Program-made: the position numbers and the translations under genes
Part shown: positions 1 through 64,000 of the stretch, one piece after another
Position numbering within the stretch: position 1 is the stretch's first letter
How the letters are laid out: every line of letters starts with the position of its first letter
The notes under the pieces: model-generated
Told to the model about the DNA's origin: nothing
The model's database searches: none
Seen by the model: the letters and a program-made list of their open reading frames with translations, nothing else
Assembly: GCA_965116875.1 (NCBI GenBank)
Contig: OZ220733.1
Location: 3,968,001-4,032,000 of the forward strand
Source of the DNA: Candidatus Latescibacterota bacterium
Lineage (GTDB): Bacteria > Latescibacterota > UBA2968 > GCA-2709665
Length of the DNA stretch: 64,000 nt
Direction of reading: 5' to 3'

Positions 1-1049
1 CGGCCGCCATGTTTCGGGCGCACGACAATCCGACGCTTCAGGATCTGATGAAACGCCTCGACAAAGATGTCCTGGTGGGCACGCTGTCCTATTCGGACCC
101 CGAGACGGGATCGCATTTCTGGTATCCGATATCCTCGGGAGCAGAGCGGGTGGAGGGCGGCTGGAAGGTACGCAAAAAGGCATCGTGGACGACGTCCGCG
201 GGCTTCGCCGACTGGTACATCGTGCAGACCACGAGTCCCGATTTCGACGGCGACTACTCGAATCTGTCCTGTTTTCTCGTCATGGCCGGGGAGGTGAAGT
301 CGGAGCCGTCGCTGTGGGACGGCCTGGGTCTGCGCGGGAACCAGTCCGGCACGCTGGAGGTCGACAACGTCACGATGCCGGAAGACAGGCTGGTGGGCCC
401 CGTGGGCGACGGGGCGAATTCCAACGACGAGACGGTGGATCCGTTCTTCCTGTTATGCTCATCCGCGTGCTGGAACGGAATCTCACTGGGGATGATCGAT
501 ATCGCCAGGCGGCACACCACCGCGAGGCGGCACGCGGACGTGGGCATGCGGGTGGCAGATTACCCGACGATCCAGGATTACGTGGGCGAGGCCGTTATCG
601 ACACGAACACCTCACGGTCCTTCGTCTACATGATGGCACGGGCGATGGACGACGTCACGAATCAATGCGATTGGTCGATTCATGAGGACCTCGCCTGTAT
701 GCCAAGGGCGGACGTGCTTCACTGGATGTGGCAGGTGAAGTTCACCGCGGCGAAGAACGTGGCGAACGTTTCTGACAAGATGCTCCACGCCTGCGGTGGG
801 ACGGGGTACAAGCCCGACCTGGGGATCGAACGGTACCTGCGCGACGGAAAGGCCGGGTGGGTGATGGGCCCCACGAATGAGGTCCTGCGCCAGTTTGTGG
901 GCAAGAGCGTGTTGCTTGGGTTCGACTCACTGGACTACTGGAACCAGTCCGTAAACGAGCGGTTATTGAGGAACGAACTCAAGAAGATGGATGGCGAGAG
1001 CAAGAGGGAACTCGGGCGTGAGCTTCTGGCCGAAACCGATGAGGGATGA
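1..1049 (+). CDS. Acyl-CoA dehydrogenase-fold flavoprotein, probably truncated at the 5' end by the window edge; possible flavin-dependent monooxygenase
   Basis: ACAD motifs SYSDPETGSH, KKASWTTS, WDGLGLRGNQSG, GGTGY..IERYLRD. The frame is open to the window start. The canonical YEGT catalytic-Glu motif is replaced by MGPT. Stop overlaps the tdm start (ATGA). Confidence 0.85.
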   Translation, partial: AAMFRAHDNPTLQDLMKRLDKDVLVGTLSYSDPETGSHFWYPISSGAERVEGGWKVRKKASWTTSAGFADWYIVQTTSPDFDGDYSNLSCFLVMAGEVKSEPSLWDGLGLRGNQSGTLEVDNVTMPEDRLVGPVGDGANSNDETVDPFFLLCSSACWNGISLGMIDIARRHTTARRHADVGMRVADYPTIQDYVGEAVIDTNTSRSFVYMMARAMDDVTNQCDWSIHEDLACMPRADVLHWMWQVKFTAAKNVANVSDKMLHACGGTGYKPDLGIERYLRDGKAGWVMGPTNEVLRQFVGKSVLLGFDSLDYWNQSVNERLLRNELKKMDGESKRELGRELLAETDEG

Positions 1050-3382
1050 TGCCTGTAGACGTCCAAATGTACGGAACGGGACTGCTGAGGTGGACGCCGG
1101 GCCGGGAGCGCTATCGGGTGCCCGGCGGTGGGGCGATCGCCCTGGAGTTGTTGCAGGGAGATCGGCTGGCGATGGTGGACGTCGAGGGGCGCCAGCGTTG
1201 CGAGCTTGGGATATTCGGTCCTGACGGCAGCGCCGATCCTTCCAGATTGGGGGTCCGGGCTGATGGCGCGATGGAGGGTTTCGCGGAGGCGCTCGGCCGC
1301 GGGGACGAGAGCGCGCAGGCGGCCAACGCGGCCCTGCGGCGCAGGGGCGTCGACGTTGCAGGCGCGCGGGCGGTGCAGGTTTTCGGCGGAGAGACGGAAG
1401 CCGGCGCCGAAGCCGGTTTCGACGTGCAACGGGACGCCGTTTGCGTGATTGCGGCCCCGGGCGGACCGATGAGCGTGGATGCCCAGGATCCTCCGACGGA
1501 CCTGGAAGTCGTGGTCAGACGTTCAAATGTGGAAACGCCTGAACGCCCGCCGCTGCCCGCGCCATTGGGAGACACGCGACTGGATCTGGACGTCGAAAGG
1601 GCGTCGGCCTTTGCCTACGAGGTCAAAGCCGGAGAATTCATCCAGGTGATCGACGTTGCCGGCCGCCAGTGTTCGGATTTTCTGGCGTTCGACGCCAGGC
1701 AACTGCAGCGCGGGGTTGAGCGGGGCCTGGATGCGACCACCACGCGGACCCTCATGGGCGCCGCCTATCCCGGTCCGGGCCTTTATTCGAAATTCTACGA
1801 CCGGGATATGCAGCCGCTGGTCGAGGTAGTTCGGGATACGGTAGGGCGGCACGATACGTTTGCGCTTGCGTGCACCGCCAAATATTACGAGGATATGGGT
1901 TATCCGGGTCACGTCAACTGTACGGACAACTTCAACGCGGCACTGGACCCGTATACCATACAGCCCCGGCGCGGCTGGCCCGCGGTGAATTTCTTCTACA
2001 ATACGAGAATCGACGGGAATAACGTCCTGTTCATGGACGAGCCATGGTCTCGTCCGGGCGACTACGTTCTTTTGAAAGCGCTGACGGACCTGGTCTGTCT
2101 GTCGTCCGCGTGCCCGGACGATATCGATCCGGCCAACGGCTGGGAGCCTACGGAAATTCAGGTCCGCGTCTACCCTGAACGATACCGGTTTTCGAGAGGG
2201 ATTGCTCACCGGATGACGGCAGACGCCGAGCCCAGGTTGACGAGGGAGACGGCCTTTCACCCGCGTACGTCCGCCCTGACCCGCCATTTCGAGGAATATC
2301 GGGGGTTCTGGCTGCCCTCGTGCTTTACCGGCAGCGGCGCCGTCGAGGAATATTTCGCCTGCCGCGAAACCGCGGCGGTGATGGATTTGTCCGCGCTGCG
2401 CAAGTTCGAGGTCCTGGGACCGGACGCCGAGGCGCTGCTGCAGCATACGCTGACGCGAGACGTTCGCAGGCTCTCGCCGGGTCAGGTGACGTATTCCGCG
2501 ATGTGTTACGAAACCGGCGGCATGCTGGACGACGGCACGCTGTTCCGACTGGGCCCCGAGAATTTCCGGTGGATCTGCGGCGATGACTACGGGGGCGAGT
2601 GGCTGCGCGAGCAGGCGGGTCGACTCGGGATGCGGGTGTGGGTCAGAAACTCGACCGATCAGCTCCACAATCTTGCCGTCCAGGGTCCCCGAAGCCGGGA
2701 ACTCCTTCGCAATCTCATCTGGACCCCTCCTTCCCGCCCGTCTCTGGCCGAATTGGGCTGGTTCCGATTCACGGTGGGCCGAATCGCCGATGGGAGCGGG
2801 CCGGCGGTTGTCGTCTCGCGGACGGGGTACACGGGGGAACTGGGCTACGAGGTTTGGTGCCATCCCAACGATGCACCGGCGGTCTGGGACGCCATCCGGG
2901 AAGTGGGACACGGGTACGGCCTGACGCCGTTGGGGCTGGAGGCCCTGGACATGCTGCGAATCGAGGCCGGTCTGGTTTTCGCGGGCTGTGAGTTCGACGA
3001 TCAGACGGACCCGTTCGAAGCGGGAATCGGCTTCACGGTTCCGCTCGGACGCAAGAAAGACGATTTCATCGGCAAGGAAGCTCTGGTTCACAGGCGGTCG
3101 CACCCCCAACGGGTGCTGGTTGGCCTGGAGGTATCCGGAAACGAACCGGCCGCCACCGGTGACGACGTCTACCAGGGGCGCGGCCGGGTGGGCGTGATTA
3201 CCAGCGGTACACGATCGCCCGTTCTGGGAAAGAATATCGCGCTCTGCCGAATCGCGGCCGGGTACGCCGCGATCGGCGTGGAGGTCGAGGTCGGAAGGCT
3301 GGACGGCCATCAGAAGCGCATTCCCGCGCGGGTGGTGCGGTTTCCGTTTTACGATCCGGGCAAATCGCGGCCTCGTTCCTGA
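1046..3382 (+). CDS. tdm: Trimethylamine N-oxide demethylase (DUF1989 + GcvT aminomethyltransferase fusion)
   Basis: DUF1989 motifs GRQCSDF, RHDTFALAC, GHVNC, SSACPDD followed by a GcvT domain (MDLSALRKF, SRTGYTGELGYE, LRIEAG). Hand-counted spacing of D/H/F/C/H/C/Y/W/C matches the residues recalled for Methylocella Tdm (D198, H256, F259, C263, H276, C279, Y305, W321, C343). Confidence 0.9.
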   Translation: MMPVDVQMYGTGLLRWTPGRERYRVPGGGAIALELLQGDRLAMVDVEGRQRCELGIFGPDGSADPSRLGVRADGAMEGFAEALGRGDESAQAANAALRRRGVDVAGARAVQVFGGETEAGAEAGFDVQRDAVCVIAAPGGPMSVDAQDPPTDLEVVVRRSNVETPERPPLPAPLGDTRLDLDVERASAFAYEVKAGEFIQVIDVAGRQCSDFLAFDARQLQRGVERGLDATTTRTLMGAAYPGPGLYSKFYDRDMQPLVEVVRDTVGRHDTFALACTAKYYEDMGYPGHVNCTDNFNAALDPYTIQPRRGWPAVNFFYNTRIDGNNVLFMDEPWSRPGDYVLLKALTDLVCLSSACPDDIDPANGWEPTEIQVRVYPERYRFSRGIAHRMTADAEPRLTRETAFHPRTSALTRHFEEYRGFWLPSCFTGSGAVEEYFACRETAAVMDLSALRKFEVLGPDAEALLQHTLTRDVRRLSPGQVTYSAMCYETGGMLDDGTLFRLGPENFRWICGDDYGGEWLREQAGRLGMRVWVRNSTDQLHNLAVQGPRSRELLRNLIWTPPSRPSLAELGWFRFTVGRIADGSGPAVVVSRTGYTGELGYEVWCHPNDAPAVWDAIREVGHGYGLTPLGLEALDMLRIEAGLVFAGCEFDDQTDPFEAGIGFTVPLGRKKDDFIGKEALVHRRSHPQRVLVGLEVSGNEPAATGDDVYQGRGRVGVITSGTRSPVLGKNIALCRIAAGYAAIGVEVEVGRLDGHQKRIPARVVRFPFYDPGKSRPRS

Positions 3383-3469
3383 TCGCAGACAACAGCTTCT
3401 CCGGCCGTCGAGGAACCGCATGAACGGGGCTGGAAGCTTCGCGGCGGACGTCGCTCTTGTTGAGAGGGT

Positions 3470-3967
3470 ATGGGAATGGCCTTCGACCCGATGGAGCAAC
3501 GCCGGATCATGGGTTGTTTTGCAACCGGCGTAACCGTTGTCACTACCGTTTCCGGCGGCGAATACAGGGGAATGACGGCCAATGCCGTGACCTCGCTTTC
3601 GCTGGAGCCCCCGCTGGTCATGGTGTCCGTGGACAGGGGGGCGCAAATGCACGCGCATCTGACGGAGAGCCGGTATTTCGCCTTGAATATCCTCAGCGAG
3701 GATCAGGAAGCGGTTTCAACGCAGTTCGCCAGACCGGGTCCCAAGGACTTTTCAAACGTGGCCACAACGACGTGCCGGACCGGCGCGCCCGTCCTCACGG
3801 ACGCGCTGGGCCACGTGGAATGTCTGCTGGCCGACGTACTCCGTGCCGGCGACCATGATATCTTTGTTGGTGAAATCGTAGCGGGCGATGCCGGACCAGG
3901 TCGTCCGCTCCTGTTTTACCAGGGGAAGTATCGCCGGATGTCGAACGGGACTGAATCCAGGGTCTGA
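3470..3967 (+). CDS. Flavin reductase (HpaC/RutF family), reductase partner of two-component monooxygenases
   Basis: FATGVTVVT, GMTANAVTSLSLEPPLV, GDHDIFVGE, PLLFYQG motifs. Confidence 0.92.
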   Translation: MGMAFDPMEQRRIMGCFATGVTVVTTVSGGEYRGMTANAVTSLSLEPPLVMVSVDRGAQMHAHLTESRYFALNILSEDQEAVSTQFARPGPKDFSNVATTTCRTGAPVLTDALGHVECLLADVLRAGDHDIFVGEIVAGDAGPGRPLLFYQGKYRRMSNGTESRV

Positions 3968-4164
3968 AGGACGCGTGACGCGGGCGCCTCGCTTTCCTCA
4001 GGTTTTACCTCAATTCCGCCCAAGCCGCAACGCGGCGCCGCGACGAAACCATTCAAAACGGGCCGAAATGGTCGTCATGAAGGACATTTTTTCCGTTCAC
4101 GTACAGTGTCCTGGTGTATCCTGGTAATCAGCAGTTTAATCGCCTTTATTAACTCACACATATA

Positions 4165-4210
4165 CGAATTAACCTCCCGGAAAAATAACGAATCAAGGTT
4201 AATTCGGAGG
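4165..4210 (+). promoter_or_regulatory. Perfect 11-bp inverted repeat abutting the amt ribosome-binding site
   Basis: CGAATTAACCT (4165-4175) / AGGTTAATTCG (4196-4206), then GGAGG, in an AT-rich leader. Confidence 0.5.
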
Positions 4211-4216
4211 GGAGAT

Positions 4217-5611
4217 ATGGACAACGAACTCAGCGCATTGACCGTCGTGTTTACGGAATTCTATTACTGGATATGCATCGTGCTCATGTTCCTCATCCAC
4301 GTCGGCTTCTGTCTGTACGAAGTCGGCGTGTCCAGGAGGAAGAATATGATGCATACCCTCATGAAGAACGCGATGCTGATTCCGCTGGTCACCATCACGT
4401 TCTATTTCTTCGGGTGGTGGATCTATTTTGCCGTTCAGAACGGACCCGGGATCACGGGCGGACTGATCGAAGCCGCGTGGGCGACGCCCTGGAATGAGCT
4501 GATGGGGACCCATATGGGAGGCAAACCGCACGGCGGGGGTCTCACAGGAGACGACACGGCGCTCTGGGCGCGGCTGAACGGCGTCTTCTGGGCGGCCTTT
4601 CTGCTGTTTTCATGGACGGCGGGATCGATCCTATCGGGCGCGGTCATCGAACGCATCCGATCCGGCGCGTTCTGGATCTTCGCGGTGCTTGTGGGGTCGG
4701 TCACGTGGGTGATCGACGCGGCGTGGGGCTGGTCCGCAGACGGCTGGATGGTGCAGATTCTGGGGTATCACGATGCGTACGCATCCGGCGTCATCCATGC
4801 AATCAGCGGCGGGTCCGCGCTGGCGATCCTCTATCACCTGGGACCTCGAATCGGCAGATTCAGGTCCGACGGTTCTCCCAGGAACTTCCCGCCGCAAAAT
4901 ACCTGGCTTGTGATCATCGGTCTGTTTCTGATTTACACGGGATTCTGGGGTTTCTACGCGGCCTGCAACGTGCCCATTATGGACATCGACGCCTCCGACG
5001 CCAGGGCGTTCTTTTCCGCCACCACGATTTACCTGACGCCCACCACGCTCAGCGCGATCACGTTCAACTTTCTGATGTCGCTCGCCGGCGGTTTGATCAT
5101 GGGCTATTTCGTGTCCGGGGGTGATCCGTACTGGACCTTTTCCGGCGGACTTGCCGGCATCATCACGGCGTCTGCGGGCAACGACCTGTACCATCCGATG
5201 CAGGCGCTGCTCATCGGCGCATTCGGCACGTTCTGCATGTACAGGTTGCACAATTGGGTCGAGAAGCGGTTCAGGATCGACGATGCGGTGGGCGCCGTGG
5301 CGGTACATGGATATGCCGGAGTTATCGGGGTGATTGTCGCGGGATTCGTACTCTGGGGGTATCCCGCAGCCAATCCCGAGTACGCTCCGATTACGCCGTG
5401 GGGACAGACGCTCGGTGCTGTCATTATGTTTTTTGTGCTGGGCTTTCTACCCTGTTACGTCGTTGGCGCGATCCTCAAGAAGCTTGGCGTTCTGCGTATA
5501 CCGGGTCGGATAGAACTTGCGGGCCTGGATCACGTGACCATTCAGAACGAGACGGTGGATACGGACGAACTCGTTCAGGCGGAAATCGACGAATCGCAGG
5601 CAGGCGGATAG
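4217..5611 (+). CDS. amt: Ammonium/methylammonium transporter (Amt family)
   Basis: About 11 hydrophobic segments; GAVIERI, HDAYASGVIH, LGPRIGRF, IDDAVGAVAVHG (twin His). Start moved to ATG 4217 after GGAGGG. Confidence 0.92.
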   Translation: MDNELSALTVVFTEFYYWICIVLMFLIHVGFCLYEVGVSRRKNMMHTLMKNAMLIPLVTITFYFFGWWIYFAVQNGPGITGGLIEAAWATPWNELMGTHMGGKPHGGGLTGDDTALWARLNGVFWAAFLLFSWTAGSILSGAVIERIRSGAFWIFAVLVGSVTWVIDAAWGWSADGWMVQILGYHDAYASGVIHAISGGSALAILYHLGPRIGRFRSDGSPRNFPPQNTWLVIIGLFLIYTGFWGFYAACNVPIMDIDASDARAFFSATTIYLTPTTLSAITFNFLMSLAGGLIMGYFVSGGDPYWTFSGGLAGIITASAGNDLYHPMQALLIGAFGTFCMYRLHNWVEKRFRIDDAVGAVAVHGYAGVIGVIVAGFVLWGYPAANPEYAPITPWGQTLGAVIMFFVLGFLPCYVVGAILKKLGVLRIPGRIELAGLDHVTIQNETVDTDELVQAEIDESQAGG

Positions 5612-5620
5612 AAAGGATTT

Positions 5621-7306
5621 ATGCGCGAGCACGACCCGTTGCCGGACATCGAGATCGCGAGGCGAGCACGCCTGCTCCATATAGGCCAGGTCGCGCAGAC
5701 ACTGGGCGTGCCGGAAGACCAGCTGGAGGTCTACGGCAGGCATAAGGCCAAGGTTTCGATGGACTTTTGCGACAGCCTTGCCGGCAATGCCACCGGCAGG
5801 CTGGTGCTGGTCTCGGCGATCAATCCCACGCCGTCCGGTGAGGGCAAAACCACCACAACCGTGGGCCTGGGCGATGCGCTGAACCGGCTGGGAAAGCGCA
5901 CCGCCATCTGTCTCAGGGAGCCTTCCCTGGGACCCTGTTTCGGGATGAAGGGGGGGGCTGCCGGCGGCGGGATGTCCCAGGTGGCGCCGATGGAGGACAT
6001 CAACCTGCACTTTACGGGCGATATCCATGCCATCGGGGTCGCCCACAATCTGCTGTCCGCTGCGATCGACAACCACATCCATCACCGGAACCGGCTGGAA
6101 ATCGACCCCCGGCGCGTACTCTGGAAGCGCGTGATGGACATGAACGACCGCGCGCTTCGTGAAATCGTCGTCGGTCTGGGAGGTACGGGGAACTCCTATC
6201 CTCGTGAATCCGGATTTGAGATCACGGTCGCGTCCGAAGTGATGGCGATTTTCTGCCTGTCGGAGTCGCTCGACGAACTCCGGGAGCGGCTGGGTCGGAT
6301 CGTCGTGGCGGTTACGCGGGCCAATGAACCGGTCACGGCGGAGGACCTCAACGTGCACGGGGCGATGGCCGTACTGTTGAGAGACGCGCTGAAGCCGAAT
6401 CTGGTACAGACCCTGGAGAACAACCCGGCCATCGTTCACGGCGGTCCGTTCGCCAATATCGCGCATGGTTGCAATTCGGTGATCGCGACGAAGCTGGCGA
6501 TGCGTCTGTCCGAGTATACCGTAACCGAAGCCGGATTCGGCGCGGATCTGGGCGCGGAGAAGTTCCTGAACATCAAGTGCCGGCAGGCAGGTATCCGCCC
6601 CGATGTGGTGGTGCTCGTGGCGACGGTGCGCGGGCTGAAATACCATGGCGGCGTCTCGCTCAGGCGACTGTCGGACGCCGACCCGGCGGCGCTGGAAAAG
6701 GGGCTCGTCAACCTGAGGAAGCATATCGAAAACATCCGGCGTTTCGGCCTGCCCGCCGTCGTGGCCGTGAACCGGTTTCTTTCCGATACGTCCGGTGAGA
6801 TCGCTCGGATACAGGACGCGTGCGCCGATATGAATCTGCCGATCGTTCCTTCGGAACACTGGGCAAAAGGAGGGGTCGGCGCGGAGGCGCTTGCGGGGAC
6901 GGTTGTCGAAGCCGCGGAAACGGCGCCCCGCGATTTCAAGCTTCTCTATCCCGACGGTCTTCGGCTGTGGGACAAGGCCAGGATCGTTGCCCGCGAAGTC
7001 TACGGCGCCGACGATATTATGGGGGACAAACGGTTGAGGGCCCGGTTCGCAAAGCTCGAGGAAGCGGGCTACGGGAGGCTTCCGGTCTGTATGGCCAAGA
7101 CCCAGTATTCGCTCTCGACCGATCCGGGCTTGAAGGGCAGACCGAGGGGTTTCGACGTGCCCATTCGCGACGTCAGGGTATCTGCCGGCGCCGGGTTTGT
7201 GGTTGTGTATACAGGAGACGTCATGACAATGCCCGGGCTTCCGCGCAGGCCTTCCGCGGAAGCGATCGATTACGATGAAGCCGGGAACACGGTCGGATTG
7301 TTCTGA
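5621..7306 (+). CDS. fhs: Formate--tetrahydrofolate ligase
   Basis: [62 protein letters not shown]. Confidence 0.97.
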
Positions 7307-7337
7307 AGGCGGAACCTGGTTTGATTCCAGCCACGGA

Positions 7338-7517
7338 CGTTTCGTCCATTCGTTTCTCGTCTGTTCGTCTTCTGGCTTTGCGAAACTGCGAATGTACGAG
7401 GGAACGAATGTACGAAAGAGCGGGAATACGTCGTTCGTCCTCTGGTTTTCTCGTCTATCGTCTCTTCGTTATCTCGTAGTCTCGTATTCTCGTAGTCTCG
7501 CTATCTCATTACTTCGC
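7338..7517. repeat. Three alternating-orientation arrays with 8-nt periodicity (TCGT-N4 / CGA-N5 / TCGT-N4)
   Basis: CG(A) at 7381, 7389, 7397, 7405, 7413, 7421, 7429; TCGT at 7342-7365 and at 7458, 7466, 7474, 7482, 7490, with TCGC at 7498. Confidence 0.8.
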
Positions 7518-7557
7518 GTGTTTTGCAGTTTCCGGGTTGCTTCAAAGGAGGACGCAG

Positions 7558-7788
7558 ATGAGAACGGGTTTGGTTGAAACGTGGACGGGGAATCCGGCCG
7601 ACGTGGGCCCGATGTATCCCTTTGTCGGGTACGAGGTTCCTCTCTTCGTGGTCTGTATTATTCTGTGGCTTGCGTACACGATCTGGCAGATCAGACACGA
7701 GAATGCAACCTATGCTGACGAGTCGAAGCAACTGGCCGAAGCAGGTTCGCTGGTATCGGCGATTGAACGTGAGGGAAGGAACCTCTAA
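7558..7788 (+). CDS. Small single-pass membrane protein (76 aa)
   Basis: Strong RBS AAGGAGGA before ATG 7558; GPMYPFVG followed by one TM segment and WQIRHEN. Confidence 0.8.
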   Translation: MRTGLVETWTGNPADVGPMYPFVGYEVPLFVVCIILWLAYTIWQIRHENATYADESKQLAEAGSLVSAIEREGRNL

Positions 7789-7969
7789 CAGTCCGTTGAT
7801 AAAGTCGCTCTGCAGGCGAGGCCGAGCCATTGTGGTCGAAGACAAGGCGCGCGACCGAGTCCCATCCTGCGATTCGGCGAGGGAGCGCAACGCAGGTTTT
7901 CGACCGCAAGGGCCGGACGCAGCCCGGATGGACTTTTTCAACGGGCTGCTATAAGGAGGAGAACCGACG

Positions 7970-9304
7970 ATGACGCTGGACCAGGTTAAAGAATTCGTAG
8001 CCGCGAATGGAATCGACTTCTTTCTGTGTTCATTCGTGGAGATGAGCGGAATGCCCAAGGCGAAGGTGGTGCCTGTGACCCACCTCGACGACATGGCCTC
8101 GGAGGGCGCGGGGTTCGCGGGGTTCGCGGCGGGCAATATGGGGCAGGGACCGCACGATTCCGATATGATGAACATCCCGGACTTCAACTCGATGACCGTA
8201 TTGCCGTGGCGCAAGAATACGGCGTGGGTTGCGGGCAACATCCAGGTTGAGGGGGAGCCTTTCGGGTATTGTCCGCGGACGATCCTGCAGCGCCAGCTCG
8301 CGAAGGCGGAGGCGATGGGATATCGCCTGAATCTGGGCGTGGAGGCGGAGTTCATTCTCCTGAAAAAAGACGACCAGGGGAACTATGTGCTGGCCGATCC
8401 GATGGACACGCTCGAAAAGCCCTGTTACGATCTCGTCACCCTTCATCGCAACCTGGACGTGATGACCACGCTGATCGGGTATATGCAGGAGCTGGGATGG
8501 GAACCCTATGCAAACGACCACGAAGACGCCAATTGCCAGTTCGAAATCAACTGGACCTATTCCGACGCGCTGACGACCGCCGATCGCCAGACGTTTTTCA
8601 GGTGGATGGTGAAGGTGAACGCGGAGCGGCTCGGGTACCACGCGACCTTCATGCCGAAGCCGTTTTCTCATCTCACGGGAAGCGGAGCGCACTATCACAT
8701 GAGCCTGTGGGACCCGGAGAACAGGACCAACCTTTTCCTCGACGACGGGGATGAAAACGGCCTGTCGAAGGAGGCTTACTGGTTCATGGCAGGCATCCTC
8801 AACCACGCGAAGGCGATTTCAGCCGTGTCCGCGCCGCTGGTGAACAGCTACAAACGCCTCACGCGCGGCGCGCCTCGATCTGGCGCGTCCTGGGCGCCGA
8901 TCTGCATCACCTACGGCGGATCGAACCGGACGCAGATGGTTCGAATTCCGGACGCGGGTCGGATCGAGAACCGGGCGATCGACGGGGCGGCGAATCCGTA
9001 CCTGACGACCGCGGCAATGCTGGCGGCCGGGCTGGACGGCATCGAAAACCGCATGGAACCCGGCGAACGCAACGAGGGCAACTTGTATGAGGTGTCCGAG
9101 AGCGATTTGAGAGCGAGGGGCATCGACCTTCTCCCGGGTACCCTGGCGGAGGCGGCCGATCACCTGGCGTCCGACGACGTGCTCCGGGAGGCGCTCGGCA
9201 CGGAATATGCGGACTATTACGTGCAGGTGAAACGCGAAGAGTGGGCGGAGTACCATCTGCACGTCGACCAGTGGGAACGCGAGCGCTATCTGCCGGTCTA
9301 TTAG
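7970..9304 (+). CDS. gmaS: Type III glutamine synthetase-like enzyme, probable gamma-glutamylmethylamide synthetase
   Basis: GAGFAGFA, DHEDANCQFE, ATFMPKPF, NRTQMVRIP, DGAANPYL are GlnT/GmaS-type motifs; context with tdm, amt and fhs favours GmaS. Confidence 0.8.
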   Translation: MTLDQVKEFVAANGIDFFLCSFVEMSGMPKAKVVPVTHLDDMASEGAGFAGFAAGNMGQGPHDSDMMNIPDFNSMTVLPWRKNTAWVAGNIQVEGEPFGYCPRTILQRQLAKAEAMGYRLNLGVEAEFILLKKDDQGNYVLADPMDTLEKPCYDLVTLHRNLDVMTTLIGYMQELGWEPYANDHEDANCQFEINWTYSDALTTADRQTFFRWMVKVNAERLGYHATFMPKPFSHLTGSGAHYHMSLWDPENRTNLFLDDGDENGLSKEAYWFMAGILNHAKAISAVSAPLVNSYKRLTRGAPRSGASWAPICITYGGSNRTQMVRIPDAGRIENRAIDGAANPYLTTAAMLAAGLDGIENRMEPGERNEGNLYEVSESDLRARGIDLLPGTLAEAADHLASDDVLREALGTEYADYYVQVKREEWAEYHLHVDQWERERYLPVY

Positions 9305-9344
9305 TGGCTGTCGTTGGGAGTCATCGATCTCCGCACCGCCATTT

Positions 9345-9448
9345 GGGCGCCCACAAGGGTTGCCCCTGCAAATGCAACGTCGGCGCGTAGCCCGGAGTAT
9401 TCAATTCCTGGATGTTTGGTCGTGTAGGGGCGCCCCTTGTGGGCGCCC
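9345..9448. repeat. Pair of inverted GTAG-type REP sequences
   Basis: GGGCGCCCACAAGGGTTGCCCCTGCA (9345-9370) and TGTAGGGGCGCCCCTTGTGGGCGCCC (9423-9448) are reverse complements with 3 mismatches. Confidence 0.85.
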
Positions 9449-9494
9449 GGCCGACGACATCCTTGCGGTATCGAGAATCTGACGGGATAAGTCA

Positions 9495-10838
9495 ATGAAA
9501 AGTGAAGCCAGGCGGCCGGTTCGGGAGGCGCCGCGCGGCATCGGAGGCTTGTTGCGGAATATCGGACCGGGCGTGGTCGTGTCGGGTTCGGTGGTCGGGT
9601 CCGGCGAGTTGCTGGTGACCACGCGCATGGGGGCGGAGGTGGGGTTCGTCTTCCTCTGGGGGGTGATCCTGGCCTGTCTGGTCAAATTCTTCATCCAGCT
9701 GGAACTCGGGCGGCAGTGCGTCCTTCACAACAACACGACGATCCAGGTGCTGGACCGTGTGCCCGGGATGCGCCTGGCGAAGGCCTCCTGGGCGGCCTGG
9801 CTGTGCGTGTTGGGTTATTTCTCCGTGATGATTGCCGTGATCGGCATCCTGGGTTCCGTGGCTGGGCTGATGGTGACCCTGTTCCCCGGCGTCCCGTACA
9901 ATGTCTGGGCCATGCTGGTTTTCGCGGCAATCTCGGTACTGCTGTACCGGGGTCTGTACGCCGACCTGGAGCGGATGATCACAATACTCGTCGCGGGCTT
10001 CAGCCTGGTGGTCATCGGGTCCGTGCTGACGATGCAGGCAACGCCCTACGCCGTGAGTGGCGCCGAGGTATTGTCGGGGTTTCGCTTCGCCCTGCCCGCG
10101 GACGGGGCGTTCGTCGCCATGGCCGTGATGGGGTCCGTGGGCGCGACGGCGGTGGAGCTGTTCATGTATCCGTACTGGGTGCGGGAGAAGGGGTATGCGG
10201 ATTACGTGGGACCGCGGGAGGATACGCCGGAGTGGCGGGCGCGCTATCGGGGTTGGATGCGGGTGCTGAAAGCCGATGCGCTGGTCTGCACCGGAATCGC
10301 TTTGGTGATTACCTGCGCATACTATCTGCTGGGCGCCTCCATTCTGAAGAAGCTGAACGTGGTCCCCCAGGGCATGGAGGTCGTGGAGCAGGTATCGCTG
10401 ATATTCACGCAAAGCATTGGACCATGGACCAAGAACGTGTTCATGTTCGGCGCTTTCTGCACGCTGTTTTCCACGCTGCTCGTCTTTACGGCCAGCTCCG
10501 GGCGCATCAGCGTGGATTTTCTGAGGCAGACGGGCGTCTCCGGCCTGGACAGCGAAGCGGTCCGGCTGCGGCTGCTGCGGGCGTTGCAGGTCGCCTTTCC
10601 GTTTCTGTGGCTTTGCGTGACCATTGCAACCCCCGATACCCCGCTGGCACTGGTACTCATCGGCGCCAATGCAAACAACCTGCTGCTGATTCCGATGGCC
10701 TACGGGGTGGTGCACCTTGCGATGCGGGCTGCGGAAGCGGAGAGAATGTCCGTCTGGACGGAACTTGCATTGTTGCTGACGATCTGGGCGATCGTCAACT
10801 TTACCGCGGTTAATCTCTATTTGAACTGGACGAGATAA
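9495..10838 (+). CDS. Nramp-related (YcsG-like, LeuT-fold) transporter
   Basis: IGPGVVVSGSVVGSGELL N-terminal motif and about 11 TM segments; no canonical Nramp DPGN. Confidence 0.8.
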   Translation: MKSEARRPVREAPRGIGGLLRNIGPGVVVSGSVVGSGELLVTTRMGAEVGFVFLWGVILACLVKFFIQLELGRQCVLHNNTTIQVLDRVPGMRLAKASWAAWLCVLGYFSVMIAVIGILGSVAGLMVTLFPGVPYNVWAMLVFAAISVLLYRGLYADLERMITILVAGFSLVVIGSVLTMQATPYAVSGAEVLSGFRFALPADGAFVAMAVMGSVGATAVELFMYPYWVREKGYADYVGPREDTPEWRARYRGWMRVLKADALVCTGIALVITCAYYLLGASILKKLNVVPQGMEVVEQVSLIFTQSIGPWTKNVFMFGAFCTLFSTLLVFTASSGRISVDFLRQTGVSGLDSEAVRLRLLRALQVAFPFLWLCVTIATPDTPLALVLIGANANNLLLIPMAYGVVHLAMRAAEAERMSVWTELALLLTIWAIVNFTAVNLYLNWTR

Positions 10839-10865
10839 GGTACTGAACAGTCGAGCAAGTTCTCA

Positions 10866-10889
10866 GCGGCGGCCGGCAACGGCCGCCGT
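10866..10889. terminator. GC-rich hairpin between convergent genes
   Basis: GCGGCGGCCG-GCAA-CGGCCGCCGT followed by TTCCCGTTTG; short T tail only. Confidence 0.55.
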
Positions 10890-10960
10890 TTCCCGTTTGT
10901 CGTCTTTCGCGTTTCGGCCGCTGCACCCTTCCCCAGGCCGGGGATCGGCAATCGCCCGAG

Positions 10961-13312
10961 TCACTCCGTTGTCTCCACCCAGATGGGTGTGCTCCATCCT
11001 TTGGCGCCCAGGGCGTGCGCGACGTTGGCCGGATATTGGGGGATGGCTTCGGGCGAAAGGACTTCGAGATGGTAGTAGTGCCTTCCGGGGCGGTACCGGC
11101 GCAACTGGAATTCCTTTCGCTCTCCCCGGGTCCGTCCGACGAACCTCTCGTCGTACATCAGACGCCCGTCCCGGTGGACGCGCAGGATGTATTCCCGGCC
11201 CGCTTCGCCCTGCACGCGCCACTTCAGCACCGGGTCGTCCCGGACGACAAGCGAACTGCCCATCATCCGATCGTTGATCGTGAACTCGATCAGGATTTTC
11301 CGGCCGGCCGTTGCGTAACAGCGCCTGGCCCTGATCGCGTCCAGAAACGCGGCGCGGTCCAGGCGTTCCGCCCAGATGCCGGTGAGCGCGCCGCTCAGGC
11401 CCGGGTTGCGGTGGTGGCTGTCTCCGCTGCCGGTGAACGCGAACTTGTGGCCTGCGTCCAGGTATTTGAAGTAGACGTCGTACAGGTCGATGTTGATCAT
11501 CCACGCGGCGCACACGTCGACGCCCCACTCCACGTCCGTGTCGTAGAGGTTCCACTTCCCGTTGTGGGGATGGGGGAGCGGCAGGTAGCCCCTTTCTTTA
11601 AACCAGTCGAGGCACTCCCGGGTGTCCTTGTGGGTATGCCGCTCGCCTTTCGAGTGGGCCTCTTTGTACTTGAAGTGGAGCAGGTCCATTTCCATTTCGT
11701 CGTCGTCCGACATCACGGATCGGTGGTCCCGCCCGGAGTCGACGCGGTCGGTGATCGTCATTTCGTAACCGGGAAACAGGGCGAAACGTCCGGGTTCATT
11801 CAGGACCATGGCGTTGCCCTTGACGTAGTCCCACTCGTAGTCCTTCAGGTGCCTCACGTTCCGGCGGGTGGGCAGGTTCCAGAAACTGTCGTTGTCGGAA
11901 ATGGTCAGTCCGTCGATCTGCGCCTTGTCCCGCGCGTAGTGGCCCAGTTCATCGGGCTCACCCTCCACCTCGATGGATGCCGACGAGTGGCAGTGCAGAT
12001 CCACCCAGAAGAGCTGATATCTGCCGGTTTCCCCACCCGGCAACTCGTTCCGGGGCCGGGCGGCCGGGGGCGCGGTGTCAAACGGCAACCGGACTTCCTT
12101 CCATTCGGTCAGGTCGACGCGGCGGCATTCAGGGGGAATAGCGGACAGACCGGTCGAGAGGCGGACCGTCTCCAGGTAACGCTCATCGGTGATCATGTCC
12201 TGCGACAGGAGGTGAACCACGTTCCCGACCTCGTCGTTGTGGGGAAGCTCGTAGAAGACGTCTCCTTCCGCCACGCAGAGAGGTTCCGACCAGTCGCCGT
12301 TCCTGCAGTGGTGGCCGAACAGGCGACCCGTTGAAGTAAGCGTTCCCTGCTCACTGTCGGCCTTGACCTCGTAGAAGAGCCAGACGCCGCCGGATTCGGC
12401 CGCCTTGAGGACGGGGAAGAGGCGCCTTCCCATGTGCCCCAGATTGGGCGGTTTTGGGAATTCGGTCAGGAGTCCGTAGTGCAGCGGCGCAATGTCCGCC
12501 CCGCCGTCGGGTCCCGTCAGCGGTTCCCACGCCCCGCCGTCCAGCCGGGCACCCCGCAGCGAGTATTTCTGCTGGAGCGTGCTGCGCCGGTACATGACGT
12601 CCACGCCGCGCACCCACACCGCCCACAGCGCCCCTCCCGCGTCCCTGCAGAGGCTGGACCTGTTTTCCCATCCCTGATCGCAACTGATTCTGACCGCTTT
12701 CCGAGGGCCCGTCGGGCCAACGGCGCAGCCATAGACGTCGTAGGTGTGGTCGACGTAGCTGTCCCAGACAATATAGACGCCTTCCGCTCCCCATTCGACC
12801 ATCCTGGGCCGATAGTTGTACCGGCTCCCCTTTCCGGCCGACCAGGTTGTGGTCGTCCCATCCGGAAGCGTCCTCAGGATCCGGATGCGGCTCTCTCCCT
12901 TTTCGGACTGGGCCCAGCAAATCCAGAGGACGCCGCTTTCGTCGAGAAGGGCCTGCGGCTCCCAGACCTTCGCCGACGCAGGCAGGACGTGCCGCTCACG
13001 GCAGGAAGTGAATCCGTCCCCGTCACTTCCGCGGGTCCGGAACGCGTACTGGCGGCCGGTCTTTTCCAGCCAGACGAACACCGCCTCGTCGCCGTTCGGG
13101 ATGCAGATCGGGCGCGTCTGCATGGTGTTGTTGGGTGACAGCGGCTCTATCGAACAGCCGGTTTCACCGACGAATTTCCGGACGAATGCCCTCGACCCCG
13201 CGGCGCCGTAGGCCGCCCAGGCGGTCCAGCAGAGTTCTCCGTCGCCCAGGGTGCAGAGGTTGGGTTCGTAACTGTCTTTCGAATAGACGCCCTCTGTGAC
13301 GACCATCTTCAC
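10961..13312 (-). CDS. PHP-fold metallohydrolase (DUF3604/CehA-McbA-like) with an N-terminal beta-rich domain
   Basis: DLHCHS, ISDND, PGYE, HPH, GSGDSH, RARRCYAT, WSTPIWV in the C-terminal half. Confidence 0.75.
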   Translation of the reverse strand: MKMVVTEGVYSKDSYEPNLCTLGDGELCWTAWAAYGAAGSRAFVRKFVGETGCSIEPLSPNNTMQTRPICIPNGDEAVFVWLEKTGRQYAFRTRGSDGDGFTSCRERHVLPASAKVWEPQALLDESGVLWICWAQSEKGESRIRILRTLPDGTTTTWSAGKGSRYNYRPRMVEWGAEGVYIVWDSYVDHTYDVYGCAVGPTGPRKAVRISCDQGWENRSSLCRDAGGALWAVWVRGVDVMYRRSTLQQKYSLRGARLDGGAWEPLTGPDGGADIAPLHYGLLTEFPKPPNLGHMGRRLFPVLKAAESGGVWLFYEVKADSEQGTLTSTGRLFGHHCRNGDWSEPLCVAEGDVFYELPHNDEVGNVVHLLSQDMITDERYLETVRLSTGLSAIPPECRRVDLTEWKEVRLPFDTAPPAARPRNELPGGETGRYQLFWVDLHCHSSASIEVEGEPDELGHYARDKAQIDGLTISDNDSFWNLPTRRNVRHLKDYEWDYVKGNAMVLNEPGRFALFPGYEMTITDRVDSGRDHRSVMSDDDEMEMDLLHFKYKEAHSKGERHTHKDTRECLDWFKERGYLPLPHPHNGKWNLYDTDVEWGVDVCAAWMINIDLYDVYFKYLDAGHKFAFTGSGDSHHRNPGLSGALTGIWAERLDRAAFLDAIRARRCYATAGRKILIEFTINDRMMGSSLVVRDDPVLKWRVQGEAGREYILRVHRDGRLMYDERFVGRTRGERKEFQLRRYRPGRHYYHLEVLSPEAIPQYPANVAHALGAKGWSTPIWVETTE

Positions 13313-13455
13313 GGAAACGATTCCTTGTGCAGAGACGTTTTTGGGGAAGCCTGGATGTCCGGGAGGGATGGAGATCCGTCGTCAGGATGCCCGGCGTGGA
13401 TCGTCAACCAGATATGCGTTCGTGGCCGTGCCGGCTCGAATTCGAGCCGCTGCGC

Positions 13456-15078
13456 TCATTTCCAGGGCTTTCCCGACTCCGTCACTTCCTCCTGGGTCGT
13501 GGCCTCCGGCCCAAAGCGGATGTGACGGAAGGCGAACGGGATATGGCGTCGGCCGAACAGTGCGTGGGTGAACCCCCAATGGCACAATGTGAAGACGGTC
13601 GCTGCGGCCAGCCCGATGAGGATCGTGTTCCGGATCCAATCGACACGGGCGCCTGCCTGCGGCACCGTGGGACCATATGCGGGATCGGCAAGCGTTATGG
13701 AAGCGGCCAGGACGGTGCAGACGATGGCGTTGAACGTAATCAGACCCTCGGTTACCAGGCGCCGGGGACTGAATTCAACGATCTTCAGGGCGAAGTTGAA
13801 ATTGACGACCCACCACAGAAAGACCAGGTAGAGAAGCTGGCCCTTGCCCAGCCAGGGATCCGGAATGAATGCAAGGGACTGCGAGCGGTGCATCTGCATC
13901 AGCCAGAAAACGGCGATGCCGATGGCGATGTAGATCAGTTCAATCCACCCGATCCAGCCCCTGGACCGCACAAACCAGCCCGCTACGGAAAGTCCGTAGG
14001 GTCTCTCCGGCAGGGCGTCCACTTTATCGACCCAGTTTCCGGATGCTTTTCGGTGGTTCAGGTACGTCAGGCCGATCAGAACGAAACCCGTCGCGAACAT
14101 TCCCGTCCACGCCGGCATGGGGTACGCATCGGAATTCGGGGGCGCAATAACCGATAGCAGACCCATCGAGACGGCAATGGCAATGCCGTGGAAGAGGCCC
14201 TGGGTCTGTTCCATGACACTGTGCCAGTTCGTCTGCAATCCGGTACGGATATTCAGCAGTTTCAGGAACTGACCCAGGCTGAAGCCGACACCTCCGATGA
14301 ACCCCGTGATCAGCGAGGCAAGGGCAAGACCGTTCAGGTCGTAACGCCAGCAGAAGATCAGCAGCCCGAAGGCAAGGCCGACGCAACCGGCCCAGTTATC
14401 GCCCCGTGGAGGCGTCATCCGGAGCTTGAAGCAAACGACGAGCAGAAGAAAGGGTACGTACCATCCCACTGTAAGGTGAAGTACAAGGGACGTGGCGATA
14501 TCGAAACCTCCGCGAACGGCTGCGACGATCAACCCGGCGGCCATCGCCACAAGCGTCGCCAGCCAGTCGGTATCGTACCAGGTGAGGCTGGCTCTGCCGG
14601 ACTTTCCCGTACCTGAGAATACCAGGTCGACCAGAATCGACTGAATCGCCCATCCCGAGAAGATCGCGGCCAGCGGCGCAAAGAAAAGTGTAAGTCTGTC
14701 TCCGGTGAGCAATGCCGGAAGCGCGGTCCCTGCGCCGCCCATGAACGCCCATAGAAAGCCGATGACGAACAGGTTGGCGAATCCGTAAAGCACGGAGGGC
14801 GGGTGGCCGGAGTGCGTGTAACCGACCACGCCCATGTAGGACATGCTTCCGCCGAAGGACCAGCCGAGCGCGCCGAACATCGCAAAGTAGTGAACATGGG
14901 CCAGCCAGTCGGGGCGCCCTGATACCAGCACCGCGGCGATTGCCGCCAGCGCGCCCGGTATGGCCGCGCCGTACTCGTGGCCGAAGTTGCCGCGGATCCC
15001 CCAGCCCACAGAAAGGGAAAGCCCGCAGAAGACCACGAGTTGCCACGTAATGCCCGAAGTCGCCAGATGCAGGTCCAT
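13456..15078 (-). CDS. Polytopic membrane protein of unknown function
   Basis: Many hydrophobic segments; Gly-rich motifs GWGIRGNFGHEYGAAIPG and GWSFGGSMSY; start set at ATG 15078, just after the hydantoinase A stop. Confidence 0.8.
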   Translation of the reverse strand: MDLHLATSGITWQLVVFCGLSLSVGWGIRGNFGHEYGAAIPGALAAIAAVLVSGRPDWLAHVHYFAMFGALGWSFGGSMSYMGVVGYTHSGHPPSVLYGFANLFVIGFLWAFMGGAGTALPALLTGDRLTLFFAPLAAIFSGWAIQSILVDLVFSGTGKSGRASLTWYDTDWLATLVAMAAGLIVAAVRGGFDIATSLVLHLTVGWYVPFLLLVVCFKLRMTPPRGDNWAGCVGLAFGLLIFCWRYDLNGLALASLITGFIGGVGFSLGQFLKLLNIRTGLQTNWHSVMEQTQGLFHGIAIAVSMGLLSVIAPPNSDAYPMPAWTGMFATGFVLIGLTYLNHRKASGNWVDKVDALPERPYGLSVAGWFVRSRGWIGWIELIYIAIGIAVFWLMQMHRSQSLAFIPDPWLGKGQLLYLVFLWWVVNFNFALKIVEFSPRRLVTEGLITFNAIVCTVLAASITLADPAYGPTVPQAGARVDWIRNTILIGLAAATVFTLCHWGFTHALFGRRHIPFAFRHIRFGPEATTQEEVTESGKPWK

Positions 15079-15089
15079 TTGGGCCAACC

Positions 15090-17183
15090 TCAGCCGACGT
15101 CGATCACGAGATTGCCGTAGTTGTCGACGTTGACAGTACAACCGTGGGGAATGAGCGTCGTGGAGTCGATTTCCTCGACGATGGCGGGGCCGGGGAAGCG
15201 GTTGTTCGCCTCCAGGCGATACCGGTCGTAGATCGCCGTGGGCGCCCGACCGTCGTGACCCGGCATGCGGACGCCGCGTTCCGCCTTCAGGCCAGCCTGC
15301 GCGGACGGCCCGCCTTCCGGAACCTGCCGCCGGCTGGGACGGGGGACGGCCCCTACGGCGGAGAGACGGACATTGACCACCTCCGTGGGTTCATCCCGCG
15401 TCGCAAACCCGTACTGGCGCCGGTGCGCCGAGAAGAAAGCGGCGTTCAGTGTACCGGGGAGGTCGTCCGACAGGCGTCCGACCGGAACCCGAAGCTCGTA
15501 GGACTGGCCCGTATATCGCATGTCCGCCTCCCGAACGAACCGGATGTCCGAGGGGGAGACGCCCTCACTCAACAGCAGCCGGGTCGCATTCTCTTCGAAT
15601 TCGCGGTAGACGTCCGACAGGGAAGCAACGTCCAGATCGTCTGTCCCTGAAATAAAGGTGCGGACGTAGTCGTGGCGAAGATCGGTAACCAGCAAACCCA
15701 GCGCCGTCGTCACGCCGGGGCTTGGCGGCACGAGGACGGTGCCGATATGCAGCGCCCTCGCGAGGGCGGCGGCATGGAGGGGACCGGCGCCGCCGAAAGC
15801 GACGAGTACGAACGCGCGCGGGTCCACGCCCTTCTGGACGGAAACGAGCTGAAGGATGCCGGTCATGTTGGCGTTGGCGATTTCAATCAGCCCGGCGGCC
15901 GCTTCTTCAACGGGAAGATCCAGGGTCCTGGCGATGCGCCGTTCGATCGCCTGTTTCGCGAGAGCCGTGTCAAGGCGGAGTTCGCCGCCCAGGAAATAGT
16001 CGGGATTGAGCCGGCCCAGAACCAGGTTTGCGTCCGTCAACGTGGGTTCCGAACCCCCTTTTCCGTAGCATGCGGGGCCCGGCGCGGCGCCCGCGGATTG
16101 CGGGCCGACGGCGAGGGCCCCGCCCGGATCGACGTGGCCGATGCTGCCGCCGCCGGAACCGATTTCAACCAGGTCGATGACAGGCGTTTTTACCGGATAT
16201 CCCTGACCCTTGTCCCGGGTGGTGGTTGCGACCGCGGCGTCGCCAACCTCGAACTCGGCGGCAAGACGCGGCCGGCCGTTTTCGATGAGGGCGGCCTTCG
16301 CGGTGGTGCCTCCGATGTCCAGGGCGATCAGGTTATCGAAACCCGCCGACTGGCCGACGTAGGACGCGGCGATGACGCCGGCCGCGGGGCCGGACTCGAT
16401 GAGTTGTACGGGCTGCTGTCTGGCCGTGCCGGAGGCAATGATGCCGCCGCCCGAGGTCATCAGGAACAGGCCGGAGCCGGGATTCACGCTTCCGAGCCGT
16501 TCCTCCAGCCGTTCCACGTACGCGCCCACCGCGGGCAGTAGCGCGGCGTTCACGGCGGTCGTGCTGGCGCGGGTATATTCGCGGTACTCGGGACAGATGT
16601 CGGAGGAAATACATACGGGCAGGTCGGGGCAGACTTCCCGGATGATCTCGGCGGCCCGCCGTTCGTGGGTCGGGTCCTTGTATGCGTGCAGGAAGCAGAC
16701 GAGAAGCGCTTCGACCCGGTCCCCGGCCAGTTGACGTGCTGCGCGATACACGGCGGGTTCATCCAGCGGAACGAGCACCCCCCCGTCTGCGTCGATGCGT
16801 TCGGGCACGCCGATGCAGAGGTGTCGCGGCACGAGCGGGGGCGGCTTGTCGTAATTCAGATCGTAGAGGTTGGGGCGGATCTGCCAGGCGATTTCAAAGA
16901 GATCGCTGAAACCTTCGGAGGCGATCAGGCCGATCCGCGCGCCTTTTTGCTGGATGATCGTGTTGGTCGCCACCGTGGTGCCGTGGACCACGAAGCGGAC
17001 CGGATCGGATGTGAGACCCCGGTTGGCGAGGCCCCGGGTATACGCCTCCATGAAAGCCAGCGAGGGATCGTCCGGGGTGGACGAGACCTTGACGGGATGG
17101 AAGTCGCCGGATTCTTCGTCCATCACCACAGCATCGGTGAACGTGCCCCCGATGTCGATTCCGACGCGGTATGATTCGCTCAT
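15090..17183 (-). CDS. Hydantoinase A / 5-oxoprolinase ATP-binding subunit
   Basis: GIDIGGTFTD, HGTTVATN, ESGPAAG, DIGGTT, GSGGGS, FGGAGPLH; start overlaps the upstream stop. Confidence 0.93.
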   Translation of the reverse strand: MSESYRVGIDIGGTFTDAVVMDEESGDFHPVKVSSTPDDPSLAFMEAYTRGLANRGLTSDPVRFVVHGTTVATNTIIQQKGARIGLIASEGFSDLFEIAWQIRPNLYDLNYDKPPPLVPRHLCIGVPERIDADGGVLVPLDEPAVYRAARQLAGDRVEALLVCFLHAYKDPTHERRAAEIIREVCPDLPVCISSDICPEYREYTRASTTAVNAALLPAVGAYVERLEERLGSVNPGSGLFLMTSGGGIIASGTARQQPVQLIESGPAAGVIAASYVGQSAGFDNLIALDIGGTTAKAALIENGRPRLAAEFEVGDAAVATTTRDKGQGYPVKTPVIDLVEIGSGGGSIGHVDPGGALAVGPQSAGAAPGPACYGKGGSEPTLTDANLVLGRLNPDYFLGGELRLDTALAKQAIERRIARTLDLPVEEAAAGLIEIANANMTGILQLVSVQKGVDPRAFVLVAFGGAGPLHAAALARALHIGTVLVPPSPGVTTALGLLVTDLRHDYVRTFISGTDDLDVASLSDVYREFEENATRLLLSEGVSPSDIRFVREADMRYTGQSYELRVPVGRLSDDLPGTLNAAFFSAHRRQYGFATRDEPTEVVNVRLSAVGAVPRPSRRQVPEGGPSAQAGLKAERGVRMPGHDGRAPTAIYDRYRLEANNRFPGPAIVEEIDSTTLIPHGCTVNVDNYGNLVIDVG

Positions 17184-18934
17184 CGAATCCCACCCTCCTG
17201 GAATTGTTGGCGCAGCGTCCTGGTTCCCTCTTCGTCTACGGTCCAGTCTTTTGAATCGTAAGCCACACCGTAGGTCTCGCGGGCGGCGCAAGGTGTAATC
17301 TTCCGGTCGCGAACGTCCCGCACCACGGCCTCCGGGTCGCGTTCCCGCGGGCGGCCGTAGCCCCCTCCGCCGGGCGTCTGCACGCTCACGCGGCCGCCTT
17401 TGGGAACCGTGATGCTGGTCTTTGACGGCAACGCTTCAGCCGCGCCCTCGGGATCCCGGATGAACCGGGCGGGACGGCCTTCCCCGCCGCCGTCAAGCCC
17501 CCATGGAGGAAACCGCGTGCCGTCGGAGAGGACGGTAAACGTGGTATCGCAGTCGGGGAATTCAAAGTCCCTCCGGATGCCCAGGCCCCCGCGAAACCGT
17601 CCGTCGCCGCCGCTGTCGGTGATCAGGCCGTACCTGGCGAAGCGGATGGGATAGTTGATCTCCACCTCTTCGATCGGCGCGTTCTCCGTGTTGTGGATGG
17701 TCGTTTGAATGGCGTCCGGGCCGTCTTTGGCGGGGCGGGCCCCGTTGCCGCCGCCAACGGTTTCCATGTAGCAGTAATACGCTTTTTTTCGCGGGTCGTT
17801 GCCGGCAAACCCCAGGTTGCAGATAATGCCCTTGCCGCAGGCGGGGATTCTGTCCGGCAACACCTCGCGAAGGGAGGTCAGGGTGAGTTCGGCGGTGAGT
17901 TGCGCCAGTTCCCACGCGCCGACCACGGCGGCCGGCCACGTGGCGGTGAGCACGGTATTGTCGGGCCCAACCACTTCCAGACAGCGGTAGAGGCCGTCGT
18001 TGACCAGGATGCGCGGGTCGATCAGGCTCTTGACGACCACCGCGATGGCCGCGAGCGTATTGGAACGGGTGGCGTTCAACGGGCCGGTCTGCTGCGGCGA
18101 GGATCCGGTAACGTCCAGCGTGGCGTTTCCATCGCGGATTCGGACCGTGACGGCAATCCTGACCGGTTCATCGTCGAATCCGTTGCCGTCGCGGTATCCT
18201 TCTGCTTTGAACACACCATCCGGCAGCGCGGCGATTTCGCGGCGCGCCCACCGTTCAGTGTAATCGAGCAGTTCATCGAAAAAAGCCTCGAGCTGACCGA
18301 TTTCATAACGGTCGATCAGTTCGGCGATGCGCCGTGCGCCAACGAGATTTGCGCCCATCTGGGCGCGAAGGTCGCCACCGGTTTCGTGGGGGGCGCGCAC
18401 GTTCTGCAGAATGAGGCCCAGTACGTTCTCGTCGATCTCACCGTTCCGCATGATTTTCGTGGGGGGTATGATGATGCCTTCCTGGTAGATCTCCCGGTTT
18501 ACGCCCAGGCTGCACGGCGTGCTGCCCCCCACGTCGACGTGGTGGGCCATGTTGGCGAGGTACCCGAGCCGGGTCTTTCCGGCGTCGACGGGCGCGATGA
18601 GGGCGATGTCGTTGAGGTGACTGCTTCCGCGATGCGGATCGTTCAGGATGAGGCCGTCTCCGGGCGCGAGATTCCCGGCTCCGTACTCCCGCAGTGCGTT
18701 GGGAATCGCAGTCTTCATGGAAGAGAGATGGGGCGGCTGTGAGAAGGACTGCGCGACCACACGGAAGGAAGCGTCGAAGAAGGCGCAGGAGAAATCCGCC
18801 CGGGTCTTGATATTGGTGGAGTATGCCGTGCGGCGTATGGTATACGCCATCTCTTCCGTGGCGTTGAGCAGCGCGTTCTTCATCACTTCGAAGGTGATGG
18901 GGTCCATGGTGAGGTGAGATGGCTGATCGGCCAT
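17180..18934 (-). CDS. Hydantoinase B / 5-oxoprolinase subunit
   Basis: DPITFEV, RTAYSTNIK..DFSC, NDPH..HLND, HHVDVGG, DSGGDGRFRGG, TPGGGGYG. Confidence 0.93.
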   Translation of the reverse strand: MADQPSHLTMDPITFEVMKNALLNATEEMAYTIRRTAYSTNIKTRADFSCAFFDASFRVVAQSFSQPPHLSSMKTAIPNALREYGAGNLAPGDGLILNDPHRGSSHLNDIALIAPVDAGKTRLGYLANMAHHVDVGGSTPCSLGVNREIYQEGIIIPPTKIMRNGEIDENVLGLILQNVRAPHETGGDLRAQMGANLVGARRIAELIDRYEIGQLEAFFDELLDYTERWARREIAALPDGVFKAEGYRDGNGFDDEPVRIAVTVRIRDGNATLDVTGSSPQQTGPLNATRSNTLAAIAVVVKSLIDPRILVNDGLYRCLEVVGPDNTVLTATWPAAVVGAWELAQLTAELTLTSLREVLPDRIPACGKGIICNLGFAGNDPRKKAYYCYMETVGGGNGARPAKDGPDAIQTTIHNTENAPIEEVEINYPIRFARYGLITDSGGDGRFRGGLGIRRDFEFPDCDTTFTVLSDGTRFPPWGLDGGGEGRPARFIRDPEGAAEALPSKTSITVPKGGRVSVQTPGGGGYGRPRERDPEAVVRDVRDRKITPCAARETYGVAYDSKDWTVDEEGTRTLRQQFQEGGIR

Positions 18935-19080
18935 GTCCTGTCCCTCTGATTTGCTTCCGCGGGAAGGAAGCAAGGTGAAGTTTTCGAGACGTGTTACCGG
19001 TGATGCGGCGCCGGCGCGGCTGGAGATTGAGTTTCACTCGCGGATTCACGCCTGAACGCTCTGCCAGCCGGCACAGCTTG

Positions 19081-22000
19081 TCACGCGCGCGACCGCGGTC
19101 CGCCGTCGGGGGCGTCGGCTCCCCGTTGCCAGTGACCCCAACCGAAGATTCGGAATCGGTCCACGCCCGGGTGCAGCGCTGAAAGGGCGATCTCGTCGCC
19201 CGCGGACAAGTCTTGCCCGTCGTGAAGCTTCAGGCCGTGTCGGGTACGGATGCGGGTGTCCCGTTCGTCCACGATGTCCTCGGAGACCAGGCCGTCCAAA
19301 CGCTGGAGAAAGGCAAGGCTTCGATCCGACACTGTCTTGAAGACGTTAAGGTTGTTTTCCTTGCCCTGGATCACCGGGGGAGGCTCCACCCAGGCGCACC
19401 CGTCTTCCACCGCGGTGACAACCAGATAACCCGTCGCCAGGTGGGGAAAGCCGTCCAGATGCAGGACAAACCCGTCGTCGGTATTCCTTCTGACGGAAGC
19501 GATGGTATAGGCGGAGGCGCGTTCGCGATGGCGAATGGTAACGGTTTTGCTCAATAGGGCATCGGGACAGGCAATATCGACGTCGGGTCGAATCGTCAAC
19601 GTTTTCCCGACGTCGTCGAATCCGGTCAGCAGTCCCTCGACCGTAGGGAAGGGTTCGATCCTGCGGCCGCCGGCGCCGGCGAAGGTGCCGCCGATAAGTG
19701 CGAGCGTACGCAGACCATCTGCATCGAATGACGCGAACGCGAATTCTCCGTCGCTGCGCAGTCTGCGGCCGTTACCGGCGATTTCACGCGTTGCGCCGGA
19801 CGAATTGCTCAGGATCAGATCCGTTGATCCGTTGCGCGTTACCAGTATACCGGCGCCCTCCGGGTGGTTGCATGGCAGGTGTCTGACCTGTTCGATGAAC
19901 GGGTCCCTGCGGTACGGTTCGTGGACGGCCAGAAACGTGTTTGGGCGGCGACGGTTCCTGCGGCGGACGGTGACCACCTTCATCTGATCTCCCATGTCCC
20001 GGTTGTCCAGCCAGCGCTGCGCGGGGCCGGTGCCCGCAATGATCTCGGTTCCGGGCGTGTCGAGCATGTGAAGCTTCAGGAAGGCTTCCGGATCGATCTC
20101 GGGAGAACCGTCCGGGTTCGGATATTCGGTAACGTCACCCCATGTAGCGGTCCACGGCCCGGTGCTCTGGCCGGTGCTGAGACGGGTAACGCGCTGGGTG
20201 CCCCACCTGGCGCCGGCCCGGGGCGTGCGACGTGCGGGCGTGAAAGTAAAGCCGCTGTAATCGTAGAGTGATTCCGCCGGGTCGGTCCGATCGTCGAGCC
20301 TGACGCCTTCGACGGAAAAACGATGCCCGTTGCCGTGGAACGTCCAGTCGTGTATGTGCCCGCCCCCGACCCGGAAGACGTCGACAACGTAGGCGTTCCG
20401 TGAGTCGCAGTCAATGAGAGCGACCGTGCGCTGATAACGGCCTGTCCCCGGCACTTTGGCGAGTTCGTCTGCGTCCTCCTCGGCGGCATCCACCGCTTTG
20501 AGGCCGGGTAGATCGAAAAAGAAACGGAGGTCCCCACGCAGGTTGTCGGTACCCATCGGGTCGCCGTCACGGGTGCGGATGGCCACGGAATTGTGGGCGG
20601 GAAAGGTCTTGATCCAGTCAACCGTCATAAAGTGGGTAGATCCCATGTATCCGAGGTCGGTTGCCATCTCGTGACCCACGGCGAAGAGTGTGAGGTTGAG
20701 CGGCGCCATGTGGTAATGGCCGACACGTTCCGTGTAATCGAGGGAGACCATGCGGGAATGGTCACCCTCTCCGCTGCGGAGGACGGCCTTGCGGTTCTGG
20801 CCCAGAAGGTGGGACGGAAGCGGCATGGGGAGTTTCAGAGAGACAACGGGATCGCCCGTGGGGTCGATGTTCAGATAATTCCGGTAGGCATCCGGTATAC
20901 CGCCGCCGAGAGTTTCAGCCAGCGCGAGCTGTTCAACGGGCATTGCGGCTGAGATCACAGAGTCTTCCCAGGCAATGGGTCGACCGTCGGGGAAGCCCGT
21001 TTTGAGGTATTGACCAAGACCGTGCTTGAATACGGGCATGGAAAAAAGGTTGATCCCGTTTCGCTCGCCGTCGTAATAGGGGGCGGCCCGATCGAATGCG
21101 CCCTGCTGCCCGTGGCAGGCGGCCATTACGCTTGAGATGCCCCAACTGGTGTAGGACGGAGAGCCCTCCTTGCCCAGACCGTCACCGGTGAAGAAATTAT
21201 GCAGAAAGTAGGCAATGTCCCTGGCCACGTTTTCGATGATCCGTTCGTCGCCGACAATGCGCCCCAGTTGCAGCCTGGGCATCTGCGTGGAACTGGAAAG
21301 GTTGTCCGCCCCTGAGACGAGCGCGTAAGGGTGCAGTGTATATTCCAGAATACCGCGTTTGAGTATTCCGCCGGAGGCCTGCAATTTCAGGGAATCGCCT
21401 TCGGCGGACGTCAGGATGCGCAGTGCGGCCGTTTTCAGGTCGGACTCGGGGTCGTCGAATGATTCGGCAATCAGGCTGTACCCCACCAGGAGATCCTGGC
21501 CCAGGCTGGCTTTCCAGTTCCACAGGCCGGGAAAAATGGAAGCGGCTCTCGTGCCGTACCGGTCTCCGGGTCCGTTCAAAGGGCGTTTCGGGTCGCCCTC
21601 AATATGATCGAATGGGGCGTAGAGGCGGTATCCGGGATAGATCCTGGCAGGTGCGTCATTCTCGTAAAAATCAGCGAGACGTGCTTGCAGACTCGTTTCG
21701 GACGTGCCCAGAAGTGCGGCAAGATAGGCGTCACCCAGGAAGGCTCTGGAAAGCGTAACCAGCAGGACCCGGCCTTTGCGCGCGTGTCTTTCCGCCGTAT
21801 CGGAGTCCGACCTCAGCCTTGCGGCGTGGAAGGCTTCACCCAGACGATGGAGGACGTTACCGGATAGCTCCCGCAGAGAATTCATCCAGCAGAGGGCTTT
21901 GAAATAAAAAGCGTTGGTGGGTTCGACGTAACCGTGGGCTTCTCCGTCCCAATGGTCCCAGGGGATGCCGTCGTGCGCCAGGCTCCAGGCCTCGTCGTGG

Positions 22001-22431
22001 TCCTCGCGCCACACATCGTTGGTGGGAAAGCAGCCGTCCCCGTCGTCCGGGTACCGGGGGTTGGGATAGGCAGGGTATTCACGGCCGTCCCTCCTGCAGT
22101 ACGGGCAGTAGAGGTGCCAGGGATCGTCGAGGGACCAGTCGAAGTAGCTGTAATACCGTACACGGAACGGATGGATGGGACATGCGCAGGTATAGATGCC
22201 GCGAGGCTCACGATGCCAGATGGTATCCAGGTACCAGGCATCGGACTTGCCGGACCATTTTTCGGCCAGGGCAAGTGACCTGTCAGCCCACGATCGGACC
22301 TCCTCGTCTCCGGCCGCGTACCGGCTGCGGATCTCTTCGATGGTACGCGTGCCGATCCAGACGTGGGGCCGGTCGGGAAACGCGACAACCCGGTGCCCCT
22401 TGGCTTCCGGTGGCGTCCAGGAAGGACTCAC
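19081..22431 (-). CDS. Heparinase II/III-like protein (1116 aa)
   Basis: DGLGKEGSPSY, GHYHMAPLNLTLFA..DLGY, AHNSV, YQRTVALI, YVVDVFRVGGG..HDW are typical of the family's C-terminal domain. Confidence 0.75.
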   Translation of the reverse strand: MSPSWTPPEAKGHRVVAFPDRPHVWIGTRTIEEIRSRYAAGDEEVRSWADRSLALAEKWSGKSDAWYLDTIWHREPRGIYTCACPIHPFRVRYYSYFDWSLDDPWHLYCPYCRRDGREYPAYPNPRYPDDGDGCFPTNDVWREDHDEAWSLAHDGIPWDHWDGEAHGYVEPTNAFYFKALCWMNSLRELSGNVLHRLGEAFHAARLRSDSDTAERHARKGRVLLVTLSRAFLGDAYLAALLGTSETSLQARLADFYENDAPARIYPGYRLYAPFDHIEGDPKRPLNGPGDRYGTRAASIFPGLWNWKASLGQDLLVGYSLIAESFDDPESDLKTAALRILTSAEGDSLKLQASGGILKRGILEYTLHPYALVSGADNLSSSTQMPRLQLGRIVGDERIIENVARDIAYFLHNFFTGDGLGKEGSPSYTSWGISSVMAACHGQQGAFDRAAPYYDGERNGINLFSMPVFKHGLGQYLKTGFPDGRPIAWEDSVISAAMPVEQLALAETLGGGIPDAYRNYLNIDPTGDPVVSLKLPMPLPSHLLGQNRKAVLRSGEGDHSRMVSLDYTERVGHYHMAPLNLTLFAVGHEMATDLGYMGSTHFMTVDWIKTFPAHNSVAIRTRDGDPMGTDNLRGDLRFFFDLPGLKAVDAAEEDADELAKVPGTGRYQRTVALIDCDSRNAYVVDVFRVGGGHIHDWTFHGNGHRFSVEGVRLDDRTDPAESLYDYSGFTFTPARRTPRAGARWGTQRVTRLSTGQSTGPWTATWGDVTEYPNPDGSPEIDPEAFLKLHMLDTPGTEIIAGTGPAQRWLDNRDMGDQMKVVTVRRRNRRRPNTFLAVHEPYRRDPFIEQVRHLPCNHPEGAGILVTRNGSTDLILSNSSGATREIAGNGRRLRSDGEFAFASFDADGLRTLALIGGTFAGAGGRRIEPFPTVEGLLTGFDDVGKTLTIRPDVDIACPDALLSKTVTIRHRERASAYTIASVRRNTDDGFVLHLDGFPHLATGYLVVTAVEDGCAWVEPPPVIQGKENNLNVFKTVSDRSLAFLQRLDGLVSEDIVDERDTRIRTRHGLKLHDGQDLSAGDEIALSALHPGVDRFRIFGWGHWQRGADAPDGGPRSRA

Positions 22432-22497
22432 TGGCAGTCAATCTCCATTCGAGTTTTCAGGAACGGCGTCGCGGACCCTCGGCCGTGCGCACCCAAC

Positions 22498-23793
22498 TCA
22501 GGTATCACCGTCCGCCGCGATTGCCGCGAGGCGCTCGCCGTGATTCGCTACCTTTGAAAAGGCCGCGGCAACCTGGTCCACCCACGCCGGGCTGGGGTCG
22601 ACCGGCGTGGACAGCCAGAAACATGAATCATGGATGCGTTCGCTGACCGGCAGATCACCGCGGGAATATTGGATTCGGGTGTCAGGAGGAAGGTCGCCCC
22701 ACGGACCGCCCAGATCGTCGAACGGGAAATCGTTGAAGAGCGGCTCCAGGTGCATCGCGCCGTAGCCGAAGGGCGTAATCGCCGGCGTGGTGGGCACGCC
22801 CTCCGCCACGAGCGCTTTCAGGATGGCGGGTACCGGCGCGCCGATTTCCCGTGCATCGATCGTGCCGGTGTACAGGAGGAGTCCGCCCCGCACCGCCTCA
22901 GGGTAGGTCTCCTGCGGGTATATGCCCGGTACGGATTTCAACCGTCTGCTCAGCCGGTTGAACCAGGCGCGCCTCTTCTCGTTCAGTCCGGGCAGCCGTT
23001 CAAGCTGCGCCCGCGCCATGGCGAGGCCCAGCGGGTTCGCCCGGTACTTGATGCCCAGGCCCATGTTGCGAAGGTCCCGGAATCTGTCGGTGACAAACGC
23101 ATTCTCACATCTTCCGTAGTGTCCCAGGGCCAGCATCCGGTCGTAGAGGTCTTCGTCATCGGTCACGACAACGCCGGCTTCGATCCCGGTGACCGGCTTG
23201 CTCCCCTGCAGGCTGAAACAGCCGACGTGGCCGAGAGAGCCTACCGGCCTGCCGTTCCAGAGGGCGCCGTGCGCGTGCGATGCGTCTTCGATCAGCGTAA
23301 GTTCCGTTCCGTCTACGAGATCCCGGAAAGCGTCCATTTGTGCGGGGTTGCCGTATACGTGGGTTACGATGATCGCGCACGTGTTCTCCGTGATCCGGCT
23401 CTCGGCATCCCGGGGGTCCGCGCAGAAGGTACCTGGGTCCGCGTCGCAGAACACCGGCGTTGCGCCGCAGTGCAGAATCGGCGTGATGCTGGCGTGCCAC
23501 GTGACGGAGGGCACGATCACCTCCTTGCCGATGCGGGCGCCGGATGCGAAGACAGCGGAGTGCAGGGCCGACGTCCCGTTGCACGTGGCAATGGCGAACC
23601 TCGATCCGGTGAATGCGCGGAATTCTTCCTGAAAACCGTCGATCTGGGAATAGGAATCGCCCAAACCGCCTTCCAGCACGTTCATTACGGATTGTTTCTC
23701 CAGGTCGGTGACAGCTTTCCAGCCGTCACTCTGAGGTTCGGTCACGGCCCGTGGGCCGCCATCCAGCGCCAGGTCGGATTCAGGCATGACCAT
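22498..23793 (-). CDS. DegT/DnrJ/EryC1/StrS PLP-dependent aminotransferase
   Basis: NGTSALH, EDASHAHGA, FSLQGSK (PLP lysine); RBS GGGAG before ATG 23793. Confidence 0.92.
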   Translation of the reverse strand: MVMPESDLALDGGPRAVTEPQSDGWKAVTDLEKQSVMNVLEGGLGDSYSQIDGFQEEFRAFTGSRFAIATCNGTSALHSAVFASGARIGKEVIVPSVTWHASITPILHCGATPVFCDADPGTFCADPRDAESRITENTCAIIVTHVYGNPAQMDAFRDLVDGTELTLIEDASHAHGALWNGRPVGSLGHVGCFSLQGSKPVTGIEAGVVVTDDEDLYDRMLALGHYGRCENAFVTDRFRDLRNMGLGIKYRANPLGLAMARAQLERLPGLNEKRRAWFNRLSRRLKSVPGIYPQETYPEAVRGGLLLYTGTIDAREIGAPVPAILKALVAEGVPTTPAITPFGYGAMHLEPLFNDFPFDDLGGPWGDLPPDTRIQYSRGDLPVSERIHDSCFWLSTPVDPSPAWVDQVAAAFSKVANHGERLAAIAADGDT

Positions 23794-23935
23794 TCTTCTC
23801 CCGTAAATGCGGTCTCGTGAATCGCCGCGGTTCAATCGTGCGCGCCCCAATGAAACCCGTAGAGCGCTGTTCGCAGGAAACAGGCCGTCTGCGCCGGGTC
23901 TTCGTTATGAAGACGGCGGCGTTCAAACGCGTTGC

Positions 23936-23964
23936 AACATAGCATGTGCTGCGGGGATTGTCAA
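23936..23964 (-). promoter_or_regulatory. Sigma70-type promoter for the minus-strand DegT run
   Basis: Minus strand TTGACA (23964-23959), 17-nt spacer ending TGC, then TATGTT (extended -10). Confidence 0.65.
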
Positions 23965-23987
23965 AGCGGAAGGCGACCCGTCGAGGC

Positions 23988-24016
23988 TTGACAGCCGTAC
24001 CGGTGTACGTTATATA
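23988..24016 (+). promoter_or_regulatory. Sigma70-type promoter for rhodanese-mauE
   Basis: TTGACA (23988-23993), 17 nt, TATATA (24011-24016); back-to-back with the minus-strand promoter. Confidence 0.55.
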
Positions 24017-24051
24017 TAGACCGTACGATTCATCCACGGGAGGCCGTTCTG

Positions 24052-24552
24052 ATGGTACGATTCCGTCTTGCATTTAGGGCGGTGGCTATTCTGCTGTTTG
24101 GATCGGTCGCGGGCCTTGGCTACAACGCCATGTCCGCTTCCGGCATTCCGCTTCAGACGCCCAAAGACGTGACGCAGGCCGAGCAAGTGAACTGGAGCCT
24201 GTACCTCGAGGGAATCCGGGCGAGTCTTGCCGACGCGAAAGCGGCTTACGACACCGGTTCCGCGTTATTTCTGGATGCACGCATGCCGCGCGCCTATGCC
24301 GCGGGACACATACCCGGTGCGGTGAACCTGACGCCGCACGAACTGAATCAGCACGGCAGGAAAAAGCTCCACGGTGTACCCCGGGACGCGCAGATCATCA
24401 CCTACTGCGGCGGAGCCCGGTGCCAGGCCAGCGTCAGGCTGGCGCACCTGCTCACGAACGGCTTCGGGTTCAGGCGCGTGCAGGCGTTCTTCGATGGGTG
24501 GAGTGCATGGGCAGGCGCGGGATATCCGGTGGCGAAGGGGGTGGACCCGTGA
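24052..24552 (+). CDS. Membrane-anchored rhodanese-domain protein
   Basis: N-terminal TM, FLDAR..YAAGHIPGAVNL, active loop YCGGARC, GWSAW..AGYP. Confidence 0.88.
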   Translation: MVRFRLAFRAVAILLFGSVAGLGYNAMSASGIPLQTPKDVTQAEQVNWSLYLEGIRASLADAKAAYDTGSALFLDARMPRAYAAGHIPGAVNLTPHELNQHGRKKLHGVPRDAQIITYCGGARCQASVRLAHLLTNGFGFRRVQAFFDGWSAWAGAGYPVAKGVDP

Positions 24553-25007
24553 ATCAGGTCCGGTACGGAATCCCGGTCGTCCTGCGGCTCGTGCTTGGCG
24601 GAGTGCTGATGTGGGCGGGTCTGGCCAAAGTGTCGGAGCCGGCGCTGTTTGCAATGACGGTCCGCGCGTATAACGTGCTACCGAATGCGTTCATCAACGG
24701 CTTCGCCGTTGTCGTGCCATGGATGGAAATCGCCGCTGGCGCATGCCTGCTGGCGGGTTTCTGGTCGAGGAGCGGCTCGCTTGCCGCTCTCGCGCTGCTA
24801 TCGTCGTTCGGCGTCGCCATCGCGGTGAACATCTTCAGAGGCGCGAATCTCGACTGCGGCTGCTTCGGTCTGGACGGCACACGCGGCTCGCTCCATGCGG
24901 CGCTGGTGCAGGACCTCCTGCTGATCGCGTGTTCGCTGATATTGTTGTTTGTGCGCAATATGCCGCTATCGCTGGATCGGTGTCTCTTCAGGACTGCCGA
25001 ACGGTAG
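24549..25007 (+). CDS. MauE/DoxX family redox-associated membrane protein
   Basis: RLVLGG..AGLAK, PWMEI, DCGCFG; GTG start overlaps the rhodanese stop (GTGA). Confidence 0.88.
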   Translation: MNQVRYGIPVVLRLVLGGVLMWAGLAKVSEPALFAMTVRAYNVLPNAFINGFAVVVPWMEIAAGACLLAGFWSRSGSLAALALLSSFGVAIAVNIFRGANLDCGCFGLDGTRGSLHAALVQDLLLIACSLILLFVRNMPLSLDRCLFRTAER

Positions 25008-25094
25008 CGGCGCGATTCGTTTCACTTCCATATTGTCTGTTTTGGCGTTTTCAGGAGCGGCGCCGTTTTGCTACGGTTCCGCCTTTCTGATTTA

Positions 25095-25258
25095 AGAAGC
25101 TGTTTTAAAATTCCCAGCGGTCTTCGCGCGGCTGCAAAAGCGCCGGTCGGCGTTGGTCAAATCCATCCGTATAGACAAATATGGGCGAATTTTCCCGCCT
25201 TGACCGCCACTTTTTCGCTCGCGCTCGGGAACTCGCCGGTAATTTTAAAACAGCTTCT
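25095..25258. mobile_element. 164-bp MITE-like element, copy 1
   Basis: Perfect 18-bp terminal inverted repeats AGAAGCTGTTTTAAAATT / AATTTTAAAACAGCTTCT; near-identical copy at 34839-35002. Confidence 0.85.
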
Positions 25259-25283
25259 CAGGTCGTCAGGATTATCCTTTCCA

Positions 25284-28200
25284 GTGGAACTGACCACGAG
25301 ATATCTCTGCATCGCGCTTGTACTCTTCGGCCTGTCGGCCGGATGCGAATCCGACCTCCCATCGCCGGGCAGCGAGGCATACCGGCAGGCGGTTGCCGAT
25401 TTCTATACCGGCCTGGCGGCCCTGGACGTGGGGGCTCACGAACGGGCCGCCGCCGCGCTGACCCGGATGACCGAAATGATCCCCGGCGAGCCCGCGGGGT
25501 GGGCGAATCTGGCCCTGCTGCAGTTCTCGCTGGGCAGGGATGAAGAAGCGATCAGATCGATGGAGCGCGCACAGGGACTCGCGCCGGAGAACGCTGAGTT
25601 CGCACTTTCGATGGGGACATTCGAGAGCCGCCGAGGCCGCGTGGATGAAGCGGTTTTTCACCTTCGGCGTGCATCGAGCCTGGCCGGCCCGGGTCACCTC
25701 AAGGCAGGCTACGCGCTGGCGCGTGAACTGGAACGGAAAGGAGATACGGCGGGTGCGGTTGACGTGGTGGTGGGTTTGCTCGGCGAGGCGCCGGAGAACC
25801 AGGCGCTCCTGCTCGAACGGATCCGGCTGGCGGCAAAGGCGCAGGATTCCGAAGGGATGAGAAAGTCTGTTTCGCGGATCGCCCAACGGACCGACGGATG
25901 GCCGGAAGCGGCGAGAGAACAGTTGCAGGCGCTGGCGAATGCGGAATCGGACTTCAGGCTCGCCGCGAGGCACGCGGCATTCCTGCACAACGCGCTGCTG
26001 CGAACGCCGGTTTTCCGCCGGGACATGAGTCGGGTGCGTCTCCCCGCGCAGGCGGCGGGAGAACCGGTGCGGCGGTTCGTGAAGATGCGAAGTCCGTCCG
26101 CGGATCCGGCGCCGGCGGATACCTCGCTCTCTTTCGTTTCGGAGAACATTGACCGCGTTTCAGGCGGTACCATGCTTGGCATCGCCTGGGCGGATACGCC
26201 GGTCGCGCTGATGGCTGCGGAGGGTTCCGTCCGCTGGCTGGACTCCTCGGGAGGAACCGTACCAACGCCCGCATCCGGCGGTGTCGGCGAGCGCGGTCTG
26301 CTGTCCGTGGACTGGAACAACGACTTTGAAATGGATCTGGTTGTTGCGGGCGGTGGCGGCGTTCGTCTGTACCGACAGGGCGGCGACGGAGCGCTGTCGG
26401 ACGCGACCGGCGGCGCCGGGCTCGACCCGGAGGTGACAACGGCATCCTATGAGGGCGCGTGGCCGGCAGACATTGAAATGGACGGGGACCTGGATCTTGT
26501 GCTTGGAGGTCCGGAAAAATGCCTGGTCTTGCGCAACAACGGCGACGGTACGTTTGCGGTCGTCCGGCCCTTCGACCGTGTATCGGGCATGCGGGACTTC
26601 GAATGGACGGATCTCGACGGCGACGGCGTTCCCGATGCGGCGATGGTGGACGACGGGGGCCGGTTGGTTGTCTTTCTCAATGAGCGAAGCGGGTCGTTCG
26701 AGCGTTCGTACGAAGGTCCGGACCAGGCGGATGCGCTTGCGTCCGGGGACGTGGACGGCGACGGCAGCCTGGACCTGTTGATCCTGAACAGGCGAGGCGG
26801 CGTATCGTCGATATCGCGCCGCGATGGCCGCTGGGACGTCCGTGAGCTGGTCAGCACGGTGGATCTTGCAACGACGGCGCGTCTGTTTCTGGCCGATCTC
26901 GACAACAACGGACAACTGGACCTGGTCGCCAGCGGCGAGGCGGAAGGGGTTTACTGGCTGGGGGATACGGGGAATTCCTGGCGTCGCAATGCCCTGCCGG
27001 ACGGCGTTCGGGTCTTCGAGATTTCGGACATGAACGGTGACGGACGCCTCGACCTGCTGGGGCTTTCCGAAGACGGGGCGCCGCGGCTGCTCGTGAACCG
27101 GGGCAACCGGAATTACCACTGGCAGGTCGTACGGCCGCGGGTGAGGGCGGTCCGGGGGGACGGGAGGATCAACTCATATGCCCTGGGCGGGGAGGTGTTG
27201 CTGCGTTCCGGTCTTCTGGCGCAGCGCCGTGCGATCCGGGCGCCTGTGGTTCATTTCGGTTTGGGCGAATACGATCTGGCGGACGTGGTGCGGGTGCAGT
27301 GGCCGAACGGTACCGTTCAGGCGGAGTTCGAACTGGCGGCCGACCAGACGATTCTGGCACAGCAGCGTCTGAAAGGGTCCTGCCCCTGGGTGTTCGCCTT
27401 CGATGGCAAAGAAATGGCCTTCATTAAGGACTTTCTCTGGCGGTCGCCGCTTGGGATGCGGATCAACGCGCAGGTGACGGCGGGGGTGTCTCAGACGGAG
27501 GACTGGATCCTGATCCGGGGAGAGGAACTGGCGTCACGGGATGGGTTCTACGATATCCGCATCACCTCCGAACTGTGGGAAACCCAGTTCGTGGACTGGG
27601 TCGAGTTGATGGTCGTGGACCATCCGCCGGACATCACCGTATTTGTGGACGAACGGTTTGCGATGCAGCAACCGGAATTGAAGGTGATTGCAACGGGAAC
27701 GCCTGTGGCCGTCCACGCGGCGCGGGACGACGCGGGGCGGGACGTCTCGGCAACGGTTAACGCAAGGGACATGCGCTACCTCGACACGTTCGCTGTGGGA
27801 AGATACCAGGGTGTCGCTGCCGATCACTGGGTTGAATTCGATTTGCCCCACGCGGCGGAAAGCGGCGGAGGGTGGCTGATCGGTCACGGATGGATCTATC
27901 CGACGGACAGTTCGATCAACGTCGCGATGGGGCATGGCGCGGATGTAAGACCCCGGGGGCTGCGGCTGGACGCGCTCCGAAGCGACGGCGCGTGGGAATC
28001 CGTGAAACCGGACCTCGGCTTTCCCGCCGGCAAGTTCAAGACGATCGCGATCGACCTGGCGGGCGTGGCGTCCACACGGTTGCGCCTTCGCACGAACCTC
28101 GAGATCTACTGGGACTGGCTGGCGTGGGCAGCGCGCGCAGACGGAGCGCGGGTGAGGACGCGTCGGGTCGGATCCCGGACCGCGGCGCTGAGGGGCCGTG

Positions 28201-28652
28201 GGTTCTCGAAGATCTCGCATCCGGATCGGCGTTCTCCCGACGTCCCTCTGTATTCCGCGGCCGTAAACACGGCGGCGCGGTGGTGGGACCTGAGGGGATA
28301 CCACACCCGATTCGGGGATGTGCGTCCCCTGCTTGCGGAAGTAGACGACCGGTATGTGATCATGAACGCCGGGGATGAACTTGTGCTGCGCTTCCCCGAT
28401 CCCGGGCCCCCGCCGGACGGCTGGGTGCGGGATTTCGTGCTGATGGGCGACGGCTGGGTGAAGGACGGAGATTACAATACGGCGTTTTCCGAGACGGTGC
28501 TGCCGCTGCCCTCCCACGCGTGGTCGTCGTACGAAACGCCGCCGGGCCGGCTGGAGGAGGACCCCGTCTACCGCCGCAACCCCGCGGACTGGCAGGAATA
28601 CCACACCCGGTACGTCTCGCCGGAGATTTCCGGGATGCACACCGGCAGATAA
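25284..28652 (+). CDS. TPR + FG-GAP/VCBS repeat + ASPIC/UnbV putative lipoprotein
   Basis: Lipobox-like LSAGC; TPR helices; repeated DxDxDGxxD motifs; HFGLG..VRVQWPNG; KGSCP tail domain. Start is uncertain (GTG 25284 chosen because the longer ORF reads through the MITE). Confidence 0.82.
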   Translation: MELTTRYLCIALVLFGLSAGCESDLPSPGSEAYRQAVADFYTGLAALDVGAHERAAAALTRMTEMIPGEPAGWANLALLQFSLGRDEEAIRSMERAQGLAPENAEFALSMGTFESRRGRVDEAVFHLRRASSLAGPGHLKAGYALARELERKGDTAGAVDVVVGLLGEAPENQALLLERIRLAAKAQDSEGMRKSVSRIAQRTDGWPEAAREQLQALANAESDFRLAARHAAFLHNALLRTPVFRRDMSRVRLPAQAAGEPVRRFVKMRSPSADPAPADTSLSFVSENIDRVSGGTMLGIAWADTPVALMAAEGSVRWLDSSGGTVPTPASGGVGERGLLSVDWNNDFEMDLVVAGGGGVRLYRQGGDGALSDATGGAGLDPEVTTASYEGAWPADIEMDGDLDLVLGGPEKCLVLRNNGDGTFAVVRPFDRVSGMRDFEWTDLDGDGVPDAAMVDDGGRLVVFLNERSGSFERSYEGPDQADALASGDVDGDGSLDLLILNRRGGVSSISRRDGRWDVRELVSTVDLATTARLFLADLDNNGQLDLVASGEAEGVYWLGDTGNSWRRNALPDGVRVFEISDMNGDGRLDLLGLSEDGAPRLLVNRGNRNYHWQVVRPRVRAVRGDGRINSYALGGEVLLRSGLLAQRRAIRAPVVHFGLGEYDLADVVRVQWPNGTVQAEFELAADQTILAQQRLKGSCPWVFAFDGKEMAFIKDFLWRSPLGMRINAQVTAGVSQTEDWILIRGEELASRDGFYDIRITSELWETQFVDWVELMVVDHPPDITVFVDERFAMQQPELKVIATGTPVAVHAARDDAGRDVSATVNARDMRYLDTFAVGRYQGVAADHWVEFDLPHAAESGGGWLIGHGWIYPTDSSINVAMGHGADVRPRGLRLDALRSDGAWESVKPDLGFPAGKFKTIAIDLAGVASTRLRLRTNLEIYWDWLAWAARADGARVRTRRVGSRTAALRGRGFSKISHPDRRSPDVPLYSAAVNTAARWWDLRGYHTRFGDVRPLLAEVDDRYVIMNAGDELVLRFPDPGPPPDGWVRDFVLMGDGWVKDGDYNTAFSETVLPLPSHAWSSYETPPGRLEEDPVYRRNPADWQEYHTRYVSPEISGMHTGR

Positions 28653-28666
28653 CCATCGAGTGATCC

Positions 28667-30421
28667 ATGTCACGTCGAATGGTCCATGGCGTTATGTTCG
28701 CCGTCTTCGCGCTGCTTTTGGCGGTTCCCGTCGTGCGCGGTCTGTGGCCGCCGCCGGAAAGAGCGGCGCATTACGGGTTTTCGCTCGAGGAAGTGGCGCG
28801 CGAATGCGCAGTCCATTTCGTGCACCGGGGACCCACGCTGGATGCGAAGCTGAACCATATCATGCCGCACGTCGCCGCGATGGGCGCGGCGGTGTCCGTG
28901 GCGGATTTCGACCGCGACGGCTGGCAGGACCTCTACGTGACCAACAGCGGCGAGGGTTCCGCGAATCGGCTGTACCGCAATCTCGGAGACGGTCGGTTCG
29001 AAGACGTGGCGGGAGCGCTGGGCGTGGCAGACCTGAATCAGCCGGGTACCGGGGTCTCCGTCGGCGCGGTCTGGGGAGACTATGACAACGACGGCTTCGA
29101 GGACCTGTTCGTGTACAAATGGGGTCGCCCTGAGTTGTTTCGCAACGCGGCCGGACGAAGGTTCACGCGGGTGACGGAAGAGGCGGGGTTGCCGGGCTGG
29201 ATCAACGCCGGCAGCGCCGTCTGGCTGGATTACGACTGCGACGGGCTGCTGGATCTGTTCATCGCCGGATACTGGCCGGACGGGCTGGACCTCTGGCATC
29301 TTGAATCCACCCGCATGATGCCGGAGAGTTTCGAATATGCGGAGAACGGCGGTCGGAAGTACCTGTTGCGCAATCGGGGCGACGGGCGGTTCGAGGACGT
29401 TGCGGAAAAGCTGGGCATTCGGAGCCGGCGCTGGACCCTTGCCGTGGCGGCGGGGGACCTGAACGGTTCCGGTTACCCGGACCTGTTCCTGTCCAACGAC
29501 TATGGCGTTTCGGAGCTATACCGGAACCAGGGCGGGAAGGCCTTCGAGGAAGTCGGGCGCCGGGCGGGCGTCGGATACCAGCCCAAGAGCGGAATGAACG
29601 CGGCATTCGGGGATGTGTTGAATCAGGGCAGGCTGGCGATCTATGAGACCAATATCTCGGAGGCCGGGATTCTGCTTCAGGGCAACAACCTCTGGATCGC
29701 CCGGCAGGGTGACGACCTGGCGTTCGAAAACCTCGCGCAGGTGATGGGCGTGGAACTGGGCGACTGGAGTTTCGGCGCGCAATTCGGAGATCTCAATAAC
29801 GACGGGCGGCTGGATCTGTATCTGACCAACGGCTACGTGTCCGCCGCGGAGTCGGATAGCTATTGGTACGACTTTTCCCAGGTTGCCGGAGGACACAGGG
29901 CGATCATTTCGGACGCGAAGAACTGGCCGGCGATGAAGGGACGCAGCCTCGCCGGCTATCAGAGAGCGCGCGTATGGGTGAACGACGGGATGGGACGGTT
30001 TGAAGACGCGGCGCCGGCTGTCGGCGTGGACGACCGGTACGACGGCCGCGCGGTTGCGCTGGCGGATCTCTGGAACCGCGGGGTGCTGGACGTCGTGGTG
30101 GCCAACCAGCGCGGTCCGCTCCTGATATACAGAAACTCGGTGAGTACCGAAAGACAGTGGGTCGGTTTCGAACTTGCCGGCGGGACAAGCAATCGAAGCG
30201 CGATCGGGGCGCAGGTACGGCTGTTCTGGAACGGACAGGAGCAGATGCAGGAAGTGTCCGGTGGCAGCGGCTTTTCGTCACAGAATCAGAGACGGTTGCA
30301 TTTCGGGCTGGGCGTCGATCCGTCGCTGGAGAAGGCGGTTGTGACGTGGCCGTCGGGACGGCGCAGGACAATGGAAGACCTGGCGTTGAACGTCTATCAC
30401 CGCGTCGAGGAACCGCAGTAG
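28667..30421 (+). CDS. CRTAC1-family protein (FG-GAP repeats + ASPIC/UnbV)
   Basis: N-terminal TM; DFDRDGWQD, DYDNDGFED, DLNNDGRLD; SNRSAIGA..RLHFGLG..WPSG. Confidence 0.88.
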   Translation: MSRRMVHGVMFAVFALLLAVPVVRGLWPPPERAAHYGFSLEEVARECAVHFVHRGPTLDAKLNHIMPHVAAMGAAVSVADFDRDGWQDLYVTNSGEGSANRLYRNLGDGRFEDVAGALGVADLNQPGTGVSVGAVWGDYDNDGFEDLFVYKWGRPELFRNAAGRRFTRVTEEAGLPGWINAGSAVWLDYDCDGLLDLFIAGYWPDGLDLWHLESTRMMPESFEYAENGGRKYLLRNRGDGRFEDVAEKLGIRSRRWTLAVAAGDLNGSGYPDLFLSNDYGVSELYRNQGGKAFEEVGRRAGVGYQPKSGMNAAFGDVLNQGRLAIYETNISEAGILLQGNNLWIARQGDDLAFENLAQVMGVELGDWSFGAQFGDLNNDGRLDLYLTNGYVSAAESDSYWYDFSQVAGGHRAIISDAKNWPAMKGRSLAGYQRARVWVNDGMGRFEDAAPAVGVDDRYDGRAVALADLWNRGVLDVVVANQRGPLLIYRNSVSTERQWVGFELAGGTSNRSAIGAQVRLFWNGQEQMQEVSGGSGFSSQNQRRLHFGLGVDPSLEKAVVTWPSGRRRTMEDLALNVYHRVEEPQ

Positions 30422-30425
30422 CAAG

Positions 30426-32369
30426 CTACGCTTCTGCTTGCCGGTCAGCGTTCCTGCCGAATACGATCAGAATCGCGGGGATGATCGCCAGGCCGATCAG
30501 CAGCCCGCACCACACCGGATAGAAAAAGGTCGCTCCGATGTACCCTGTGAGCGCGGCGATGCCCATTGTGGTCAGGGCGTAAGGAAACTGGGTCCTCACG
30601 TGGTCCAGATGGTCGCATGACGTGGCGAGGCTGGACATAACGGTCGTGTCGCTGATCGGGGAGCAGTGATCGCCGAAGATTGCGCCATCCAGTACGGCGG
30701 CGGCGGCGAGAATCGTGAGCGGAAAGCCGCCCAGGCTGTGCGCAAGGGGAACGGCGGTGGGGATGAGAATCGCCATGGTCGCCCAGGACGTCCCGATAGA
30801 GAAGGCGATCGACGCCGCCAGGAGAAAGATGAGCAGAGGCAGCAGGCCGGGCGCCGCGATCGGCGATAGCGCTGCGGCAAGATACGTGGATGTACCGAGG
30901 TCCTTGCAGACCGCCTGAATGGCCCAGGCCATGACCAGGATGGCGATGGCATAGTGGATGCCCGTGACGCCCTGCGCCCAGGTTGTCAACGCCGCCAGCG
31001 GTCGAATGGGGGCGGGTCCTCCGGCGGGACGGCGCCTGGCAACCGCGATGACGAGCGCGACTGCGGAACCCAGTATGGCGGAAAGGAAGAGCACCCGTGC
31101 GTTGTCGGCGTTGGAGAAACATGCGGTCCAGTACGAGATGCTGAAGAGCGAGCTTGCAAGCCGTATCGGCCGGACGTTTGGATCGTTCCATGTGTCCGCG
31201 GCCATGCCGCCAATGACCGCGGCGACGACCATCAGAACAGGTGCGGCCGCGGCCCACCACGCGGGCTGAACGCCGTCGGCGGGCAGGACCTCCCTGCTGC
31301 GCCGCACCGCCAGCGGCGCAGCGCCCGGCCGGAGTACCTGTCCGGTCGTCCTTGCGCGGTATTCCGCACGGTACATGGGTCCGTAGTCCCGCTGGAGCCA
31401 GGCTGACGCGACGACGAATGCAAGCGTAAAGAGGCAGTAGAATCGAAACGGGAGGGCATGGAAGAAGAGCTGGTAGCCGGATACGCCTGTGCCGAGATCT
31501 CGCATGAGGTCGCCGAAGAGTCCAACCTCGAATCCGATCCAGGTGCTGATGACCGCGACGCCCGCGACCGGAGCGGCCGTGGAATCCACGATGTACGCGA
31601 GTTTTTCGCGGGAGATCCGGAACCGGTCGGCCATAGGACGAAACGTGGTGCCCACCACGATCGTATTGGCGTAGTCATCGAAGAATATCGCCAGCCCCAT
31701 GAAGAATGCGGCCAATCGTGTGGACCTCGCGCCTTCCGATCGGGAGGCAAGGAGTGCGGCTATACCCTGGTTGCCCCCCGCCAGCGACGTGACCCTTACC
31801 ATGCCGATCAGGGCAGCCGTAAAGCCGAGAATGTACAGCTGAAACGACGATCTGAGCGGCGTCCAGACGTAACTCACGGCTGCTCTTTCGAAGGCGGCGA
31901 ACGGGAGCAAATGGATCGGGGCATTTCCGGCCGTGAGGAAGCCGCCACAGAGAACGGCCAGGGACAGTCCCAGGAGAACACGTCCGCTGAAAATGGCAAC
32001 CAGGATCGCCGCAATCGGCGGAAAGAGGCTCCAGCCGTCGACGGATGTAAGCCGCGTCCGGCGCTGCGACGAGGCTGTAGCCGCAGTCAGTACCAGGCCG
32101 TCCGGGCCTCGACTGCACCCGACCACAATTTCAGGCGCACCGGGATCGGGGGTCTTTCGGCGGCGTTGAACTTCCTCGAAACCGGAACGGCAGCGTGGGT
32201 CCCGGTTGATTGCGAATCGCCACGGACCGTCACCCAGCGTTTCTGACAGGAGCGGCAACTCCGACACGATCTGCTGGTGAATGACGCGATCCTCGTTGGT
32301 CGGCAACATTGCGACGAATACCGCGGCCAGCGAAACCGCTGCCAGAACGCGCGCCGATGTGACTGCCAT
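30426..32369 (-). CDS. NhaC-family Na+/H+ antiporter or amino-acid transporter
   Basis: IFFDDYAN, SREKLAYIVDSTAAP, GTSWAT, GAIFGDHCSPISDTT, HVRTQ; start uncertain (32369 or 32396). Confidence 0.88.
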   Translation of the reverse strand: MAVTSARVLAAVSLAAVFVAMLPTNEDRVIHQQIVSELPLLSETLGDGPWRFAINRDPRCRSGFEEVQRRRKTPDPGAPEIVVGCSRGPDGLVLTAATASSQRRTRLTSVDGWSLFPPIAAILVAIFSGRVLLGLSLAVLCGGFLTAGNAPIHLLPFAAFERAAVSYVWTPLRSSFQLYILGFTAALIGMVRVTSLAGGNQGIAALLASRSEGARSTRLAAFFMGLAIFFDDYANTIVVGTTFRPMADRFRISREKLAYIVDSTAAPVAGVAVISTWIGFEVGLFGDLMRDLGTGVSGYQLFFHALPFRFYCLFTLAFVVASAWLQRDYGPMYRAEYRARTTGQVLRPGAAPLAVRRSREVLPADGVQPAWWAAAAPVLMVVAAVIGGMAADTWNDPNVRPIRLASSLFSISYWTACFSNADNARVLFLSAILGSAVALVIAVARRRPAGGPAPIRPLAALTTWAQGVTGIHYAIAILVMAWAIQAVCKDLGTSTYLAAALSPIAAPGLLPLLIFLLAASIAFSIGTSWATMAILIPTAVPLAHSLGGFPLTILAAAAVLDGAIFGDHCSPISDTTVMSSLATSCDHLDHVRTQFPYALTTMGIAALTGYIGATFFYPVWCGLLIGLAIIPAILIVFGRNADRQAEA

Positions 32370-32567
32370 GTTTTTTTCGTTCTTATTCGGATTCATGGGC
32401 CGACTGTCGCCGTGGCGGGTTTTCACGAAGACTTCTGTGGTTGCGGTTCTTTAAAGAGGGGATGCGCTCATCGGAAAAAGACGTTTCCATTCGAGCGATA
32501 CCGTCCTATCTTTGTCGTAAACGCGTCGTCGGCAACGACACCGATCAGCCTCATCTGAAGGGGCGCC

Positions 32568-33362
32568 ATGATAGACCGGTTTAAGGAACGAGCCAACGAA
32601 ATTCTGGACAAGGCGCAGGCGGGCGACCGGACGAGTCGACTGATCGACCTGTTTATCATGGGGTTGATCATCCTGAACGTCGTGGCGGTCATCCTGGAAA
32701 CAGTGGAGGCCGTTCTGGCGTCGTACCGCTGGGCATTCAAGGCGTTCGACGCCTTTTCCGTGGGTGTCTTTACCGTCGAATACCTGCTGCGCCTGTGGTC
32801 GTGTACCGCGGACAGACGGTATTCCCGTCCCGTTCGGGGTCGAATGAGATATTTCCTGACGCCCCTGGCCCTTGTGGACCTGATTGCGATCCTCCCGTTC
32901 TATCTGCCTCTGGTGACAACGGTCGATCTGCGGGTCCTGCGCGCCATGAGGCTGTTGCGGTTGTTCAAGCTGGGACGGTATTCCACGTCGTTGCAGACGC
33001 TGGGCAACGTGCTGCGGAAGCACAGGGGCGAACTGGTCGTGACGCTCTTTGTCCTGCTGATCATGCTGGTCATCGCGTCGACGTTGATGTATTTTGCCGA
33101 ACACCGCGCACAGCCGGATGCCTTCTCGAGTATACCGTCGGCCATGTGGTGGGGCATCGTGACGCTCACGACGGTGGGATACGGAGACACGTACCCCGTA
33201 ACCGGCGTGGGAAAGGTGCTGGGCGCCGTGATCGCGCTTCTGGGTATCGGAATGTTCGCCCTGCCGGCGGGCATCCTCGGTTCGGGATTCGCCGGGGAGA
33301 TCGACCGGCGAAAGACGGAGGACGGCGTCTGTCCGCATTGCGGACGTGAGATGGAATCGTGA
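32568..33362 (+). CDS. Voltage-gated 6TM potassium channel
   Basis: Arg-rich S4 (LRVLRAMRLLRLFKLGR), filter TTVGYGD, C-terminal CPHCG. Confidence 0.93.
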   Translation: MIDRFKERANEILDKAQAGDRTSRLIDLFIMGLIILNVVAVILETVEAVLASYRWAFKAFDAFSVGVFTVEYLLRLWSCTADRRYSRPVRGRMRYFLTPLALVDLIAILPFYLPLVTTVDLRVLRAMRLLRLFKLGRYSTSLQTLGNVLRKHRGELVVTLFVLLIMLVIASTLMYFAEHRAQPDAFSSIPSAMWWGIVTLTTVGYGDTYPVTGVGKVLGAVIALLGIGMFALPAGILGSGFAGEIDRRKTEDGVCPHCGREMES

Positions 33363-33403
33363 TTCTGTTGTGGTTCGATTGATAAAGCAAAGGAGCGGCC
33401 AGG

Positions 33404-34201
33404 ATGGAGACGACGGTTGGATGTACGACCCGGCCCTACGGCCAGTTGAGTTACAGCGAAGCCTACAGCCGGATCGCGGAAGCCGGTTACTCGGACGTGG
33501 CGGTTTTTGCAAACGAAGGCCGGGTGCCAGTGGGTCCCGGGAGTTCTCCGGCGGAGGTCGCCGCGGTCAGGAACGCGGCGGATGCCGCGGGAGTGGTTCC
33601 TTCGATGCTCATCGGAGGCACGCAGTTGGGCGATGGGCTGGCGTCGGCGGTGGACGCCTACAAGCGGCTGATCGACAATGCGGCTGCGCTGGGCACGACC
33701 TGGCTCCTGGATTGCGGCACGAGCAACGAAGCCCATTTCGATGACTATTTCGAGCTGATGCGGCAGTCCGCGCCCCATGCGGACGAGGTCGGCGTGAACA
33801 TCACCATGAAGCCCCACGGGGGTATCAGCCTCACGGTGTCCCACCTGCTTGCGGCCAATAACAACGTGAGCCACGCGGCGTTCGGTATCTGTTTCGATCC
33901 GGGAAACATCATCTACTATACCAAGGGTGAATTGCGGCCGGAGACCGACGTCTCGGAAGTGGCGCCCGTGGTCACAACGGGGATCATCAAGGATTGCACG
34001 GTAATTGACGATGTGCCGGACGTAATGGTGACGCCGGGCGACGGGCTTGTGGATTTCCATGCGGTGTTGTCCGGACTGGCCGGCGGCGGGTTCAAAGGAC
34101 CGCTCTACGTGGAATGCGTTGGTGGCAAGGAGCCGGACGAGGTGGACCGCGACATTGCGTTTACACGGGGATACGTCGAGGGAATCCTGTCCGGCCTCTA
34201 A
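33404..34201 (+). CDS. Sugar phosphate isomerase/epimerase (xylose-isomerase-like TIM barrel)
   Basis: KPHGG, FDPGN, IKD, PGDGLVDF, LYVEC. Confidence 0.8.
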   Translation: METTVGCTTRPYGQLSYSEAYSRIAEAGYSDVAVFANEGRVPVGPGSSPAEVAAVRNAADAAGVVPSMLIGGTQLGDGLASAVDAYKRLIDNAAALGTTWLLDCGTSNEAHFDDYFELMRQSAPHADEVGVNITMKPHGGISLTVSHLLAANNNVSHAAFGICFDPGNIIYYTKGELRPETDVSEVAPVVTTGIIKDCTVIDDVPDVMVTPGDGLVDFHAVLSGLAGGGFKGPLYVECVGGKEPDEVDRDIAFTRGYVEGILSGL

Positions 34202-34215
34202 CTTCGAATCGATCG

Positions 34216-34599
34216 TCAGGCCAGAACCGCCGTGACTTCGATTTCAACGTGGGCTCCGGCAGGGAGGGCAACCACCTGAACGCAACTTCGTCCGGGAGGG
34301 TCGTTCGGGAAATATTCCGCGTAGACGGCGTTCATTTCGGCGAATTCGGATATGTCCGTCATATAGACCACGGTCCGGACCGCGTGGTCCATCGTGGCGC
34401 CCGCGGCCTCCAGGATCGCCGCGATGTTTTCCAGCGTCTGCCGGGTTTCGGCGGCAATGCCGCCGCTGACGATTGCGCCGGTTGCGGGGTCGATTCCCTT
34501 TTCGCCCGCAACGAAGATCAACTCTCCCGTTTTGACGGCCTGCGAATACGGACCCACTGGAAGAGCGGCTTTGTCGGTGGTAATCACCTCTTTCTGCAT
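34216..34599 (-). CDS. ridA: RidA family reactive-intermediate deaminase
   Basis: GPYSQAV, MNAVYAEYF, PGRSCVQV..LP..VEIE; ATG 34599 after GGAG. Confidence 0.92.
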   Translation of the reverse strand: MQKEVITTDKAALPVGPYSQAVKTGELIFVAGEKGIDPATGAIVSGGIAAETRQTLENIAAILEAAGATMDHAVRTVVYMTDISEFAEMNAVYAEYFPNDPPGRSCVQVVALPAGAHVEIEVTAVLA

Positions 34600-34838
34600 G
34601 ACGCGATTTCTCCATGTTAAATTGCGGTACGTCTTGCGTAAGCGCTGAATAGACGGTTGCGCGCCGGGTTTACGGCGGTTGGTGCTTCCCCTTCTGTGGC
34701 CGTCTTTGATAACGTCAGGCAGCGGGATTGTCAAGTAGAATCACCCGGATCGTTTGCGCCGGCGCCTCGAGCATCCGCATTCACGCGTCGGTGAATCCGT
34801 GCCGGTCCGTATGGCTGTCAGCGGCGGCTTCAAACCCA

Positions 34839-35002
34839 AGAAGCTGTCTTAAAATTCCCAGCGGTCTTCGCGCGGCTGCAAAAGCGCCGGTCGGCGTTGG
34901 TCAAACCCACCCGTATAGACAAATATGGGCGGATTTTCCCGCCTTGACCGCCACTTTTTCGCTCGCGCTCGGGAACTCACCGGTAATTTTAAGACAGCTT
35001 CT
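34839..35002. mobile_element. 164-bp MITE-like element, copy 2
   Basis: TIRs AGAAGCTGTCTTAAAATT / AATTTTAAGACAGCTTCT; 6 substitutions relative to copy 1. Confidence 0.85.
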
Positions 35003-35019
35003 TACGAGGGAATGCGCCT

Positions 35020-35445
35020 ATGGGTACTGGATCTCGAGATGTCAAGCGACTGGAACTGCCCAGTTGCGTCGAGTCGCTTCACGAGGTTGTGGACGTTGCG
35101 GCACAGATCACCTCCGACCTCGCGATGAGTGAGGACGCCTGCGACGAAGTAGCCATTGCGCTTACGGAAGCCGTGAATAATGCCATTTTCCATGGGAACG
35201 AGGGTGTGCGGGAGAAACCGTTCAGGGTTGAATTTACCGTGGTGGACGGGATGTTGGATATCGCGGTCCTGGATCAGGGTCCGGGCTTCGACCCGGAGGA
35301 GGTACCGGATCCGCTTGCCGAGGAAAACCTGTTGAATCCGTCCGGCCGCGGCCTGCTGATGATGCGCGCCATGGTGGACGACGTCCAGCACCAGTTCTGC
35401 GATGCCGGTACGAGGGTCGTCCTTCGCAAACGCATTGCATCTTGA
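35020..35445 (+). CDS. RsbW-like anti-sigma factor / Ser kinase (HATPase_c_2)
   Basis: EAVNNAIFHGN, DQGPGFD, PDP..ENL..SGRGL, GTRV. Confidence 0.9.
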   Translation: MGTGSRDVKRLELPSCVESLHEVVDVAAQITSDLAMSEDACDEVAIALTEAVNNAIFHGNEGVREKPFRVEFTVVDGMLDIAVLDQGPGFDPEEVPDPLAEENLLNPSGRGLLMMRAMVDDVQHQFCDAGTRVVLRKRIAS

Positions 35446-35534
35446 GAATACGAATAGACGAAAAAACGAGTAGACGATAAAACAAGAATAGGAGTGATGT
35501 ATTTCCTTTCTTTCGTAGTCTCGTAATCTCGCTC
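35443..35534. repeat. 8-nt-periodic CGA / TCGT arrays, same family as 7338-7517
   Basis: CGA at 35451, 35459, 35467, 35475; TCGT at 35513, 35521 and TCGC at 35529; shares TCGTAGTCTCGTA with 7474-7486. Confidence 0.75.
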
Positions 35535-35549
35535 TTTGGAGGCCGCGCC

Positions 35550-36623
35550 ATGCGTATCGAATCCATCGAAACGATTTCGCTTTCCTGCTTCTGGGGGCCG
35601 TCCGATCGCGGAATCAAGCGGACCTGGCCCCTTCATCTTGTCCGGGCGGATAACGGGTTCGTGGGCATTGGAAGGGGTGGAAGCGCCGAACTGATCGAGC
35701 GGGAATTCGTGCCGATACTACTGGGCGAAGACCCGCGCCGGCCGGCCCGGCTATGGCAGCGGATGTACGATCTCGCGTGGCGCTTTCGGGGCCCGGGCCG
35801 GGCCGCGATGGGCACGATCGGCGCCCTGGACGTGGCGATCTGGGATCTGTACGGCAGGGCGTGCGGCGAGCCGGTCTGGCGGCTGCTGGGCGGCTACCGG
35901 GACCGTGTGACCGCGTACGCGGACGGGATCGGCTATGAACATCAGAACGCCGAGGAAGTTGCCGCCCTTGTGCGAAAGCACGCGGACCTCGGGTTCAAGG
36001 CCGTGAAGTTCCATCTGTCGAACGACGATCGGGAACTCGCGTTCGAAAAGGTCAGGTTGTCGCGCCAGGCGCTGGGTGACGACAGGCGGTTGATGATCGA
36101 CGTTCACAGGATGTGGGAAGGGAAAACCGCGGCGGAGATGGCGCGACGGTTCGAGCCTTACAATCTATACTGGATTGAAGAACCCGTGCGAGGCGACGAC
36201 GAGGCGTCCCACATGCGGATGGTGCGGGAGGCCACGGGGTCTCTGGTTGCCGGCGGCGAGAGCGAGGGCACGCTGTACGGCATCCGCCACCTGATCGTCG
36301 ACGGCGGCCTGCAGGTCGTCCAGTCGGACATCATCGGCGGCGGCGGGTTTACGGGACTTATGCGGATGGCGGCGCTGGCCGAGGCGCACCACGTATACGT
36401 TGCGCCCCATGGAGCATCGTTTCCGGAAATCAACTGCCACCTGATCGCCGCCGTGCCCAACGGGCTGATGGTTTCGGCGTGCCCGCACACCGAGCCGTAC
36501 CAGGTCTGGTCGCAACTCTACGATCCACCGTTCCGGATCGTCGACGGGATGATCCACATGAGCGATGAGCCCGGCCTCGGCCTGACGCTCAACCAGGACT
36601 TCATCGAAGCGCATCGGGTGTGA
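35550..36623 (+). CDS. Mandelate racemase/muconate lactonizing enzyme family protein
   Basis: GALDVAIWDL, LLGG, KAVKF, LMIDVH, WIEEP, AGGES, APH, PGLG. Confidence 0.92.
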   Translation: MRIESIETISLSCFWGPSDRGIKRTWPLHLVRADNGFVGIGRGGSAELIEREFVPILLGEDPRRPARLWQRMYDLAWRFRGPGRAAMGTIGALDVAIWDLYGRACGEPVWRLLGGYRDRVTAYADGIGYEHQNAEEVAALVRKHADLGFKAVKFHLSNDDRELAFEKVRLSRQALGDDRRLMIDVHRMWEGKTAAEMARRFEPYNLYWIEEPVRGDDEASHMRMVREATGSLVAGGESEGTLYGIRHLIVDGGLQVVQSDIIGGGGFTGLMRMAALAEAHHVYVAPHGASFPEINCHLIAAVPNGLMVSACPHTEPYQVWSQLYDPPFRIVDGMIHMSDEPGLGLTLNQDFIEAHRV

Positions 36624-36724
36624 GGAAAGGAATTCAGGATACTGTCGTGCCGCAGTCCGTTCTCCGCGCCAACGAAATGAACACGAGTCCGTTCCACCTT
36701 CCGTCCCGACGACGTCTCGTGATC

Positions 36725-36745
36725 ACTCCCCCCTTGAGGGGGAGT
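36725..36745. repeat. REP-like palindrome
   Basis: ACTCCCCC-CTTGA-GGGGGAGT. Confidence 0.6.
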
Positions 36746-36830
36746 CGCAGAAGTCGGGCCGGTGCCACGAGCCTCCGCGCTGCGACCGAAGGCGATCTGA
36801 TCTCTTTCACGGCATGATCCACCATTATCC

Positions 36831-37007
36831 GGAGCGAGGGCATCCTGCCCTCGGACTTCGTGTGACCGATCAATACCCGAATCAAGGGCTTATTGTTTCC
36901 TTTGTATCCGATATCACATCGAAAATGACGGCGTCGGAACCGCGCGAATCAGCCGTCGAGGGCAGGATGCCCTCGCTCCTGGGAACGCCAACCACTTCGT
37001 TCCCAGG
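36831..37007. repeat. GGAG-type REP doublet plus an overlapping 10-bp inverted repeat
   Basis: GGAGCGAGGGCATCCTGCCCTCG (36831-36853) and its exact reverse complement (36957-36979); CCTGGGAACG (36978-36987) / CGTTCCCAGG (36998-37007). Confidence 0.85.
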
Positions 37008-37034
37008 TCGGTATCTGTCAGGGACAGCAGTGAT

Positions 37035-37256
37035 ATGAACCGGTACTTGATCGTCATCGAAACTACGGAAACCGGGTTTTCTGCATATTCTCCGGACCTT
37101 CCCGGATGTGTGTCCACCGGCGCCACGCGGAAAGAAGTGGAAGTGAACATGAAGGAGGCGATTGAATTTCACCTCGATGGATTGAAACAGGAGCGCTATC
37201 CGATTCCGGCACCGACCGCATCTTCCATGTACGTTAAGGTAGAATCGAAAGTTTAG
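37035..37256 (+). CDS. hicB: HicB-family antitoxin (short form)
   Basis: YLIVIE..GFSAYSPDLPGCVSTGAT..EAIEFHL..PIP. Confidence 0.9.
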   Translation: MNRYLIVIETTETGFSAYSPDLPGCVSTGATRKEVEVNMKEAIEFHLDGLKQERYPIPAPTASSMYVKVESKV

Positions 37257-37301
37257 ATGGCTGTGTACCCCGTTGTCGCTCATTGCAATAGGATATCTAC
37301 G

Positions 37302-37478
37302 ATGTCAAAAATAAAGGAGATACAGCAAGCGATTTTGGCCCTTCCTGAAACTGAATATGTCGAATTAAGACAATGGTTTATCGAGTTGGACTGGAAGAAG
37401 TGGGACCGGCAGATTGAAGCGGATTCAAAGGACGGAAAATTGGATTTCCTGATTTCAGATGCGTTTGATTCCAAATGA
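37302..37478 (+). CDS. Small antitoxin-like protein, possibly truncated
   Basis: MSKIKEIQQAILALP..LRQWF..WDRQIEAD..GKLDFL resembles small proteins recalled upstream of RelE/ParE-like toxins; AT-richer than the flanks. Confidence 0.6.
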   Translation: MSKIKEIQQAILALPETEYVELRQWFIELDWKKWDRQIEADSKDGKLDFLISDAFDSK

Positions 37479-37699
37479 AAGCCAGCGCGAAGTACGCGAA
37501 GGTCGTTGAATGGTCCGAAGAGGATCAATGCTATATTGGTAGCGCGCCCGGTTTGATGTACGGAGGTTGCCACGGAGACGATGAACGGGCCGTCTTTGAT
37601 CATCTATGCCAGATTGTTGAGGAGGCAATCGAAATATACCAGAAAGATGGAAAGCTCCTGCCCCCGGCGACGTCGACCCGCGAATTGGCAAGCCGGTGA
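37475..37699 (+). CDS. HicB-like antitoxin-fold protein
   Basis: YAKVVEWSEEDQCYIG..PGL..GCHGDD..LC..VEE..DGK.LP. Confidence 0.75.
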   Translation: MKASAKYAKVVEWSEEDQCYIGSAPGLMYGGCHGDDERAVFDHLCQIVEEAIEIYQKDGKLLPPATSTRELASR

Positions 37700-37785
37700 T
37701 GCACGACTATGCGCCCCGTGAAAGAGATGTTCTCACAATTTCCTATCGACATTGACCTGAGATCAATTATGCGGCGCGATTGCGA

Positions 37786-38352
37786 ATGACCAGACCTGGC
37801 CAATTGGAGCGCGCGGAACTGAGTGAGGAGCAGGCGCGGATTTACGACGCCATCCTCGAGACCCGGGGCAGCATCGCCGGGCCGTTCGGAATCTGGTTGC
37901 ACAGCCCGGAACTGGCCGACCGCGCGCAGAGCCTGGGCGAATTTGTCCGGTACCGCACCTGTCTGGAACCGAGACTCAGTGAACTCGCCATCCTTGTTAC
38001 GGCGCGATTCTGGGATTGCCAGGTGGAGTGGTCCCTGCACGAACCCTTCGCCGTCGAAGGCGGGTTGAGCGAAGCGGTCATCGACGCGGTCCGCCACGGG
38101 AGAGAGCCCGATTTCGGCCGCGACGACGAACGCGCCGTTTTCGAATATGCCAGCGAATTGCTCAACAATCGATTCGTTCCGGATGACGTCTTCAACGCGG
38201 CCCAGGACGCCGTCGGTACAACCGGAGTCGTGGAGCTGACGGGGATTGCCGGCTATTACAGTCTGGTGGCGCAGACCCTGAATGCGTTTCAGGTTCCTCT
38301 TCCCGAGGGTTGCAGGCCGACGCTCACCGACTGTCCCACGTTCGAAACTTAG
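37786..38352 (+). CDS. Carboxymuconolactone decarboxylase family protein
   Basis: GPFGIWLHSPELA, ELAILVTAR..EWSLH, GVVELTGIAGYY. Confidence 0.85.
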   Translation: MTRPGQLERAELSEEQARIYDAILETRGSIAGPFGIWLHSPELADRAQSLGEFVRYRTCLEPRLSELAILVTARFWDCQVEWSLHEPFAVEGGLSEAVIDAVRHGREPDFGRDDERAVFEYASELLNNRFVPDDVFNAAQDAVGTTGVVELTGIAGYYSLVAQTLNAFQVPLPEGCRPTLTDCPTFET

Positions 38353-38461
38353 CGGCGCGACGCTGTCAATCGCGGGCTTTGTTCCGGGCTGCGGCAGATT
38401 CAAACAAGAGTATCTCAACTGATAATTTGCGCGTAAACAGCTGAAAATTCGCATCTTCCGT

Positions 38462-39676
38462 ATGGGATCGAACCGGTATATAAAGAATCCGACTCTCCGC
38501 CCCAGGCTGCGCGCGGCGGGGCTGGTGCTGCCGCTGATGGCCTTTGTCGGCTTCACCTTCGCGGCGCCGCTCGGGACCATGCTGGTGCGAAGCGTCTATG
38601 ATCCCGTGGTCGCCGACGCGATGCCCCGCACACTCGACCTGCTGAGCGACTGGGACGGCAAGGGCGCTCCCGCGGAGGCGGTCTACGAAGCGGCCGCGCG
38701 CGAACTCGTGAAGGCGAGAGAAGATCGCACCCTCGGGCAGATTGCCAGCCGCGTCAACCGGGTCCGGGGCGGGCTGCGAAGCGTATTGACGAAGAGCGCA
38801 CGCCGGCTCAGGCGCGTGAATACCGGACCGTGGCGCGAAGCTATGATCGGCATCGACCCGGACTGGGGCGAGGCGCGAACCTGGCATGCCATCCGGAGCG
38901 CCGGGGAGCGATTCACATCGCGTCACTATCTGAACGCCGTCGACCTGCAGAGATTGCCGGTCGGTTCCATCGCCCGTCAGCCCGAAGAACGCCGCATCTA
39001 TCTCCCATTGCTGTGGCGGACCCTCTGGGTGAGCCTGACCATTACGGCGCTTTGTCTGTTGCTCGGGTACCCGATTGCTCACCTGATCGCGCATGCACCC
39101 CCGCGTATCGGCAATTTGCTTCTGATTCTCGTACTGGTCCCGTTCTGGACGTCGCTGCTTGTGCGAACCACTTCCTGGATCGTGCTGCTCCAGACCCAGG
39201 GCGTTCTCAACGACCTGCTCGTGGCGGTAGGTCTGATCGGCGACGATGGACGTCTGGCCATGATTTACAACATGACCGGGACCCTGGTGGCGATGACGCA
39301 TGTGCTGCTCCCGTTCATGATTCTTCCGCTCTACTCGATCATGCGCGCCATCCCGCCCATTCAGATGAGCGCCGCGGCCTCTCTTGGCGCGAGTCCTTTT
39401 CAGGCTTTCCGGCGCGTGTACTGGCCGCAGACCCTGCCCGGCGTGAGCGCGGGATCCCTCCTGGTGTTCATTCTCGCCATCGGTTACTATATCACCCCGG
39501 CGCTGGTGGGCGGGAGCAGCGGGCAACTGATATCGAACATGATTGCCTTCCATATGCAGACCTCGCTCAACTGGGGTCTTGCCGCGGCGCTGGGCGGGAT
39601 CCTCCTGGCCTGCGTGGGCACACTGTATCTGCTCTACGACCGCCTGGTGGGCGTCGAACGGATGAGGTTGGGCTGA
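38462..39676 (+). CDS. PotB-like ABC permease
   Basis: LLGYPIA, VPFWTSLLVRT, LPFMILPLY, AAASLGA, YYITPALVGG. Confidence 0.9.
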   Translation: MGSNRYIKNPTLRPRLRAAGLVLPLMAFVGFTFAAPLGTMLVRSVYDPVVADAMPRTLDLLSDWDGKGAPAEAVYEAAARELVKAREDRTLGQIASRVNRVRGGLRSVLTKSARRLRRVNTGPWREAMIGIDPDWGEARTWHAIRSAGERFTSRHYLNAVDLQRLPVGSIARQPEERRIYLPLLWRTLWVSLTITALCLLLGYPIAHLIAHAPPRIGNLLLILVLVPFWTSLLVRTTSWIVLLQTQGVLNDLLVAVGLIGDDGRLAMIYNMTGTLVAMTHVLLPFMILPLYSIMRAIPPIQMSAAASLGASPFQAFRRVYWPQTLPGVSAGSLLVFILAIGYYITPALVGGSSGQLISNMIAFHMQTSLNWGLAAALGGILLACVGTLYLLYDRLVGVERMRLG

Positions 39677-39677
39677 G

Positions 39678-40502
39678 ATGGCGTTAGCAGGGTCGCGGGA
39701 ATCTGTGGGACGTTGTCTTTACGTTGGCTTCTGCGCCGCGGTGTTTCTTTTTCTGATCGCGCCCATCCTGGTGATCGTGCCGCTGAGCTTCAACGCCGAG
39801 CCTTACTTCACCTTTACCGAGGGCATGCTGCGTCTGGATGCCGAAGCCTTTTCACTGCGATGGTACCGGCAGATCGTGGAGAACGAGGTATGGACGCGCG
39901 CGCTCGTCAACAGCCTGATCATCGGGGTCTCTTCCACGGTGCTGGCGACAGGTCTGGGTACGCTGGCGGCGATGGGGCTTTCCAGCCCCGCCATGCCCGG
40001 CCGGCGGCTTGCGATGGGGCTGCTCATTTCGCCCATGATAACTCCGGTGATCATCGCGGCGGCGGGCATGTTCTTCTTCTACTCGAACCTGGGACTGGCG
40101 CAGACGCATCTGGGCCTGATACTGGCACACGCGGCGCTGGGAACCCCGTTTGTCGTGATCACGGTGACCGCAACGCTCTCCGCGTTCGACACCAACCTGA
40201 CGCGCGCGGCCGCCAGTCTCGGCGCGGGACCGGTGCGGACCTTTCGTCGCGTTCAACTCCCGTTGATCGCACCCGGCGTGATCTCGGGAGCGCTATTCGC
40301 CTTCGCCACGTCCTTCGATGAAGTGGTCGTGGTGTTGTTCATGGCCGCAATCGAACAGCGTACGATTCCGCGCCAGATGTGGGCCGGCATCCGGGAGCAG
40401 ATCAGCCCGACCATTCTTGCGGTGGCTACTTTTCTGATTGTCTTCGCCGTCCTGCTGCTCTTCACGGTTGAGTGGATGCGAAGGCGCTCCACGGCGAGGT
40501 AA
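39678..40502 (+). CDS. PotC-like ABC permease
   Basis: PLSFN, FSLRWY, RAAASLGA, FATSFDEVV. Confidence 0.9.
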   Translation: MALAGSRESVGRCLYVGFCAAVFLFLIAPILVIVPLSFNAEPYFTFTEGMLRLDAEAFSLRWYRQIVENEVWTRALVNSLIIGVSSTVLATGLGTLAAMGLSSPAMPGRRLAMGLLISPMITPVIIAAAGMFFFYSNLGLAQTHLGLILAHAALGTPFVVITVTATLSAFDTNLTRAAASLGAGPVRTFRRVQLPLIAPGVISGALFAFATSFDEVVVVLFMAAIEQRTIPRQMWAGIREQISPTILAVATFLIVFAVLLLFTVEWMRRRSTAR

Positions 40503-40570
40503 GCCGCCTGGATGCGCGGGCTGCGACGCATCCGCGCATTTGCACGAATAACTCACCCATCGAGTCAGAA

Positions 40571-41701
40571 ATGGATACAAAGGCCGCCATAATGCACGGA
40601 AACGAGACGGCGCACGTTCAGTTCGAGGGCGTCAGCAAGAGCTTTGACGGCCGTACCCTTGTCGTGGACGATCTCGATCTCAGCGTCCGAAAGGGTGAAT
40701 TCCTCACGATGCTCGGGCCCTCCGGATCGGGCAAGACCACGTGTCTGATGATGCTCGCGGGGTTCGAAACGCCCTCGTCCGGCGCCATACGAATCAACGG
40801 TCGTTCCGTGCACGAGTTGCCGCCGCGCAAACGCGGGATCGGCATGGTCTTTCAGAATTACGCGCTCTTTCCCCACATGACGGTGGGCCGCAACCTCGCC
40901 TTCCCACTGGAGGTGCGCGGGCTGGACGGGGGGGAATGCCGAGAACGCGTGTCGCGCGCCCTGGAACTGGTCCGTCTCGGCGGCCTTGAAGATCGGAAGC
41001 CGTCCCAGCTTTCCGGGGGCCAGCAGCAGCGGGTCGCAATCGCGCGGGCGCTGGTATTCGAGCCCGACCTGGTGCTGATGGACGAGCCGTTGGGCGCGTT
41101 GGACAGGCGCCTGCGGGAAGAGATGCAGTACGAAATCCGGCGGATCCACAAGAGCCTGGGAGTTACCGTGGTGTACGTGACCCACGACCAGGAGGAGGCG
41201 ATGGTCATGTCGGACCGGATCGCCGTGCTTCGAGGAGGCGACGTCCAGCAGGTTGCCGAGCCGGAGGTCCTCTATGAAGAGCCGGAACGCTCGTTTGTCG
41301 CCCGCTTTATTGGGGAGAACAACCGTCTTCACGGACGCGTGAAGAGCGTCGACGGGGACATCTGCGAAGTCGAGACGGGCGGTCAGACCATCTGCGCCCT
41401 TCGCGTCGCACCCTGCGGTCCGGGGGACGCCACCACGCTTTCGATCCGGCCCGAGCGTGTTGCCATTTCGCCCGATTCCGGCCTGTACACGAACGAACTC
41501 AACGCAAGAATCGAGGACATCACCTTCCTGGGCGACCATCTGCGGGTTCGCGTGAACGTCTGCGGCCGTTCGGACTTCATCGCGAAGATACCGAACATCG
41601 TCGGGCACGGCGCCATGCTGGTGGGAGACGAGGTCCGGATTGGATGGACGCCCACGGACTGCCGGGTATTGGACCCGGATGACGAGGCAGAGACGACATG
41701 A
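40571..41701 (+). CDS. PotA-like ABC ATPase
   Basis: GPSGSGKT, VFQNYALFPHM, LSGGQQQR, LMDEPLGALD, C-terminal TOBE-like tail; start uncertain (40571 or 40592). Confidence 0.92.
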   Translation: MDTKAAIMHGNETAHVQFEGVSKSFDGRTLVVDDLDLSVRKGEFLTMLGPSGSGKTTCLMMLAGFETPSSGAIRINGRSVHELPPRKRGIGMVFQNYALFPHMTVGRNLAFPLEVRGLDGGECRERVSRALELVRLGGLEDRKPSQLSGGQQQRVAIARALVFEPDLVLMDEPLGALDRRLREEMQYEIRRIHKSLGVTVVYVTHDQEEAMVMSDRIAVLRGGDVQQVAEPEVLYEEPERSFVARFIGENNRLHGRVKSVDGDICEVETGGQTICALRVAPCGPGDATTLSIRPERVAISPDSGLYTNELNARIEDITFLGDHLRVRVNVCGRSDFIAKIPNIVGHGAMLVGDEVRIGWTPTDCRVLDPDDEAETT

Positions 41702-42798
41702 GACACACCGGCAAGATCATGGTATTGGTCGCGTTTGCGGTGGCACTTTGGGTGACAATCGTAATCCCCGCCGTTGCCGACGACAGGCCGCTAACCGTCG
41801 TTTCATGGGGCGGATCCTACGCGCGAGCGTGTGTCAAGGGTTACCATGAGCGGTTCACCGAGGAGACGGGTATCGCGATCAATCTGGAAGACTACAACGG
41901 CGGTCTGGCGCAGGTCCGCGCGCAGGTGGACGTGGGCAACGTCTTCTGGGACGTGGTCGACCTGGAGATTGCCGACCTGGTGGCCGGATGCGACGAGGGT
42001 CTGCTCGAACCCGTGGACGTGGAGGCCCTTCCGGCTGGCGCCGACGGTACGCCCGCGACGGAGGACTTTCTGCCGGGAACGATGACGGACTGCGGCCCGA
42101 CCTCGTTGTTCGGTTCCACGATTTTTGCCTACAACAGGAAGCATTTTCAGAGCGAGGAACCGGCTACCATCGCGGACTTTTTCAATCTGGATAAGTTTCC
42201 GGGGCGCCGCGGCATGCGGCGCTCGCCGCAGGTAAACCTGGAGTTCGCGCTGATGGCCGACGGCGTGCCGATCGATTCGGTCTATGCCGCGCTTGACACG
42301 CCCGCCGGCGTGGATCGCGCCTTCCGGAAACTGGATACGATAAAGGAATTCATTATCTGGTGGGAGGCCGGTGCGCAACCGCCGCAAATGCTGGCCGACG
42401 GGGAGGTGACGATGACCACGGCCTACAACGGTCGGATCTTCAATGCGCAGGTGCTGGAAGACCAGCCCTTTGTGGTGGTTTGGGACGGCCATGTCTATTA
42501 CACAGCCGGGTTGGGTATTGTCGCCGGCACGCCCAACCTCAAAGCCGCGAAGCGGTTCGTCAGGTTCGCGACGAGTGCCGAATCCCTGGCCGGTGTCGGC
42601 CGGTACATTGCATACAGCCCGACTCGCCGTTCGGCGATGGCGCTGATCACGACGCACGCCGAGAAGGGCGTGGAAATGAAGCCGCACATGCCCACCAGCC
42701 CCGGGAACCTGAAGCGCTCCCTGCGTAGCGACTGGGCGTGGTGGAGCGATCACATGGACGAAATGAACGAACGCTTCAGCGCATGGCTGGCGCGCTGA
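41698..42798 (+). CDS. PotD-like substrate-binding protein, paralog 1
   Basis: Signal peptide; VSWGGSY, KFPGRRG, LEFALMADGV, AYNGR. Confidence 0.9.
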   Translation: MRHTGKIMVLVAFAVALWVTIVIPAVADDRPLTVVSWGGSYARACVKGYHERFTEETGIAINLEDYNGGLAQVRAQVDVGNVFWDVVDLEIADLVAGCDEGLLEPVDVEALPAGADGTPATEDFLPGTMTDCGPTSLFGSTIFAYNRKHFQSEEPATIADFFNLDKFPGRRGMRRSPQVNLEFALMADGVPIDSVYAALDTPAGVDRAFRKLDTIKEFIIWWEAGAQPPQMLADGEVTMTTAYNGRIFNAQVLEDQPFVVVWDGHVYYTAGLGIVAGTPNLKAAKRFVRFATSAESLAGVGRYIAYSPTRRSAMALITTHAEKGVEMKPHMPTSPGNLKRSLRSDWAWWSDHMDEMNERFSAWLAR

Positions 42799-42859
42799 AC
42801 CAGCCGGTTACTCTCGACATGCTCCAGATTGTCGGAACGAATGACGAGGAGGAATCATC

Positions 42860-43960
42860 ATGAAGGACGTTTTGAGCAAGGTCGTTTGCATCGCATCGCT
42901 GGCAGGACTGTCCATATTGACCGCGGGCGTCGCAATTGCCGATGACCGCCCGCTGACGGTGGTTTCGTGGGGCGGGTCTTACGCGCGTGCGTGCGTAAAG
43001 GGCTACCACGAGCAGTTCACTGCCGAAACCGGGATCAAGATCAACCTGGAAGACTACAACGGCGGCCTGGCGCAGATTCGCGCGCAGGTGGACGTGGGCA
43101 ACGTCTACTGGGACGTGGTGGACCTGGAGATTCCGGACCTGGTGCGCGGCTGCGACGAGGGTCTGCTGGAACCGATTGCGGTCGACTCGCTCCCGCCGGG
43201 GGCCGATGGCACACCCGCGGCGGAGGACTTCGTCCCCGGCACGCTGACCGACTGCGGGCCTGCAACGATCTTCTACTCGACGATCTACGCATACAACAAC
43301 GACAACATAAAGGGTGATAAACCGGCCACGATCGCAGACTTTTTCGATCTGGAGAAGTTCCCGGGGCGCCGCGGCATGCGGCGGTCGCCACTGGTGAACC
43401 TGGAGTTCGCGCTGATGGCGGACGGCGTACCCGTCGACTCCGTCTACGCCATCCTCGACACGCCCGCGGGGGTGGACCGCGCCTACAAAAAACTGGACAC
43501 AATCAAGGATCAAATCGTATGGTGGGAGGCGGGGGCGCAGCCGCCGCAGATGCTGGCCGACGGGGAGGTCGTCATGAGTACGGCCTACAACGGGCGCATC
43601 TTCAACGCGCAGGTGCTGGAAGACCAGCCCTTCGTGGTGGTGTGGGACGGCCAGGTCCTCGATACCGGCGGACTTGGCATTGTCGCGGGCACGCCCAACC
43701 TGGAAGCGGCGAGGAAGTTCGTCAACTTCGCCACAAGCGCGAAGGCCAGCGCCGGCGTGGGCCGATACATCTCATACAGTCCCACGCGCCGTTCGGCAAT
43801 GTCTCTGATTTCGACGCATGCCGAAAAGGGCGTGGAGATGACGCCGCACATGCCCACGAGCCCTGAAAACGTGAAGCGCGCCCTGCACAACAACTGGGAA
43901 TGGTGGAGCGATCACCTGGACGAGATGAACGAGCGCTTCAGCGCCTGGCTGGCGCGTTGA
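42860..43960 (+). CDS. PotD-like substrate-binding protein, paralog 2
   Basis: Same motifs and length as the preceding gene; RBS GAGGAGG. Confidence 0.9.
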   Translation: MKDVLSKVVCIASLAGLSILTAGVAIADDRPLTVVSWGGSYARACVKGYHEQFTAETGIKINLEDYNGGLAQIRAQVDVGNVYWDVVDLEIPDLVRGCDEGLLEPIAVDSLPPGADGTPAAEDFVPGTLTDCGPATIFYSTIYAYNNDNIKGDKPATIADFFDLEKFPGRRGMRRSPLVNLEFALMADGVPVDSVYAILDTPAGVDRAYKKLDTIKDQIVWWEAGAQPPQMLADGEVVMSTAYNGRIFNAQVLEDQPFVVVWDGQVLDTGGLGIVAGTPNLEAARKFVNFATSAKASAGVGRYISYSPTRRSAMSLISTHAEKGVEMTPHMPTSPENVKRALHNNWEWWSDHLDEMNERFSAWLAR

Positions 43961-44153
43961 CGGCGGGGAATTTCAAGGAATGATCTATTGGTAGGTGGCA
44001 GGCGACGGATAACCTCATCACTGCTGTCCAGGATAATTCGGAAGAGACGATTTTGGGCTGGGGTGGATTCGCGTAAATTCACGCCATTCGTAGTGAATCA
44101 GACCCGTTTTTGGACAGATGCGACACAGCACGTTAACTGAAAATTCCAAGAAA

Positions 44154-44390
44154 ATGGAAACCCAACAAAACCTCGCCCTCGATGACCCACACGCTCGCAC
44201 CCGAAGCGAGGGGCTGGAGGTCGTCTATGCGAGCGCCAGCGGATCGGAAAGATTCCACAGGGACTCCCTGTTCGGGGGCTTCAGTTCCATGCGTGCGCTC
44301 ACGTATACGCCAAGCATACCGATGATTCTGGCGTTGCTCAGGGACTACGACTACCACGTCACCGGACGTGAGCGGAAGCTTCATTCCTAA
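44154..44390 (+). pseudogene. Probable N-terminal gene fragment (possibly of a phospholipase D-like nuclease)
   Basis: LEVVYA..LFGGFSSMRALTYTPSIPMILALL looks like the start of a larger protein and then terminates; family assignment is from memory only. Confidence 0.3.
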
Positions 44391-44426
44391 TGTACAACCT
44401 CAATACCCCGTTTTCGCACAGACACC

Positions 44427-44453
44427 TTCTGTGCCTTTTGTGCTTTTTGTGGT
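44427..44453. repeat. Three tandem 9-mers
   Basis: TTCTGTGCC TTTTGTGCT TTTTGTGGT. Confidence 0.6.
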
Positions 44454-44507
44454 AAATTAACGGTTGTCTTTTTCGAATTCAGGTTTACCAGTGCGTAGGG
44501 GAATGCA

Positions 44508-45707
44508 ATGAGCCGGGATCGCAGACTGAGGATTGCGCAGGTGGGTTGCGGCAGCCGTGGACTGGGCGTGCGGCTGCCCGCGATCCGCATGATGTCGGAC
44601 GTGTTCGAACTCGCGGCCGTGTGCGACGTGGACGAGGCGAAAGCCCGCTCGACCGGCGCGGAATTCGGCGTCCCCGCGTATTCTCGGGTCCAGGACCTTG
44701 CGGCGAATGAAGACCTCGACGTTGCGGCGATCAGTACGCCCGGCGATTCACACCACGCCGTCGGCGCGTACCTGGCGGAGCGGGGCGTGAATCTCATCGT
44801 GGAGACTCCGATTGCGCCTGCGCTGCAGACTGCCGATCTCCTCATCCGGGCGGTGGAACGAGGCGGGGTGAAGCTGGAGGTGGCCGAGCAGTTCTGCCGT
44901 GAGCCCGTGCATCTGATGAAGCGCATGGCGATCGAGGCCGGGCACATCGGGGACGTTCTGCGGGTGTTTTCCCTCTTTCAGACCGGCGGATACCACATCG
45001 TGAGCAACGTCCGGGCGATGGCGTGCGATTCCGATGCCGTGCGCGTTACCGGTCTGGCGATGAATTCGCCGATTCCCAGGGTCAACGTAAGCGACATCCG
45101 GCAATATGAAACGGAATCCTGGACGATGGACCTGGTCGAGTTCGCGAACGGCGCGCTGGCCGTGATGTCCTATTCAGCCATGTATCACGGCAGGGCCCTC
45201 GGACGCAAGAGCCAGACGCTGTTTCAGGTCGACGGTACCACCGGGACGATTGTCGAGGATGACGTGCATACCACCACCGAAGCACAGCGTCTGAGCGGGG
45301 GCCGGGCCACCGTCTGCCCGATCAGGACGGAAACGCGCGAGGTGGACGGGATGCAGGTGCTGGATCGTATGGTGGTGGATACCGACCCTCCCCTGGTTTG
45401 GCGGAATCCATGGCCGCAGTACCGGATGTCTCCGCGCGGGCTGGCGATCGTGGAGGAGATGGACAGCATCGCCAGGGCGGTACTGGACGACCGGCCGACG
45501 CGATACGACGGGTACCGGGCGCGACAGGACATCGAGATCGAACTGGCGGTGGCCGAGTCCGGACGGCTGGGTGGGAAACCGGTGGACCTGCCGCTGAGGG
45601 AACCCACGTCGCGGGAAACGAGGCTGCTTGAACGCTTCGCGCGGGAATACGCGTGCGATCCGTTCGACGTGGATGCGTGCGTGGACGTGTTTTTTCCGAA
45701 GCGGTAG
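44508..45707 (+). CDS. Gfo/Idh/MocA family oxidoreductase
   Basis: IAQVGCGSRG, AVCD, ISTPGDSH, VETPIA (variant of EKP). Confidence 0.88.
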   Translation: MSRDRRLRIAQVGCGSRGLGVRLPAIRMMSDVFELAAVCDVDEAKARSTGAEFGVPAYSRVQDLAANEDLDVAAISTPGDSHHAVGAYLAERGVNLIVETPIAPALQTADLLIRAVERGGVKLEVAEQFCREPVHLMKRMAIEAGHIGDVLRVFSLFQTGGYHIVSNVRAMACDSDAVRVTGLAMNSPIPRVNVSDIRQYETESWTMDLVEFANGALAVMSYSAMYHGRALGRKSQTLFQVDGTTGTIVEDDVHTTTEAQRLSGGRATVCPIRTETREVDGMQVLDRMVVDTDPPLVWRNPWPQYRMSPRGLAIVEEMDSIARAVLDDRPTRYDGYRARQDIEIELAVAESGRLGGKPVDLPLREPTSRETRLLERFAREYACDPFDVDACVDVFFPKR

Positions 45708-45746
45708 TCAATTCCCAGGAAACGTCAGGTTTCGGAGATAGCGAGA

Positions 45747-46820
45747 ATGGGCAAGGGACGCACGTTCGCATCCGAGATGAGAAAACTGACGGACGAGAGA
45801 ACGGGTGCGGCAATCCGTCAGATGACGGACCATCCCTCGATCAGTCACAATCTGTACTTTTCGAATCCGTCGTGGACGCCTGACGGAAAGACCATCGTAT
45901 TTACTTCGTACCGTTCGGGGAAACCCAACCTCTTCAAGATGGACGAGGCGAGTGGCGCAATAACGCAGTTGACGGATACGGACGGGTTCGGTGGCTTTGC
46001 CGCCTGCCCCTCTCGAGACGGACAGAGGGTATTCTACAATGTGGGCGGACAGGTACGCGCCGTGGACCTCGACACGTTCGAGGAGCCGGTTCTCGCCGAT
46101 TTCGGGAGCGGCAGTGTGGGCGGGTGCAGCCTCTCGCCGGACGGCGCGCGCCTGGTGACCTCGTGGCGCCGGGATGGCGCGTCGGCGGTGGTCGCCGTGG
46201 CAACCGACGGATCCGGATTCCGCGTGGTGCGCGAACCGCCCCGCACCGTCGGCCACGTCCAGGCCTGCCCGGTCGACCCGGACCTGATCCTGTACTCGAG
46301 CGACGTGAATCAACGCATGTGGGAAGTAAGGAGTGACGGGAGCGCGGAGCGCGCGCTTTTTGAGCACGACAGGTCGGTCTGGATAACGCACGAGACCTTT
46401 CTCGGGAACTCCGATGAAGTGATATTCGTGCACTGGCCGTTTGCCCTGCGGGGAATCAGAGTGGGGGAGGACGAAGAACGGACCATCGCTTCCTTCAACG
46501 CCTGGCATCCTTCGCCCCGGCAGGATGGATCCCTCATTGTGTGTGATTCCACCTGTCCCGATATCGGGTTGCAGCTGATCGACCCCGGGACCGGAGAGCA
46601 CGAAACCCTGTGTTTTCCCGGCAGTTCGAACGGAGGTACGCAGTGGGCGAAGACGGTGCCCGAGGAGGACCACAGGACCAGGCCCGAAACGTACGGGCCC
46701 CAGTGGTCCCATCCGCACCCGTCGTTCAGCCCCGACGGGAAACGGGTCATCTATACCTCGGACCGGACGGGCGCCAGCCAGATCTACGTCGTGGATGTGC
46801 CCGGTCGAGCCACGCCCTGA
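45747..46820 (+). CDS. Oligogalacturonate lyase-family beta-propeller
   Basis: HNLYFSNPSWTPDG, GHVQ, THE, WH, HPHPSFSPDGKRVIYTSD. Confidence 0.8.
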   Translation: MGKGRTFASEMRKLTDERTGAAIRQMTDHPSISHNLYFSNPSWTPDGKTIVFTSYRSGKPNLFKMDEASGAITQLTDTDGFGGFAACPSRDGQRVFYNVGGQVRAVDLDTFEEPVLADFGSGSVGGCSLSPDGARLVTSWRRDGASAVVAVATDGSGFRVVREPPRTVGHVQACPVDPDLILYSSDVNQRMWEVRSDGSAERALFEHDRSVWITHETFLGNSDEVIFVHWPFALRGIRVGEDEERTIASFNAWHPSPRQDGSLIVCDSTCPDIGLQLIDPGTGEHETLCFPGSSNGGTQWAKTVPEEDHRTRPETYGPQWSHPHPSFSPDGKRVIYTSDRTGASQIYVVDVPGRATP

Positions 46821-46868
46821 ACGTAACGGGCAAGCCGGCGTCGATACGTGGGATTCCGCAAAAAACGC

Positions 46869-46897
46869 TTGACTCCCGATGCGCAAACCTGTAGATT
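46869..46897 (+). promoter_or_regulatory. Sigma70-type promoter upstream of the TPR/MoxR/Bat run
   Basis: TTGACT (46869-46874), 17 nt, TAGATT (46892-46897). Confidence 0.6.
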
Positions 46898-47132
46898 TGC
46901 GTTCCGCCCTTGCTTTGAATTATCCTCATTAAAATAAAGAAGATATGAATACCCGAATCCGGCTGTGTGGAGGCCGGGAGCGGATATTCCTTCCGGCGGG
47001 CTTCTTTCAGGTGTCGGCGGGATTGGCGTGCAGGCAGGCGCCGCGGCGTGCCCCTTCGAGGCGGACGTTCAGAAATACGGAACCCGGATTCGGTTGAAGT
47101 GTTTTTTTATTAGAAAGGAGCGGAAATTCAGG

Positions 47133-47624
47133 ATGATCCGGTGGACGTGGGTTGTCGGAGTAGCGGCCTCCCTTTGCCTGGGGTGTGCCCGCGAGTCCGC
47201 GGACGAGCTTTTTTCCAAAGGAGAGGCGGCGACTCACAAGGAAGCCACCTATCCGCAGGCGGAAGGGCATCTCAAGAAATTCCTGGATTTTTATCCGGAT
47301 GATCCGAGGGCGGACCTGGTGCTTCATGCGCTGGCGCGTGTGTTGCTGAATCGACATAAGTTCGACGAGGCCATCGAGTTTTACGAGACGCTGGTTCGGC
47401 GTTTCCCGGAGAGCCGGTATGCCGATCAGGCACAGTTCATGATAGGGTACGCCTACGACCTGCAGGGTAAATTCGAAGAAGCCCGAGAAGCGTATCAGAA
47501 AGTCATCGACATGTTCCCTGAATCGGAACTGTACGATGATGCGACCATTTCAATCCGGAATCTCGGGAAACCGCCCGAGGAGTGGTTTCCCGTCGATTCG
47601 ACCTCGGCCACAGGTGTAAACTGA
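47133..47624 (+). CDS. TPR lipoprotein (CpoB/BamD-like repeats)
   Basis: RBS AAGGAG; lipobox CLGC; repeats F..FYPDDPRA, LVRRFPESRYADQAQFMIG. Confidence 0.85.
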   Translation: MIRWTWVVGVAASLCLGCARESADELFSKGEAATHKEATYPQAEGHLKKFLDFYPDDPRADLVLHALARVLLNRHKFDEAIEFYETLVRRFPESRYADQAQFMIGYAYDLQGKFEEAREAYQKVIDMFPESELYDDATISIRNLGKPPEEWFPVDSTSATGVN

Positions 47625-47795
47625 AGCGGGAACGGGTGCGACAGGTTCGGAACGAGTCCCAGGCCGCCGCGCCCGAATCGACTGCACTCACCGATTCAGG
47701 CTGTCCATCCGTTCGTGAAGCCATGGTTTCTCATCATTCTGCCAACGCAACCCTGCCGGACGGTATCCGTGTACACGGAATCCGTCCGGTGTTCT

Positions 47796-47811
47796 TTTTA
47801 AGACAGCTTCT
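47796..47811. repeat. Solo right end of the MITE family
   Basis: TTTTAAGACAGCTTCT, identical to the last 16 nt of MITE copy 2; no left end found. Confidence 0.65.
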
Positions 47812-47835
47812 AAATCAGCTTTCCGGGATTCAACG

Positions 47836-48831
47836 ATGATGATCGCAGCCGATATACAGCAACTGAACGAGGAAGTGGAACGGGAGAGCGCGTTTGTCCA
47901 GCGTCTGACGGGTGAGGTGGGCCGGGTCATCGTGGGTCAGCAGCATATGGTTGAAAGGCTGTTGATCGGGCTGCTGTGCAACGGCCACGTGTTGCTCGAA
48001 GGCGTGCCCGGTCTGGCAAAGACGTTAACCATCACGACAATGGCGCAGGCGATCCAGGCCTCGTTCAGCCGCATTCAATTTACGCCGGATCTGTTGCCCG
48101 CGGATCTGATCGGCACCATGATTTACAACCAGGCGACCGGCGAATTCGTACCCAAAAAGGGGCCTGTATTCGCACAATTGGTACTCGCCGACGAAGTGAA
48201 CAGGGCGCCTGCAAAGGTCCAGAGCGCCATGCTCGAGGCGATGCAGGAGCGGCAGGTGACCATCGGAGACCGGACGTTCCGGATGGACGATCCGTTTCTT
48301 GTCCTTGCCACGCAGAATCCCATAGAACAGGAGGGAACCTACCCCCTTCCCGAGGCGCAGGTGGACCGCTTCATGATGAAGGTCCGGGTTACCTATCCGC
48401 GGCGTGAGGAGGAACGTGAGATTATCGACCGGATGGAGAGCGGGGAGCCCCCGGCCGCAAACCACGTGGTCCGTCCCGAAGACATCATCCGGGCGCGCGG
48501 GGTTGTCGACCGGGTGTACGTGGACGACAAGATCAAGGATTACATCGTGGACCTGATGCTGGCGACCAGGGATCCCGCGGCCTTCGGGATTCAGGATCTC
48601 AACGCGCTGATCGAATATGGGTGTTCGCCGCGCGGCTCCATTTTCCTGACGCGTGCCGCCAAGGCCCACGCCTTCCTGAGGCGCAGGGGGTACGTGACGC
48701 CGGAAGACGTGAAAGCCATGGGCCTGGACATCCTCCGCCATCGGGTGATTGTGACGTACGAAGCCGAAGCGGAAGAGGTCGATTCGGAAGATATCGTCCG
48801 CCGGATATTCGATCACGTCGAGGTGCCCTGA
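47836..48831 (+). CDS. moxR: MoxR-family AAA+ ATPase
   Basis: LLEGVPGLAKT, RIQFTPDLLPAD, DEVNRA, ATQNPIEQEGTYPLPEAQ.DRF. Confidence 0.96.
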   Translation: MMIAADIQQLNEEVERESAFVQRLTGEVGRVIVGQQHMVERLLIGLLCNGHVLLEGVPGLAKTLTITTMAQAIQASFSRIQFTPDLLPADLIGTMIYNQATGEFVPKKGPVFAQLVLADEVNRAPAKVQSAMLEAMQERQVTIGDRTFRMDDPFLVLATQNPIEQEGTYPLPEAQVDRFMMKVRVTYPRREEEREIIDRMESGEPPAANHVVRPEDIIRARGVVDRVYVDDKIKDYIVDLMLATRDPAAFGIQDLNALIEYGCSPRGSIFLTRAAKAHAFLRRRGYVTPEDVKAMGLDILRHRVIVTYEAEAEEVDSEDIVRRIFDHVEVP

Positions 48832-48835
48832 CACG

Positions 48836-49717
48836 ATGATTCCCGCCGAGATACTCAAGAAAGTGCGACGCATCGAATTGCGCACGAGGTACCTGGTCGA
48901 CACCGTGTTCTCCGGAGAGTACCATTCCGTGTTCAAGGGACAGGGGATGGCGTTCGCCGAGGTGCGGGAGTACCAGCTGGGAGACGATATCCGGTCGATC
49001 GACTGGAACGTCACCGCCCGGATGGGACATCCCTTTGTCAAAGTGTTCGACGAAGAACGCGAACTGACGGTGATGTTGATGGTGGACGCCAGCGCATCCG
49101 GGGATTTCGGTACGGTCACGCAGATGAAGGGGGAAATCGGGGTCGAGATATGCGCCCTGCTGGCATTCTCGGCCATAAAGAACAACGATCGCGTGGGACT
49201 GATCGTCTTCACGGACGACGTGGAAGTATTCATCCCGCCGAAAAAGGGCAGGATGCACGTGTTGCGTGTGATCAGGGAGTTGCTGTACTTCAGGCCCGGC
49301 CGCAAGGGCACGGATATTGGCGCGGCGCTCGACTATCTCAATCGGGTCAATAAGCGAAACAGCGTTGTCTTTCTCGTCTCCGACTTTCTGGCGTCCGGCT
49401 ATGAGGCTGCGTTGCGGGTATCCGGAAAGCGGCACGACCTGATCGCGGTTGTGCTCCGGGACCCGAGGGAACGTGAATTGCCCGACGTCGGTCTCGTGGA
49501 ACTGGAGGACGCCGAAACGGGGACGGAGATGCTGGTGGATACTTCCGACAGCGAATTCCGCCATCTCTTCAGACAGCTGAACGACAAGGCGGAGCTGCGG
49601 AGGGATCGGATGTTCCGGTCTGTCGGCATCGACCGCGTCGATATTCGTACGGAGGAGACGTACGTGGACGCGTTGATGCGTTTCTTCCGCAAGCGGGCGC
49701 AACAGATCGCAGCGTAA
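48836..49717 (+). CDS. DUF58 protein
   Basis: GEYHSVFKGQGMAFAEVREY..GDDIRSIDWNVTAR, EERE, DASAS, SDF. Confidence 0.93.
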   Translation: MIPAEILKKVRRIELRTRYLVDTVFSGEYHSVFKGQGMAFAEVREYQLGDDIRSIDWNVTARMGHPFVKVFDEERELTVMLMVDASASGDFGTVTQMKGEIGVEICALLAFSAIKNNDRVGLIVFTDDVEVFIPPKKGRMHVLRVIRELLYFRPGRKGTDIGAALDYLNRVNKRNSVVFLVSDFLASGYEAALRVSGKRHDLIAVVLRDPRERELPDVGLVELEDAETGTEMLVDTSDSEFRHLFRQLNDKAELRRDRMFRSVGIDRVDIRTEETYVDALMRFFRKRAQQIAA

Positions 49718-49760
49718 TCGCCCGGATGGACCTTTCCGACGCACTGACAGGGAGGCGGTT

Positions 49761-50696
49761 GTGATCGAGGTCGATCATTTGACGAAACAGTACGGGTCGC
49801 TGGTGGCGGTCAGGGACCTGACGTTTACGGTCGAGAAGGGGGAGGTGGTCGGATTCCTCGGTCCCAACGGTGCGGGCAAGACCACCACCATGCGCATTCT
49901 GACGTGTTATCAGCCCGCTTCGAAGGGGACCGCCCGTGTGGCCGGATTCGACGTTTTCGACGAACCGATGGAGGTCAAGCGGCGCATCGGGTATCTGCCG
50001 GAGCATCCTCCGGTCTACAACGACATGTACGTGCGGTCGTATCTGGATTTCGTGGCGCGGATAAAAGGTGTGCCGTCAAAGGATCGAGGATCGCGGGTGG
50101 ACAGCGCGATGGAACGGTGCGGGATAACGGATCGGGCGAAGCAACTCATCGGCCAGCTGTCAAAGGGCTATCGCCAGCGTGTTGGGATCGCCCAGGCCAT
50201 CCTGCACGATCCGGACGTCATTATTCTTGACGAACCGACGATCGGACTGGACCCCAACCAGATTCAGGAGATACGCCGGTTGATCCGCGGATTGGGCCGC
50301 GAACACACGGTGATCCTGAGCACCCACATATTGCCCGAGGTGGAAATGACCTGCGATCGCGTGATCATCATCAACAGGGGTCAGATCGCGGCTGTGGATA
50401 CGCCGGAGAATCTCACGGCGCGGGCGTCGGGCAACCGGCGGTATTACGTGGCGGTATCGGGCGACGTGAATGCTGCCGCGGACGCCATCGGGGGTGTCCC
50501 GGGTGTCGTGGGTGTGGGGCATGCAAGCGAAGACGGGGCAATGGAGGTCGACGTTTCCGGCGATTCCGATATGCGCCCGGCGATTGCGGCGAGGCTGGTG
50601 GAGCGCGACCTGGGGCTGGTCGAGCTGAGGCCGATCACGGCGAGGCTGGAGGACATATTCCACGAATTGACCACATCCGAGGAGGAGACCCCCTGA
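49761..50696 (+). CDS. ABC ATPase, GldA-like
   Basis: GPNGAGKTT, GYLPE, LSKGYRQR, LDEPT.GLDPNQI, STHILPEV. Confidence 0.92.
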   Translation: MIEVDHLTKQYGSLVAVRDLTFTVEKGEVVGFLGPNGAGKTTTMRILTCYQPASKGTARVAGFDVFDEPMEVKRRIGYLPEHPPVYNDMYVRSYLDFVARIKGVPSKDRGSRVDSAMERCGITDRAKQLIGQLSKGYRQRVGIAQAILHDPDVIILDEPTIGLDPNQIQEIRRLIRGLGREHTVILSTHILPEVEMTCDRVIIINRGQIAAVDTPENLTARASGNRRYYVAVSGDVNAAADAIGGVPGVVGVGHASEDGAMEVDVSGDSDMRPAIAARLVERDLGLVELRPITARLEDIFHELTTSEEETP

Positions 50697-51472
50697 TGGG
50701 AAACGTCGCCGCGATTTTCTGGAAGGAAATGCGTTCCTACTTCGGGTCGCCGATCGCCTACGTGGTTGCGACCGGTTTCCTGGTGATGATGGGATATCTC
50801 TTTCAGAACGAGATCGTGGAGTTTCGGGCGAAATGTTTGAACTATACATTTCAGCACCAGGAGCATGGTGTCGATCCGCCGAACGTGAACGAGGACGTCG
50901 TGTTTCACTTCTTCCTCAGCCAGTGCCTCGTCTGGCTGGTGGTGACGCCGATGCTGACGATGCGACTGTTCGCGGAGGAGAAAGGCTCCGGGACGATTGA
51001 ACTCCTGATGACGTCTCCCCTGACCACGTGGCAGGTCGTACTCGGCAAATTCGCGGCCTGCCTGGGTCTGTACGTCATCATTGAACTGCTGCTTCTGTCA
51101 CTGATCATTGTGGTGTCGTTCTATGGCGATCTGAACTGGGCGCGGGTACTCTCCGCATGCGCCGCGATTCTGCTGCTGGGAGGCTCGTTTATCAGCGTGG
51201 GCATTCTGGCATCCTCGCTCACGGACAAACAGATCGTCGCCGTGGTCATCGCATTCGTCCTCCTCCTCCTGCTTTTCGTCGTACGGTATTCCCCCGAACT
51301 CATCGGGCGAGAGTGGGCCACCGTTCTCTTCTATCTTTCGCTGATCGATCACACGAGGGATATGGCTCGGGGCCTCGTCGACAGCAGCGACGTGGTCTTC
51401 TTTCTGACGTTCACGTTCTTCTTTCTGTTCCTGACGCACGCCGCGCTTGAATCGCGCCGCTGGAGGCGATAG
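50696..51472 (+). CDS. ABC-2 permease, GldF-like
   Basis: KEMRSYFGSPIAY, PMLTMRLFAEEK..GTIELLMTSP, VLGKF. Confidence 0.9.
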   Translation: MGNVAAIFWKEMRSYFGSPIAYVVATGFLVMMGYLFQNEIVEFRAKCLNYTFQHQEHGVDPPNVNEDVVFHFFLSQCLVWLVVTPMLTMRLFAEEKGSGTIELLMTSPLTTWQVVLGKFAACLGLYVIIELLLLSLIIVVSFYGDLNWARVLSACAAILLLGGSFISVGILASSLTDKQIVAVVIAFVLLLLLFVVRYSPELIGREWATVLFYLSLIDHTRDMARGLVDSSDVVFFLTFTFFFLFLTHAALESRRWRR

Positions 51473-51475
51473 AGA

Positions 51476-52843
51476 ATGACCGGTATCTTCAGGACCCGTT
51501 GGGTCAAGTACGGCTCAAGTACGCTCATTGCCGTTCTGGCGCTGCTTGCGATCATGGTGGCGATCAACTATCTCGCAACGCGCTACCACCACCGGATCGA
51601 CGTGACGGAGGGCGGCATGCACAGTCTGTCCGATCAGACCGCCACGCTGCTGGATTCGCTGAAGACGGACGTCCACGTCCTTGCGTTTTTCCACGAGACC
51701 GATCCGGAAACGGCCGGATTCAGGGAAAGACTCGAAGCGTACGCCTATCACTCCCGGCGGTTCACCTTTGCGATGGTCGATCCGGCGGTTCATCCCGGTG
51801 AAGCCAGGCGATACGGAGTCGGCAAACCGCGTATCTCGGTGGTGATGTCGGACGAACGGGAAGAACGGGTCTCGGGAACCGGGGAGAATCACCTGACCAA
51901 CGCGGTGGCCAAAGTCAATCGGAAACGTGATAAAACCGTCTATTTTTCGACCGGGCACGGTGAACGCACGCTGAAGGCGCCGGAAGGGGATTTCATCCGT
52001 GTCGGGCAGGCATTGAAGGATGCCGGGTACGGAATCCGGGATACCCTGGTGCTGGATGCGGGGAAGGGGGTGCCGGCGGATTGCGATCTGCTGATCGTGG
52101 CCGGCCCCTCGGCTGCATTCTCCCGGGTCGAAGCGGATTCGATCCGCAACTATCTCGCCGGGGGAGGATCCGGGTTGTTCATGCTCGACCCGGGCGGAGA
52201 AACGGGTCTCGAGTCGCTGCTGGCGGGATGGGGAATCCAGGTCAACAATGACTACGTCCTGGGGTGGGGGCCGGGCGACCCGTCAATGCCGGGCTCGGTC
52301 TGGTACGCACGACATCCGGTTACGGAAAAACACCGGAATCGCAATCTGCGGACCTTCTACAGACTTGCACGATCCGTTGAAAGCAGGGAAGACGCCGGCG
52401 GAATGCAGACGCGCGAACTGGTGACGACCCACCCGCGCAACAGCTGGCGGGAAGAAAAGCTGCCCGACGCCGCGCCGGTTTTCGATCCCGGGCGGGATCT
52501 GCAAGGCCCGGCGTCCGTCGCGGTCGCCACACTCGACAGGCCGAAATACCGTCGTTTTCCATCCGACGTGGGATTGCGCCACACCCGAATCGTCGTCTTT
52601 GGAGACTCTGATTTCGCGGGCAACGAATTCTTCGACACGGTAGGCAACGGAGACCTGTTCATGAACGCGGTGAGTTGGCTCATGGAAGAGGGAGACCTGA
52701 TCTCCATCCGGCCCAGGATGTGGGCTTACCGTGGCGTCGTGATGTCCGCAGAGGAACTCCTGTGGCTTTCATGGCTCTCCGTAGTCGTGATTCCGGTCAT
52801 ACCCGTCGTTATCGGGATCGGAGTCTGGCGCAGGCGGCGCTGA
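51476..52843 (+). CDS. GldG-like ABC accessory protein
   Basis: N- and C-terminal TMs; RIDVT..SLSDQT, YFSTGHGE, LIVAGP, VFGDSDF, NGDLFMNAVSWL. Confidence 0.88.
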   Translation: MTGIFRTRWVKYGSSTLIAVLALLAIMVAINYLATRYHHRIDVTEGGMHSLSDQTATLLDSLKTDVHVLAFFHETDPETAGFRERLEAYAYHSRRFTFAMVDPAVHPGEARRYGVGKPRISVVMSDEREERVSGTGENHLTNAVAKVNRKRDKTVYFSTGHGERTLKAPEGDFIRVGQALKDAGYGIRDTLVLDAGKGVPADCDLLIVAGPSAAFSRVEADSIRNYLAGGGSGLFMLDPGGETGLESLLAGWGIQVNNDYVLGWGPGDPSMPGSVWYARHPVTEKHRNRNLRTFYRLARSVESREDAGGMQTRELVTTHPRNSWREEKLPDAAPVFDPGRDLQGPASVAVATLDRPKYRRFPSDVGLRHTRIVVFGDSDFAGNEFFDTVGNGDLFMNAVSWLMEEGDLISIRPRMWAYRGVVMSAEELLWLSWLSVVVIPVIPVVIGIGVWRRRR

Positions 52844-52890
52844 CGCCCGGCGGCAAACACGCGGAAACAGCAGCCCGCCAGGTAATTCGC

Positions 52891-54309
52891 ATGAATGTAA
52901 AGACAACAGGAAGTCTTGTGCTGCTTCTGGCTGTGCTGGTCGGTTTCGTCTACTTTTACGAGATCCGGGGCGCCGACGAACGTTACAGATCCCGTGTCAG
53001 GGCAGGACGCCTGCTGCATCTGGAAGAAGATGCCGTCAACGCCCTGACGGTACACCGGGGCGACACAACCATCGTCATGCGGAAGTCGGGAGCCACGTGG
53101 CGAATTCTGCAGCCCGTTGACACGGGCGGCGACCACGGCGAAATCGTCGGATTGATCCGGACGTTGCGGTCCATGGACCTGGAGCGTGTGGTGGCGGACA
53201 GTGTCCGTATCGCGCGGGGCGAGGCCCGTCTCTCGGATTTCGGCCTGGACAGACCGAATCTGGCGCTGGCGATCACACAGGCGGACCGGGTGGATTCGCT
53301 CTTCTGGGGCGATCGAAGCCCGACCGGACGGTACGGATATGTCAGGTGGTCCGGTCATCCGGGAATACTCGCGGTTGGCGCCCCATTCAGGTTGAGATTG
53401 GAGAAGGGACTGTTTCAACTGCGTGACAGACGGGTCGCGCATTTCAATCCGGAATCCCTCCGGAAGGTTGAAATAGCCCTGGGCCACGCCAGGGTCGTGG
53501 TCGAGACGCTTTCGGACGAGTGGCGCCTGACGTTTCCGGTCAACGACCGCACGGATGACGACGAGGTCCGTAAGTTGATCAACAGGCTTCGAACCGCCGA
53601 ATTCACGCGAGTGGTTGAGGAGGAGTCCAGGGAGCCGGGGCAATACGGCCTGGAGAAGCCAACGCATGCGGTAACGGTTTACGATGGAGATCATGAGCGG
53701 AAAAAGACCATCGTGATCGGTCGCAGGAAGGAAGGGGGCCGGTTTCCGCCGTATTTTGCGGCATTTTCGGGCAGTCCCATGGTTTTTCTGGTCGACTCGA
53801 CCTTTGTCGCGGATATCAGAAACGCGGCCAGTGACCTGAGATTCAAGCGTATCTTCGCTTTCGATGCCTCTGGAGTCGACCGGTTGAAGCTGGCGTATCG
53901 GGACCGCGTCGTGGAGTGTGTCAGGGACAGTACCGGCGACGACTGGCAGGTGCTTCAGCCAAAGCTTCACATCGTCATGGAACATCGAATACGACATTTC
54001 TTTCGCACCATTGAACTGCTTGAAGCGGAAGAATTCGTGGCGGAAGAGCTGAAGGCGCCAGAGGCATTCGGATTCGATCAGCCGGCACTGGTGGTCACCG
54101 CCTGGCGCGGCCGCGAGACTGCGCAGGAATTGACCATCGGAGAAAGGGGCGGTAACGTGTACGCTCAAGGCCGGCACCGTACCCAGGTCGCCCGAATCGA
54201 TCACAAGGTTCTGACGAAACTGAAGCTCGAACTCGTGTCCGTAAGACCCGACGTTGTCCGCCCGGATACCATTAAGACACCGCGTGGCGGGGCAGTACGG
54301 ATGCGATGA
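52891..54309 (+). CDS. DUF4340-domain protein
   Basis: N-terminal TM; three repeats ending FGLDRP / YGLEKP / FGFDQP; LRDRR. Confidence 0.8.
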   Translation: MNVKTTGSLVLLLAVLVGFVYFYEIRGADERYRSRVRAGRLLHLEEDAVNALTVHRGDTTIVMRKSGATWRILQPVDTGGDHGEIVGLIRTLRSMDLERVVADSVRIARGEARLSDFGLDRPNLALAITQADRVDSLFWGDRSPTGRYGYVRWSGHPGILAVGAPFRLRLEKGLFQLRDRRVAHFNPESLRKVEIALGHARVVVETLSDEWRLTFPVNDRTDDDEVRKLINRLRTAEFTRVVEEESREPGQYGLEKPTHAVTVYDGDHERKKTIVIGRRKEGGRFPPYFAAFSGSPMVFLVDSTFVADIRNAASDLRFKRIFAFDASGVDRLKLAYRDRVVECVRDSTGDDWQVLQPKLHIVMEHRIRHFFRTIELLEAEEFVAEELKAPEAFGFDQPALVVTAWRGRETAQELTIGERGGNVYAQGRHRTQVARIDHKVLTKLKLELVSVRPDVVRPDTIKTPRGGAVRMR

Positions 54310-54325
54310 CGGTGACCGACGGAAT

Positions 54326-55279
54326 ATGGGCCAAATCCTGATATCGTTGTGGATCGGTGCGTGCGGCATGGTGATTTCATGCGTCCAGGCCAGCGCCGAA
54401 GTTCTATTCGAAGCCACGGTAAACCGGGATACGTGCACGCTTGGCGATCCCGTTCTCCTGAAGTTACGGATCAGACGTGGGTCGGAGGATGCCGTCGCGC
54501 TGGTTCAGAACGAGGATTTCCTCGCGCCGTTCGAGGTGCGTCGTCAGATGCCGCCAGTGGTTCGGCAGGCGCCTGGAGGCGGTGTGGAGGAGACGCAGGC
54601 CTTCGAACTTGCCGTGTACCGCCTGGGGGTGATCGAAGTGCCCTCCCTGGTACTCCGGGTGCGTACGGCCGCTGGCGACTCCGGGCTGATCGCTTCCGAG
54701 CCGATACCGGTTGTGGTACGCGGCGTCATGCCCGCGGGAATGTCGGATATCCGGGACGTGAAGCCTCCGGTCGACGTCGAGGCCAGAATACCTGCGTGGT
54801 TCTGGTTCGCTGTTGCCGCTCTGGCAGGCTTCGTGGGTGCGGTCATCTGGTTCTGGCGCAGGCGACGTAGCAGGCCGGTGGTCGATCCGCCGCCGCCGAT
54901 TCACTGGCCCGATGAAGTCCGGAAGATTCTGCGGATGCGACTCCTGGAAAACGGCGAGTACAAGCGCTATTACAGCCTGCTTTCCGAGGTGATGCGCAGG
55001 TACCTGGAAGATTGTATCCGGGTCGACGCCATGGAGCGTACCACATACGAGCTGGTGCATGACCTCGAACGGGTGCCGGTCGGGAAAGCGGAGTTATCGG
55101 CGCTCGACGGCCTGTTAACGGAGGCGGATCTGGTGAAGTTCGCGAAGTTTCAACCGCAACATGAGAATGCAGAGGATGCCGCGGAAGCCGTTCTGGACCT
55201 TATGCGGCGGTTGGACGCGCAGCATCGTCCCGGTGACGACCGGACGGAAAACGCGGCGCCTGTGGTAGTGACGGCATGA
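54326..55279 (+). CDS. Bat-operon membrane protein (beta-sandwich + TM + helical tail)
   Basis: Signal-like N-terminus; IRDVKPP before the TM; YYSLLSEVMRRYLE, AMERTT.EL, ADLVKFAK. Confidence 0.8.
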   Translation: MGQILISLWIGACGMVISCVQASAEVLFEATVNRDTCTLGDPVLLKLRIRRGSEDAVALVQNEDFLAPFEVRRQMPPVVRQAPGGGVEETQAFELAVYRLGVIEVPSLVLRVRTAAGDSGLIASEPIPVVVRGVMPAGMSDIRDVKPPVDVEARIPAWFWFAVAALAGFVGAVIWFWRRRRSRPVVDPPPPIHWPDEVRKILRMRLLENGEYKRYYSLLSEVMRRYLEDCIRVDAMERTTYELVHDLERVPVGKAELSALDGLLTEADLVKFAKFQPQHENAEDAAEAVLDLMRRLDAQHRPGDDRTENAAPVVVTA

Positions 55280-56262
55280 TTGAGTTCAAGGATCCGGAAT
55301 GGCTTTTCGCCCTGGTTCTGGTGCCGTTTCTGATCTATCGTTACGTTCGCCGGCAACGGCAGAAGCAGGGCAGCATTCGTTTTCCGGACCTGGGAATCAT
55401 CGGCCGGATTCCGCCGTCGGCCGTGCTCAGGTTGCGCCACGGCCTGATTGCGTTGCGCTGTCTGGCGTTGGTCCTCCTGATTGTCGCGCTGGCGCGTCCG
55501 CGTTCGGGGCGGGAAGGGAGAGAAATCCTGACCCGCGGTATCGATATCGTACTCGCCCTTGACGTTTCCGGCAGCATGGCGTACAAGGATCTGGACCAGC
55601 AGCGGAAGTCCAGGTTGCAGGTCAGCAAGGAGGTCGTGAGCCAGTTCGTGCAGGGGCGGGTCAACGACCGGCTCGGGCTCGTCGTGTTTGCAGGGGAGAG
55701 CTATACCCAATGCCCGCTCACGCTCGATTACGGGATCTTCCTCAGCTTCCTGGAGGAAGTCCGGCTGGCGGACGACTCCTGGGACGGCACGGCGATCGGA
55801 ACCGGCATCGTCACGGCGGTAAACCGCCTGCGCCGGTCGGAGGCGAGCAGCCGCGTGGTCATCCTGTTGACGGACGGTGTAAATAACAGGGGAGAGGTGG
55901 ATCCGGTTACGGCCGCACGGGCTGCACACGCCGTAGGCATTCGGATCTACACCATCGGGGCGGGAAGCAGCGGCGTCATCGTGACCGGCCAGGGGCTGCT
56001 ACAGCAGCGGGTGCGCGTTGAAATCGACGAAGAGACCCTGAAGGAAGTCGCCGAAATCACGGGTGGCCGTTACTTTCGCGCGACCAGCGAGAAGAAACTC
56101 GCAGAAATCTACCGTGCGATCGGCGAGATGGAAAAGACCGAGATCAAAACGCGCGACTATGTCGACTACTCCGAGTTGTTCACGGTTTTCCTCTGGCCGG
56201 GTCTTGTCCTGCTGGGCGTCGAGCTGATGCTGGCGAACACGAGGTTCCGGAGGATTCCTTAG
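55276..56262 (+). CDS. batA: BatA-like vWA membrane protein
   Basis: F..P.WL, ALARP, MIDAS DVSGSM, CPLTLD, GTAIG, LLTDG. Confidence 0.88.
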   Translation: MIEFKDPEWLFALVLVPFLIYRYVRRQRQKQGSIRFPDLGIIGRIPPSAVLRLRHGLIALRCLALVLLIVALARPRSGREGREILTRGIDIVLALDVSGSMAYKDLDQQRKSRLQVSKEVVSQFVQGRVNDRLGLVVFAGESYTQCPLTLDYGIFLSFLEEVRLADDSWDGTAIGTGIVTAVNRLRRSEASSRVVILLTDGVNNRGEVDPVTAARAAHAVGIRIYTIGAGSSGVIVTGQGLLQQRVRVEIDEETLKEVAEITGGRYFRATSEKKLAEIYRAIGEMEKTEIKTRDYVDYSELFTVFLWPGLVLLGVELMLANTRFRRIP

Positions 56263-56263
56263 G

Positions 56264-57286
56264 ATGCGATTCGGCGACGTTCAGGCATTCTGGTTCCTGC
56301 TGACCGTGCCCGCGGCGATTCTGTTATTCGCGATCGCGTTTCGAAAGAGACGCCGGGCGCTCGCCCGTTTCGGAAGTCCGGAACTGATGCGGAAGCTGAC
56401 GGCGGCCACGAGTTGGAAGAGGCAGTGGGTAAAGGCGGCATTGACCGTCGGCGGTCTCGTCTTCCTTGTTCTGGCGCTGGCGCAACCAAGGTACGGAATG
56501 CGGCTCGAACTGCTGCACAGGAAGGGCGTGGATGTAATCGTGGCGCTGGATACGTCGCTGAGCATGCTGGCGGAAGACATCCGGCCCAATCGACTGACGC
56601 GCGCGCGCTTCGAAATCGAGTCCTTTATCGACAGGCTGGAAGGCGACAGGATCGGGCTGGTCGCGTTTGCGGGCCGCAGCTTTACGCTTTGCCCGCTAAC
56701 CCTGGACTATGGCGCCGCCAAGCTGTTTCTGGACTCGATCGACACGGAACTGATTCCAGTGAAGGGAACGGCCATCGCCGAAGCCATACGCGCGTCGACG
56801 CGGGCGTTCGGCAGCGAGGAAAGGAAGTACAAAGTCCTGGTGCTGATCACGGACGGCGAAGACCACGCGGGCGATCCGGCAGAAGCCGCGAAAGAGGCGG
56901 CGGAAGCCGGGGTGCGGATATTCGCGGTGGGCGTGGGGACGCCCGGCGGAGAGTTGATCCCGGTGAAGCGGAACGGAAGGACGGATTTCTTGAAGGACAG
57001 CCGGGGGAATTACGTCAAGTCGCGCCTGGACGAGGCGAGTCTGCAACAGGTCGCCGGCGTGACCGACGGGGTCTATCTGCGCTCACAGGCCGGCGGCGTG
57101 GGCATGGACAGGGTATACGACGAAATCTCGCAGATGGAGAAGAAGGAACTGGGATCGCGGAAATACACGCAGTACAAGCACCGGTTCCAGTGGCCGCTGG
57201 CCGTCGCCGTCGCCTGTTTTGCCTGCGAGGCGATGTTGTCGGATCGCAGAAGGGTGCGAACGCGATGGCGGGGGCGGTTTCAGTAA
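56264..57286 (+). CDS. batB: BatB-like vWA membrane protein
   Basis: ALAQP, DTSLSMLAED..PNRL, LITDGEDH, GVGTPGG, FQWPL. Confidence 0.88.
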   Translation: MRFGDVQAFWFLLTVPAAILLFAIAFRKRRRALARFGSPELMRKLTAATSWKRQWVKAALTVGGLVFLVLALAQPRYGMRLELLHRKGVDVIVALDTSLSMLAEDIRPNRLTRARFEIESFIDRLEGDRIGLVAFAGRSFTLCPLTLDYGAAKLFLDSIDTELIPVKGTAIAEAIRASTRAFGSEERKYKVLVLITDGEDHAGDPAEAAKEAAEAGVRIFAVGVGTPGGELIPVKRNGRTDFLKDSRGNYVKSRLDEASLQQVAGVTDGVYLRSQAGGVGMDRVYDEISQMEKKELGSRKYTQYKHRFQWPLAVAVACFACEAMLSDRRRVRTRWRGRFQ

Positions 57287-57330
57287 TCCCAATACAGCTT
57301 CTCAAACCGGATTCACCCGGAGTGTGCTTC

Positions 57331-58149
57331 GTGTCTCGATATCTGATTGGACTCGTCATTGTTCCGCTTCTCGGCTTCACGTTTCTGGATCCGGCGGCGG
57401 ACAGGAACAGGCGGGGCAACCTCATGTTTCACGAAGGCAGGTTCGAGGAAGCCCTCGAGTACTACCGCGAGGCCCAGGTGGAAAATCCGGATGCGCCGGA
57501 ACTCAGGTTCAACGCGGGCGACGCCTACTTCAAGAAGAACGCCTATAAGGACGCCCTGCAGGAGTTCGGACAGGCGCTGAAGAGCAGGGACCCCTCGCTT
57601 CTCGCAAACGCGTACTACAATATGGGCAATGTCCACGTCCGCCAGCAGAATCTGCAGCAGGCGGCCGATGCATACAAGCGGTCGCTTGCGCTGCGGCCGG
57701 ACGACCTGGACGCAAAGGTGAATCTGGAATGGGTTCTGGAAAAAATGCGGGAACAGGAGGAGAATCAGAAGCGAGAACAGGAGCAGGGCGAGAATCGGGA
57801 TGAAGATCAGGACCGGAAAGAAAACAGCAACGAGCCGGGCGAAAAGGATACGAATGACGGTGGGAACGGGGAACAACCGGAGGAACGGCCCGATCCGGAG
57901 GCCGACGGCAATCAGGACGGGAATCGGGAAGGCCAGGGCGATCCGGACCGGGAACAGCGCCCACAGCCGGAAGACCCCGACGGGAAGCAGCAGAATCAGC
58001 AGTCGTCGCAACCGGAGTCGACGGCCGGTTCATTGAGTCGAGAAGAGGCGGAACGCCTGCTGGATGCGATGAAAGACAGGGAAACGAAGTCACAGAAGTA
58101 CCGCCGTTTGCGCGTTTACGGCAAACGATACAAGGGTAACGAGTGGTAG
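57331..58149 (+). CDS. batC: BatC-like TPR protein with an E/Q/D-rich tail
   Basis: GN..F, YNMGN, YKRSL..P.D.DAKVNLE, acidic low-complexity linker, EAERLLDA, terminal NEW; start GTG 57331 or 57322. Confidence 0.85.
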   Translation: MSRYLIGLVIVPLLGFTFLDPAADRNRRGNLMFHEGRFEEALEYYREAQVENPDAPELRFNAGDAYFKKNAYKDALQEFGQALKSRDPSLLANAYYNMGNVHVRQQNLQQAADAYKRSLALRPDDLDAKVNLEWVLEKMREQEENQKREQEQGENRDEDQDRKENSNEPGEKDTNDGGNGEQPEERPDPEADGNQDGNREGQGDPDREQRPQPEDPDGKQQNQQSSQPESTAGSLSREEAERLLDAMKDRETKSQKYRRLRVYGKRYKGNEW

Positions 58150-58151
58150 GA

Positions 58152-59975
58152 ATGTCACGCGCGACCATCTATGTCTGTTTATTCGTACTCCTGATTTCGC
58201 GCGGTGTCGCGCTGGCCGAACCGCCGAGTCTGCATGTGTCGGTCGACCGGACGCGCGTGGAGGTGGGGGAACAGGTCACGCTGACGGTGACGTTAACGGC
58301 CGGCGGAGACGTCCCCGCGCCCGAACTCCCGGTTCCGGAGGCGTTCGAGGTTGTCGGGCGATCGTCCTATACAACCCAGCAACTCAACATTACAAACGGC
58401 CGGGTCGTAACCACGCGAAACAACTCGTACGTTTATTCCCTTACGGCGAGGCGCGAGGGAAGTTTCGTAATCGGGCCGGCGCACGTGCTGCACGAGGGCA
58501 GGCGGCATGAATCGTCGAAAGTTCGGGTGAATGTCGTGCAACCCGGCCGGCCGCCGCCCACGCGCCAGGTACCCGTACCGGGACAGGACGCCGGCAATTC
58601 CGGCGGGGAGGACGTGGAAGCGGACCTGTTTGTCGCGACGACGGTGGACAGGAAAAAGGTGTACGTGGGAGAGCAGGTAACCGTTACGTACAAGTTCTAC
58701 ACACGCCGTACGCTCCGTAATATCAGTTACGGTCGCCTGCCCGCCTACACAGGTTTCTGGTCGGAAACCCTGTTCGACGCGCAACGCGCCAATTTTACAC
58801 GAGAGATTTACAACGGCCGCGAGTTCAACGTCATGCGGTTGAAGACGATGGCGTTGTTTCCGGCCGCGTCGGGTGTACAGTCGCTTGACGTTATCGAAGT
58901 TGTCTGCCAGGTTCAGGACCGCACGCGCCGCAGAAACCTGTTCGATATGGATGATTTTTTCGGATTCGGCGCCGGCAGGGAAGTGCGGACGCGATCGGAA
59001 GGCGTGAAGATCGAAGTCTTGCCTCTGCCCGCGGGCGCCCCCGCCGGGTTCAGCGGCGCGGTGGGCCGGTTCGACGTATCCGTCGAGGCATCGCCCGTTG
59101 TCGTCCAGGCGGGAGACCCGATTGAGGTGAAGGTAACGGTGCGCGGGACGGGTAACCTGAATGCCGTGGGCGAACCCGTTCGGCCGGAAGGCGACGCGTT
59201 CAAGTTCTACGATCCGAACTCAACTGTGAGTACGGGTGACTCGGATGGACGAATCGGCGGCGAAAAGAGCTTCGAATACGTCGCGATTCCCACCCGGGAC
59301 GGAAAACTGAATATCGGTCCGTTTCTGCTCGCCTATTTCGACCCTGAGGCACATCGATATCGGACAGCGCGTTCGCGTGTGGTTTCGGTAGACGTGAAGC
59401 CGGGCAGGCCGCAGGCCGCTTCCGGGGCGGTGATGAGCCGGAGAGAGATTGAGATGCTCGGACGGGACATCCGTCATCTGAAGCCGGATCTCGGAAATCT
59501 GGAGGATCACGCCCGGCAGGTTGTCAGGAGCACCTGGTTCTGGACCGTTCAGCTCGTGCCCGTCCTCGGATTTCTCGGCATTTTTGCATACAAGCGCCAC
59601 CGGGACCGGATCATGGGTGACGTGGCTTATGCCCGAAGACGGCGTTCGGGTTCCGAGGCCAGGAAACGCCTGACGCAGGCGCGAAAGCGACTCCACGAGA
59701 AAGACGGGGTGGCGTTCTACGTAGAAATCGACCGCGCGCTGGCCCAGTTTCTGGCCGATCGATTGAATCTTCCGGTTGCCGGCATGACCCGTGAGTCGGC
59801 GGCGCGGGCGCTTCGAGACGTGGATGTGCCTGATCCAATCGTCTCGCAAGTACAGGATGTCCTGGTGCGCTGCGACTACGCGCGTTTCGCCTCGGTCCGG
59901 ATTCCGGAGAAGGAACGCGAGGAAATCTACAACGCCGCGGCGTCGCTCATCGACGTGTTGGGAGCCAGGATATGA
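58152..59975 (+). CDS. batD: BatD family protein
   Basis: Signal peptide; repeated beta modules (VDR..VGEQ, VYVGEQ), FSGAVG.F, GTGNL, YFDP; TM; ARFA. Confidence 0.88.
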   Translation: MSRATIYVCLFVLLISRGVALAEPPSLHVSVDRTRVEVGEQVTLTVTLTAGGDVPAPELPVPEAFEVVGRSSYTTQQLNITNGRVVTTRNNSYVYSLTARREGSFVIGPAHVLHEGRRHESSKVRVNVVQPGRPPPTRQVPVPGQDAGNSGGEDVEADLFVATTVDRKKVYVGEQVTVTYKFYTRRTLRNISYGRLPAYTGFWSETLFDAQRANFTREIYNGREFNVMRLKTMALFPAASGVQSLDVIEVVCQVQDRTRRRNLFDMDDFFGFGAGREVRTRSEGVKIEVLPLPAGAPAGFSGAVGRFDVSVEASPVVVQAGDPIEVKVTVRGTGNLNAVGEPVRPEGDAFKFYDPNSTVSTGDSDGRIGGEKSFEYVAIPTRDGKLNIGPFLLAYFDPEAHRYRTARSRVVSVDVKPGRPQAASGAVMSRREIEMLGRDIRHLKPDLGNLEDHARQVVRSTWFWTVQLVPVLGFLGIFAYKRHRDRIMGDVAYARRRRSGSEARKRLTQARKRLHEKDGVAFYVEIDRALAQFLADRLNLPVAGMTRESAARALRDVDVPDPIVSQVQDVLVRCDYARFASVRIPEKEREEIYNAAASLIDVLGARI

Positions 59976-60799
59976 GGAACGGGCGCACACGGACCTGCTG
60001 CGTCCGGCGGTCTCTCCGGGCCCTCGATTCCGCCGTTCCTGCGGCAGGTTCGGCCTTGCCGGCGGTACTGGCATTTCTGCTGTTCACCGGCGCCGCCGGA
60101 GGCGCCGGGACCGGCGCGAGAATCTACAACGAGGCGAACGCCCTTTACGGGCAGGGCGAGTTCAAAAAGGCGGCCGTTCGGTACGAGGAAGTCGTCTCAC
60201 GGGGCGTCCGGAACGGTTACGTTTTCTTCAACCTTGGCAATGCCTATTTCAAAGCGGGAGAAACGGGCCGGGCGATTCTCGCCTATGAGCGGGCTCTCAG
60301 GTTGATGCCGGATGATGAAGACGTAATTGCGAATCTCAGGTTTGTGAACGCCGTGAAAGTAGACAGGAGTCCGGATGACAGCGCAAATCTTGTAACCCGC
60401 TTCCTTTCGTCCGGCTACGGGCTGCTGAGTGCTGATGTGCTGGCCGTATCCGGAAGTGTCTGCCTGTACCTGGCGGCGGCCGCCGGGGTGTTCTGGCTTC
60501 TTGTGCCCTCGCGACGCTCGTTGTGTATCGGTTTGCTGGTGCTGGCGGGCATGGGGTTGGGCGGTTCGGGCGCGCTGCTGACGTACCGGGTATATAGTGA
60601 AAACGCCGTTTCGGAAGCGATCGTCATTTCGGACAAGGTGAGGGGACGCAGCGGGCCAGGGGACGATTATCTTCTCGTGTTTACGATCCATGAAGGTACG
60701 AAGGTAACGATTGAACGGGTTGAAGAACGCTGGTTTCTGGTAAGGTTGCCAAACGGCATTGGCGGGTGGTTGCCCGGGAATTCGCTGGAGATCATCTGA
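59972..60799 (+). CDS. batE: BatE-like TPR + SH3 protein
   Basis: [22 protein letters not shown], two TMs, SGP..IHEGTKV..W..GW. Confidence 0.87.
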
Positions 60800-60911
60800 A
60801 CCGTGGAAGGCGGGAACGCATTCGCGGGCGGCGTTTGGGATTTCGGTGGTTCCGGGCAGCGAAGTCCGGTTTCCATTGCGATTTGGCTACTCACGCGGTC
60901 AGGGGGTTGGC

Positions 60912-62258
60912 GTGACGTCGTTCAAGGCGTGGTTTCGATGTTTTAGAGGTTGCAGCGGCCGTTATCCCCTGACGCAGATCGTCTACGCGTGTCCGAAATG
61001 CGGCGGTTTGCTCGAGGTGCGCCACGATATGGAAGCGCTTCGCGACCGATCACCTGCGGACTGGCGTCGCCTGTTCGATCGGAGGTATATGCGCACGGAA
61101 TGGCCGTACGGCAGTTCCGTATGGGGCAAGAAGGAAATGGTATGCCCCGTTGTGGACGACAACAACGTCGTGTCGATGTACGAAGGGGGCAGCAATCTGT
61201 TCTGGGCCGAGCGTCTCGGCCGGGAGATCGGAGTCGAGGACCTGTGGGTCAAGCAGTGTGGAAACAGCCACACCGGTTCGTTCAAGGATCTGGGCATGAC
61301 GGTGCTGGTGTCGATGGTTCGGCAAATGGTCTTCGAAGGGCAGCGCATCCCCGCCGCCGCGTGCGCCTCGACCGGAGATACTTCCGCGGCTCTGGCGGCC
61401 TATTGCGCGCACGCCGGTATACAGGCGGTCGTGTTCCTGCCGCGGGACAAGGTTTCCACGGCCCAGCTGGTGCAGCCGATGGCCAACGGAGCGCTGGTAT
61501 TGAGTCTGGATACCGACTTCGACGGGTGCATGAAACTGGTTCAGGAGATATGCCACAGGGAGAATATCTACCTTGCCAATTCGATGAACTCACTTCGTGT
61601 AGAGGGGCAGAAGACCGTAAGCGTGGAATTGTTGCAGCAATTCGACTGGGAACTGCCGCAATGGATCGTAATTCCCGGGGGCAACCTGGGCAACGTCAGC
61701 GCCCTGGGAAAGGGCTTCAGCGAGTTGAAGGAAATGGGCCTTGTCGACCGTGTGCCACGAATCGCGGTTGCTCAGAGTGCCCGGGCAAATCCGCTCTACC
61801 GGAGTTTTCTCAACGATTTCGACGCATTTGAACCTCTCAAGGCGCAATCAACCCTGGCCAGCGCCATTCAGATCGGGGACCCGGTCAGTACCGAAAAGGC
61901 GATTATGACCCTCAAGAACATCGGTGGGGTTGTGGAGCAGGCGACCGATCAGGAACTGGCGGACGCTGCGGCGAGGGTGGATCGAACCGGGTTGTTTTCG
62001 TGCCCGCACACGGGCGTGGCCTTTGCCGCGCTCTTCAAACTGGTGGACCGCGGCGTCATCCGGAGCGATGAGCGGGTTGTGGTGATATCGACCGCCCACG
62101 GATTGAAGTTCGCCGATTTCAAGATCAGGTACCACCAGGCTGAACTCGGCGCATACGACGTGGACCCGAACCATGCGAATCTGCCCTTGCAGTTGCCGGC
62201 GGAATACGGCCGGGTCCGGGATCAGATCTTTCGGACGCTCGATTTGAACGGTGGTTGA
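60912..62258 (+). CDS. thrC: Threonine synthase, plant-like type
   Basis: [69 protein letters not shown]; start GTG 60912. Confidence 0.93.
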
Positions 62259-62283
62259 CAGCGGCGATGGATTTGGTTACATT
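62255..62283 (+). promoter_or_regulatory. Sigma70-type promoter for the riboswitch-CGS transcript
   Basis: TTGACA (62255-62260, overlapping the thrC stop), 17 nt, TACATT (62278-62283). Confidence 0.75.
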
Positions 62284-62299
62284 GATCGACCGGATTCAG

Positions 62300-62355
62300 T
62301 GTAGTGGTGATTTGAGGCATATTGCAGCCACTATAAAGAAATCGCTAAAAAGCTG
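62300..62355 (+). promoter_or_regulatory. SAM-II (SAM_alpha) riboswitch aptamer
   Basis: P1 TGTAGTGG (62300-62307) / CCACTATA (62328-62335) enclosing TGATTTGA..TTGCAG, then an A-rich linker and GCTAAAAAG, the SAM-II consensus layout; lies upstream of a methionine biosynthesis gene. Confidence 0.85.
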
Positions 62356-62392
62356 ATCACCCATACGATAGCTGGTCGCGTATTCAGGATCT

Positions 62393-62421
62393 CTGGGGCT
62401 TTTTGGCTTCAGTTTTTTTTT
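62393..62421 (+). terminator. Intrinsic terminator (attenuator) in the CGS leader
   Basis: CTGGGGCT-TTTT-GGCTTCAG stem with G-U pairs, followed by T9, ending 19 nt before the ATG. Confidence 0.75.
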
Positions 62422-62440
62422 GTTGTTTCCGGAGGATGCA

Positions 62441-63634
62441 ATGGCAGAGAAGCTATCGACGGATGGCGTCTGCAATTCTACCTGTGCCGTCCACGCGGGG
62501 GAAAACGGAGGGCATTGGGGGCATTCCCTTACGGTTCCGATCGCGCAGACGTCGACCTACGTTTTCGAAAACACCACAGCGGTGGACGATTTCGTGTCCG
62601 GGCGTTCGGCCCGACTCGATTACGGGCGCTACGGAAACCCGACGCAACAGATTGCCGAACGAAAACTGGCCGAACTGGAGGGTGCGGATTCGGCGCTGTT
62701 GTTTTCGTCCGGAATGAGCGCCGTGACGACGACCCTTCTGGGCATGCTGTCCACGGGTCACCACGCCGTGATTACCGACGACTGTTACAGGAAGACCGCA
62801 CAGTTCTGCGAGCAGATGCTGAGGAAGTTCGGCATCGACACGACTTTCGTGCCCGCAGGCGACTATGGAAGGCTGGAGTCGGCCATGCAGGAAAATACGA
62901 GAGTGGTGATTGCGGAGTCTCCAACCAACCCGCATCTGAATGTGATGGATCTCGAAAAGGTGGTCCCCATCGCCAAGGCGAAACGTGCGAAAGTCGTTAT
63001 TGACAGTACGTTTGCCACACCGTTCAACCAGCGTCCCCTGGAGTTCGGTGTCGATCTCGTCATTCACAGCGCGACCAAGTATCTGGGTGGGCATAACGAC
63101 CTCATCGCCGGCGCCGTTGCAGGATCCGAGCCGCTGGTTTCGGCCATAAAGGACTATCGTGGAATTCTGGGAGGCGTGATCGACCCACACTGCGCGTATC
63201 TGCTGATCAGAGGCATCAAGACGTTCCCGCTGAGGATGGTGCGTCAGAACGAGACCGCGCTGGCGCTTGCCCGTTTTCTGGAGGGGAACCCGGGGGTGCG
63301 GCAGGTTTACTATCCCGGTCTGGAGAGCCACCCGCACCACCGGGTTGCGCGGGAGCAGATGAGCGGGTACGGCGGCGTGGTGAGTTTCGATCTCAACGCG
63401 GACCTGGCAGGAACCATGGCATTCCTCGATCGCCTGGAGATTCCCTGTATTGGCGCAAGCCTGGGTGGGGTGGAGAGCATCGTCTCCCATCCGTCAACCA
63501 TTTCCTACTACGAAATGGAACGCGAAGACCGGATCGCCATCGGAATCAGCGACGAACTTGTACGTTATTCCGTTGGGGTCGAGGACGCCGAAGACCTGAT
63601 CGGCGACGTGGAAAGGGCGCTGGAGGGCGTATAA
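62441..63634 (+). CDS. metB: Cystathionine gamma-synthase, plant-like (Cys/Met PLP family)
   Basis: YGRYGNPT, FSSGMSA, DCYRKT, ESPTNP, DSTFATP, HSATKYLGGHND, SLGGVES; RBS GGAGG before ATG 62441. Confidence 0.85.
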   Translation: MAEKLSTDGVCNSTCAVHAGENGGHWGHSLTVPIAQTSTYVFENTTAVDDFVSGRSARLDYGRYGNPTQQIAERKLAELEGADSALLFSSGMSAVTTTLLGMLSTGHHAVITDDCYRKTAQFCEQMLRKFGIDTTFVPAGDYGRLESAMQENTRVVIAESPTNPHLNVMDLEKVVPIAKAKRAKVVIDSTFATPFNQRPLEFGVDLVIHSATKYLGGHNDLIAGAVAGSEPLVSAIKDYRGILGGVIDPHCAYLLIRGIKTFPLRMVRQNETALALARFLEGNPGVRQVYYPGLESHPHHRVAREQMSGYGGVVSFDLNADLAGTMAFLDRLEIPCIGASLGGVESIVSHPSTISYYEMEREDRIAIGISDELVRYSVGVEDAEDLIGDVERALEGV

Positions 63635-63678
63635 CGGAAAGGAGATAAGGAGACGCGATTCGCGTCGCGTCGCGGGGT

Positions 63679-64000
63679 ATGTTCGGTCCGTTTCTTGCAT
63701 TCGCGCTGCGCGCGCCACTGCAGGACGAGCGCTGGCGGCAAAAATTGCTGTTGGGCGGCTTGCTGTCCCTGCTGCCGAATCTGGCGCTGCTGCTTGGCGT
63801 CTTTATGGCATTGGGAAAGGTCTCCGGTATGCTCGCGCCGGTCGCGATCGTGTTCTTCGTTTTGCCGACTGTCGTTACCTGGGGATATGTCTATCGTGTC
63901 TTTGTCGACGCGTTAAACGGTCTGGAATTCCGACGCCTGCCCGAGTGGAACGACTGGCTGCGGTACGGTGCCGTTGGGGCCCGGCTTGGCGTAATCTACC
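63679..64000 (+). CDS. DUF4013-like membrane protein, truncated at the 3' end by the window edge
   Basis: Manual translation MFGPFLAFALRAPLQDERWRQKLLLGGLL..WGYVYRVF..LPEWNDW; open to the window end, so absent from the ORF track. Confidence 0.7.
   Translation, partial: MFGPFLAFALRAPLQDERWRQKLLLGGLLSLLPNLALLLGVFMALGKVSGMLAPVAIVFFVLPTVVTWGYVYRVFVDALNGLEFRRLPEWNDWLRYGAVGARLGVIY

What the first reader, a model, noticed from the sequence alone, without database searches (positions are those of the whole stretch)
1..3967. Candidate two-component ACAD-fold amine oxygenase bracketing TMAO demethylase
Seen: the ACAD-fold gene overlaps the tdm start (ATGA) and a flavin reductase follows tdm; the ACAD catalytic-Glu motif YEGT is replaced by AGWVMGPT. 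Known: Tdm needs TMAO, normally supplied by the single-component FMO Tmm, and yields dimethylamine, normally oxidised by DmmABC. ACAD-fold enzymes lacking that Glu include group D monooxygenases and amino-sugar N-oxygenases (KijD3, ORF36, DnmZ) that depend on a separate flavin reductase. Neither tmm nor dmm is in the window. Inference: this pair may be an undescribed trimethylamine N-oxygenase or dimethylamine-oxidising enzyme.
Basis: partly seen in the sequence, partly recalled or inferred. Interest (0 to 1): 0.85.

Follow-up and report, generated by a model that had tools for sequence, protein, structure and literature searches.

The report
Candidate two-component trimethylamine N-oxygenase beside Tdm
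An uncharacterised, very conserved flavoenzyme with the fold of an acyl-CoA dehydrogenase, working with a flavin reductase, most likely makes the trimethylamine N-oxide that its neighbour Tdm consumes, replacing the usual enzyme Tmm in many soil and sponge bacteria.

Summary
The window starts inside a 464-aa ACAD-fold gene whose stop overlaps the tdm start (ATGA). A 165-aa HpaC-type flavin reductase follows tdm. The catalytic Glu of ACADs is replaced by Gly (MGPT for YEGT).

The genome (one 5.45-Mb contig) has no Tmm, DmmA or DmmC match, but has mgsABC-mgdABCD elsewhere.

The ACAD is a discrete, unnamed family, 72-97% identical across several phyla. Tdm lies within the flanks in 56 of 80 loci, a flavin reductase in 50 of 80.

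In an even sample of 401 Alphaproteobacteria, 9 of 10 carriers have Tdm. Among the 33 Tdm genomes, 15 have Tmm, 9 have the ACAD and none has both. All 8 Tdm-positive Acidobacteriota of 401 carry the ACAD and none has Tmm. DmmC shows no such exclusion.

The reductase goes with the ACAD, not with Tdm: it lies near tdm in only 1 of 15 Tmm-type clusters. In marine invertebrates the same domain is fused to an NADH-reductase module.

Best reading (0.6): a two-component, Tmm-independent trimethylamine N-oxygenase. No biochemistry exists, and no structure could be predicted. Five of 60 carriers also have Tmm.

The parts
3..1049 (+). C-terminal 348 aa of a 464-aa ACAD-fold protein (the full gene is G000:C1:3967655-3969049); the proposed oxygenase component
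   Evidence: Pfam Acyl-CoA_dh_N, _M and _1. Best NCBIfam is Rv1679_FadE16, 219 bits against a cut-off of 600. Catalytic Glu replaced by Gly. Orthologues are 72-97% identical in 80 loci.
1046..3382 (+). tdm, TMAO demethylase (DUF1989 + GcvT); its start overlaps the ACAD stop (ATGA)
   Evidence: NF053776, 1238 bits, over the cut-off of 1100. Sequence.
3470..3967 (+). HpaC/StyB/HsaB-type NAD(P)H:flavin reductase, 165 aa; the proposed reductase component
   Evidence: PF01613, E 8e-44. NCBIfam hits to the reductase subunits of two-component monooxygenases, all below the equivalog cut-offs. A homologue lies near the ACAD in 50 of 80 loci, but near tdm in only 1 of 15 Tmm-type clusters.
4004..4150 (.). 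short interspersed repeat (about 147 nt) between the reductase and the transporter gene
   Evidence: 90 blastn hits in the genome, many 93-95% identical over 140-149 nt. High summed contig depth in the runs laid.
4106..5611 (+). Amt-family transporter; the real start is probably the ATG at 4214, because the listed start lies in the repeat
   Evidence: PF00909, E 2.8e-55, from residue 55. TIGR00836, 178 bits, below its cut-off of 343. A homologue is in 23 of the 80 loci.
5621..7306 (+). formate-tetrahydrofolate ligase (fhs)
   Evidence: NF010030, 862 bits, over the cut-off of 652.
7537..7788 (+). small conserved ORF (83 aa, hydrophobic stretch) upstream of gmaS
   Evidence: ORF. The same sequence is conserved just upstream of gmaS in 11 related loci (alignment A2).
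7789..7950 (.). 162-nt interspersed repeat inserted between the small ORF and gmaS
   Evidence: 195 blastn hits in the genome; the best 15 are 95.7-100% identical over 160-162 nt. Absent at this place in the 11 related loci.
7970..9304 (+). gamma-glutamylmethylamide synthetase-like type III glutamine synthetase (gmaS)
   Evidence: TIGR03105, 592 bits, over the cut-off of 469.6. It lies in the same clusters in related loci.

Best explanation
The ACAD-fold protein and the small flavin reductase form a two-component flavin-dependent monooxygenase that oxidises trimethylamine (TMA) to TMA N-oxide (TMAO). The reductase uses NAD(P)H to make reduced flavin. The ACAD-fold protein cannot dehydrogenate an acyl-CoA because it lacks the catalytic Glu. 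It binds the reduced flavin, reacts with O2 to form a C4a-hydroperoxyflavin, and transfers one oxygen to the nitrogen lone pair of TMA. Tdm is translationally coupled to it and splits TMAO into dimethylamine and formaldehyde, which is captured on tetrahydrofolate. Fhs, GmaS and the NMG pathway (mgs and mgd, elsewhere in the genome) take the one-carbon units and methylamine further. The pair would thus do the job of the single-component FMO Tmm, which gave no match in this genome. What is shown: gene order, loss of the Glu, family distinctness, linkage to tdm and to a reductase, exclusion of Tmm, and reductase fusions. What is inferred: the substrate, the product, the flavin chemistry and the direction of electron flow.
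For: (1) Oxygenase rather than dehydrogenase. Gly stands at the catalytic Glu position in 80 of 80 bacterial orthologues and in no case is it Glu. A PF01613 flavin reductase homologue lies in the flanks of 50 of 80 loci, and of 32 of the 48 loci with at least 9 kb on both sides. It is directly next to the ACAD on the same strand in 22 loci. The same ACAD domain (36-65% identical) is fused to a FAD_binding_6 + NAD_binding_1 reductase module in about 770-aa proteins of crustaceans, an annelid, a brachiopod and corals.
(2) The reductase goes with the ACAD, not with Tdm. It lies within 6 kb of tdm in only 1 of 15 Tmm-type, ACAD-less genomes.
(3) Link to TMAO. Tdm is within the flanks in 56 of 80 loci, in 41 of the 48 with full flanks, and less than 400 bp from the ACAD in 31 of 80. 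Genome-wide, 9 of 10 ACAD carriers among 401 evenly drawn Alphaproteobacteria have Tdm, against 33 of 401 overall. All 8 Tdm-positive genomes of 401 Acidobacteriota carry the ACAD.
(4) Replacement of Tmm. Among the 33 Tdm-positive Alphaproteobacteria, 15 have Tmm (NF058570 over its cut-off), 9 have the ACAD, none has both and 9 have neither. Fisher p = 0.0014. None of the 8 Acidobacteriota has Tmm. On a Tdm tree the two states are interleaved, with at least 6 changes. Well-supported ACAD/Tmm neighbours include G296/G422, G042/G423 and G389 beside G391+G086+G262.
(5) Same place in the cluster. Xanthobacter flavus and Labrys okinawensis have ACAD-reductase-tdm followed by dmmA, dmmB and dmmC (HODM alpha).
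(6) This genome has no OpuAC/TmoX-type binding protein, and the cluster's only transporter is Amt-like, so amines rather than TMAO are the likely import.
(7) Precedent. Group D ACAD-fold enzymes Dms1-3 of Acinetobacter baylyi, working with a flavin reductase, oxidise dimethyl sulfide to DMSO (PMC13352529, passages read).
Against: No activity data exist, and no structure could be predicted because the tool was off.
By sequence the family is nearer to classical short-chain ACADs (286 bits with the profile) than to KijD3 (174 bits) or to DszC (41 bits with the single protein).
Five of the 60 ACAD carriers tested also have a true Tmm (G026, G037, G038, G041, G045). In G026 (Virgifigura deserti) tmm-tdm lies directly beside the reductase-ACAD operon.
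The phylogenetically corrected test found only 4 independent pairs on supported branches. Tmm went the other way in 3-4 of them, sign test p = 0.125, which is too few to be significant.
Taxa of the sampled genomes were not disclosed, so a habitat or lineage effect cannot be fully excluded.
Thirty of 80 loci have no reductase in the flanks, and in 25 it is next to tdm rather than to the ACAD.
Seven of the 48 loci with full flanks have no Tdm near, and one carrier (G098, 60% identical) has no Tdm at all.
Confidence: 0.6

Rival explanations
1. The pair oxidises dimethylamine (DMA) to methylamine, as a stand-in for DmmABC/HODM. This would close the gap between Tdm and GmaS.
For: 46 of 49 ACAD genomes searched, the window's own among them, have no DmmC (PF11927). 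44 of 50 have no DmmA_N over its cut-off, and the window's own genome has none either. Yet most clusters hold tdm next to gmaS and mgs, so a DMA step is missing. In G026 tmm-tdm lies beside the reductase-ACAD operon, and five carriers have Tmm as well, which suits a step other than TMA oxidation.
Against: There is no exclusion of Dmm. DmmC is in 2 of 9 ACAD-positive against 4-6 of 24 ACAD-negative Tdm genomes. With DmmA the counts are 1 of 9 against 4 of 24, Fisher p = 1.0. In Xanthobacter flavus and Labrys okinawensis the ACAD, reductase, tdm and dmmABC sit in one cluster. None of 15 Tmm-positive genomes has the ACAD, although 11 of those 15 had no DmmC match either and a twelfth (G080) only a weak one of 51 bits. 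A Dmm substitute should be found there. Simple N-oxygenation of DMA does not by itself give methylamine.
Confidence: 0.12
2. The pair is a broader heteroatom oxygenase. It acts on TMA and DMA, or on other small tertiary amines or dimethyl sulfide, and TMA is only one of its substrates.
For: Related two-component group D enzymes are promiscuous: Dms1-3 act on both DMS and DMSO (PMC13352529). Both Tmm and Dmm gave no match in most carriers. Seven of the 48 loci with full flanks have no tdm nearby.
Against: The very high conservation (72-97% across phyla; 83 residues at least 97% invariant over bacteria and animals) and the tight link to tdm point to one defined small substrate. Nothing in the clusters points to sulfur metabolism.
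Confidence: 0.15
3. It is an ordinary CoA-dependent enzyme of the ACAD superfamily (a dehydrogenase, a desulfinase-like enzyme or a CaiA-like enzyme). Its place next to tdm is circumstantial, and the flavin reductase serves Tdm, for instance by keeping a metal reduced.
For: The best matches among solved structures are true ACADs. The flavin-binding motifs of ACADs look retained (the WTTS and GGxGY regions, read from the alignment; which residues matter is recalled). The reductase is next to tdm rather than to the ACAD in 25 of 80 loci.
Against: The catalytic Glu is absent in every member examined. Searches found no CoA ligase, CoA transferase or ETF gene among the recurrent neighbours, but I did not search for them by family. 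The reductase is near tdm in only 1 of 15 ACAD-less clusters. Animals fuse a reductase to the ACAD domain itself. Co-occurrence with Tdm and exclusion of Tmm would be unexplained.
Confidence: 0.04

Closest known systems
Tmm, bacterial class B flavin-containing monooxygenase (trimethylamine monooxygenase; NCBIfam NF058570)
   Same: It is the proposed same reaction (TMA + O2 + NAD(P)H to TMAO). It has the same genomic partner (tdm) and the same position next to tdm. The two are mutually exclusive in the sampled Tdm genomes.
   Different: The fold is unrelated. Tmm is a single polypeptide with bound FAD and NADPH. Here an ACAD-fold oxygenase works with a separate HpaC-type reductase. The window protein has no FMO domain.
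Group D two-component flavin monooxygenases with the ACAD fold that oxygenate heteroatoms: DszC/DszD and Dms1-3/MsuE (DMS to DMSO)
   Same: ACAD fold, no dehydrogenase Glu, dependence on a separate flavin reductase, and oxygen transfer to a lone pair of a small methylated heteroatom compound (PMC13352529).
   Different: The matches are weak: NF043015 DszC 62 bits against a cut-off of 850, TIGR04022 SfnB 71 bits against 431, and the DszC structure 4doy 41 bits. The substrate would be nitrogen, not sulfur. The context is methylated-amine catabolism.
Amino-sugar N-oxygenases KijD3, ORF36 (nitrososynthase) and DnmZ, and isobutylamine N-hydroxylase (the last recalled, not tested)
   Same: ACAD fold and flavin-reductase-dependent N-oxygenation of amines. 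They do match the query (DnmZ 4zxv 49 bits, KijD3 3m9v 48 bits, ORF36 3mxl 43 bits).
   Different: They rank well below ordinary ACADs (111 bits single; 174 against 286 bits with the profile). They act on primary amines of dTDP-sugars in antibiotic pathways. Here the substrate would be a free tertiary amine in catabolism.
Rv1679/FadE16 family (NCBIfam NF049984)
   Same: It is the best-scoring named family: 219 bits over residues 43-419.
   Different: The score is far below the family cut-off of 600, so the protein is not a member. The search listed 10 papers (listing and abstract starts seen); none of those titles or abstract starts reports a function for FadE16.

Membership tests
Group D (ACAD-fold) two-component flavin monooxygenases | Three-domain acyl-CoA dehydrogenase fold | tested here: met
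   Pfam Acyl-CoA_dh_N (62.5 bits), _M (33.8) and _1 (41.0) on the full-length protein.
Group D (ACAD-fold) two-component flavin monooxygenases | No catalytic base for acyl-CoA alpha-proton abstraction | tested here: met
   Gly stands at the place of the YEGT Glu. No Glu there in 135 members with the motif. The alternative Glu position of the IVD and LCAD type was not checked.
Group D (ACAD-fold) two-component flavin monooxygenases | A separate NAD(P)H:flavin reductase partner | tested here: met
   By genomic association only. PF01613 gene at 3470-3967. A homologue in 50 of 80 loci, but in 1 of 15 ACAD-less tdm clusters. Reductase fusions in animals.
Group D (ACAD-fold) two-component flavin monooxygenases | O2-dependent oxygenation through reduced free flavin | not testable with these tools
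   This needs enzyme assays.
Group D (ACAD-fold) two-component flavin monooxygenases | Sequence closer to known group D members than to dehydrogenases | tested here: not met
   Classical ACADs score highest: 111 bits single and 286 bits with the profile. KijD3 scores 48 and 174 bits; DszC scores 41 bits with the single protein.
Tmm (NF058570, class B FMO) | FMO-like domain with FAD and NADPH dinucleotide folds | tested here: not met
   The ACAD has no PF00743 match. The genome has no PF00743 or NF058570 match. It can only be an analogue.
Classical acyl-CoA dehydrogenases | Catalytic Glu (YEGT or equivalent) | tested here: not met
Rv1679/FadE16 family (NF049984) | Score over the curated cut-off of 600 bits | tested here: not met
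   219 bits.
DmmABC / HODM dimethylamine monooxygenase | Haem-PAS alpha subunit (PF11927) with DmmA and DmmB reductase subunits | tested here: not met
   The genome has no PF11927 or PF22290 match. The ACAD shares no domain with these subunits.

The most novel reading that the evidence does not exclude
One N-oxygenase plus Tdm carry out both demethylations. The ACAD/reductase pair oxygenates TMA to TMAO, and also DMA to N,N-dimethylhydroxylamine (the N-oxide tautomer of DMA). Tdm then converts each into the next lower amine plus formaldehyde. In this way TMA reaches methylamine without any DmmABC. This would explain why 46 of 49 carriers searched have no DmmC match although their clusters join tdm directly to gmaS and mgs. 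It might also bear on the 'DMA bottleneck' described for Tmm/Tdm bacteria that lack dmm. A corollary: the roughly 770-aa ACAD-reductase fusions of crustaceans and other marine invertebrates would be self-sufficient TMAO synthases.
Probability: 0.12. Interest if true: 0.9.

Novelty: new variant of a known kind. Interest (0 to 1): 0.8.

Why it matters
TMA oxidation to TMAO by bacteria is at present ascribed to one enzyme family, the FMO Tmm. Surveys of methylated-amine cycling count tmm.

If this ACAD-fold pair is a second, unrelated TMA monooxygenase, such surveys miss the capacity in several groups: Acidobacteriota, Latescibacterota/Gemmatimonadota, soil Alphaproteobacteria (Dongiaceae, Rhodospirillales, Xanthobacter, Labrys), Udaeobacter and some cyanobacteria. 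One search found 297 confirmed stretches among the representative genomes of 185,579 species. In the Alphaproteobacteria sample it would account for 9 of the 18 Tdm genomes that lack Tmm.

The hypothesis is directly testable, because cultured carriers exist.

The same domain, fused to an NADH-reductase module, is widespread and unnamed in crustaceans (including a hadal amphipod), barnacles, krill, a brachiopod, an annelid and corals. TMAO is measured in crustaceans, and its synthesis is assumed, not shown, to come from FMOs (PMC9511220, passages read). The finding therefore also gives a concrete candidate for invertebrate TMAO synthesis.

Tried and rejected
1. Upstream Glu_synthase-domain gene as DmmC. 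I first took the 454-aa gene at L002 15738-17102 for DmmC. This was rejected. In related loci it sits as the third gene of gmaS-mgsA-mgsB-mgsC, and DmmC is the HODM alpha family PF11927. It is an extra mgsC-type gene.

2. PF00743 as a Tmm marker. This was misleading. The full-length FMO hits were not Tmm (L087 scores 99.8 bits on NF058570 against a cut-off of 675), while true Tmm matched PF00743 only in part. I replaced it with NF058570.

3. ACAD-Tdm fusion proteins (5 proteins, P0299-P0303). Four of the five show long out-of-frame, Arg-rich stretches and are assembly artefacts. P0299 reads cleanly, but one indel at the junction would give the same result. I did not use them as evidence of fusion; they show only adjacency.

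4. The HAL-like lyase next to the reductase-ACAD operon in Alphaproteobacteria as an ergothionase-type TMA lyase. Twelve of 13 members have no ASG triplet anywhere; the one that has it carries it near the N-terminus. But the match to the solved ergothionase 6s7j is 29 bits, against 77 bits to HAL. The idea is not supported.

The ESM Atlas did not hold the query or P0017.

7. Rfam gave no match on window 1-10000 at E up to 0.1. The repeat finder on 3900-8100 found only short chance-like pairs.

8. Expression. One run from an RNA library (X6) has short contigs, 97-99% alike, on the ACAD (849-1024), tdm, 3215-3483 and the reductase (3719-3984). The tool warns that DNA can be in such a library, and contigs cannot show a transcript. 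I did not use this as evidence. Parts without cover mean nothing. Near-identical pieces were also in contigs of runs X3 and X5 (labelled sponge metagenome) and X4 (labelled coral reef metagenome).

9. The independent-pairs test had too few pairs (4) for significance.

10. Literature. No paper linking an ACAD-fold enzyme to TMA oxidation was found (searches; also 15, 76). Subscription journals are mostly not held. PMC3203794 (Chen 2011) was not held, so the substrate range of Tmm is recalled only. Supplementary files were not opened; Table S3 of PMC5520151 and Table S3 of PMC13352529 may bear on the distribution claims.

11. Complex prediction was not used, because no stable binding is claimed.

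12. Rows left out. In the genome searches 50 of the 80 loci were used, those with the longest contigs, because of a limit. G043 and G044 were dropped because of an 80-handle limit. The partial Tdm rows G078 and G154 and the second copy in G142 were left out of the tree. Only 4 of the 8 Acidobacteriota Tdm sequences were put in the tree.

Full report
**What is in the window.** On the + strand lie several genes in a row.
- An ACAD-fold ORF, open at the window's left end (3..1049).
- tdm (1046..3382; NF053776, 1238 bits, over the cut-off of 1100).
- A 165-aa Flavin_Reduct protein (3470..3967).
- An Amt-family transporter (4106..5611).
- fhs (5621..7306).
- A gmaS-like type III glutamine synthetase (7970..9304).

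The ACAD stop and the tdm start overlap as ATGA. The window is G000:C1:3968001-4032000 of a single 5.45-Mb contig.

Reading upstream (L002) gives the whole ACAD gene, 464 aa. Before it, on the same strand, come a 138-aa ORF without any Pfam match, a 454-aa Glu_synthase-domain gene and a SAM methyltransferase.

**The ACAD-fold protein.**
- It has the three ACAD domains but reaches no curated family. The best is Rv1679_FadE16, 219 bits against a cut-off of 600.
- Against solved structures the best matches are ordinary ACADs (8i4p and 7w0j, 111 bits). In those alignments the catalytic Glu of YEGT faces Gly (MGPT).
- The motif RD[GA]KA[GS]WVMGP[TS] is in 80 of 80 bacterial orthologues. No member has Glu there.
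- In a library clustered at 50% identity the family is discrete: 835, 564, 511 and 426 bits for its own representatives. Ordinary ACADs of 380-420 aa follow at about 190 bits and below, and between the two lie only an ostracod fusion (333 bits) and a Sporosarcina cluster (239 bits).
- Its members are named only 'acyl-CoA dehydrogenase' or 'AidB-like'.
- It is unusually conserved: 72-97% identity over records titled Latescibacterota, Gemmatimonadota, Acidobacteriota, Alphaproteobacteria, Udaeobacter and cyanobacteria.
- Eighty-three residues are at least 97% invariant over 139 bacterial and animal sequences. Several lie in an insert (about residues 335-362) that classical ACADs lack.

**Genomic context elsewhere.** Of 297 confirmed stretches in species-representative genomes, 80 loci were kept.
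- tblastn with the window's own proteins finds Tdm in the flanks of 56 of 80 loci, and of 41 of the 48 loci with at least 9 kb on both sides.
- A flavin reductase homologue is in 50 of 80 loci (32 of 48), and NMG-pathway genes in 37 of 80.
- Tdm is less than 400 bp from the ACAD in 31 loci. The reductase is next to the ACAD on the same strand in 22 loci, next to tdm in 25, elsewhere in 3 and absent in 30.
- In related Latescibacterota and Acidobacteriota the order is mgd-gmaS-mgsA-mgsB-mgsC-(small ORF)-ACAD-tdm. This shows that the upstream Glu_synthase gene is an mgsC type, not a dmm gene.
- In Alphaproteobacteria the unit is a cold-shock-domain gene, then the reductase, then the ACAD, with tdm nearby on the other strand.

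**Are tmm and dmm really missing?** This genome gave no match to PF00743, NF058570 (Tmm), PF22290 (DmmA_N) or PF11927 (DmmC/HODM alpha). It has a complete mgsABC-mgdABCD-gmaS cluster at 5.22-5.23 Mb. It has no OpuAC/TmoX-type binding protein and one BCCT carrier far away.

**Which step does the pair replace?**
- Of the 51 ACAD genomes searched, 5 have a Tmm over the cut-off. Of 49 searched, 3 have DmmC.
- In an even sample of 401 Alphaproteobacteria, 33 have Tdm and 10 have the ACAD, 9 of them with Tdm.
- Among the 33 Tdm genomes, 15 have Tmm, 9 have the ACAD, none has both and 9 have neither. Fisher p = 0.0014.
- Of the 9 with neither, three form a divergent Tdm-like clade that scores below the cut-off, one has a broken Tmm, and others are small or fragmented assemblies.
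- DmmC is in 2 of 9 ACAD-positive and in 4-6 of 24 ACAD-negative genomes. With DmmA the counts are 1 of 9 against 4 of 24, p = 1.0.
- In 401 Acidobacteriota, 8 have Tdm. All 8 have the ACAD and none has Tmm.
- On a Tdm tree of 36 rows the ACAD-linked and Tmm-linked sequences interleave, with at least 6 changes and three well-supported ACAD/Tmm neighbourhoods. The strict independent-pairs test has only 4 pairs (p = 0.125) and is not significant.
- Xanthobacter flavus and Labrys okinawensis carry ACAD-reductase-tdm-(permease or dmmD)-dmmA-dmmB-dmmC in one cluster. There the pair stands where tmm stands in classical clusters; that arrangement is recalled, not tested.

Together this favours a Tmm substitute over a Dmm substitute.

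**Results against this reading.**
- Labrys also has a Tmm elsewhere in its genome.
- In Virgifigura deserti tmm-tdm lies right beside the reductase-ACAD operon.
- In all, 5 of the 60 carriers tested have both enzymes.

**Is the reductase the ACAD's partner?**
- In 15 Tmm-type, ACAD-less genomes a reductase homologue lies within 6 kb of tdm in only one. So it is not a general Tdm accessory.
- Independently, proteins of about 770 aa fuse this ACAD domain to a FAD_binding_6 + NAD_binding_1 module (cytochrome-b5-reductase/Fre type). They occur in lobster, shrimps, crabs, crayfish, a mantis shrimp, an isopod, amphipods, krill, barnacles, an ostracod, an annelid, a brachiopod and corals.
- The linker is conserved between lobster and ostracod, and the genes lie on megabase scaffolds, so the fusions are real.

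An electron-donating reductase joined to the domain argues for a reductively activated oxygenase.

**Mechanism proposed.** The reductase makes reduced flavin. The ACAD-fold protein forms a flavin hydroperoxide and oxygenates the nitrogen of TMA. Tdm then takes the TMAO. This is inferred by analogy with group D enzymes, notably Dms1-3, which oxidise dimethyl sulfide with a separate reductase (PMC13352529, passages). By sequence the family is not close to known group D members, so I file it as working like them, not as a member of any named subfamily.

**Limits.** There is no biochemistry and no structure, because the tools were off. The taxonomy of the sampled genomes is hidden. The DMA step remains unexplained in most carriers.

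A DAO-family flavoprotein of about 450 aa recurs next to tdm, amt and mgs in 15 of 80 loci. In this genome it lies beside a dimethylformamidase-like gene. It is an untested candidate for the DMA step.

**Verdict.** No paper describing this was found in the searches.

Noticed in passing
P0122, P0129, P0134, P0304-P0363 (protein ids; not in the window): Proteins of about 770 aa in marine and freshwater invertebrates fuse this ACAD-family domain (36-65% identical to the window's) to an NADH-cytochrome-b5-reductase-like module. The animals are decapods, a stomatopod, an isopod, amphipods including Hirondellea gigas, krill, barnacles, an ostracod, the annelid Owenia, the brachiopod Lingula and corals. 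There are often several paralogues per genome, all unnamed or misnamed. They are a possible animal TMAO synthase.
   Followed up: partly
window 7789-7950 and about 4004-4150: Two families of short interspersed repeats lie in intergenic gaps of the operon. One is 162 nt with 195 blastn hits in the genome, many at 95% identity or more. The other is about 147 nt with 90 hits. The 162-nt copy is absent at this place in 11 related loci. Both give very high summed depth in the metagenome contigs laid.
   Followed up: partly
L002 17191-17607 (G000:C1:3967191-3967607), just upstream of the window: A conserved ORF of 130-140 aa without any Pfam or NCBIfam match follows the mgsC-type gene in 27-32 of 80 loci, whichever strand the ACAD is on. 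It seems to belong to the mgs genes.
   Followed up: no
L002 15738-17102 and L006 9768-11114: The genome has two stand-alone mgsC-type genes. One lies within mgsABC-mgdABCD at 5.23 Mb. A second lies upstream of the ACAD with no mgsA or mgsB beside it and is preceded by a SAM methyltransferase. This second type is 78-98% identical across phyla, as conserved as the ACAD or more so.
   Followed up: partly
L136 7157-8614 (G000:C1:4675157-4676614) and L020 14229-15590: A DAO-family flavoprotein of about 450 aa recurs next to tdm, amt and mgs in 15 of 80 loci. Its copy in this genome (74% identical) lies beside a dimethylformamidase-beta-like gene (PF20254), a homocysteine S-methyltransferase-family gene (PF02574), a TPP enzyme and a RidA-like gene. 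It is an untested candidate for the missing dimethylamine step.
   Followed up: partly
L047-L055, L060-L063 etc., about 1-3 kb upstream of the ACAD: In Alphaproteobacteria and Udaeobacter the reductase-ACAD pair is preceded by a cold-shock-domain gene of about 100 aa. Facing it divergently are a HAL-like lyase without the ASG (MIO) motif (12 of 13) and a fatty-acid-desaturase-family gene. An SHMT-like gene is sometimes nearby. Function unknown; the ergothionase idea was not supported.
   Followed up: partly
window 7537-7788: A small ORF (83 aa with a hydrophobic stretch) lies directly upstream of gmaS. It is conserved at the nucleotide level in 11 related loci.
   Followed up: no
P0300-P0303: Predicted 'ACAD-Tdm fusion' proteins in a public collection carry long out-of-frame, Arg-rich stretches. 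These are frameshift errors of the assemblies that merge neighbouring genes, not real fusions.
   Followed up: yes
G429, G307, G337 (L128, L129, L131): These three form a long-branched clade of Tdm-like proteins. They score below the NF053776 cut-off (1002-1023 bits) in genomes with neither Tmm nor the ACAD. They may be a paralogue with another substrate.
   Followed up: no

Follow-up and report, generated by a model that had tools for sequence, protein, structure and literature searches.

Adjacent plant-type threonine synthase and cystathionine gamma-synthase-like genes with a SAM-II riboswitch suggest a plant-like O-phosphohomoserine branch point in a bacterium

Could a bacterium that carries a plant-type threonine synthase (TS) gene directly before a plant-type cystathionine gamma-synthase (CGS)-like gene divide O-phosphohomoserine (OPH) between threonine and methionine in the way that plants do? 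This question is raised by positions 60912-63634 of the window, by which we mean the whole stretch of 64,000 nucleotides analysed here, from a contig labelled Candidatus Latescibacterota bacterium. Textbooks and recent papers recognise OPH as a precursor of methionine in plants alone, to which the MetM/MetO system of Streptomyces was added in 2024 (10.64898/2026.09.15.751699). Drawing on the computed enzyme types, RNA elements, gene content and conservation, we infer OPH use, the sulfur donor and the OFF logic of the switch, and we give a probability of about 65% to the reading that the gene pair is a bacterial version of the plant OPH branch point with the CGS-like gene under SAM-II termination control.

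The thrC gene (60912..62258, + strand) starts with GTG at 60912, with AGGGGG upstream at 60901-60906, and ends with a stop codon at 62258; it encodes 448 aa, including an N-terminal domain with a four-cysteine motif. Its product scored 218.9 bits on TIGR00260, above the curated cut-off of 167.1, and 189 bits on Pfam PALP, and its HTGSFKDLG stretch, which holds the SFKD PLP-lysine motif, has the same letters as Arabidopsis TS. By taking bit scores against PDB chains as the measure of plant-likeness for both enzymes, we found Arabidopsis TS (PDB 1e5x/2c2b/2c2g) at 554.2 bits (query residues 8-440 aligned to chain residues 46-476) and the next structure, a bacterial TS, at 186.6 bits. The plant TS N-terminal domain, which is missing from short bacterial TS, is matched from query residue 8 (chain residue 46); alignments to bacterial TS structures begin no earlier than query residue 77. 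Judged by its sequence, the thrC product is a plant-type threonine synthase, with the difference that the four cysteines of its N-terminus are absent at the aligned positions of Arabidopsis TS; Cys10/14/27/30, or a shifted CxxC, were present in 33 of the 34 relatives read.

The open frame downstream of thrC spans 62420-63634, with its stop ending at 63634. The CGS-like gene within it (62441..63634, + strand, 397 aa) most likely starts at ATG 62441, which has the Shine-Dalgarno sequence GGAGGA at 62431..62436 (+ strand, by direct reading) before it, rather than at TTG 62420. The protein scored 439.8 bits on Pfam Cys_Met_Meta_PP (PF01053). Its best solved relative is tobacco CGS (1i41/1qgn; 407.6 bits, query residues 13-396 aligned to chain residues 58-444), 92 bits ahead of the next-best structure, a methionine gamma-lyase at 315.2 bits, and among solved structures it is of the plant CGS type. 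Because the next structures score 186.6 and 315.2 bits for the two enzymes, their plant-likeness is specific and not family-wide, and both are nearest to proteins of the plant OPH branch point (Arabidopsis TS1/MTO2; tobacco CGS and Arabidopsis CGS1/MTO1; 554 and 408 bits). The first-pass annotation had matched short motifs of both proteins to the Arabidopsis enzymes: all five motifs that it quoted occur in the translations at the positions given (those of thrC in the frame with its stop at 62258, DYGRYGNPTQ and DDCYRKTAQ in the frame 62420-63634) and align to the plant motifs, and the plant type that it had proposed for both enzymes was borne out by the structure scores (554 versus 187 bits for TS, 408 versus 315 bits for CGS). 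DCYRKT aligns to Y163-R164-K165 of tobacco CGS, where Lys165 is presumably a phosphate ligand. Tyr163 of the tobacco enzyme is described as catalytic in PMC8428831.

To place the pair in a pathway, we used the closed genome (5.45 Mb, 97.7% complete). Genes were recovered for thrB (282 bits, cut-off 168), hom (211 bits), metH (1653 bits) and metK (602 bits). The first-pass annotation, having suggested an acylation-free route, had named metA and metX as the genes to look for: neither was found in the closed genome (best metX-like score 22.9 bits), and the DUF39/HcyBio route likewise had no match in it. In this respect the genome resembles the plant OPH branch point: it encodes homoserine kinase, and a homoserine acyltransferase was not found. 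The genome holds one other Cys/Met PLP (PF01053) paralog, at 2531230-2532348, a possible beta-lyase on which lyase, synthase and sulfhydrylase models score about alike; no MetY- or MetZ-like third PF01053 gene and no confident assignment of a cystathionine beta-lyase were obtained in the genome. There are also three further ThrC-family paralogs of the Zn-ribbon type (L014, L015 and L017), one of which reached 596 bits with the 'threonine synthase' model NF006050, and the genome may therefore have a TS besides the plant-type one. No ThiS/MoaD-like gene lies beside these three paralogs, and four ThiS-like genes lie elsewhere in the genome, one of them within a cysM/cysK-like cluster. As a separate observation, partial DNA matches (shares of 0.22-0.38) were labelled as sponge and coral-reef metagenomes, and the datasets listed as matching included no RNA run.

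The leader between the two genes carries the regulatory elements. A promoter-like site, TTGACA-17-TACATT (62255..62283, + strand, 10/12 consensus matches), has its -35 hexamer overlapping the thrC stop codon. The promoter scan gave one site versus 1.3 expected from shuffles and so by itself proves nothing; among relatives, 27 of the 30 distinct leaders carry TTGACA-N17-TA.A.T, placed 20-39 nt upstream of the aptamer. Next comes a SAM-II (SAM_alpha, RF00521) aptamer at 62294..62368 (+ strand), which the covariance model scored at 43.9 bits (gathering threshold 36; E 1.3e-06 over the whole window; full model 1-79). The first-pass annotation had guessed that a riboswitch does here the work of MTO1, and the guess held in that this aptamer and a terminator stand directly before the CGS-like gene and the MTO1 region is absent, the protein having just 12 residues ahead of the part aligned to tobacco CGS. 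This aptamer, directly 5' of the CGS-like gene, was the sole RF00521 covariance-model match among the 150 of 620 genome candidates that were scored, and a separate pattern search of the genome also matched it alone; no SAM-I riboswitch was found among 150 of 355 candidates scored. A search at E up to 1 gave nothing upstream of thrC, and no riboswitch was found at thrB or metH or at the paralogs of the PF01053 and ThrC families. RF00521 scored above gathering 5' of the CGS gene in the loci of 18 relatives.

Downstream of the aptamer lies an intrinsic terminator at 62393..62421 (+ strand, from the terminator scan), formed by the hairpin CTGGGGC-TTTTTG-GCTTCAG and a run of nine T at 62413-62421. 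The 3' strand of the aptamer, TCGCTAAAAAGC (62342..62353, + strand), is complementary to the 5' arm and loop of this terminator (62397-62407) and offers an alternative, antiterminator partner; the duplex has ~10 bp and -12.9 kcal/mol, a value that none of 200 shuffled downstream leaders reached. Both features recur among relatives: a hairpin and a T-run of at least 6 are present in 30 of 30 distinct leaders, and 29 of these 30 have an antiterminator pairing that no more than 2% of shuffles reach. Terminator changes among the leaders preserve pairs (e.g., GGGGC/GCTTC to GGAGC/GCTCC), and some relatives have two tandem terminators, each with a complement of the aptamer tail. The minimum-free-energy fold of the whole leader was no better than shuffles (z -0.13), and the argument for a switching platform therefore rests on the terminator/antiterminator pairing and its conservation. 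The riboswitch family, the terminator and the antiterminator complementarity are present in the leader, and most likely SAM turns the CGS-like gene OFF through transcription termination, as we infer from these elements; control of this kind suits a gene of biosynthesis rather than one of catabolism.

Taken as a branch point, the locus would work as follows. Homoserine kinase would supply OPH, which the plant-type TS would convert to threonine; in the CGS-like enzyme, cysteine (possibly sulfide) would take the place of the phosphate of OPH and yield cystathionine or homocysteine, and MetH and MetK would lead onward to methionine and SAM, a route in which a homoserine acyltransferase would be unnecessary. 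OPH is the putative substrate of the CGS-like enzyme on the basis of gene content and co-occurrence. The CGS-like gene would be driven by its own promoter and by the SAM-II riboswitch acting through transcription termination. When SAM is lacking, the aptamer 3' strand would base-pair with the terminator's 5' arm, and transcription would continue into the gene; when SAM is bound, the 3' strand would be kept in the aptamer, the terminator would form and the methionine branch would be shut, which would leave OPH for threonine synthase.

We then compared gene content in 168 genomes that NCBI titles label as Latescibacterota. A CGS ortholog was found in 129, a plant-type TS in 123 and both in 118, and 101 of the 118 genomes with the pair have neither MetX-like nor MetA. 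In the family of the window's own genome, MetX or MetA was found in 0 of 22 genomes, among them 10 single contigs, most at 94% completeness or above. In another family (f10), which combines the CGS-like gene with an ordinary TS, MetX was found in 8 of 11 genomes. Outside the phylum, 48 genomes with a CGS-like gene were compared: 5 of the 19 that also have plant-type TS carry an acyltransferase, versus 21 of the 29 that lack this TS. On the CGS tree (FastTree, 176 CGS rows, 1 of 177 being left out at <250 aa) the TS-type trait changes only four times, giving 3-4 independent contrasts (sign test p 0.25-1), and the association of plant-type TS with a lack of acyltransferase therefore rests on few events, too few for us to count this test as support. 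MetX-like or MetA genes do accompany the pair in some genomes (17 of the 118 within the phylum and 5 of 19 elsewhere), so the CGS family is not bound to acylation-free genomes and may accept acyl-homoserines. Within the phylum, thrC lies directly 5' of the CGS gene at nearly all near loci (29 of 30) and at most distant ones (15 of 20), and in other phyla it does so at 9 or more of 66 loci.

We also examined the residue aligned to tobacco Lys165 in the 129 orthologs. All 52 orthologs of families f1-f3 have K there and keep DCYRKT, whereas family f4 has M, R, Q, D or H at this position; M occurs in 33 f4 orthologs, and 28 of these 33 genomes have neither acyltransferase. Other CGS-like clades have YGK or YKK at the motif, with no clean tie to MetX. 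A simple phosphate-lysine rule, relating this residue to the presence of MetX or MetA, was unsupported, given YRM in 28 genomes that lack the acyltransferases.

Other explanations of the CGS-like gene have to be weighed against these results. The enzyme could be an ordinary bacterial gamma-synthase or sulfhydrylase acting on O-acetyl- or O-succinylhomoserine from an unrecognised acyltransferase family, with the adjacency of thrC reflecting shared aspartate-family regulation. This would accord with the occurrence of MetX-like or MetA alongside the CGS-like family in many genomes (25 of 129 within the phylum, 26 of 48 outside it), with the variable Lys165-equivalent, and with the fact that the protein reached no NCBIfam equivalog cut-off among the 25 models listed. 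E. coli MetB (PDB 1cs1), an O-succinylhomoserine-dependent CGS, belongs to the same Pfam family and the same gamma-replacement reaction class; however, E. coli requires MetA, for which no gene was found in this genome, and MetB scored 255 bits versus 408 for plant CGS. The lack of both acyltransferases throughout the window's family, the nearness of the enzyme to the one solved OPH-using CGS, its tight linkage to plant-type TS and the usual presence of MetX where TS is ordinary all speak against acylated substrates, and we hold this explanation to be improbable. A catabolic methionine or cystathionine gamma-lyase is far less probable still, and we give it hardly any weight. TIGR01328 (methionine gamma-lyase) is the second among NCBIfam models at 385 bits, close behind the top CGS-family model, NF006097, at 392.3 (cut-off 600), and many lyase structures exceed 300 bits, but 385 bits is below the TIGR01328 cut-off of 549.7, plant CGS is ahead of the lyases by the margin given above, the aligned lyases have YGC where the CGS-like protein has YRK, and a SAM-dependent OFF riboswitch together with thrC linkage suits biosynthesis.

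Two further explanations keep OPH as the precursor and change the enzyme chemistry or the enzyme itself. Plant CGS also performs a side reaction with sulfide, which counts in favour of an OPH sulfhydrylase that would make homocysteine directly from OPH and sulfide, bypassing cystathionine and the need for a beta-lyase; the lack of a confident beta-lyase points the same way, as the model scores of the sole PF01053 paralog hardly separate lyase from synthase or sulfhydrylase. Against this, the same paralog could be the beta-lyase, and the sequence gives no indication of the sulfur donor; we consider a sulfhydrylase unlikely, though worth keeping in mind. Alternatively, the main maker of homocysteine could be one of the three Zn-ribbon ThrC paralogs, MetM-like and working with a thiocarboxylate carrier, with the CGS-like enzyme as an accessory. 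MetM is a ThrC homolog and is often misannotated, according to the GapMind 2026 preprint, which attributes the Streptomyces MetM/MetO thiocarboxylate route to Hasebe et al. 2024. A MetM/MetO module at the ThrC paralogs was nonetheless unsupported, because no carrier gene adjoins any of them, and the only SAM riboswitch found among the candidates scored is at the CGS-like gene and not at the paralogs; this explanation seems to us very improbable. The Streptomyces route likewise leads in bacteria from OPH to homocysteine without homoserine acylation, but MetM combines a ThrC homolog with a sulfur-carrier protein, whereas the candidate here, a Cys/Met PLP enzyme of fold type I, belongs to the plant CGS type and has no linked carrier gene.

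The bacterial OPH branch point, which remains our preferred reading, resembles that of plants in its regulation as well, since in both SAM would lower expression of the CGS branch, as predicted here from the RNA elements. The means differ: SAM control of CGS uses a nascent peptide in plants and, by prediction, an RNA aptamer with a terminator here, and the N-terminal MTO1 region of plant CGS has no counterpart in the CGS-like protein. The TS and CGS genes are also adjacent in bacteria, unlike in plants. The alpha-proteobacterial SAM-II riboswitch (RF00521) is known ahead of metA and metZ in Sinorhizobium meliloti, and the aptamer here is of the same family and likewise lies 5' of a methionine biosynthesis gene; what sets it apart is its lineage, labelled Latescibacterota, and its place between thrC, which it directly follows, and a plant-type CGS. 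A terminator-type platform has likewise been predicted for the metZ leader of S. meliloti (PMC9373788). Our reading further predicts that SAM activates the bacterial TS, the second arm of the dual SAM control proposed in the first-pass annotation, to which we give somewhat less than even odds. More doubtful is the idea that the antagonism of SAM-activated TS and SAM-repressed CGS predates plants in bacteria, and that plants inherited both enzymes from a lineage of this kind and swapped the RNA switch for the MTO1 nascent peptide; were it so, hundreds of bacterial species in many phyla would make methionine with no homoserine acylation, and current pathway predictors would wrongly label them as auxotrophs.

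In the literature, we found no report of the plant-type CGS route in bacteria. The above analyses suggest that the OPH route, so far regarded as peculiar to plants, is common among bacteria. If our reading is right, the plant route would be widespread in bacteria, and a gap in methionine pathway prediction would be closed for many uncultured phyla. It would also indicate a bacterial origin of the plant enzymes and provide a natural comparison between an RNA switch and a nascent peptide for the repression of CGS by SAM. Across species-representative genomes, at least 598 stretches carry both CGS-clade motifs.

The region 60912-63634 comprises two genes, both on the plus strand. The first, thrC, encodes threonine synthase (TS) and begins at GTG 60912, with AGGGGG located five bases upstream, and extends through a stop codon whose last base is 62258. 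Its product scores 218.9 bits on NCBIfam TIGR00260 (above the cut-off of 167.1) and 189 bits on Pfam PALP. In a comparison with all PDB chains, Arabidopsis TS (1e5x/2c2b/2c2g; 554.2 bits) ranks first, with query residues 8-440 aligned on chain residues 46-476; short bacterial TS structures come next at 177-187 bits and align only from query residue 77. The thrC product therefore shares with plant TS an N-terminal domain absent from the short bacterial enzymes. For the second gene, ATG 62441 is the most probable start (GGAGGA at 62431-62436), and its stop codon ends at 63634. It encodes a cystathionine gamma-synthase (CGS)-like protein, a PLP enzyme of Cys/Met metabolism (439.8 bits on Pfam PF01053) whose best solved relative is tobacco CGS (1i41/1qgn, 407.6 bits), compared with 315 bits or less for methionine gamma-lyase structures and 255 bits for E. 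coli MetB. None of the NCBIfam equivalogs reaches its cut-off on this protein (best 392 of 600), so the NCBI model library gives it a generic family name only. The first-pass annotation had placed a plant-type TS and CGS side by side on the basis of sequence motifs. Those of thrC are all present in the translation and align with plant TS motifs, YGRYGNPT and DCYRKT both occur in the CGS-like protein, and together with the PDB scores they confirm this arrangement. Before thrC, the window holds long open reading frames (56264-60799) that by eye appear to encode vWA-domain, TPR and membrane proteins, as in a Bat-like aerotolerance cluster.

Between the two genes lies a SAM-II aptamer (SAM_alpha, RF00521) at 62294-62368 on the plus strand, which matches the full model at 43.9 bits against a gathering threshold of 36. 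The riboswitch that had been proposed in place of MTO1, the plant nascent-peptide SAM control of CGS, is thus real. SAM-II was the sole family matched in an Rfam scan of the 64-kb window, and this aptamer is the genome's only SAM-II match (covariance model, 150 of 620 candidates scored; a separate pattern search agrees), while no SAM-I riboswitch was found in the genome (150 of 355 candidates scored). Unlike plant CGS, the bacterial protein has no MTO1 region and no room for one, as only 12 residues precede the part aligned to tobacco CGS. Upstream of the aptamer is a promoter-like site, TTGACA-17-TACATT (62255-62283, plus strand), its -35 hexamer sharing bases with the stop codon of thrC, and downstream is a terminator hairpin (62393-62412, plus strand) followed by nine T. 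The aptamer 3' strand TCGCTAAAAAGC (62342-62353) is complementary to 62397-62407, inside the terminator hairpin. Taken by themselves, the consensus scans are no evidence (one promoter site versus 1.3 expected, four terminator-like sites versus 3.4 expected) and the whole-leader fold is no better than shuffles (z -0.13); the case for the leader parts comes from conservation. Among 30 distinct leaders from relatives (31 loci), the promoter pattern lies 20-39 nt upstream of the aptamer in 27, all 30 contain one or more hairpins with a run of at least six T directly behind, and an aptamer tail with a complement of ~10 bp inside the terminator is found in 29, the exception being locus L037. For these 29, the tail-terminator duplex was reached by at most 2% of 200 downstream-leader shuffles. 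Stem changes preserve pairing, e.g., GGGGC/GCTTC to GGAGC/GCTCC. Leaders of genus g11 (loci L041-L050, ~190 nt before the CGS start) have two tandem terminator hairpins with a T-run after each, and each hairpin holds CTTTTT, the complement of the aptamer AAAAAG tail; these may act as a double attenuator. The simplest reading of the leader would be an OFF switch working via transcription termination, a switch sign that we infer from sequence. A terminator-type SAM-II platform was predicted earlier for the Sinorhizobium meliloti metZ leader (PMC9373788); such a platform is not new in itself.

SAM-II aptamers above gathering were found at 17 of 17 scanned loci of families f1-f3 of this phylum and in genome G098, and at 0 of 18 other loci scanned (f4, f8 and f10). 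At the scanned f4 and f8 loci without SAM-II, thrC and the CGS gene abut or overlap. This distribution points to the promoter-riboswitch-terminator cassette as an insertion between both genes in one order-level lineage.

To place the pair in its pathway, we used the whole genome, a single contig of 5,453,092 bases that is 97.7% complete by markers. It encodes homoserine dehydrogenase (211 bits), the homoserine kinase ThrB (282 bits; model cut-off 168), MetH (1653 bits) and MetK (602 bits), a gene content predicting a cell able to make O-phosphohomoserine (OPH) and to use homocysteine. In line with the acylation-free route to methionine that had been proposed, neither homoserine acyltransferase was found in the genome (MetA by TIGR01001 or Pfam PF04204; MetX with a best score of 22.9 bits, to an unrelated hydrolase), nor was the DUF39/HcyBio route. 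With ThrB, MetH and MetK present and no acylation or DUF39 route found, the riboswitch-controlled CGS-like protein is the only recognisable enzyme that could link OPH to homocysteine. Lyase, synthase and sulfhydrylase models score about equally on the genome's one other strong PF01053 member (379 aa, genome 2531230-2532348), which makes it a natural but not assignable candidate for cystathionine beta-lyase.

Homocysteine could alternatively come from a ThrC paralog, given that the Streptomyces homocysteine synthase MetM is a ThrC homolog (GapMind 2026 preprint) and that the genome holds three further ThrC-family paralogs with Zn-ribbon N-termini (1285-2472 of locus L015, plus strand; 1453-2568 of L014, minus strand; 1303-2526 of L017, plus strand). 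Candidate roles for them are that of a second TS, in view of the 596 bits that NF006050 'threonine synthase' gives the L015 paralog, that of a homocysteine synthase like MetM, or some other function. No sulfur-carrier gene lies beside any of the three (0 of 3), the genome's four ThiS-like genes are all away from them, and no riboswitch was found there; a MetM-like role is not supported. One ThiS-like gene (74 bits) is flanked by two cysteine-synthase-like PALP genes (loci L018 and L013, genome 3607342-3610538), a cluster reminiscent of cysteine synthesis by a CysM/CysO-type thiocarboxylate route.

In the route that is most likely here, ThrB would make OPH, for which the plant-type TS and the CGS-like enzyme would compete. 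The latter would yield cystathionine, cleaved by the PF01053 paralog, or homocysteine directly from sulfide, and MetH and MetK would finish the path to SAM. We infer both OPH as the substrate of the CGS-like enzyme and its sulfur donor. Rising SAM would hold the 3' strand in the aptamer, so that the terminator forms and the CGS-like gene goes unread; because no terminator lies between thrC and the leader, read-through from thrC would be stopped as well. The first-pass reading is supported, as far as sequence goes, in its acylation-free route and its riboswitch. Its further suggestion that SAM activates TS, as in plants, is tentative, at somewhat below an even chance. The plant-like N-terminal domain is strongly conserved, and most pair-bearing lineages have no riboswitch and would need other means to divide OPH between TS and CGS; both points speak for activation. 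Nevertheless, this domain resembles the Zn-ribbon N-termini of the genome's other ThrC paralogs and therefore does not by itself imply a SAM site. Two knuckles at the N-terminus carry four cysteines, retained in 33 of the 34 relatives read (shifted CxxC counted in some). They are missing at the aligned positions of Arabidopsis TS, with RS-RS there where the bacterial protein has CPKC. ThrC residues 10, 14, 27 and 30 (window 60912-61010) form the Zn-ribbon-like motif, C..C then C..C. The plant TS N-terminal domain may derive from a bacterial Zn ribbon.

The enzyme types, gene content, aptamer family and alternative pairings with their conservation are computational results. Neither enzyme family is new, and the plant pathway as well as the SAM-II class had been described before. 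A full-text search covering mainly non-subscription journals found no prior description of a plant-type OPH-dependent CGS route in bacteria, and an earlier report may exist. A 2026 preprint describes OPH methionine synthesis 'as in plants' via CGS and via MetM/MetO in some Streptomyces (10.64898/2026.09.15.751699), and the GapMind 2026 preprint lists MetM/MetO as the only OPH route. For Desulfovibrio, a DUF39 protein was proposed in 2014 to act on OPH, but it belongs to another enzyme family than the CGS-like protein (PMC4045070). New here are the intergenic cassette of promoter, SAM-II aptamer and terminator, the census of pathway genes in the closed genome, and the counts over 168 + 48 genomes.

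These counts began with the 168 species genomes of the GTDB phylum, near-relative records of which are titled Candidatus Latescibacterota and, for some, Gemmatimonadota. CGS query scores were bimodal (≥419 bits at 51-100% identity versus ≤331 bits), and the upper group was taken as orthologs; plant-type TS was counted as a full-length match at ≥64% identity or a contig-end fragment. CGS orthologs occur in 129 genomes and plant-type TS in 123, with both in 118, TS only in 5 (four on short or cut contigs, G061, G062, G123 and G163; G093 and G062 with MetA), CGS only in 11 (all f10, with TS of the ordinary short type) and neither in 34. thrC lies directly upstream of the CGS gene at 29 of 30 near loci, the remaining one being cut by a contig end, and at 15 of 20 more distant loci (exceptions: four f10 genomes and G098), which marks the pair as an ancient one with a wide distribution in this phylum. 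Five f4 genomes (G134, G126, G142, G133 and G118) have a second full-length plant-type TS (~65% identity with the query) at a site separate from the CGS gene. A MetX-like gene (≥340 bits, or two halves; the model cut-off of 500 bits was reached nowhere, control genomes included) is present in 32 of 168 genomes and MetA in 7. Among the 118 pair genomes, 12 have MetX-like genes, 5 have MetA and 101 neither; the window's own family has MetX-like or MetA in 0 of 22 genomes, and MetX occurs in 8 of the 11 f10 genomes with a CGS-like gene and ordinary TS.

Species-representative genomes were also scanned with the two peptides best conserved in the clade, [DE]YGRYGNPT and [DE]CYR[KR][TS][RAT]QF, which matched at least 600 stretches, at least 598 of them confirmed as relatives. 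Titles among the best 80 of these at least 598 include Latescibacterota, Gemmatimonadota, Nitrospirales, Chloroflexota, Hydrogenedentota, Myxococcota, Methylomirabilota, Planctomycetota, Thermodesulfobacteriota, Tectimicrobiota/Entotheonella, Leptospirales, Binatia, Acidobacteriota and others. As 14 of the 80 were already in the phylum set, 66 non-duplicate loci remained, at least 9 of which have thrC directly upstream of the CGS gene (several have too short upstream sequence). MetX, MetA and TS were searched in 50 of the genomes behind the best 80 stretches, 48 after removal of two that were already in the phylum set. Of the 48, 19 have a plant-type TS, either as fragments or at 57-70% identity, of which 2 have MetX-like genes and 3 MetA; of the 29 without it, 18 have MetX and 3 MetA. 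In agreement with the phylum, acyltransferases are mostly absent with a plant-type TS partner and mostly present if the CGS-like gene is alone. The association depends on a small number of evolutionary events: a FastTree built from 176 CGS rows shows only 4 changes of the TS trait (3-4 independent contrasts), and the acyltransferase trait goes in the expected direction in 2.3 of 3 contrasts on average (p between 0.25 and 1); the association is therefore given as a consistent pattern, not a statistical result. Six genomes without a close plant-type TS (Chloroflexota-titled and family f5; G197, G199, G213, G217, G002 and G003) have an 'intermediate' TS of 44-49% identity aligned from about residue 10, N-terminal domain included, with MetX-like genes in 4 of 6 and MetA in 1 of 6.

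In the tobacco CGS structure of Steegborn (1999, 2001), Lys165 of the neighbouring subunit reportedly helps bind the substrate phosphate. DCYRKT of the CGS-like protein aligns with tobacco Tyr163-Arg164-Lys165; Tyr163 is catalytic and Lys261 binds PLP (PMC8428831). We took the aligned triplet from the 129 phylum orthologs, 126 of which were readable. It is YRK in 52 of 52 orthologs of f1-f3, YRM (33), YRR (19), YRK (5) or YRQ/YRD/YRH (4) in f4, and YGK or YGR in 11 orthologs of f10; Planctomycetota and Hydrogenedentota have YKK. The f4 YRM orthologs come from acyltransferase-free genomes in 28 of 33 cases, so a basic third residue is not needed in such lineages and the triplet cannot serve to mark phosphate specificity. 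All four f4 YRQ/YRD/YRH orthologs are in genomes with MetX or MetA. Tobacco CGS outscores the best lyase by +92 bits with the CGS-like protein of the window, by more than +66 bits with an f4 protein linked to TS, by +54 bits with one from Phycisphaerales and by +12 bits with one from an f10 genome that bears MetX, such that similarity to tobacco CGS appears to trend the same way as TS partnership and acyltransferase absence. At loci L073 and L074 (genomes G164 and G159), no stop interrupts the CGS frame over 767 aa, and the overlap of thrC with the CGS start is ~24 nt.

Follow-up and report, generated by a model that had tools for sequence, protein, structure and literature searches.

A SAM-II aptamer coupled to a competing terminator as a putative transcriptional OFF switch in Candidatus Latescibacterota

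INTRODUCTION

How a SAM-II aptamer may control a gene whose Shine-Dalgarno (SD) sequence lies well outside the aptamer is the question raised by one leader in a 64,000-nucleotide stretch of DNA from a Candidatus Latescibacterota bacterium (the whole stretch is referred to here as the window). An intrinsic terminator stands between the aptamer and a putative methionine-biosynthesis gene. In reviews, the SAM-II riboswitch of metX serves as the model case for direct occlusion of the SD. According to Scheuer et al. 2022 (PMC9373788), among others, the way in which SAM-II controls expression long went untested.

The terminator-coupled arrangement itself has already been predicted in print, and near-consensus promoters a few bases ahead of P1 were described by Corbino et al. 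For metZ of Sinorhizobium meliloti, control by termination was predicted by Scheuer et al. 2022 (PMC9373788), who reported that high SAM in vivo raised the level of terminated RNA and lowered that of read-through mRNA. The metA terminator is described in the same study as having no predictable SAM-II-driven antiterminator. Among 120 SAM-II/SAM-V tandems, SAM-II was reported always to precede a terminator, and some of 44 SAM-II doublets mixed terminator and ribosome-binding-site (RBS) platforms (Sherlock et al. 2022; PMC9481103). An earlier sequence-only reading of the window took terminator-linked SAM-II to be uncommon; this premise fails, since papers from 2005, 2007, and 2022 describe such linkage as frequent.

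Here, the aptamer, its possible antiterminator, and the regulated gene were analyzed in the window, in its genome, and in related genomes.

RESULTS

The SAM-II aptamer and its distribution in the phylum

When the whole window was scanned with Rfam (cmscan), RF00521 (SAM_alpha) was the sole match at gathering thresholds, scoring 43.9 bits (gathering score, 36; E value, 1.3e-06). The match was full length (model positions 1-79 of 79) and extended somewhat beyond positions 62300-62355, where the aptamer had been placed by the sequence-only reading. A whole-genome search recovered the same match as a single copy and gave no match to SAM-I in the same genome. In the cmscan alignment, the aptamer core matched the consensus exactly at GAUUUG, UUGCAGCCAC, and UCGCUAAA, columns that show little or no variation among 32 relatives. 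By its sequence, the element is thus classed as a genuine riboswitch of the known SAM-II class. The coordinates of the leader are collected in Table 1.

Table 1. Features of the leader and the downstream gene (window positions)
Feature	Position	Strand	Details or basis
Sigma-70-like promoter	62255-62283	+	-35 TTGACA 62255-62260, 17-nt spacer, -10 TACATT 62278-62283
SAM-II aptamer	62294-62368	+	Rfam RF00521 (SAM_alpha)
P1 hairpin	62302-62333	+	5' arm 62302-62308, 3' arm 62327-62333
Pseudoknot 5' strands in the P1 loop	62309-62314 and 62316-62318	+	GAUUUG and GGC, respectively
Aptamer 3' tail	62338-62354	+	Both pseudoknot helices
Switching strand GCUAAAAAGCU	62344-62354	+	Pairs with 62397-62407
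Linker	62355-62392	+	MFE folds, 32-leader alignment
Intrinsic terminator	62393-62421	+	Hairpin 62393-62412, then U9 tract 62413-62421
Shine-Dalgarno GGAGG	62431-62435	+	5 nt before ATG 62441; read directly
PLP-dependent Cys/Met-metabolism enzyme, 397 aa	62441-63634	+	Profile search

Of the 41 related genomes, 40 had a match to RF00521, and these covered 9 of 9 genera; across the phylum, 60 of 151 sampled genomes had one. The matches were concentrated in four families, f1 to f4 (17/18, 30/30, 10/64, and 2/2 genomes, respectively), with 0/36 in ten other families, and no match was obtained in 14 control genomes. The 64 loci fetched from relatives yielded 60 distinct leaders, of which 59 were evaluable for the partner of the tail, and 52 distinct trimmed leaders. 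The alignment used below contained 32 of these 52, from 14 genera and 4 families. Near-duplicates within a genus were left out of it, as were L115, L117, L127, L134, L136, L138, and L144, in which the best tail partner sits in a second hairpin. In addition, L112 was cut off by the end of its contig, and L114 and L135 were missed by the regular expression for leaders.

In this alignment, P1 was paired in 93.8% of cells, with two of its seven pairs changed on both sides and four invariant. The pseudoknot pairs were assigned here from the H-type topology and not from the crystal structure. The proximal helix (62338-62343 with 62309-62314) was paired in 84.0% of cells and the distal helix (GCU 62352-62354 with GGC 62316-62318) in 95.8%, compared with 25 to 52% in slid controls; changes on both sides were found in three of nine pseudoknot pairs. 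A possible helix between UCAGU (62296-62300) and a CUGA just 3' of the switching strand also came up in prefix folds; in relatives, it was compared by eye only, for some of the leaders.

The gene presumed to be regulated

Among the 25 models listed for the product of the downstream gene, the best was NF006097 (cystathionine gamma-synthase family), with 392.3 bits, under its cut-off of 600. As all the listed models fell below their own cut-offs, the product can be assigned at the family level only, as a probable member of the cystathionine gamma-synthase/sulfhydrylase/gamma-lyase family. The closest named records with the same enzyme were Candidatus Latescibacterota or Latescibacteria MAGs, at identities of 91, 78, 76, 76, 76, and 69%. 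The upstream gene is a threonine synthase (thrC-like; TIGR00260, 218.5 bits versus 167.1).

Rfam searches were run on 40 of the 80 homologue loci. SAM-II was found just upstream in 6 loci, all labelled Latescibacter-, and SAM-I in another 6, from Chloroflexota and one Myxococcales MAG; the remaining 28 had neither. The occurrence of SAM-I or SAM-II ahead of homologues supports the view that the enzyme takes part in methionine synthesis under SAM control.

Promoter, terminator, and SD of the leader

The promoter-like site matched 10 of 12 hexamer positions, and the promoter scan gave 1 site versus 0.4 ± 0.7 in shuffles. Its -35 hexamer contains the stop codon of the thrC-like gene (62256-62258). 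Of the 60 distinct leaders of relatives, 55 carried the motif TTGAC[AT] ahead of the aptamer core, at a distance of 27 to 100 nt. Transcription would start a few bases past the -10 hexamer.

The terminator hairpin has eight pairs (four of them G-C) around a UUUU loop (62401-62404), with an energy of -9.1 kcal/mol for the hairpin alone. Taken by itself, the terminator scan was not significant (1 versus 0.6 ± 1.1 in shuffles), and the fold energy of 62294-62445 was ordinary, with a z score of -0.20 and 78 of 200 shuffles at least as stable. The SD begins 77 nt past 62354, outside both of the alternative structures described below, and the aptamer match ends 72 nt before the ATG. When positions 62100-64000 were read directly, the promoter, the terminator at 62393-62421, and every other element listed by the sequence-only reading were found where it had put them, and its estimate of about 75 nt from aptamer to SD agreed closely with the measured distance.

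In MFE folds, CCCA (62360-62363) of the linker is able to pair with UGGG (62394-62397). The linker motif GCGUAUUCAGG is conserved across the genus in the 32-leader alignment, and linker length in relatives ranges from 4 to about 70 nt.

A specific pairing between the aptamer tail and the terminator

The switching strand and its partner form 11 bp, comprising nine Watson-Crick and two G-U pairs (U346-G405 and U354-G397), as had been claimed from the sequence alone, and the duplex has an energy of -13.1 kcal/mol (RNAduplex). Within the terminator, the partner strand takes up the inner part of the 5' arm, all of the loop, and three bases at the start of the 3' arm. Because this strand overlaps both the arms and the loop, antiterminator and terminator are mutually exclusive. 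The same holds at the aptamer end. GCU 62352-62354 has two conserved partners, GGC 62316-62318 in the aptamer loop and GGC 62397-62399 in the terminator arm, and since it is common to the pseudoknot and the antiterminator, these structures are mutually exclusive as well.

The specificity of the pairing was assessed by scanning the whole genome (5,453,092 bases) for hairpins followed by a T tract, which gave 761 terminator-like hairpins. A complementary ungapped run of more than 9 to the 11-nt strand occurred in only one of them, the hairpin at 62393 (run of 11); the runner-up value of 9 was reached by 5 of the 761. In the same comparison, the duplex energy with the strand was -14.7 kcal/mol for the 62393 hairpin and -10.0 kcal/mol for the next best. 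TTTTT occurred anywhere in the hairpin in 18 of the 761, and GCTTTTT[AG]G only in the one at 62393. A similar result was obtained in the 3-kb loci of relatives, where runs of at least 9 were found in 14 of 23 distinct leader hairpins, compared with 0 of 9 hairpins elsewhere (maximum, 5). The 11-bp pairing is not due to chance.

Conservation and covariation of the antiterminator

For the 12-nt tail, the best duplex partner within 140 nt was followed by at least four T within the next 25 nt in 56 of 59 leaders, and CTTTTT[AG]G was found in 45 of the 59 evaluable distinct leaders. Across the 32 aligned leaders from 14 genera, the antiterminator was paired in 88.9% of cells, compared with 32 to 54% when the partner was slid by one to three columns, a comparison biased in favor of the tested structure, which came from the first sequence. 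Four antiterminator pairs varied on one side and only 2 of 11 on both, as the 5' strand is fixed by the aptamer. The terminator stem was paired in 84.7% of cells, and six of its eight pairs had changed on both sides. Its sequence differs among genera, for example CUGGGGC/GGCUUCAG, CCGGGC/GUCCGG, and CCCGGGC/GCCCGGG, while the five-U loop and the flanking G-C pairs are kept. Covariation among relatives had been named beforehand as a check on the mechanism; it appeared as compensatory changes in P1, pseudoknot, and terminator, alongside the well-paired antiterminator.

Folding of the leader and RNA libraries

The MFE structure of the full leader (-32.7 kcal/mol) consisted of P1 and the antiterminator, with the helix extended by 62360-62363 and 62394-62397. 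In the ensemble, the pair probability was 0.74 for the antiterminator and 0.23 to 0.26 for the terminator. Blocking the P1 loop and the tail, as a stand-in for the pseudoknot with SAM bound, led to formation of the terminator hairpin. Among the 52 distinct leaders with the U tract included, the MFE structure held the antiterminator in 9 and the terminator hairpin in 41. When the U tract was trimmed off to represent the moment of decision, 23 of 52 leaders had an antiterminator state of greater stability than the tail-free state, and the median difference was +1.0 kcal/mol. The antiterminator state was favored in each of the 12 distinct leaders from the window's genus (-1.1 to -7.9 kcal/mol) and was less stable by 0.2 to 2.4 kcal/mol in all 13 distinct leaders of the largest sister genus. 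The RNAalifold consensus comprised P1 and the terminator, not the antiterminator. Given this mixed picture of equilibrium folding across relatives, the switch, if real, must act co-transcriptionally, under kinetic control. In the order of synthesis, the 3' strand of the antiterminator is complete before the 3' arm of the terminator.

Two RNA libraries, consisting of contigs only, contained just 0.05 of the sampled words. For positions 62200-63200, the first library gave a single 167-nt contig (62301-62423, with eight differences and adapter-like letters on both sides), and the second gave a 4136-nt contig that belongs to a relative and runs through the entire interval. Such contigs are blind to starts, ends, and strand, and DNA is possibly present, so that they have no bearing on termination.

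DISCUSSION

Proposed mechanism

The leader probably carries a transcriptional OFF switch in which SAM-II controls a MetB/MetZ-type methionine-biosynthesis gene; judged on the sequence evidence, we put the probability of this reading at about 80%. P1 would fold first, soon after transcription has started. When SAM is abundant, the tail (62338-62354) would dock on the P1 loop as an H-type pseudoknot held by the ligand. With strand 62344-62354 sequestered in this way, the hairpin at 62393-62412 would form before the U9 tract, and RNA polymerase would stop near 62415-62421, ahead of the SD and the ATG. At low SAM, the strand would be free to pair with 62397-62407 once the latter exits the polymerase, and the pairing of 62360-62363 with 62394-62397 could lengthen the antiterminator. 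The terminator would then be unable to close, and the gene would be transcribed.

What was observed here is that the sequence elements exist, exclude one another, are conserved, and covary. SAM binding, the transcription start site, and ligand-dependent termination under co-transcriptional (kinetic) control are what we infer. Since the pairings are specific, conserved, and mutually exclusive, an OFF switch by transcription termination is well supported on comparative grounds. The mechanism put forward in the sequence-only reading has therefore gained comparative evidence, while its view that terminator-linked SAM-II is rare is contradicted in print.

Alternative explanations

Part of the evidence would also suit a terminator that is a constitutive or leaky attenuator uncoupled from SAM. 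The aptamer would then act by another route, for example by affecting RNA stability, by giving rise to a small RNA that contains the riboswitch, or by influencing translation from a distance. S. meliloti metA is reported to behave in this way (PMC9373788), and the terminator is the equilibrium structure in many relatives. We nevertheless consider an uncoupled terminator unlikely, since it leaves unexplained an 11-bp antiterminator that has no equal among the 761 hairpins of the genome and persists in 14 genera despite changes in the terminator stems. The U5 loop, moreover, is conserved in 45 of 59 leaders, although a plain terminator has no use for it. A complementarity that is simply a by-product of base composition, with an A-rich tail facing a U-rich terminator and no regulatory meaning, is hardly credible. 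The core of the pairing is indeed A5 with U5, A runs pair with any U-rich RNA, and the overall fold energy is ordinary. Even so, U5 is found in only 18 of the 761 hairpins and no second hairpin has a complementary run as long as 10; the G-C pairs on either side of the A-U core are also conserved, and the slid controls drop to 32 to 54%.

Control could instead be mainly translational, or dual, with SAM altering the access of ribosomes to the SD (62431-62435) and the terminator playing a secondary part. The best-studied SAM-II, that of metX, buries the SD in its pseudoknot, and one relative (L114) has a second SAM-II aptamer followed by an anti-SD/SD hairpin. In the window, however, the SD starts 77 nt past the switching strand and belongs to neither alternative structure, and no conserved anti-SD sequence was seen in the leaders of the genus, which makes translational control very unlikely here. 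Termination controlled by SAM through the antiterminator thus remains the reading that we prefer.

Comparison with known SAM-II systems

The closest counterpart is S. meliloti metZ (small RNA RZ; PMC9373788), where SAM-II and a Rho-independent terminator are likewise reported ahead of a sulfhydrylase-type methionine gene and SAM binding is predicted to switch expression off by termination. The metZ system belongs to Alphaproteobacteria and comes with in vivo data, whereas the Latescibacterota element is known from sequence alone. With metX SAM-II, as it is described in print, the window element shares P1, the H-type pseudoknot, and a ligand-stabilized 3' strand. In metX this strand is the SD itself, which is occluded; here it is the antiterminator strand, with the SD 77 nt off. 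The reported SAM-II doublets (PMC9481103) that combine one terminator and one RBS platform match the relative L114. Unlike those doublets and the SAM-II/SAM-V tandems of the same source, the window has a single aptamer and a single terminator.

In our literature search, which covered titles and the beginnings of abstracts, no report of SAM-II in Latescibacterota was found. Poiata 2009 is among the works cited by Sherlock et al. 2022. Similar wiring exists in another family: in the preQ1-I riboswitch of Bacillus subtilis queC, the 3' tail of a small H-type pseudoknot is common to an antiterminator that competes with a terminator. Its ligand and family are different, and the likeness to the window element is in wiring only.

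Implications

The 5' arm and loop of the terminator (GGC-U5-GG) resemble the internal pseudoknot strand of the aptamer (GGC-AUAUU-G). We tentatively consider, as a possibility that is less likely than not, that the platform was built by mimicry, with two look-alike partners competing for one 11-nt strand and a purely kinetic choice made by the ligand. If so, such leaders, which can be as short as about 77 nt from P1 to the U tract (L122), would rank with the most compact transcriptional riboswitches in nature. In addition, they would offer a clean system for a first in vitro demonstration of how an H-type pseudoknot aptamer, otherwise the textbook example of SD occlusion, drives termination. 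Because SAM-II control long went untested and SD occlusion has served as the model, short leaders would in any case be convenient for a first in vitro termination test. The mimicry reading adds that, in some relatives, the same switch stands ahead of threonine dehydrogenase, which is presumed to be controlled too; no report of a SAM riboswitch on threonine dehydrogenase was found in a search of titles. If true, threonine breakdown, as a supply of one-carbon units, would be linked to the level of SAM.

In general, the locus is a well-preserved but ordinary example of SAM-II in an uncultured phylum, with the mechanism expected for the class, and it leaves knowledge of the SAM-II class itself unchanged. 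As the taxon lies outside Proteobacteria, it represents a modest extension of the range of SAM-II. The leaders analyzed here add a well-documented set of putative transcriptional SAM-II elements from an uncultured phylum distinct from Proteobacteria and Bacteroidetes, with an antiterminator that is defined to the base and has comparative backing.

A second SAM-II copy before threonine dehydrogenase-like genes

In six loci of relatives (L006, L004, L125, L138, L142, and L143), a second SAM-II aptamer followed by a terminator was located upstream of an L-threonine 3-dehydrogenase-like gene. This call was made from the start of the predicted product in all six loci, and the protein scan covered L006 alone, whose protein matched NF003808 at 402 bits against a cut-off of 380. 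A whole-genome search of the window's own genome found no SAM-II copy before a threonine dehydrogenase-like gene. In a literature word search, no publication on a SAM riboswitch controlling threonine dehydrogenase was found by title. Such a switch on threonine breakdown could link the SAM level to one-carbon supply.

Features of the window and of relatives' loci
Feature	Location	Strand	Remark
-35 hexamer of riboswitch promoter	window 62255-62260		
Threonine synthase TGA stop codon	window 62256-62258		
Linker motif	window 62379-62389		GCGUAUUCAGG
Open frame 3' of regulated gene	window 63679-63999		107 aa, continues past window end
SAM-II/threonine dehydrogenase-like locus	L006:321-1409	-	
Tandem SAM-II aptamers	L114:1500-1755	+	

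Gene junctions and leader architecture

The upstream threonine synthase gene ends within the riboswitch promoter, its stop codon falling inside the -35 hexamer. A scan of the window detected no terminator-like site separating this gene from the riboswitch-controlled gene; therefore, read-through transcripts from threonine synthase would also meet the riboswitch. For the open frame on the other side of the regulated gene, an NCBIfam search at an E value of 1e-5 gave no match, and the composition of the predicted product resembles that of a membrane protein.

In the linker that joins the aptamer to the terminator, alignment A1 includes seven leaders from the window's genus. Six of them share the motif GCGUAUUCAGG, the seventh (L009) differs from it at the tenth base, and the linker outside the motif varied among these leaders. 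The motif could cause pausing of the polymerase or form a spacer hairpin.

Two consecutive terminator-like hairpins were present between the aptamer and the SD in leaders of the sister genus and in others (e.g., L010, L133, L136, L115, and L144). Often both hairpins carried a GCUUUU(U)(G/A)G loop with complementarity to the aptamer strand, and in L115, L136, and L144 the second hairpin was the better partner of that strand. In L114, two SAM-II aptamers are arranged in tandem, the first with a hairpin and a T tract downstream, the second followed by a C-rich stretch able to pair with the SD right before the ATG. Mixed doublets of this type, combining a terminator platform and an RBS platform, have been described (PMC9481103).

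Control of the regulated enzyme in other phyla

A SAM-I riboswitch (59.6 to 90.9 bits) was found directly upstream of six homologues of the regulated enzyme (L039, L040, L048, L051, L057, and L070), which belong to Chloroflexota and one Myxococcales MAG. Thus, different SAM riboswitch classes control the same gene across phyla.
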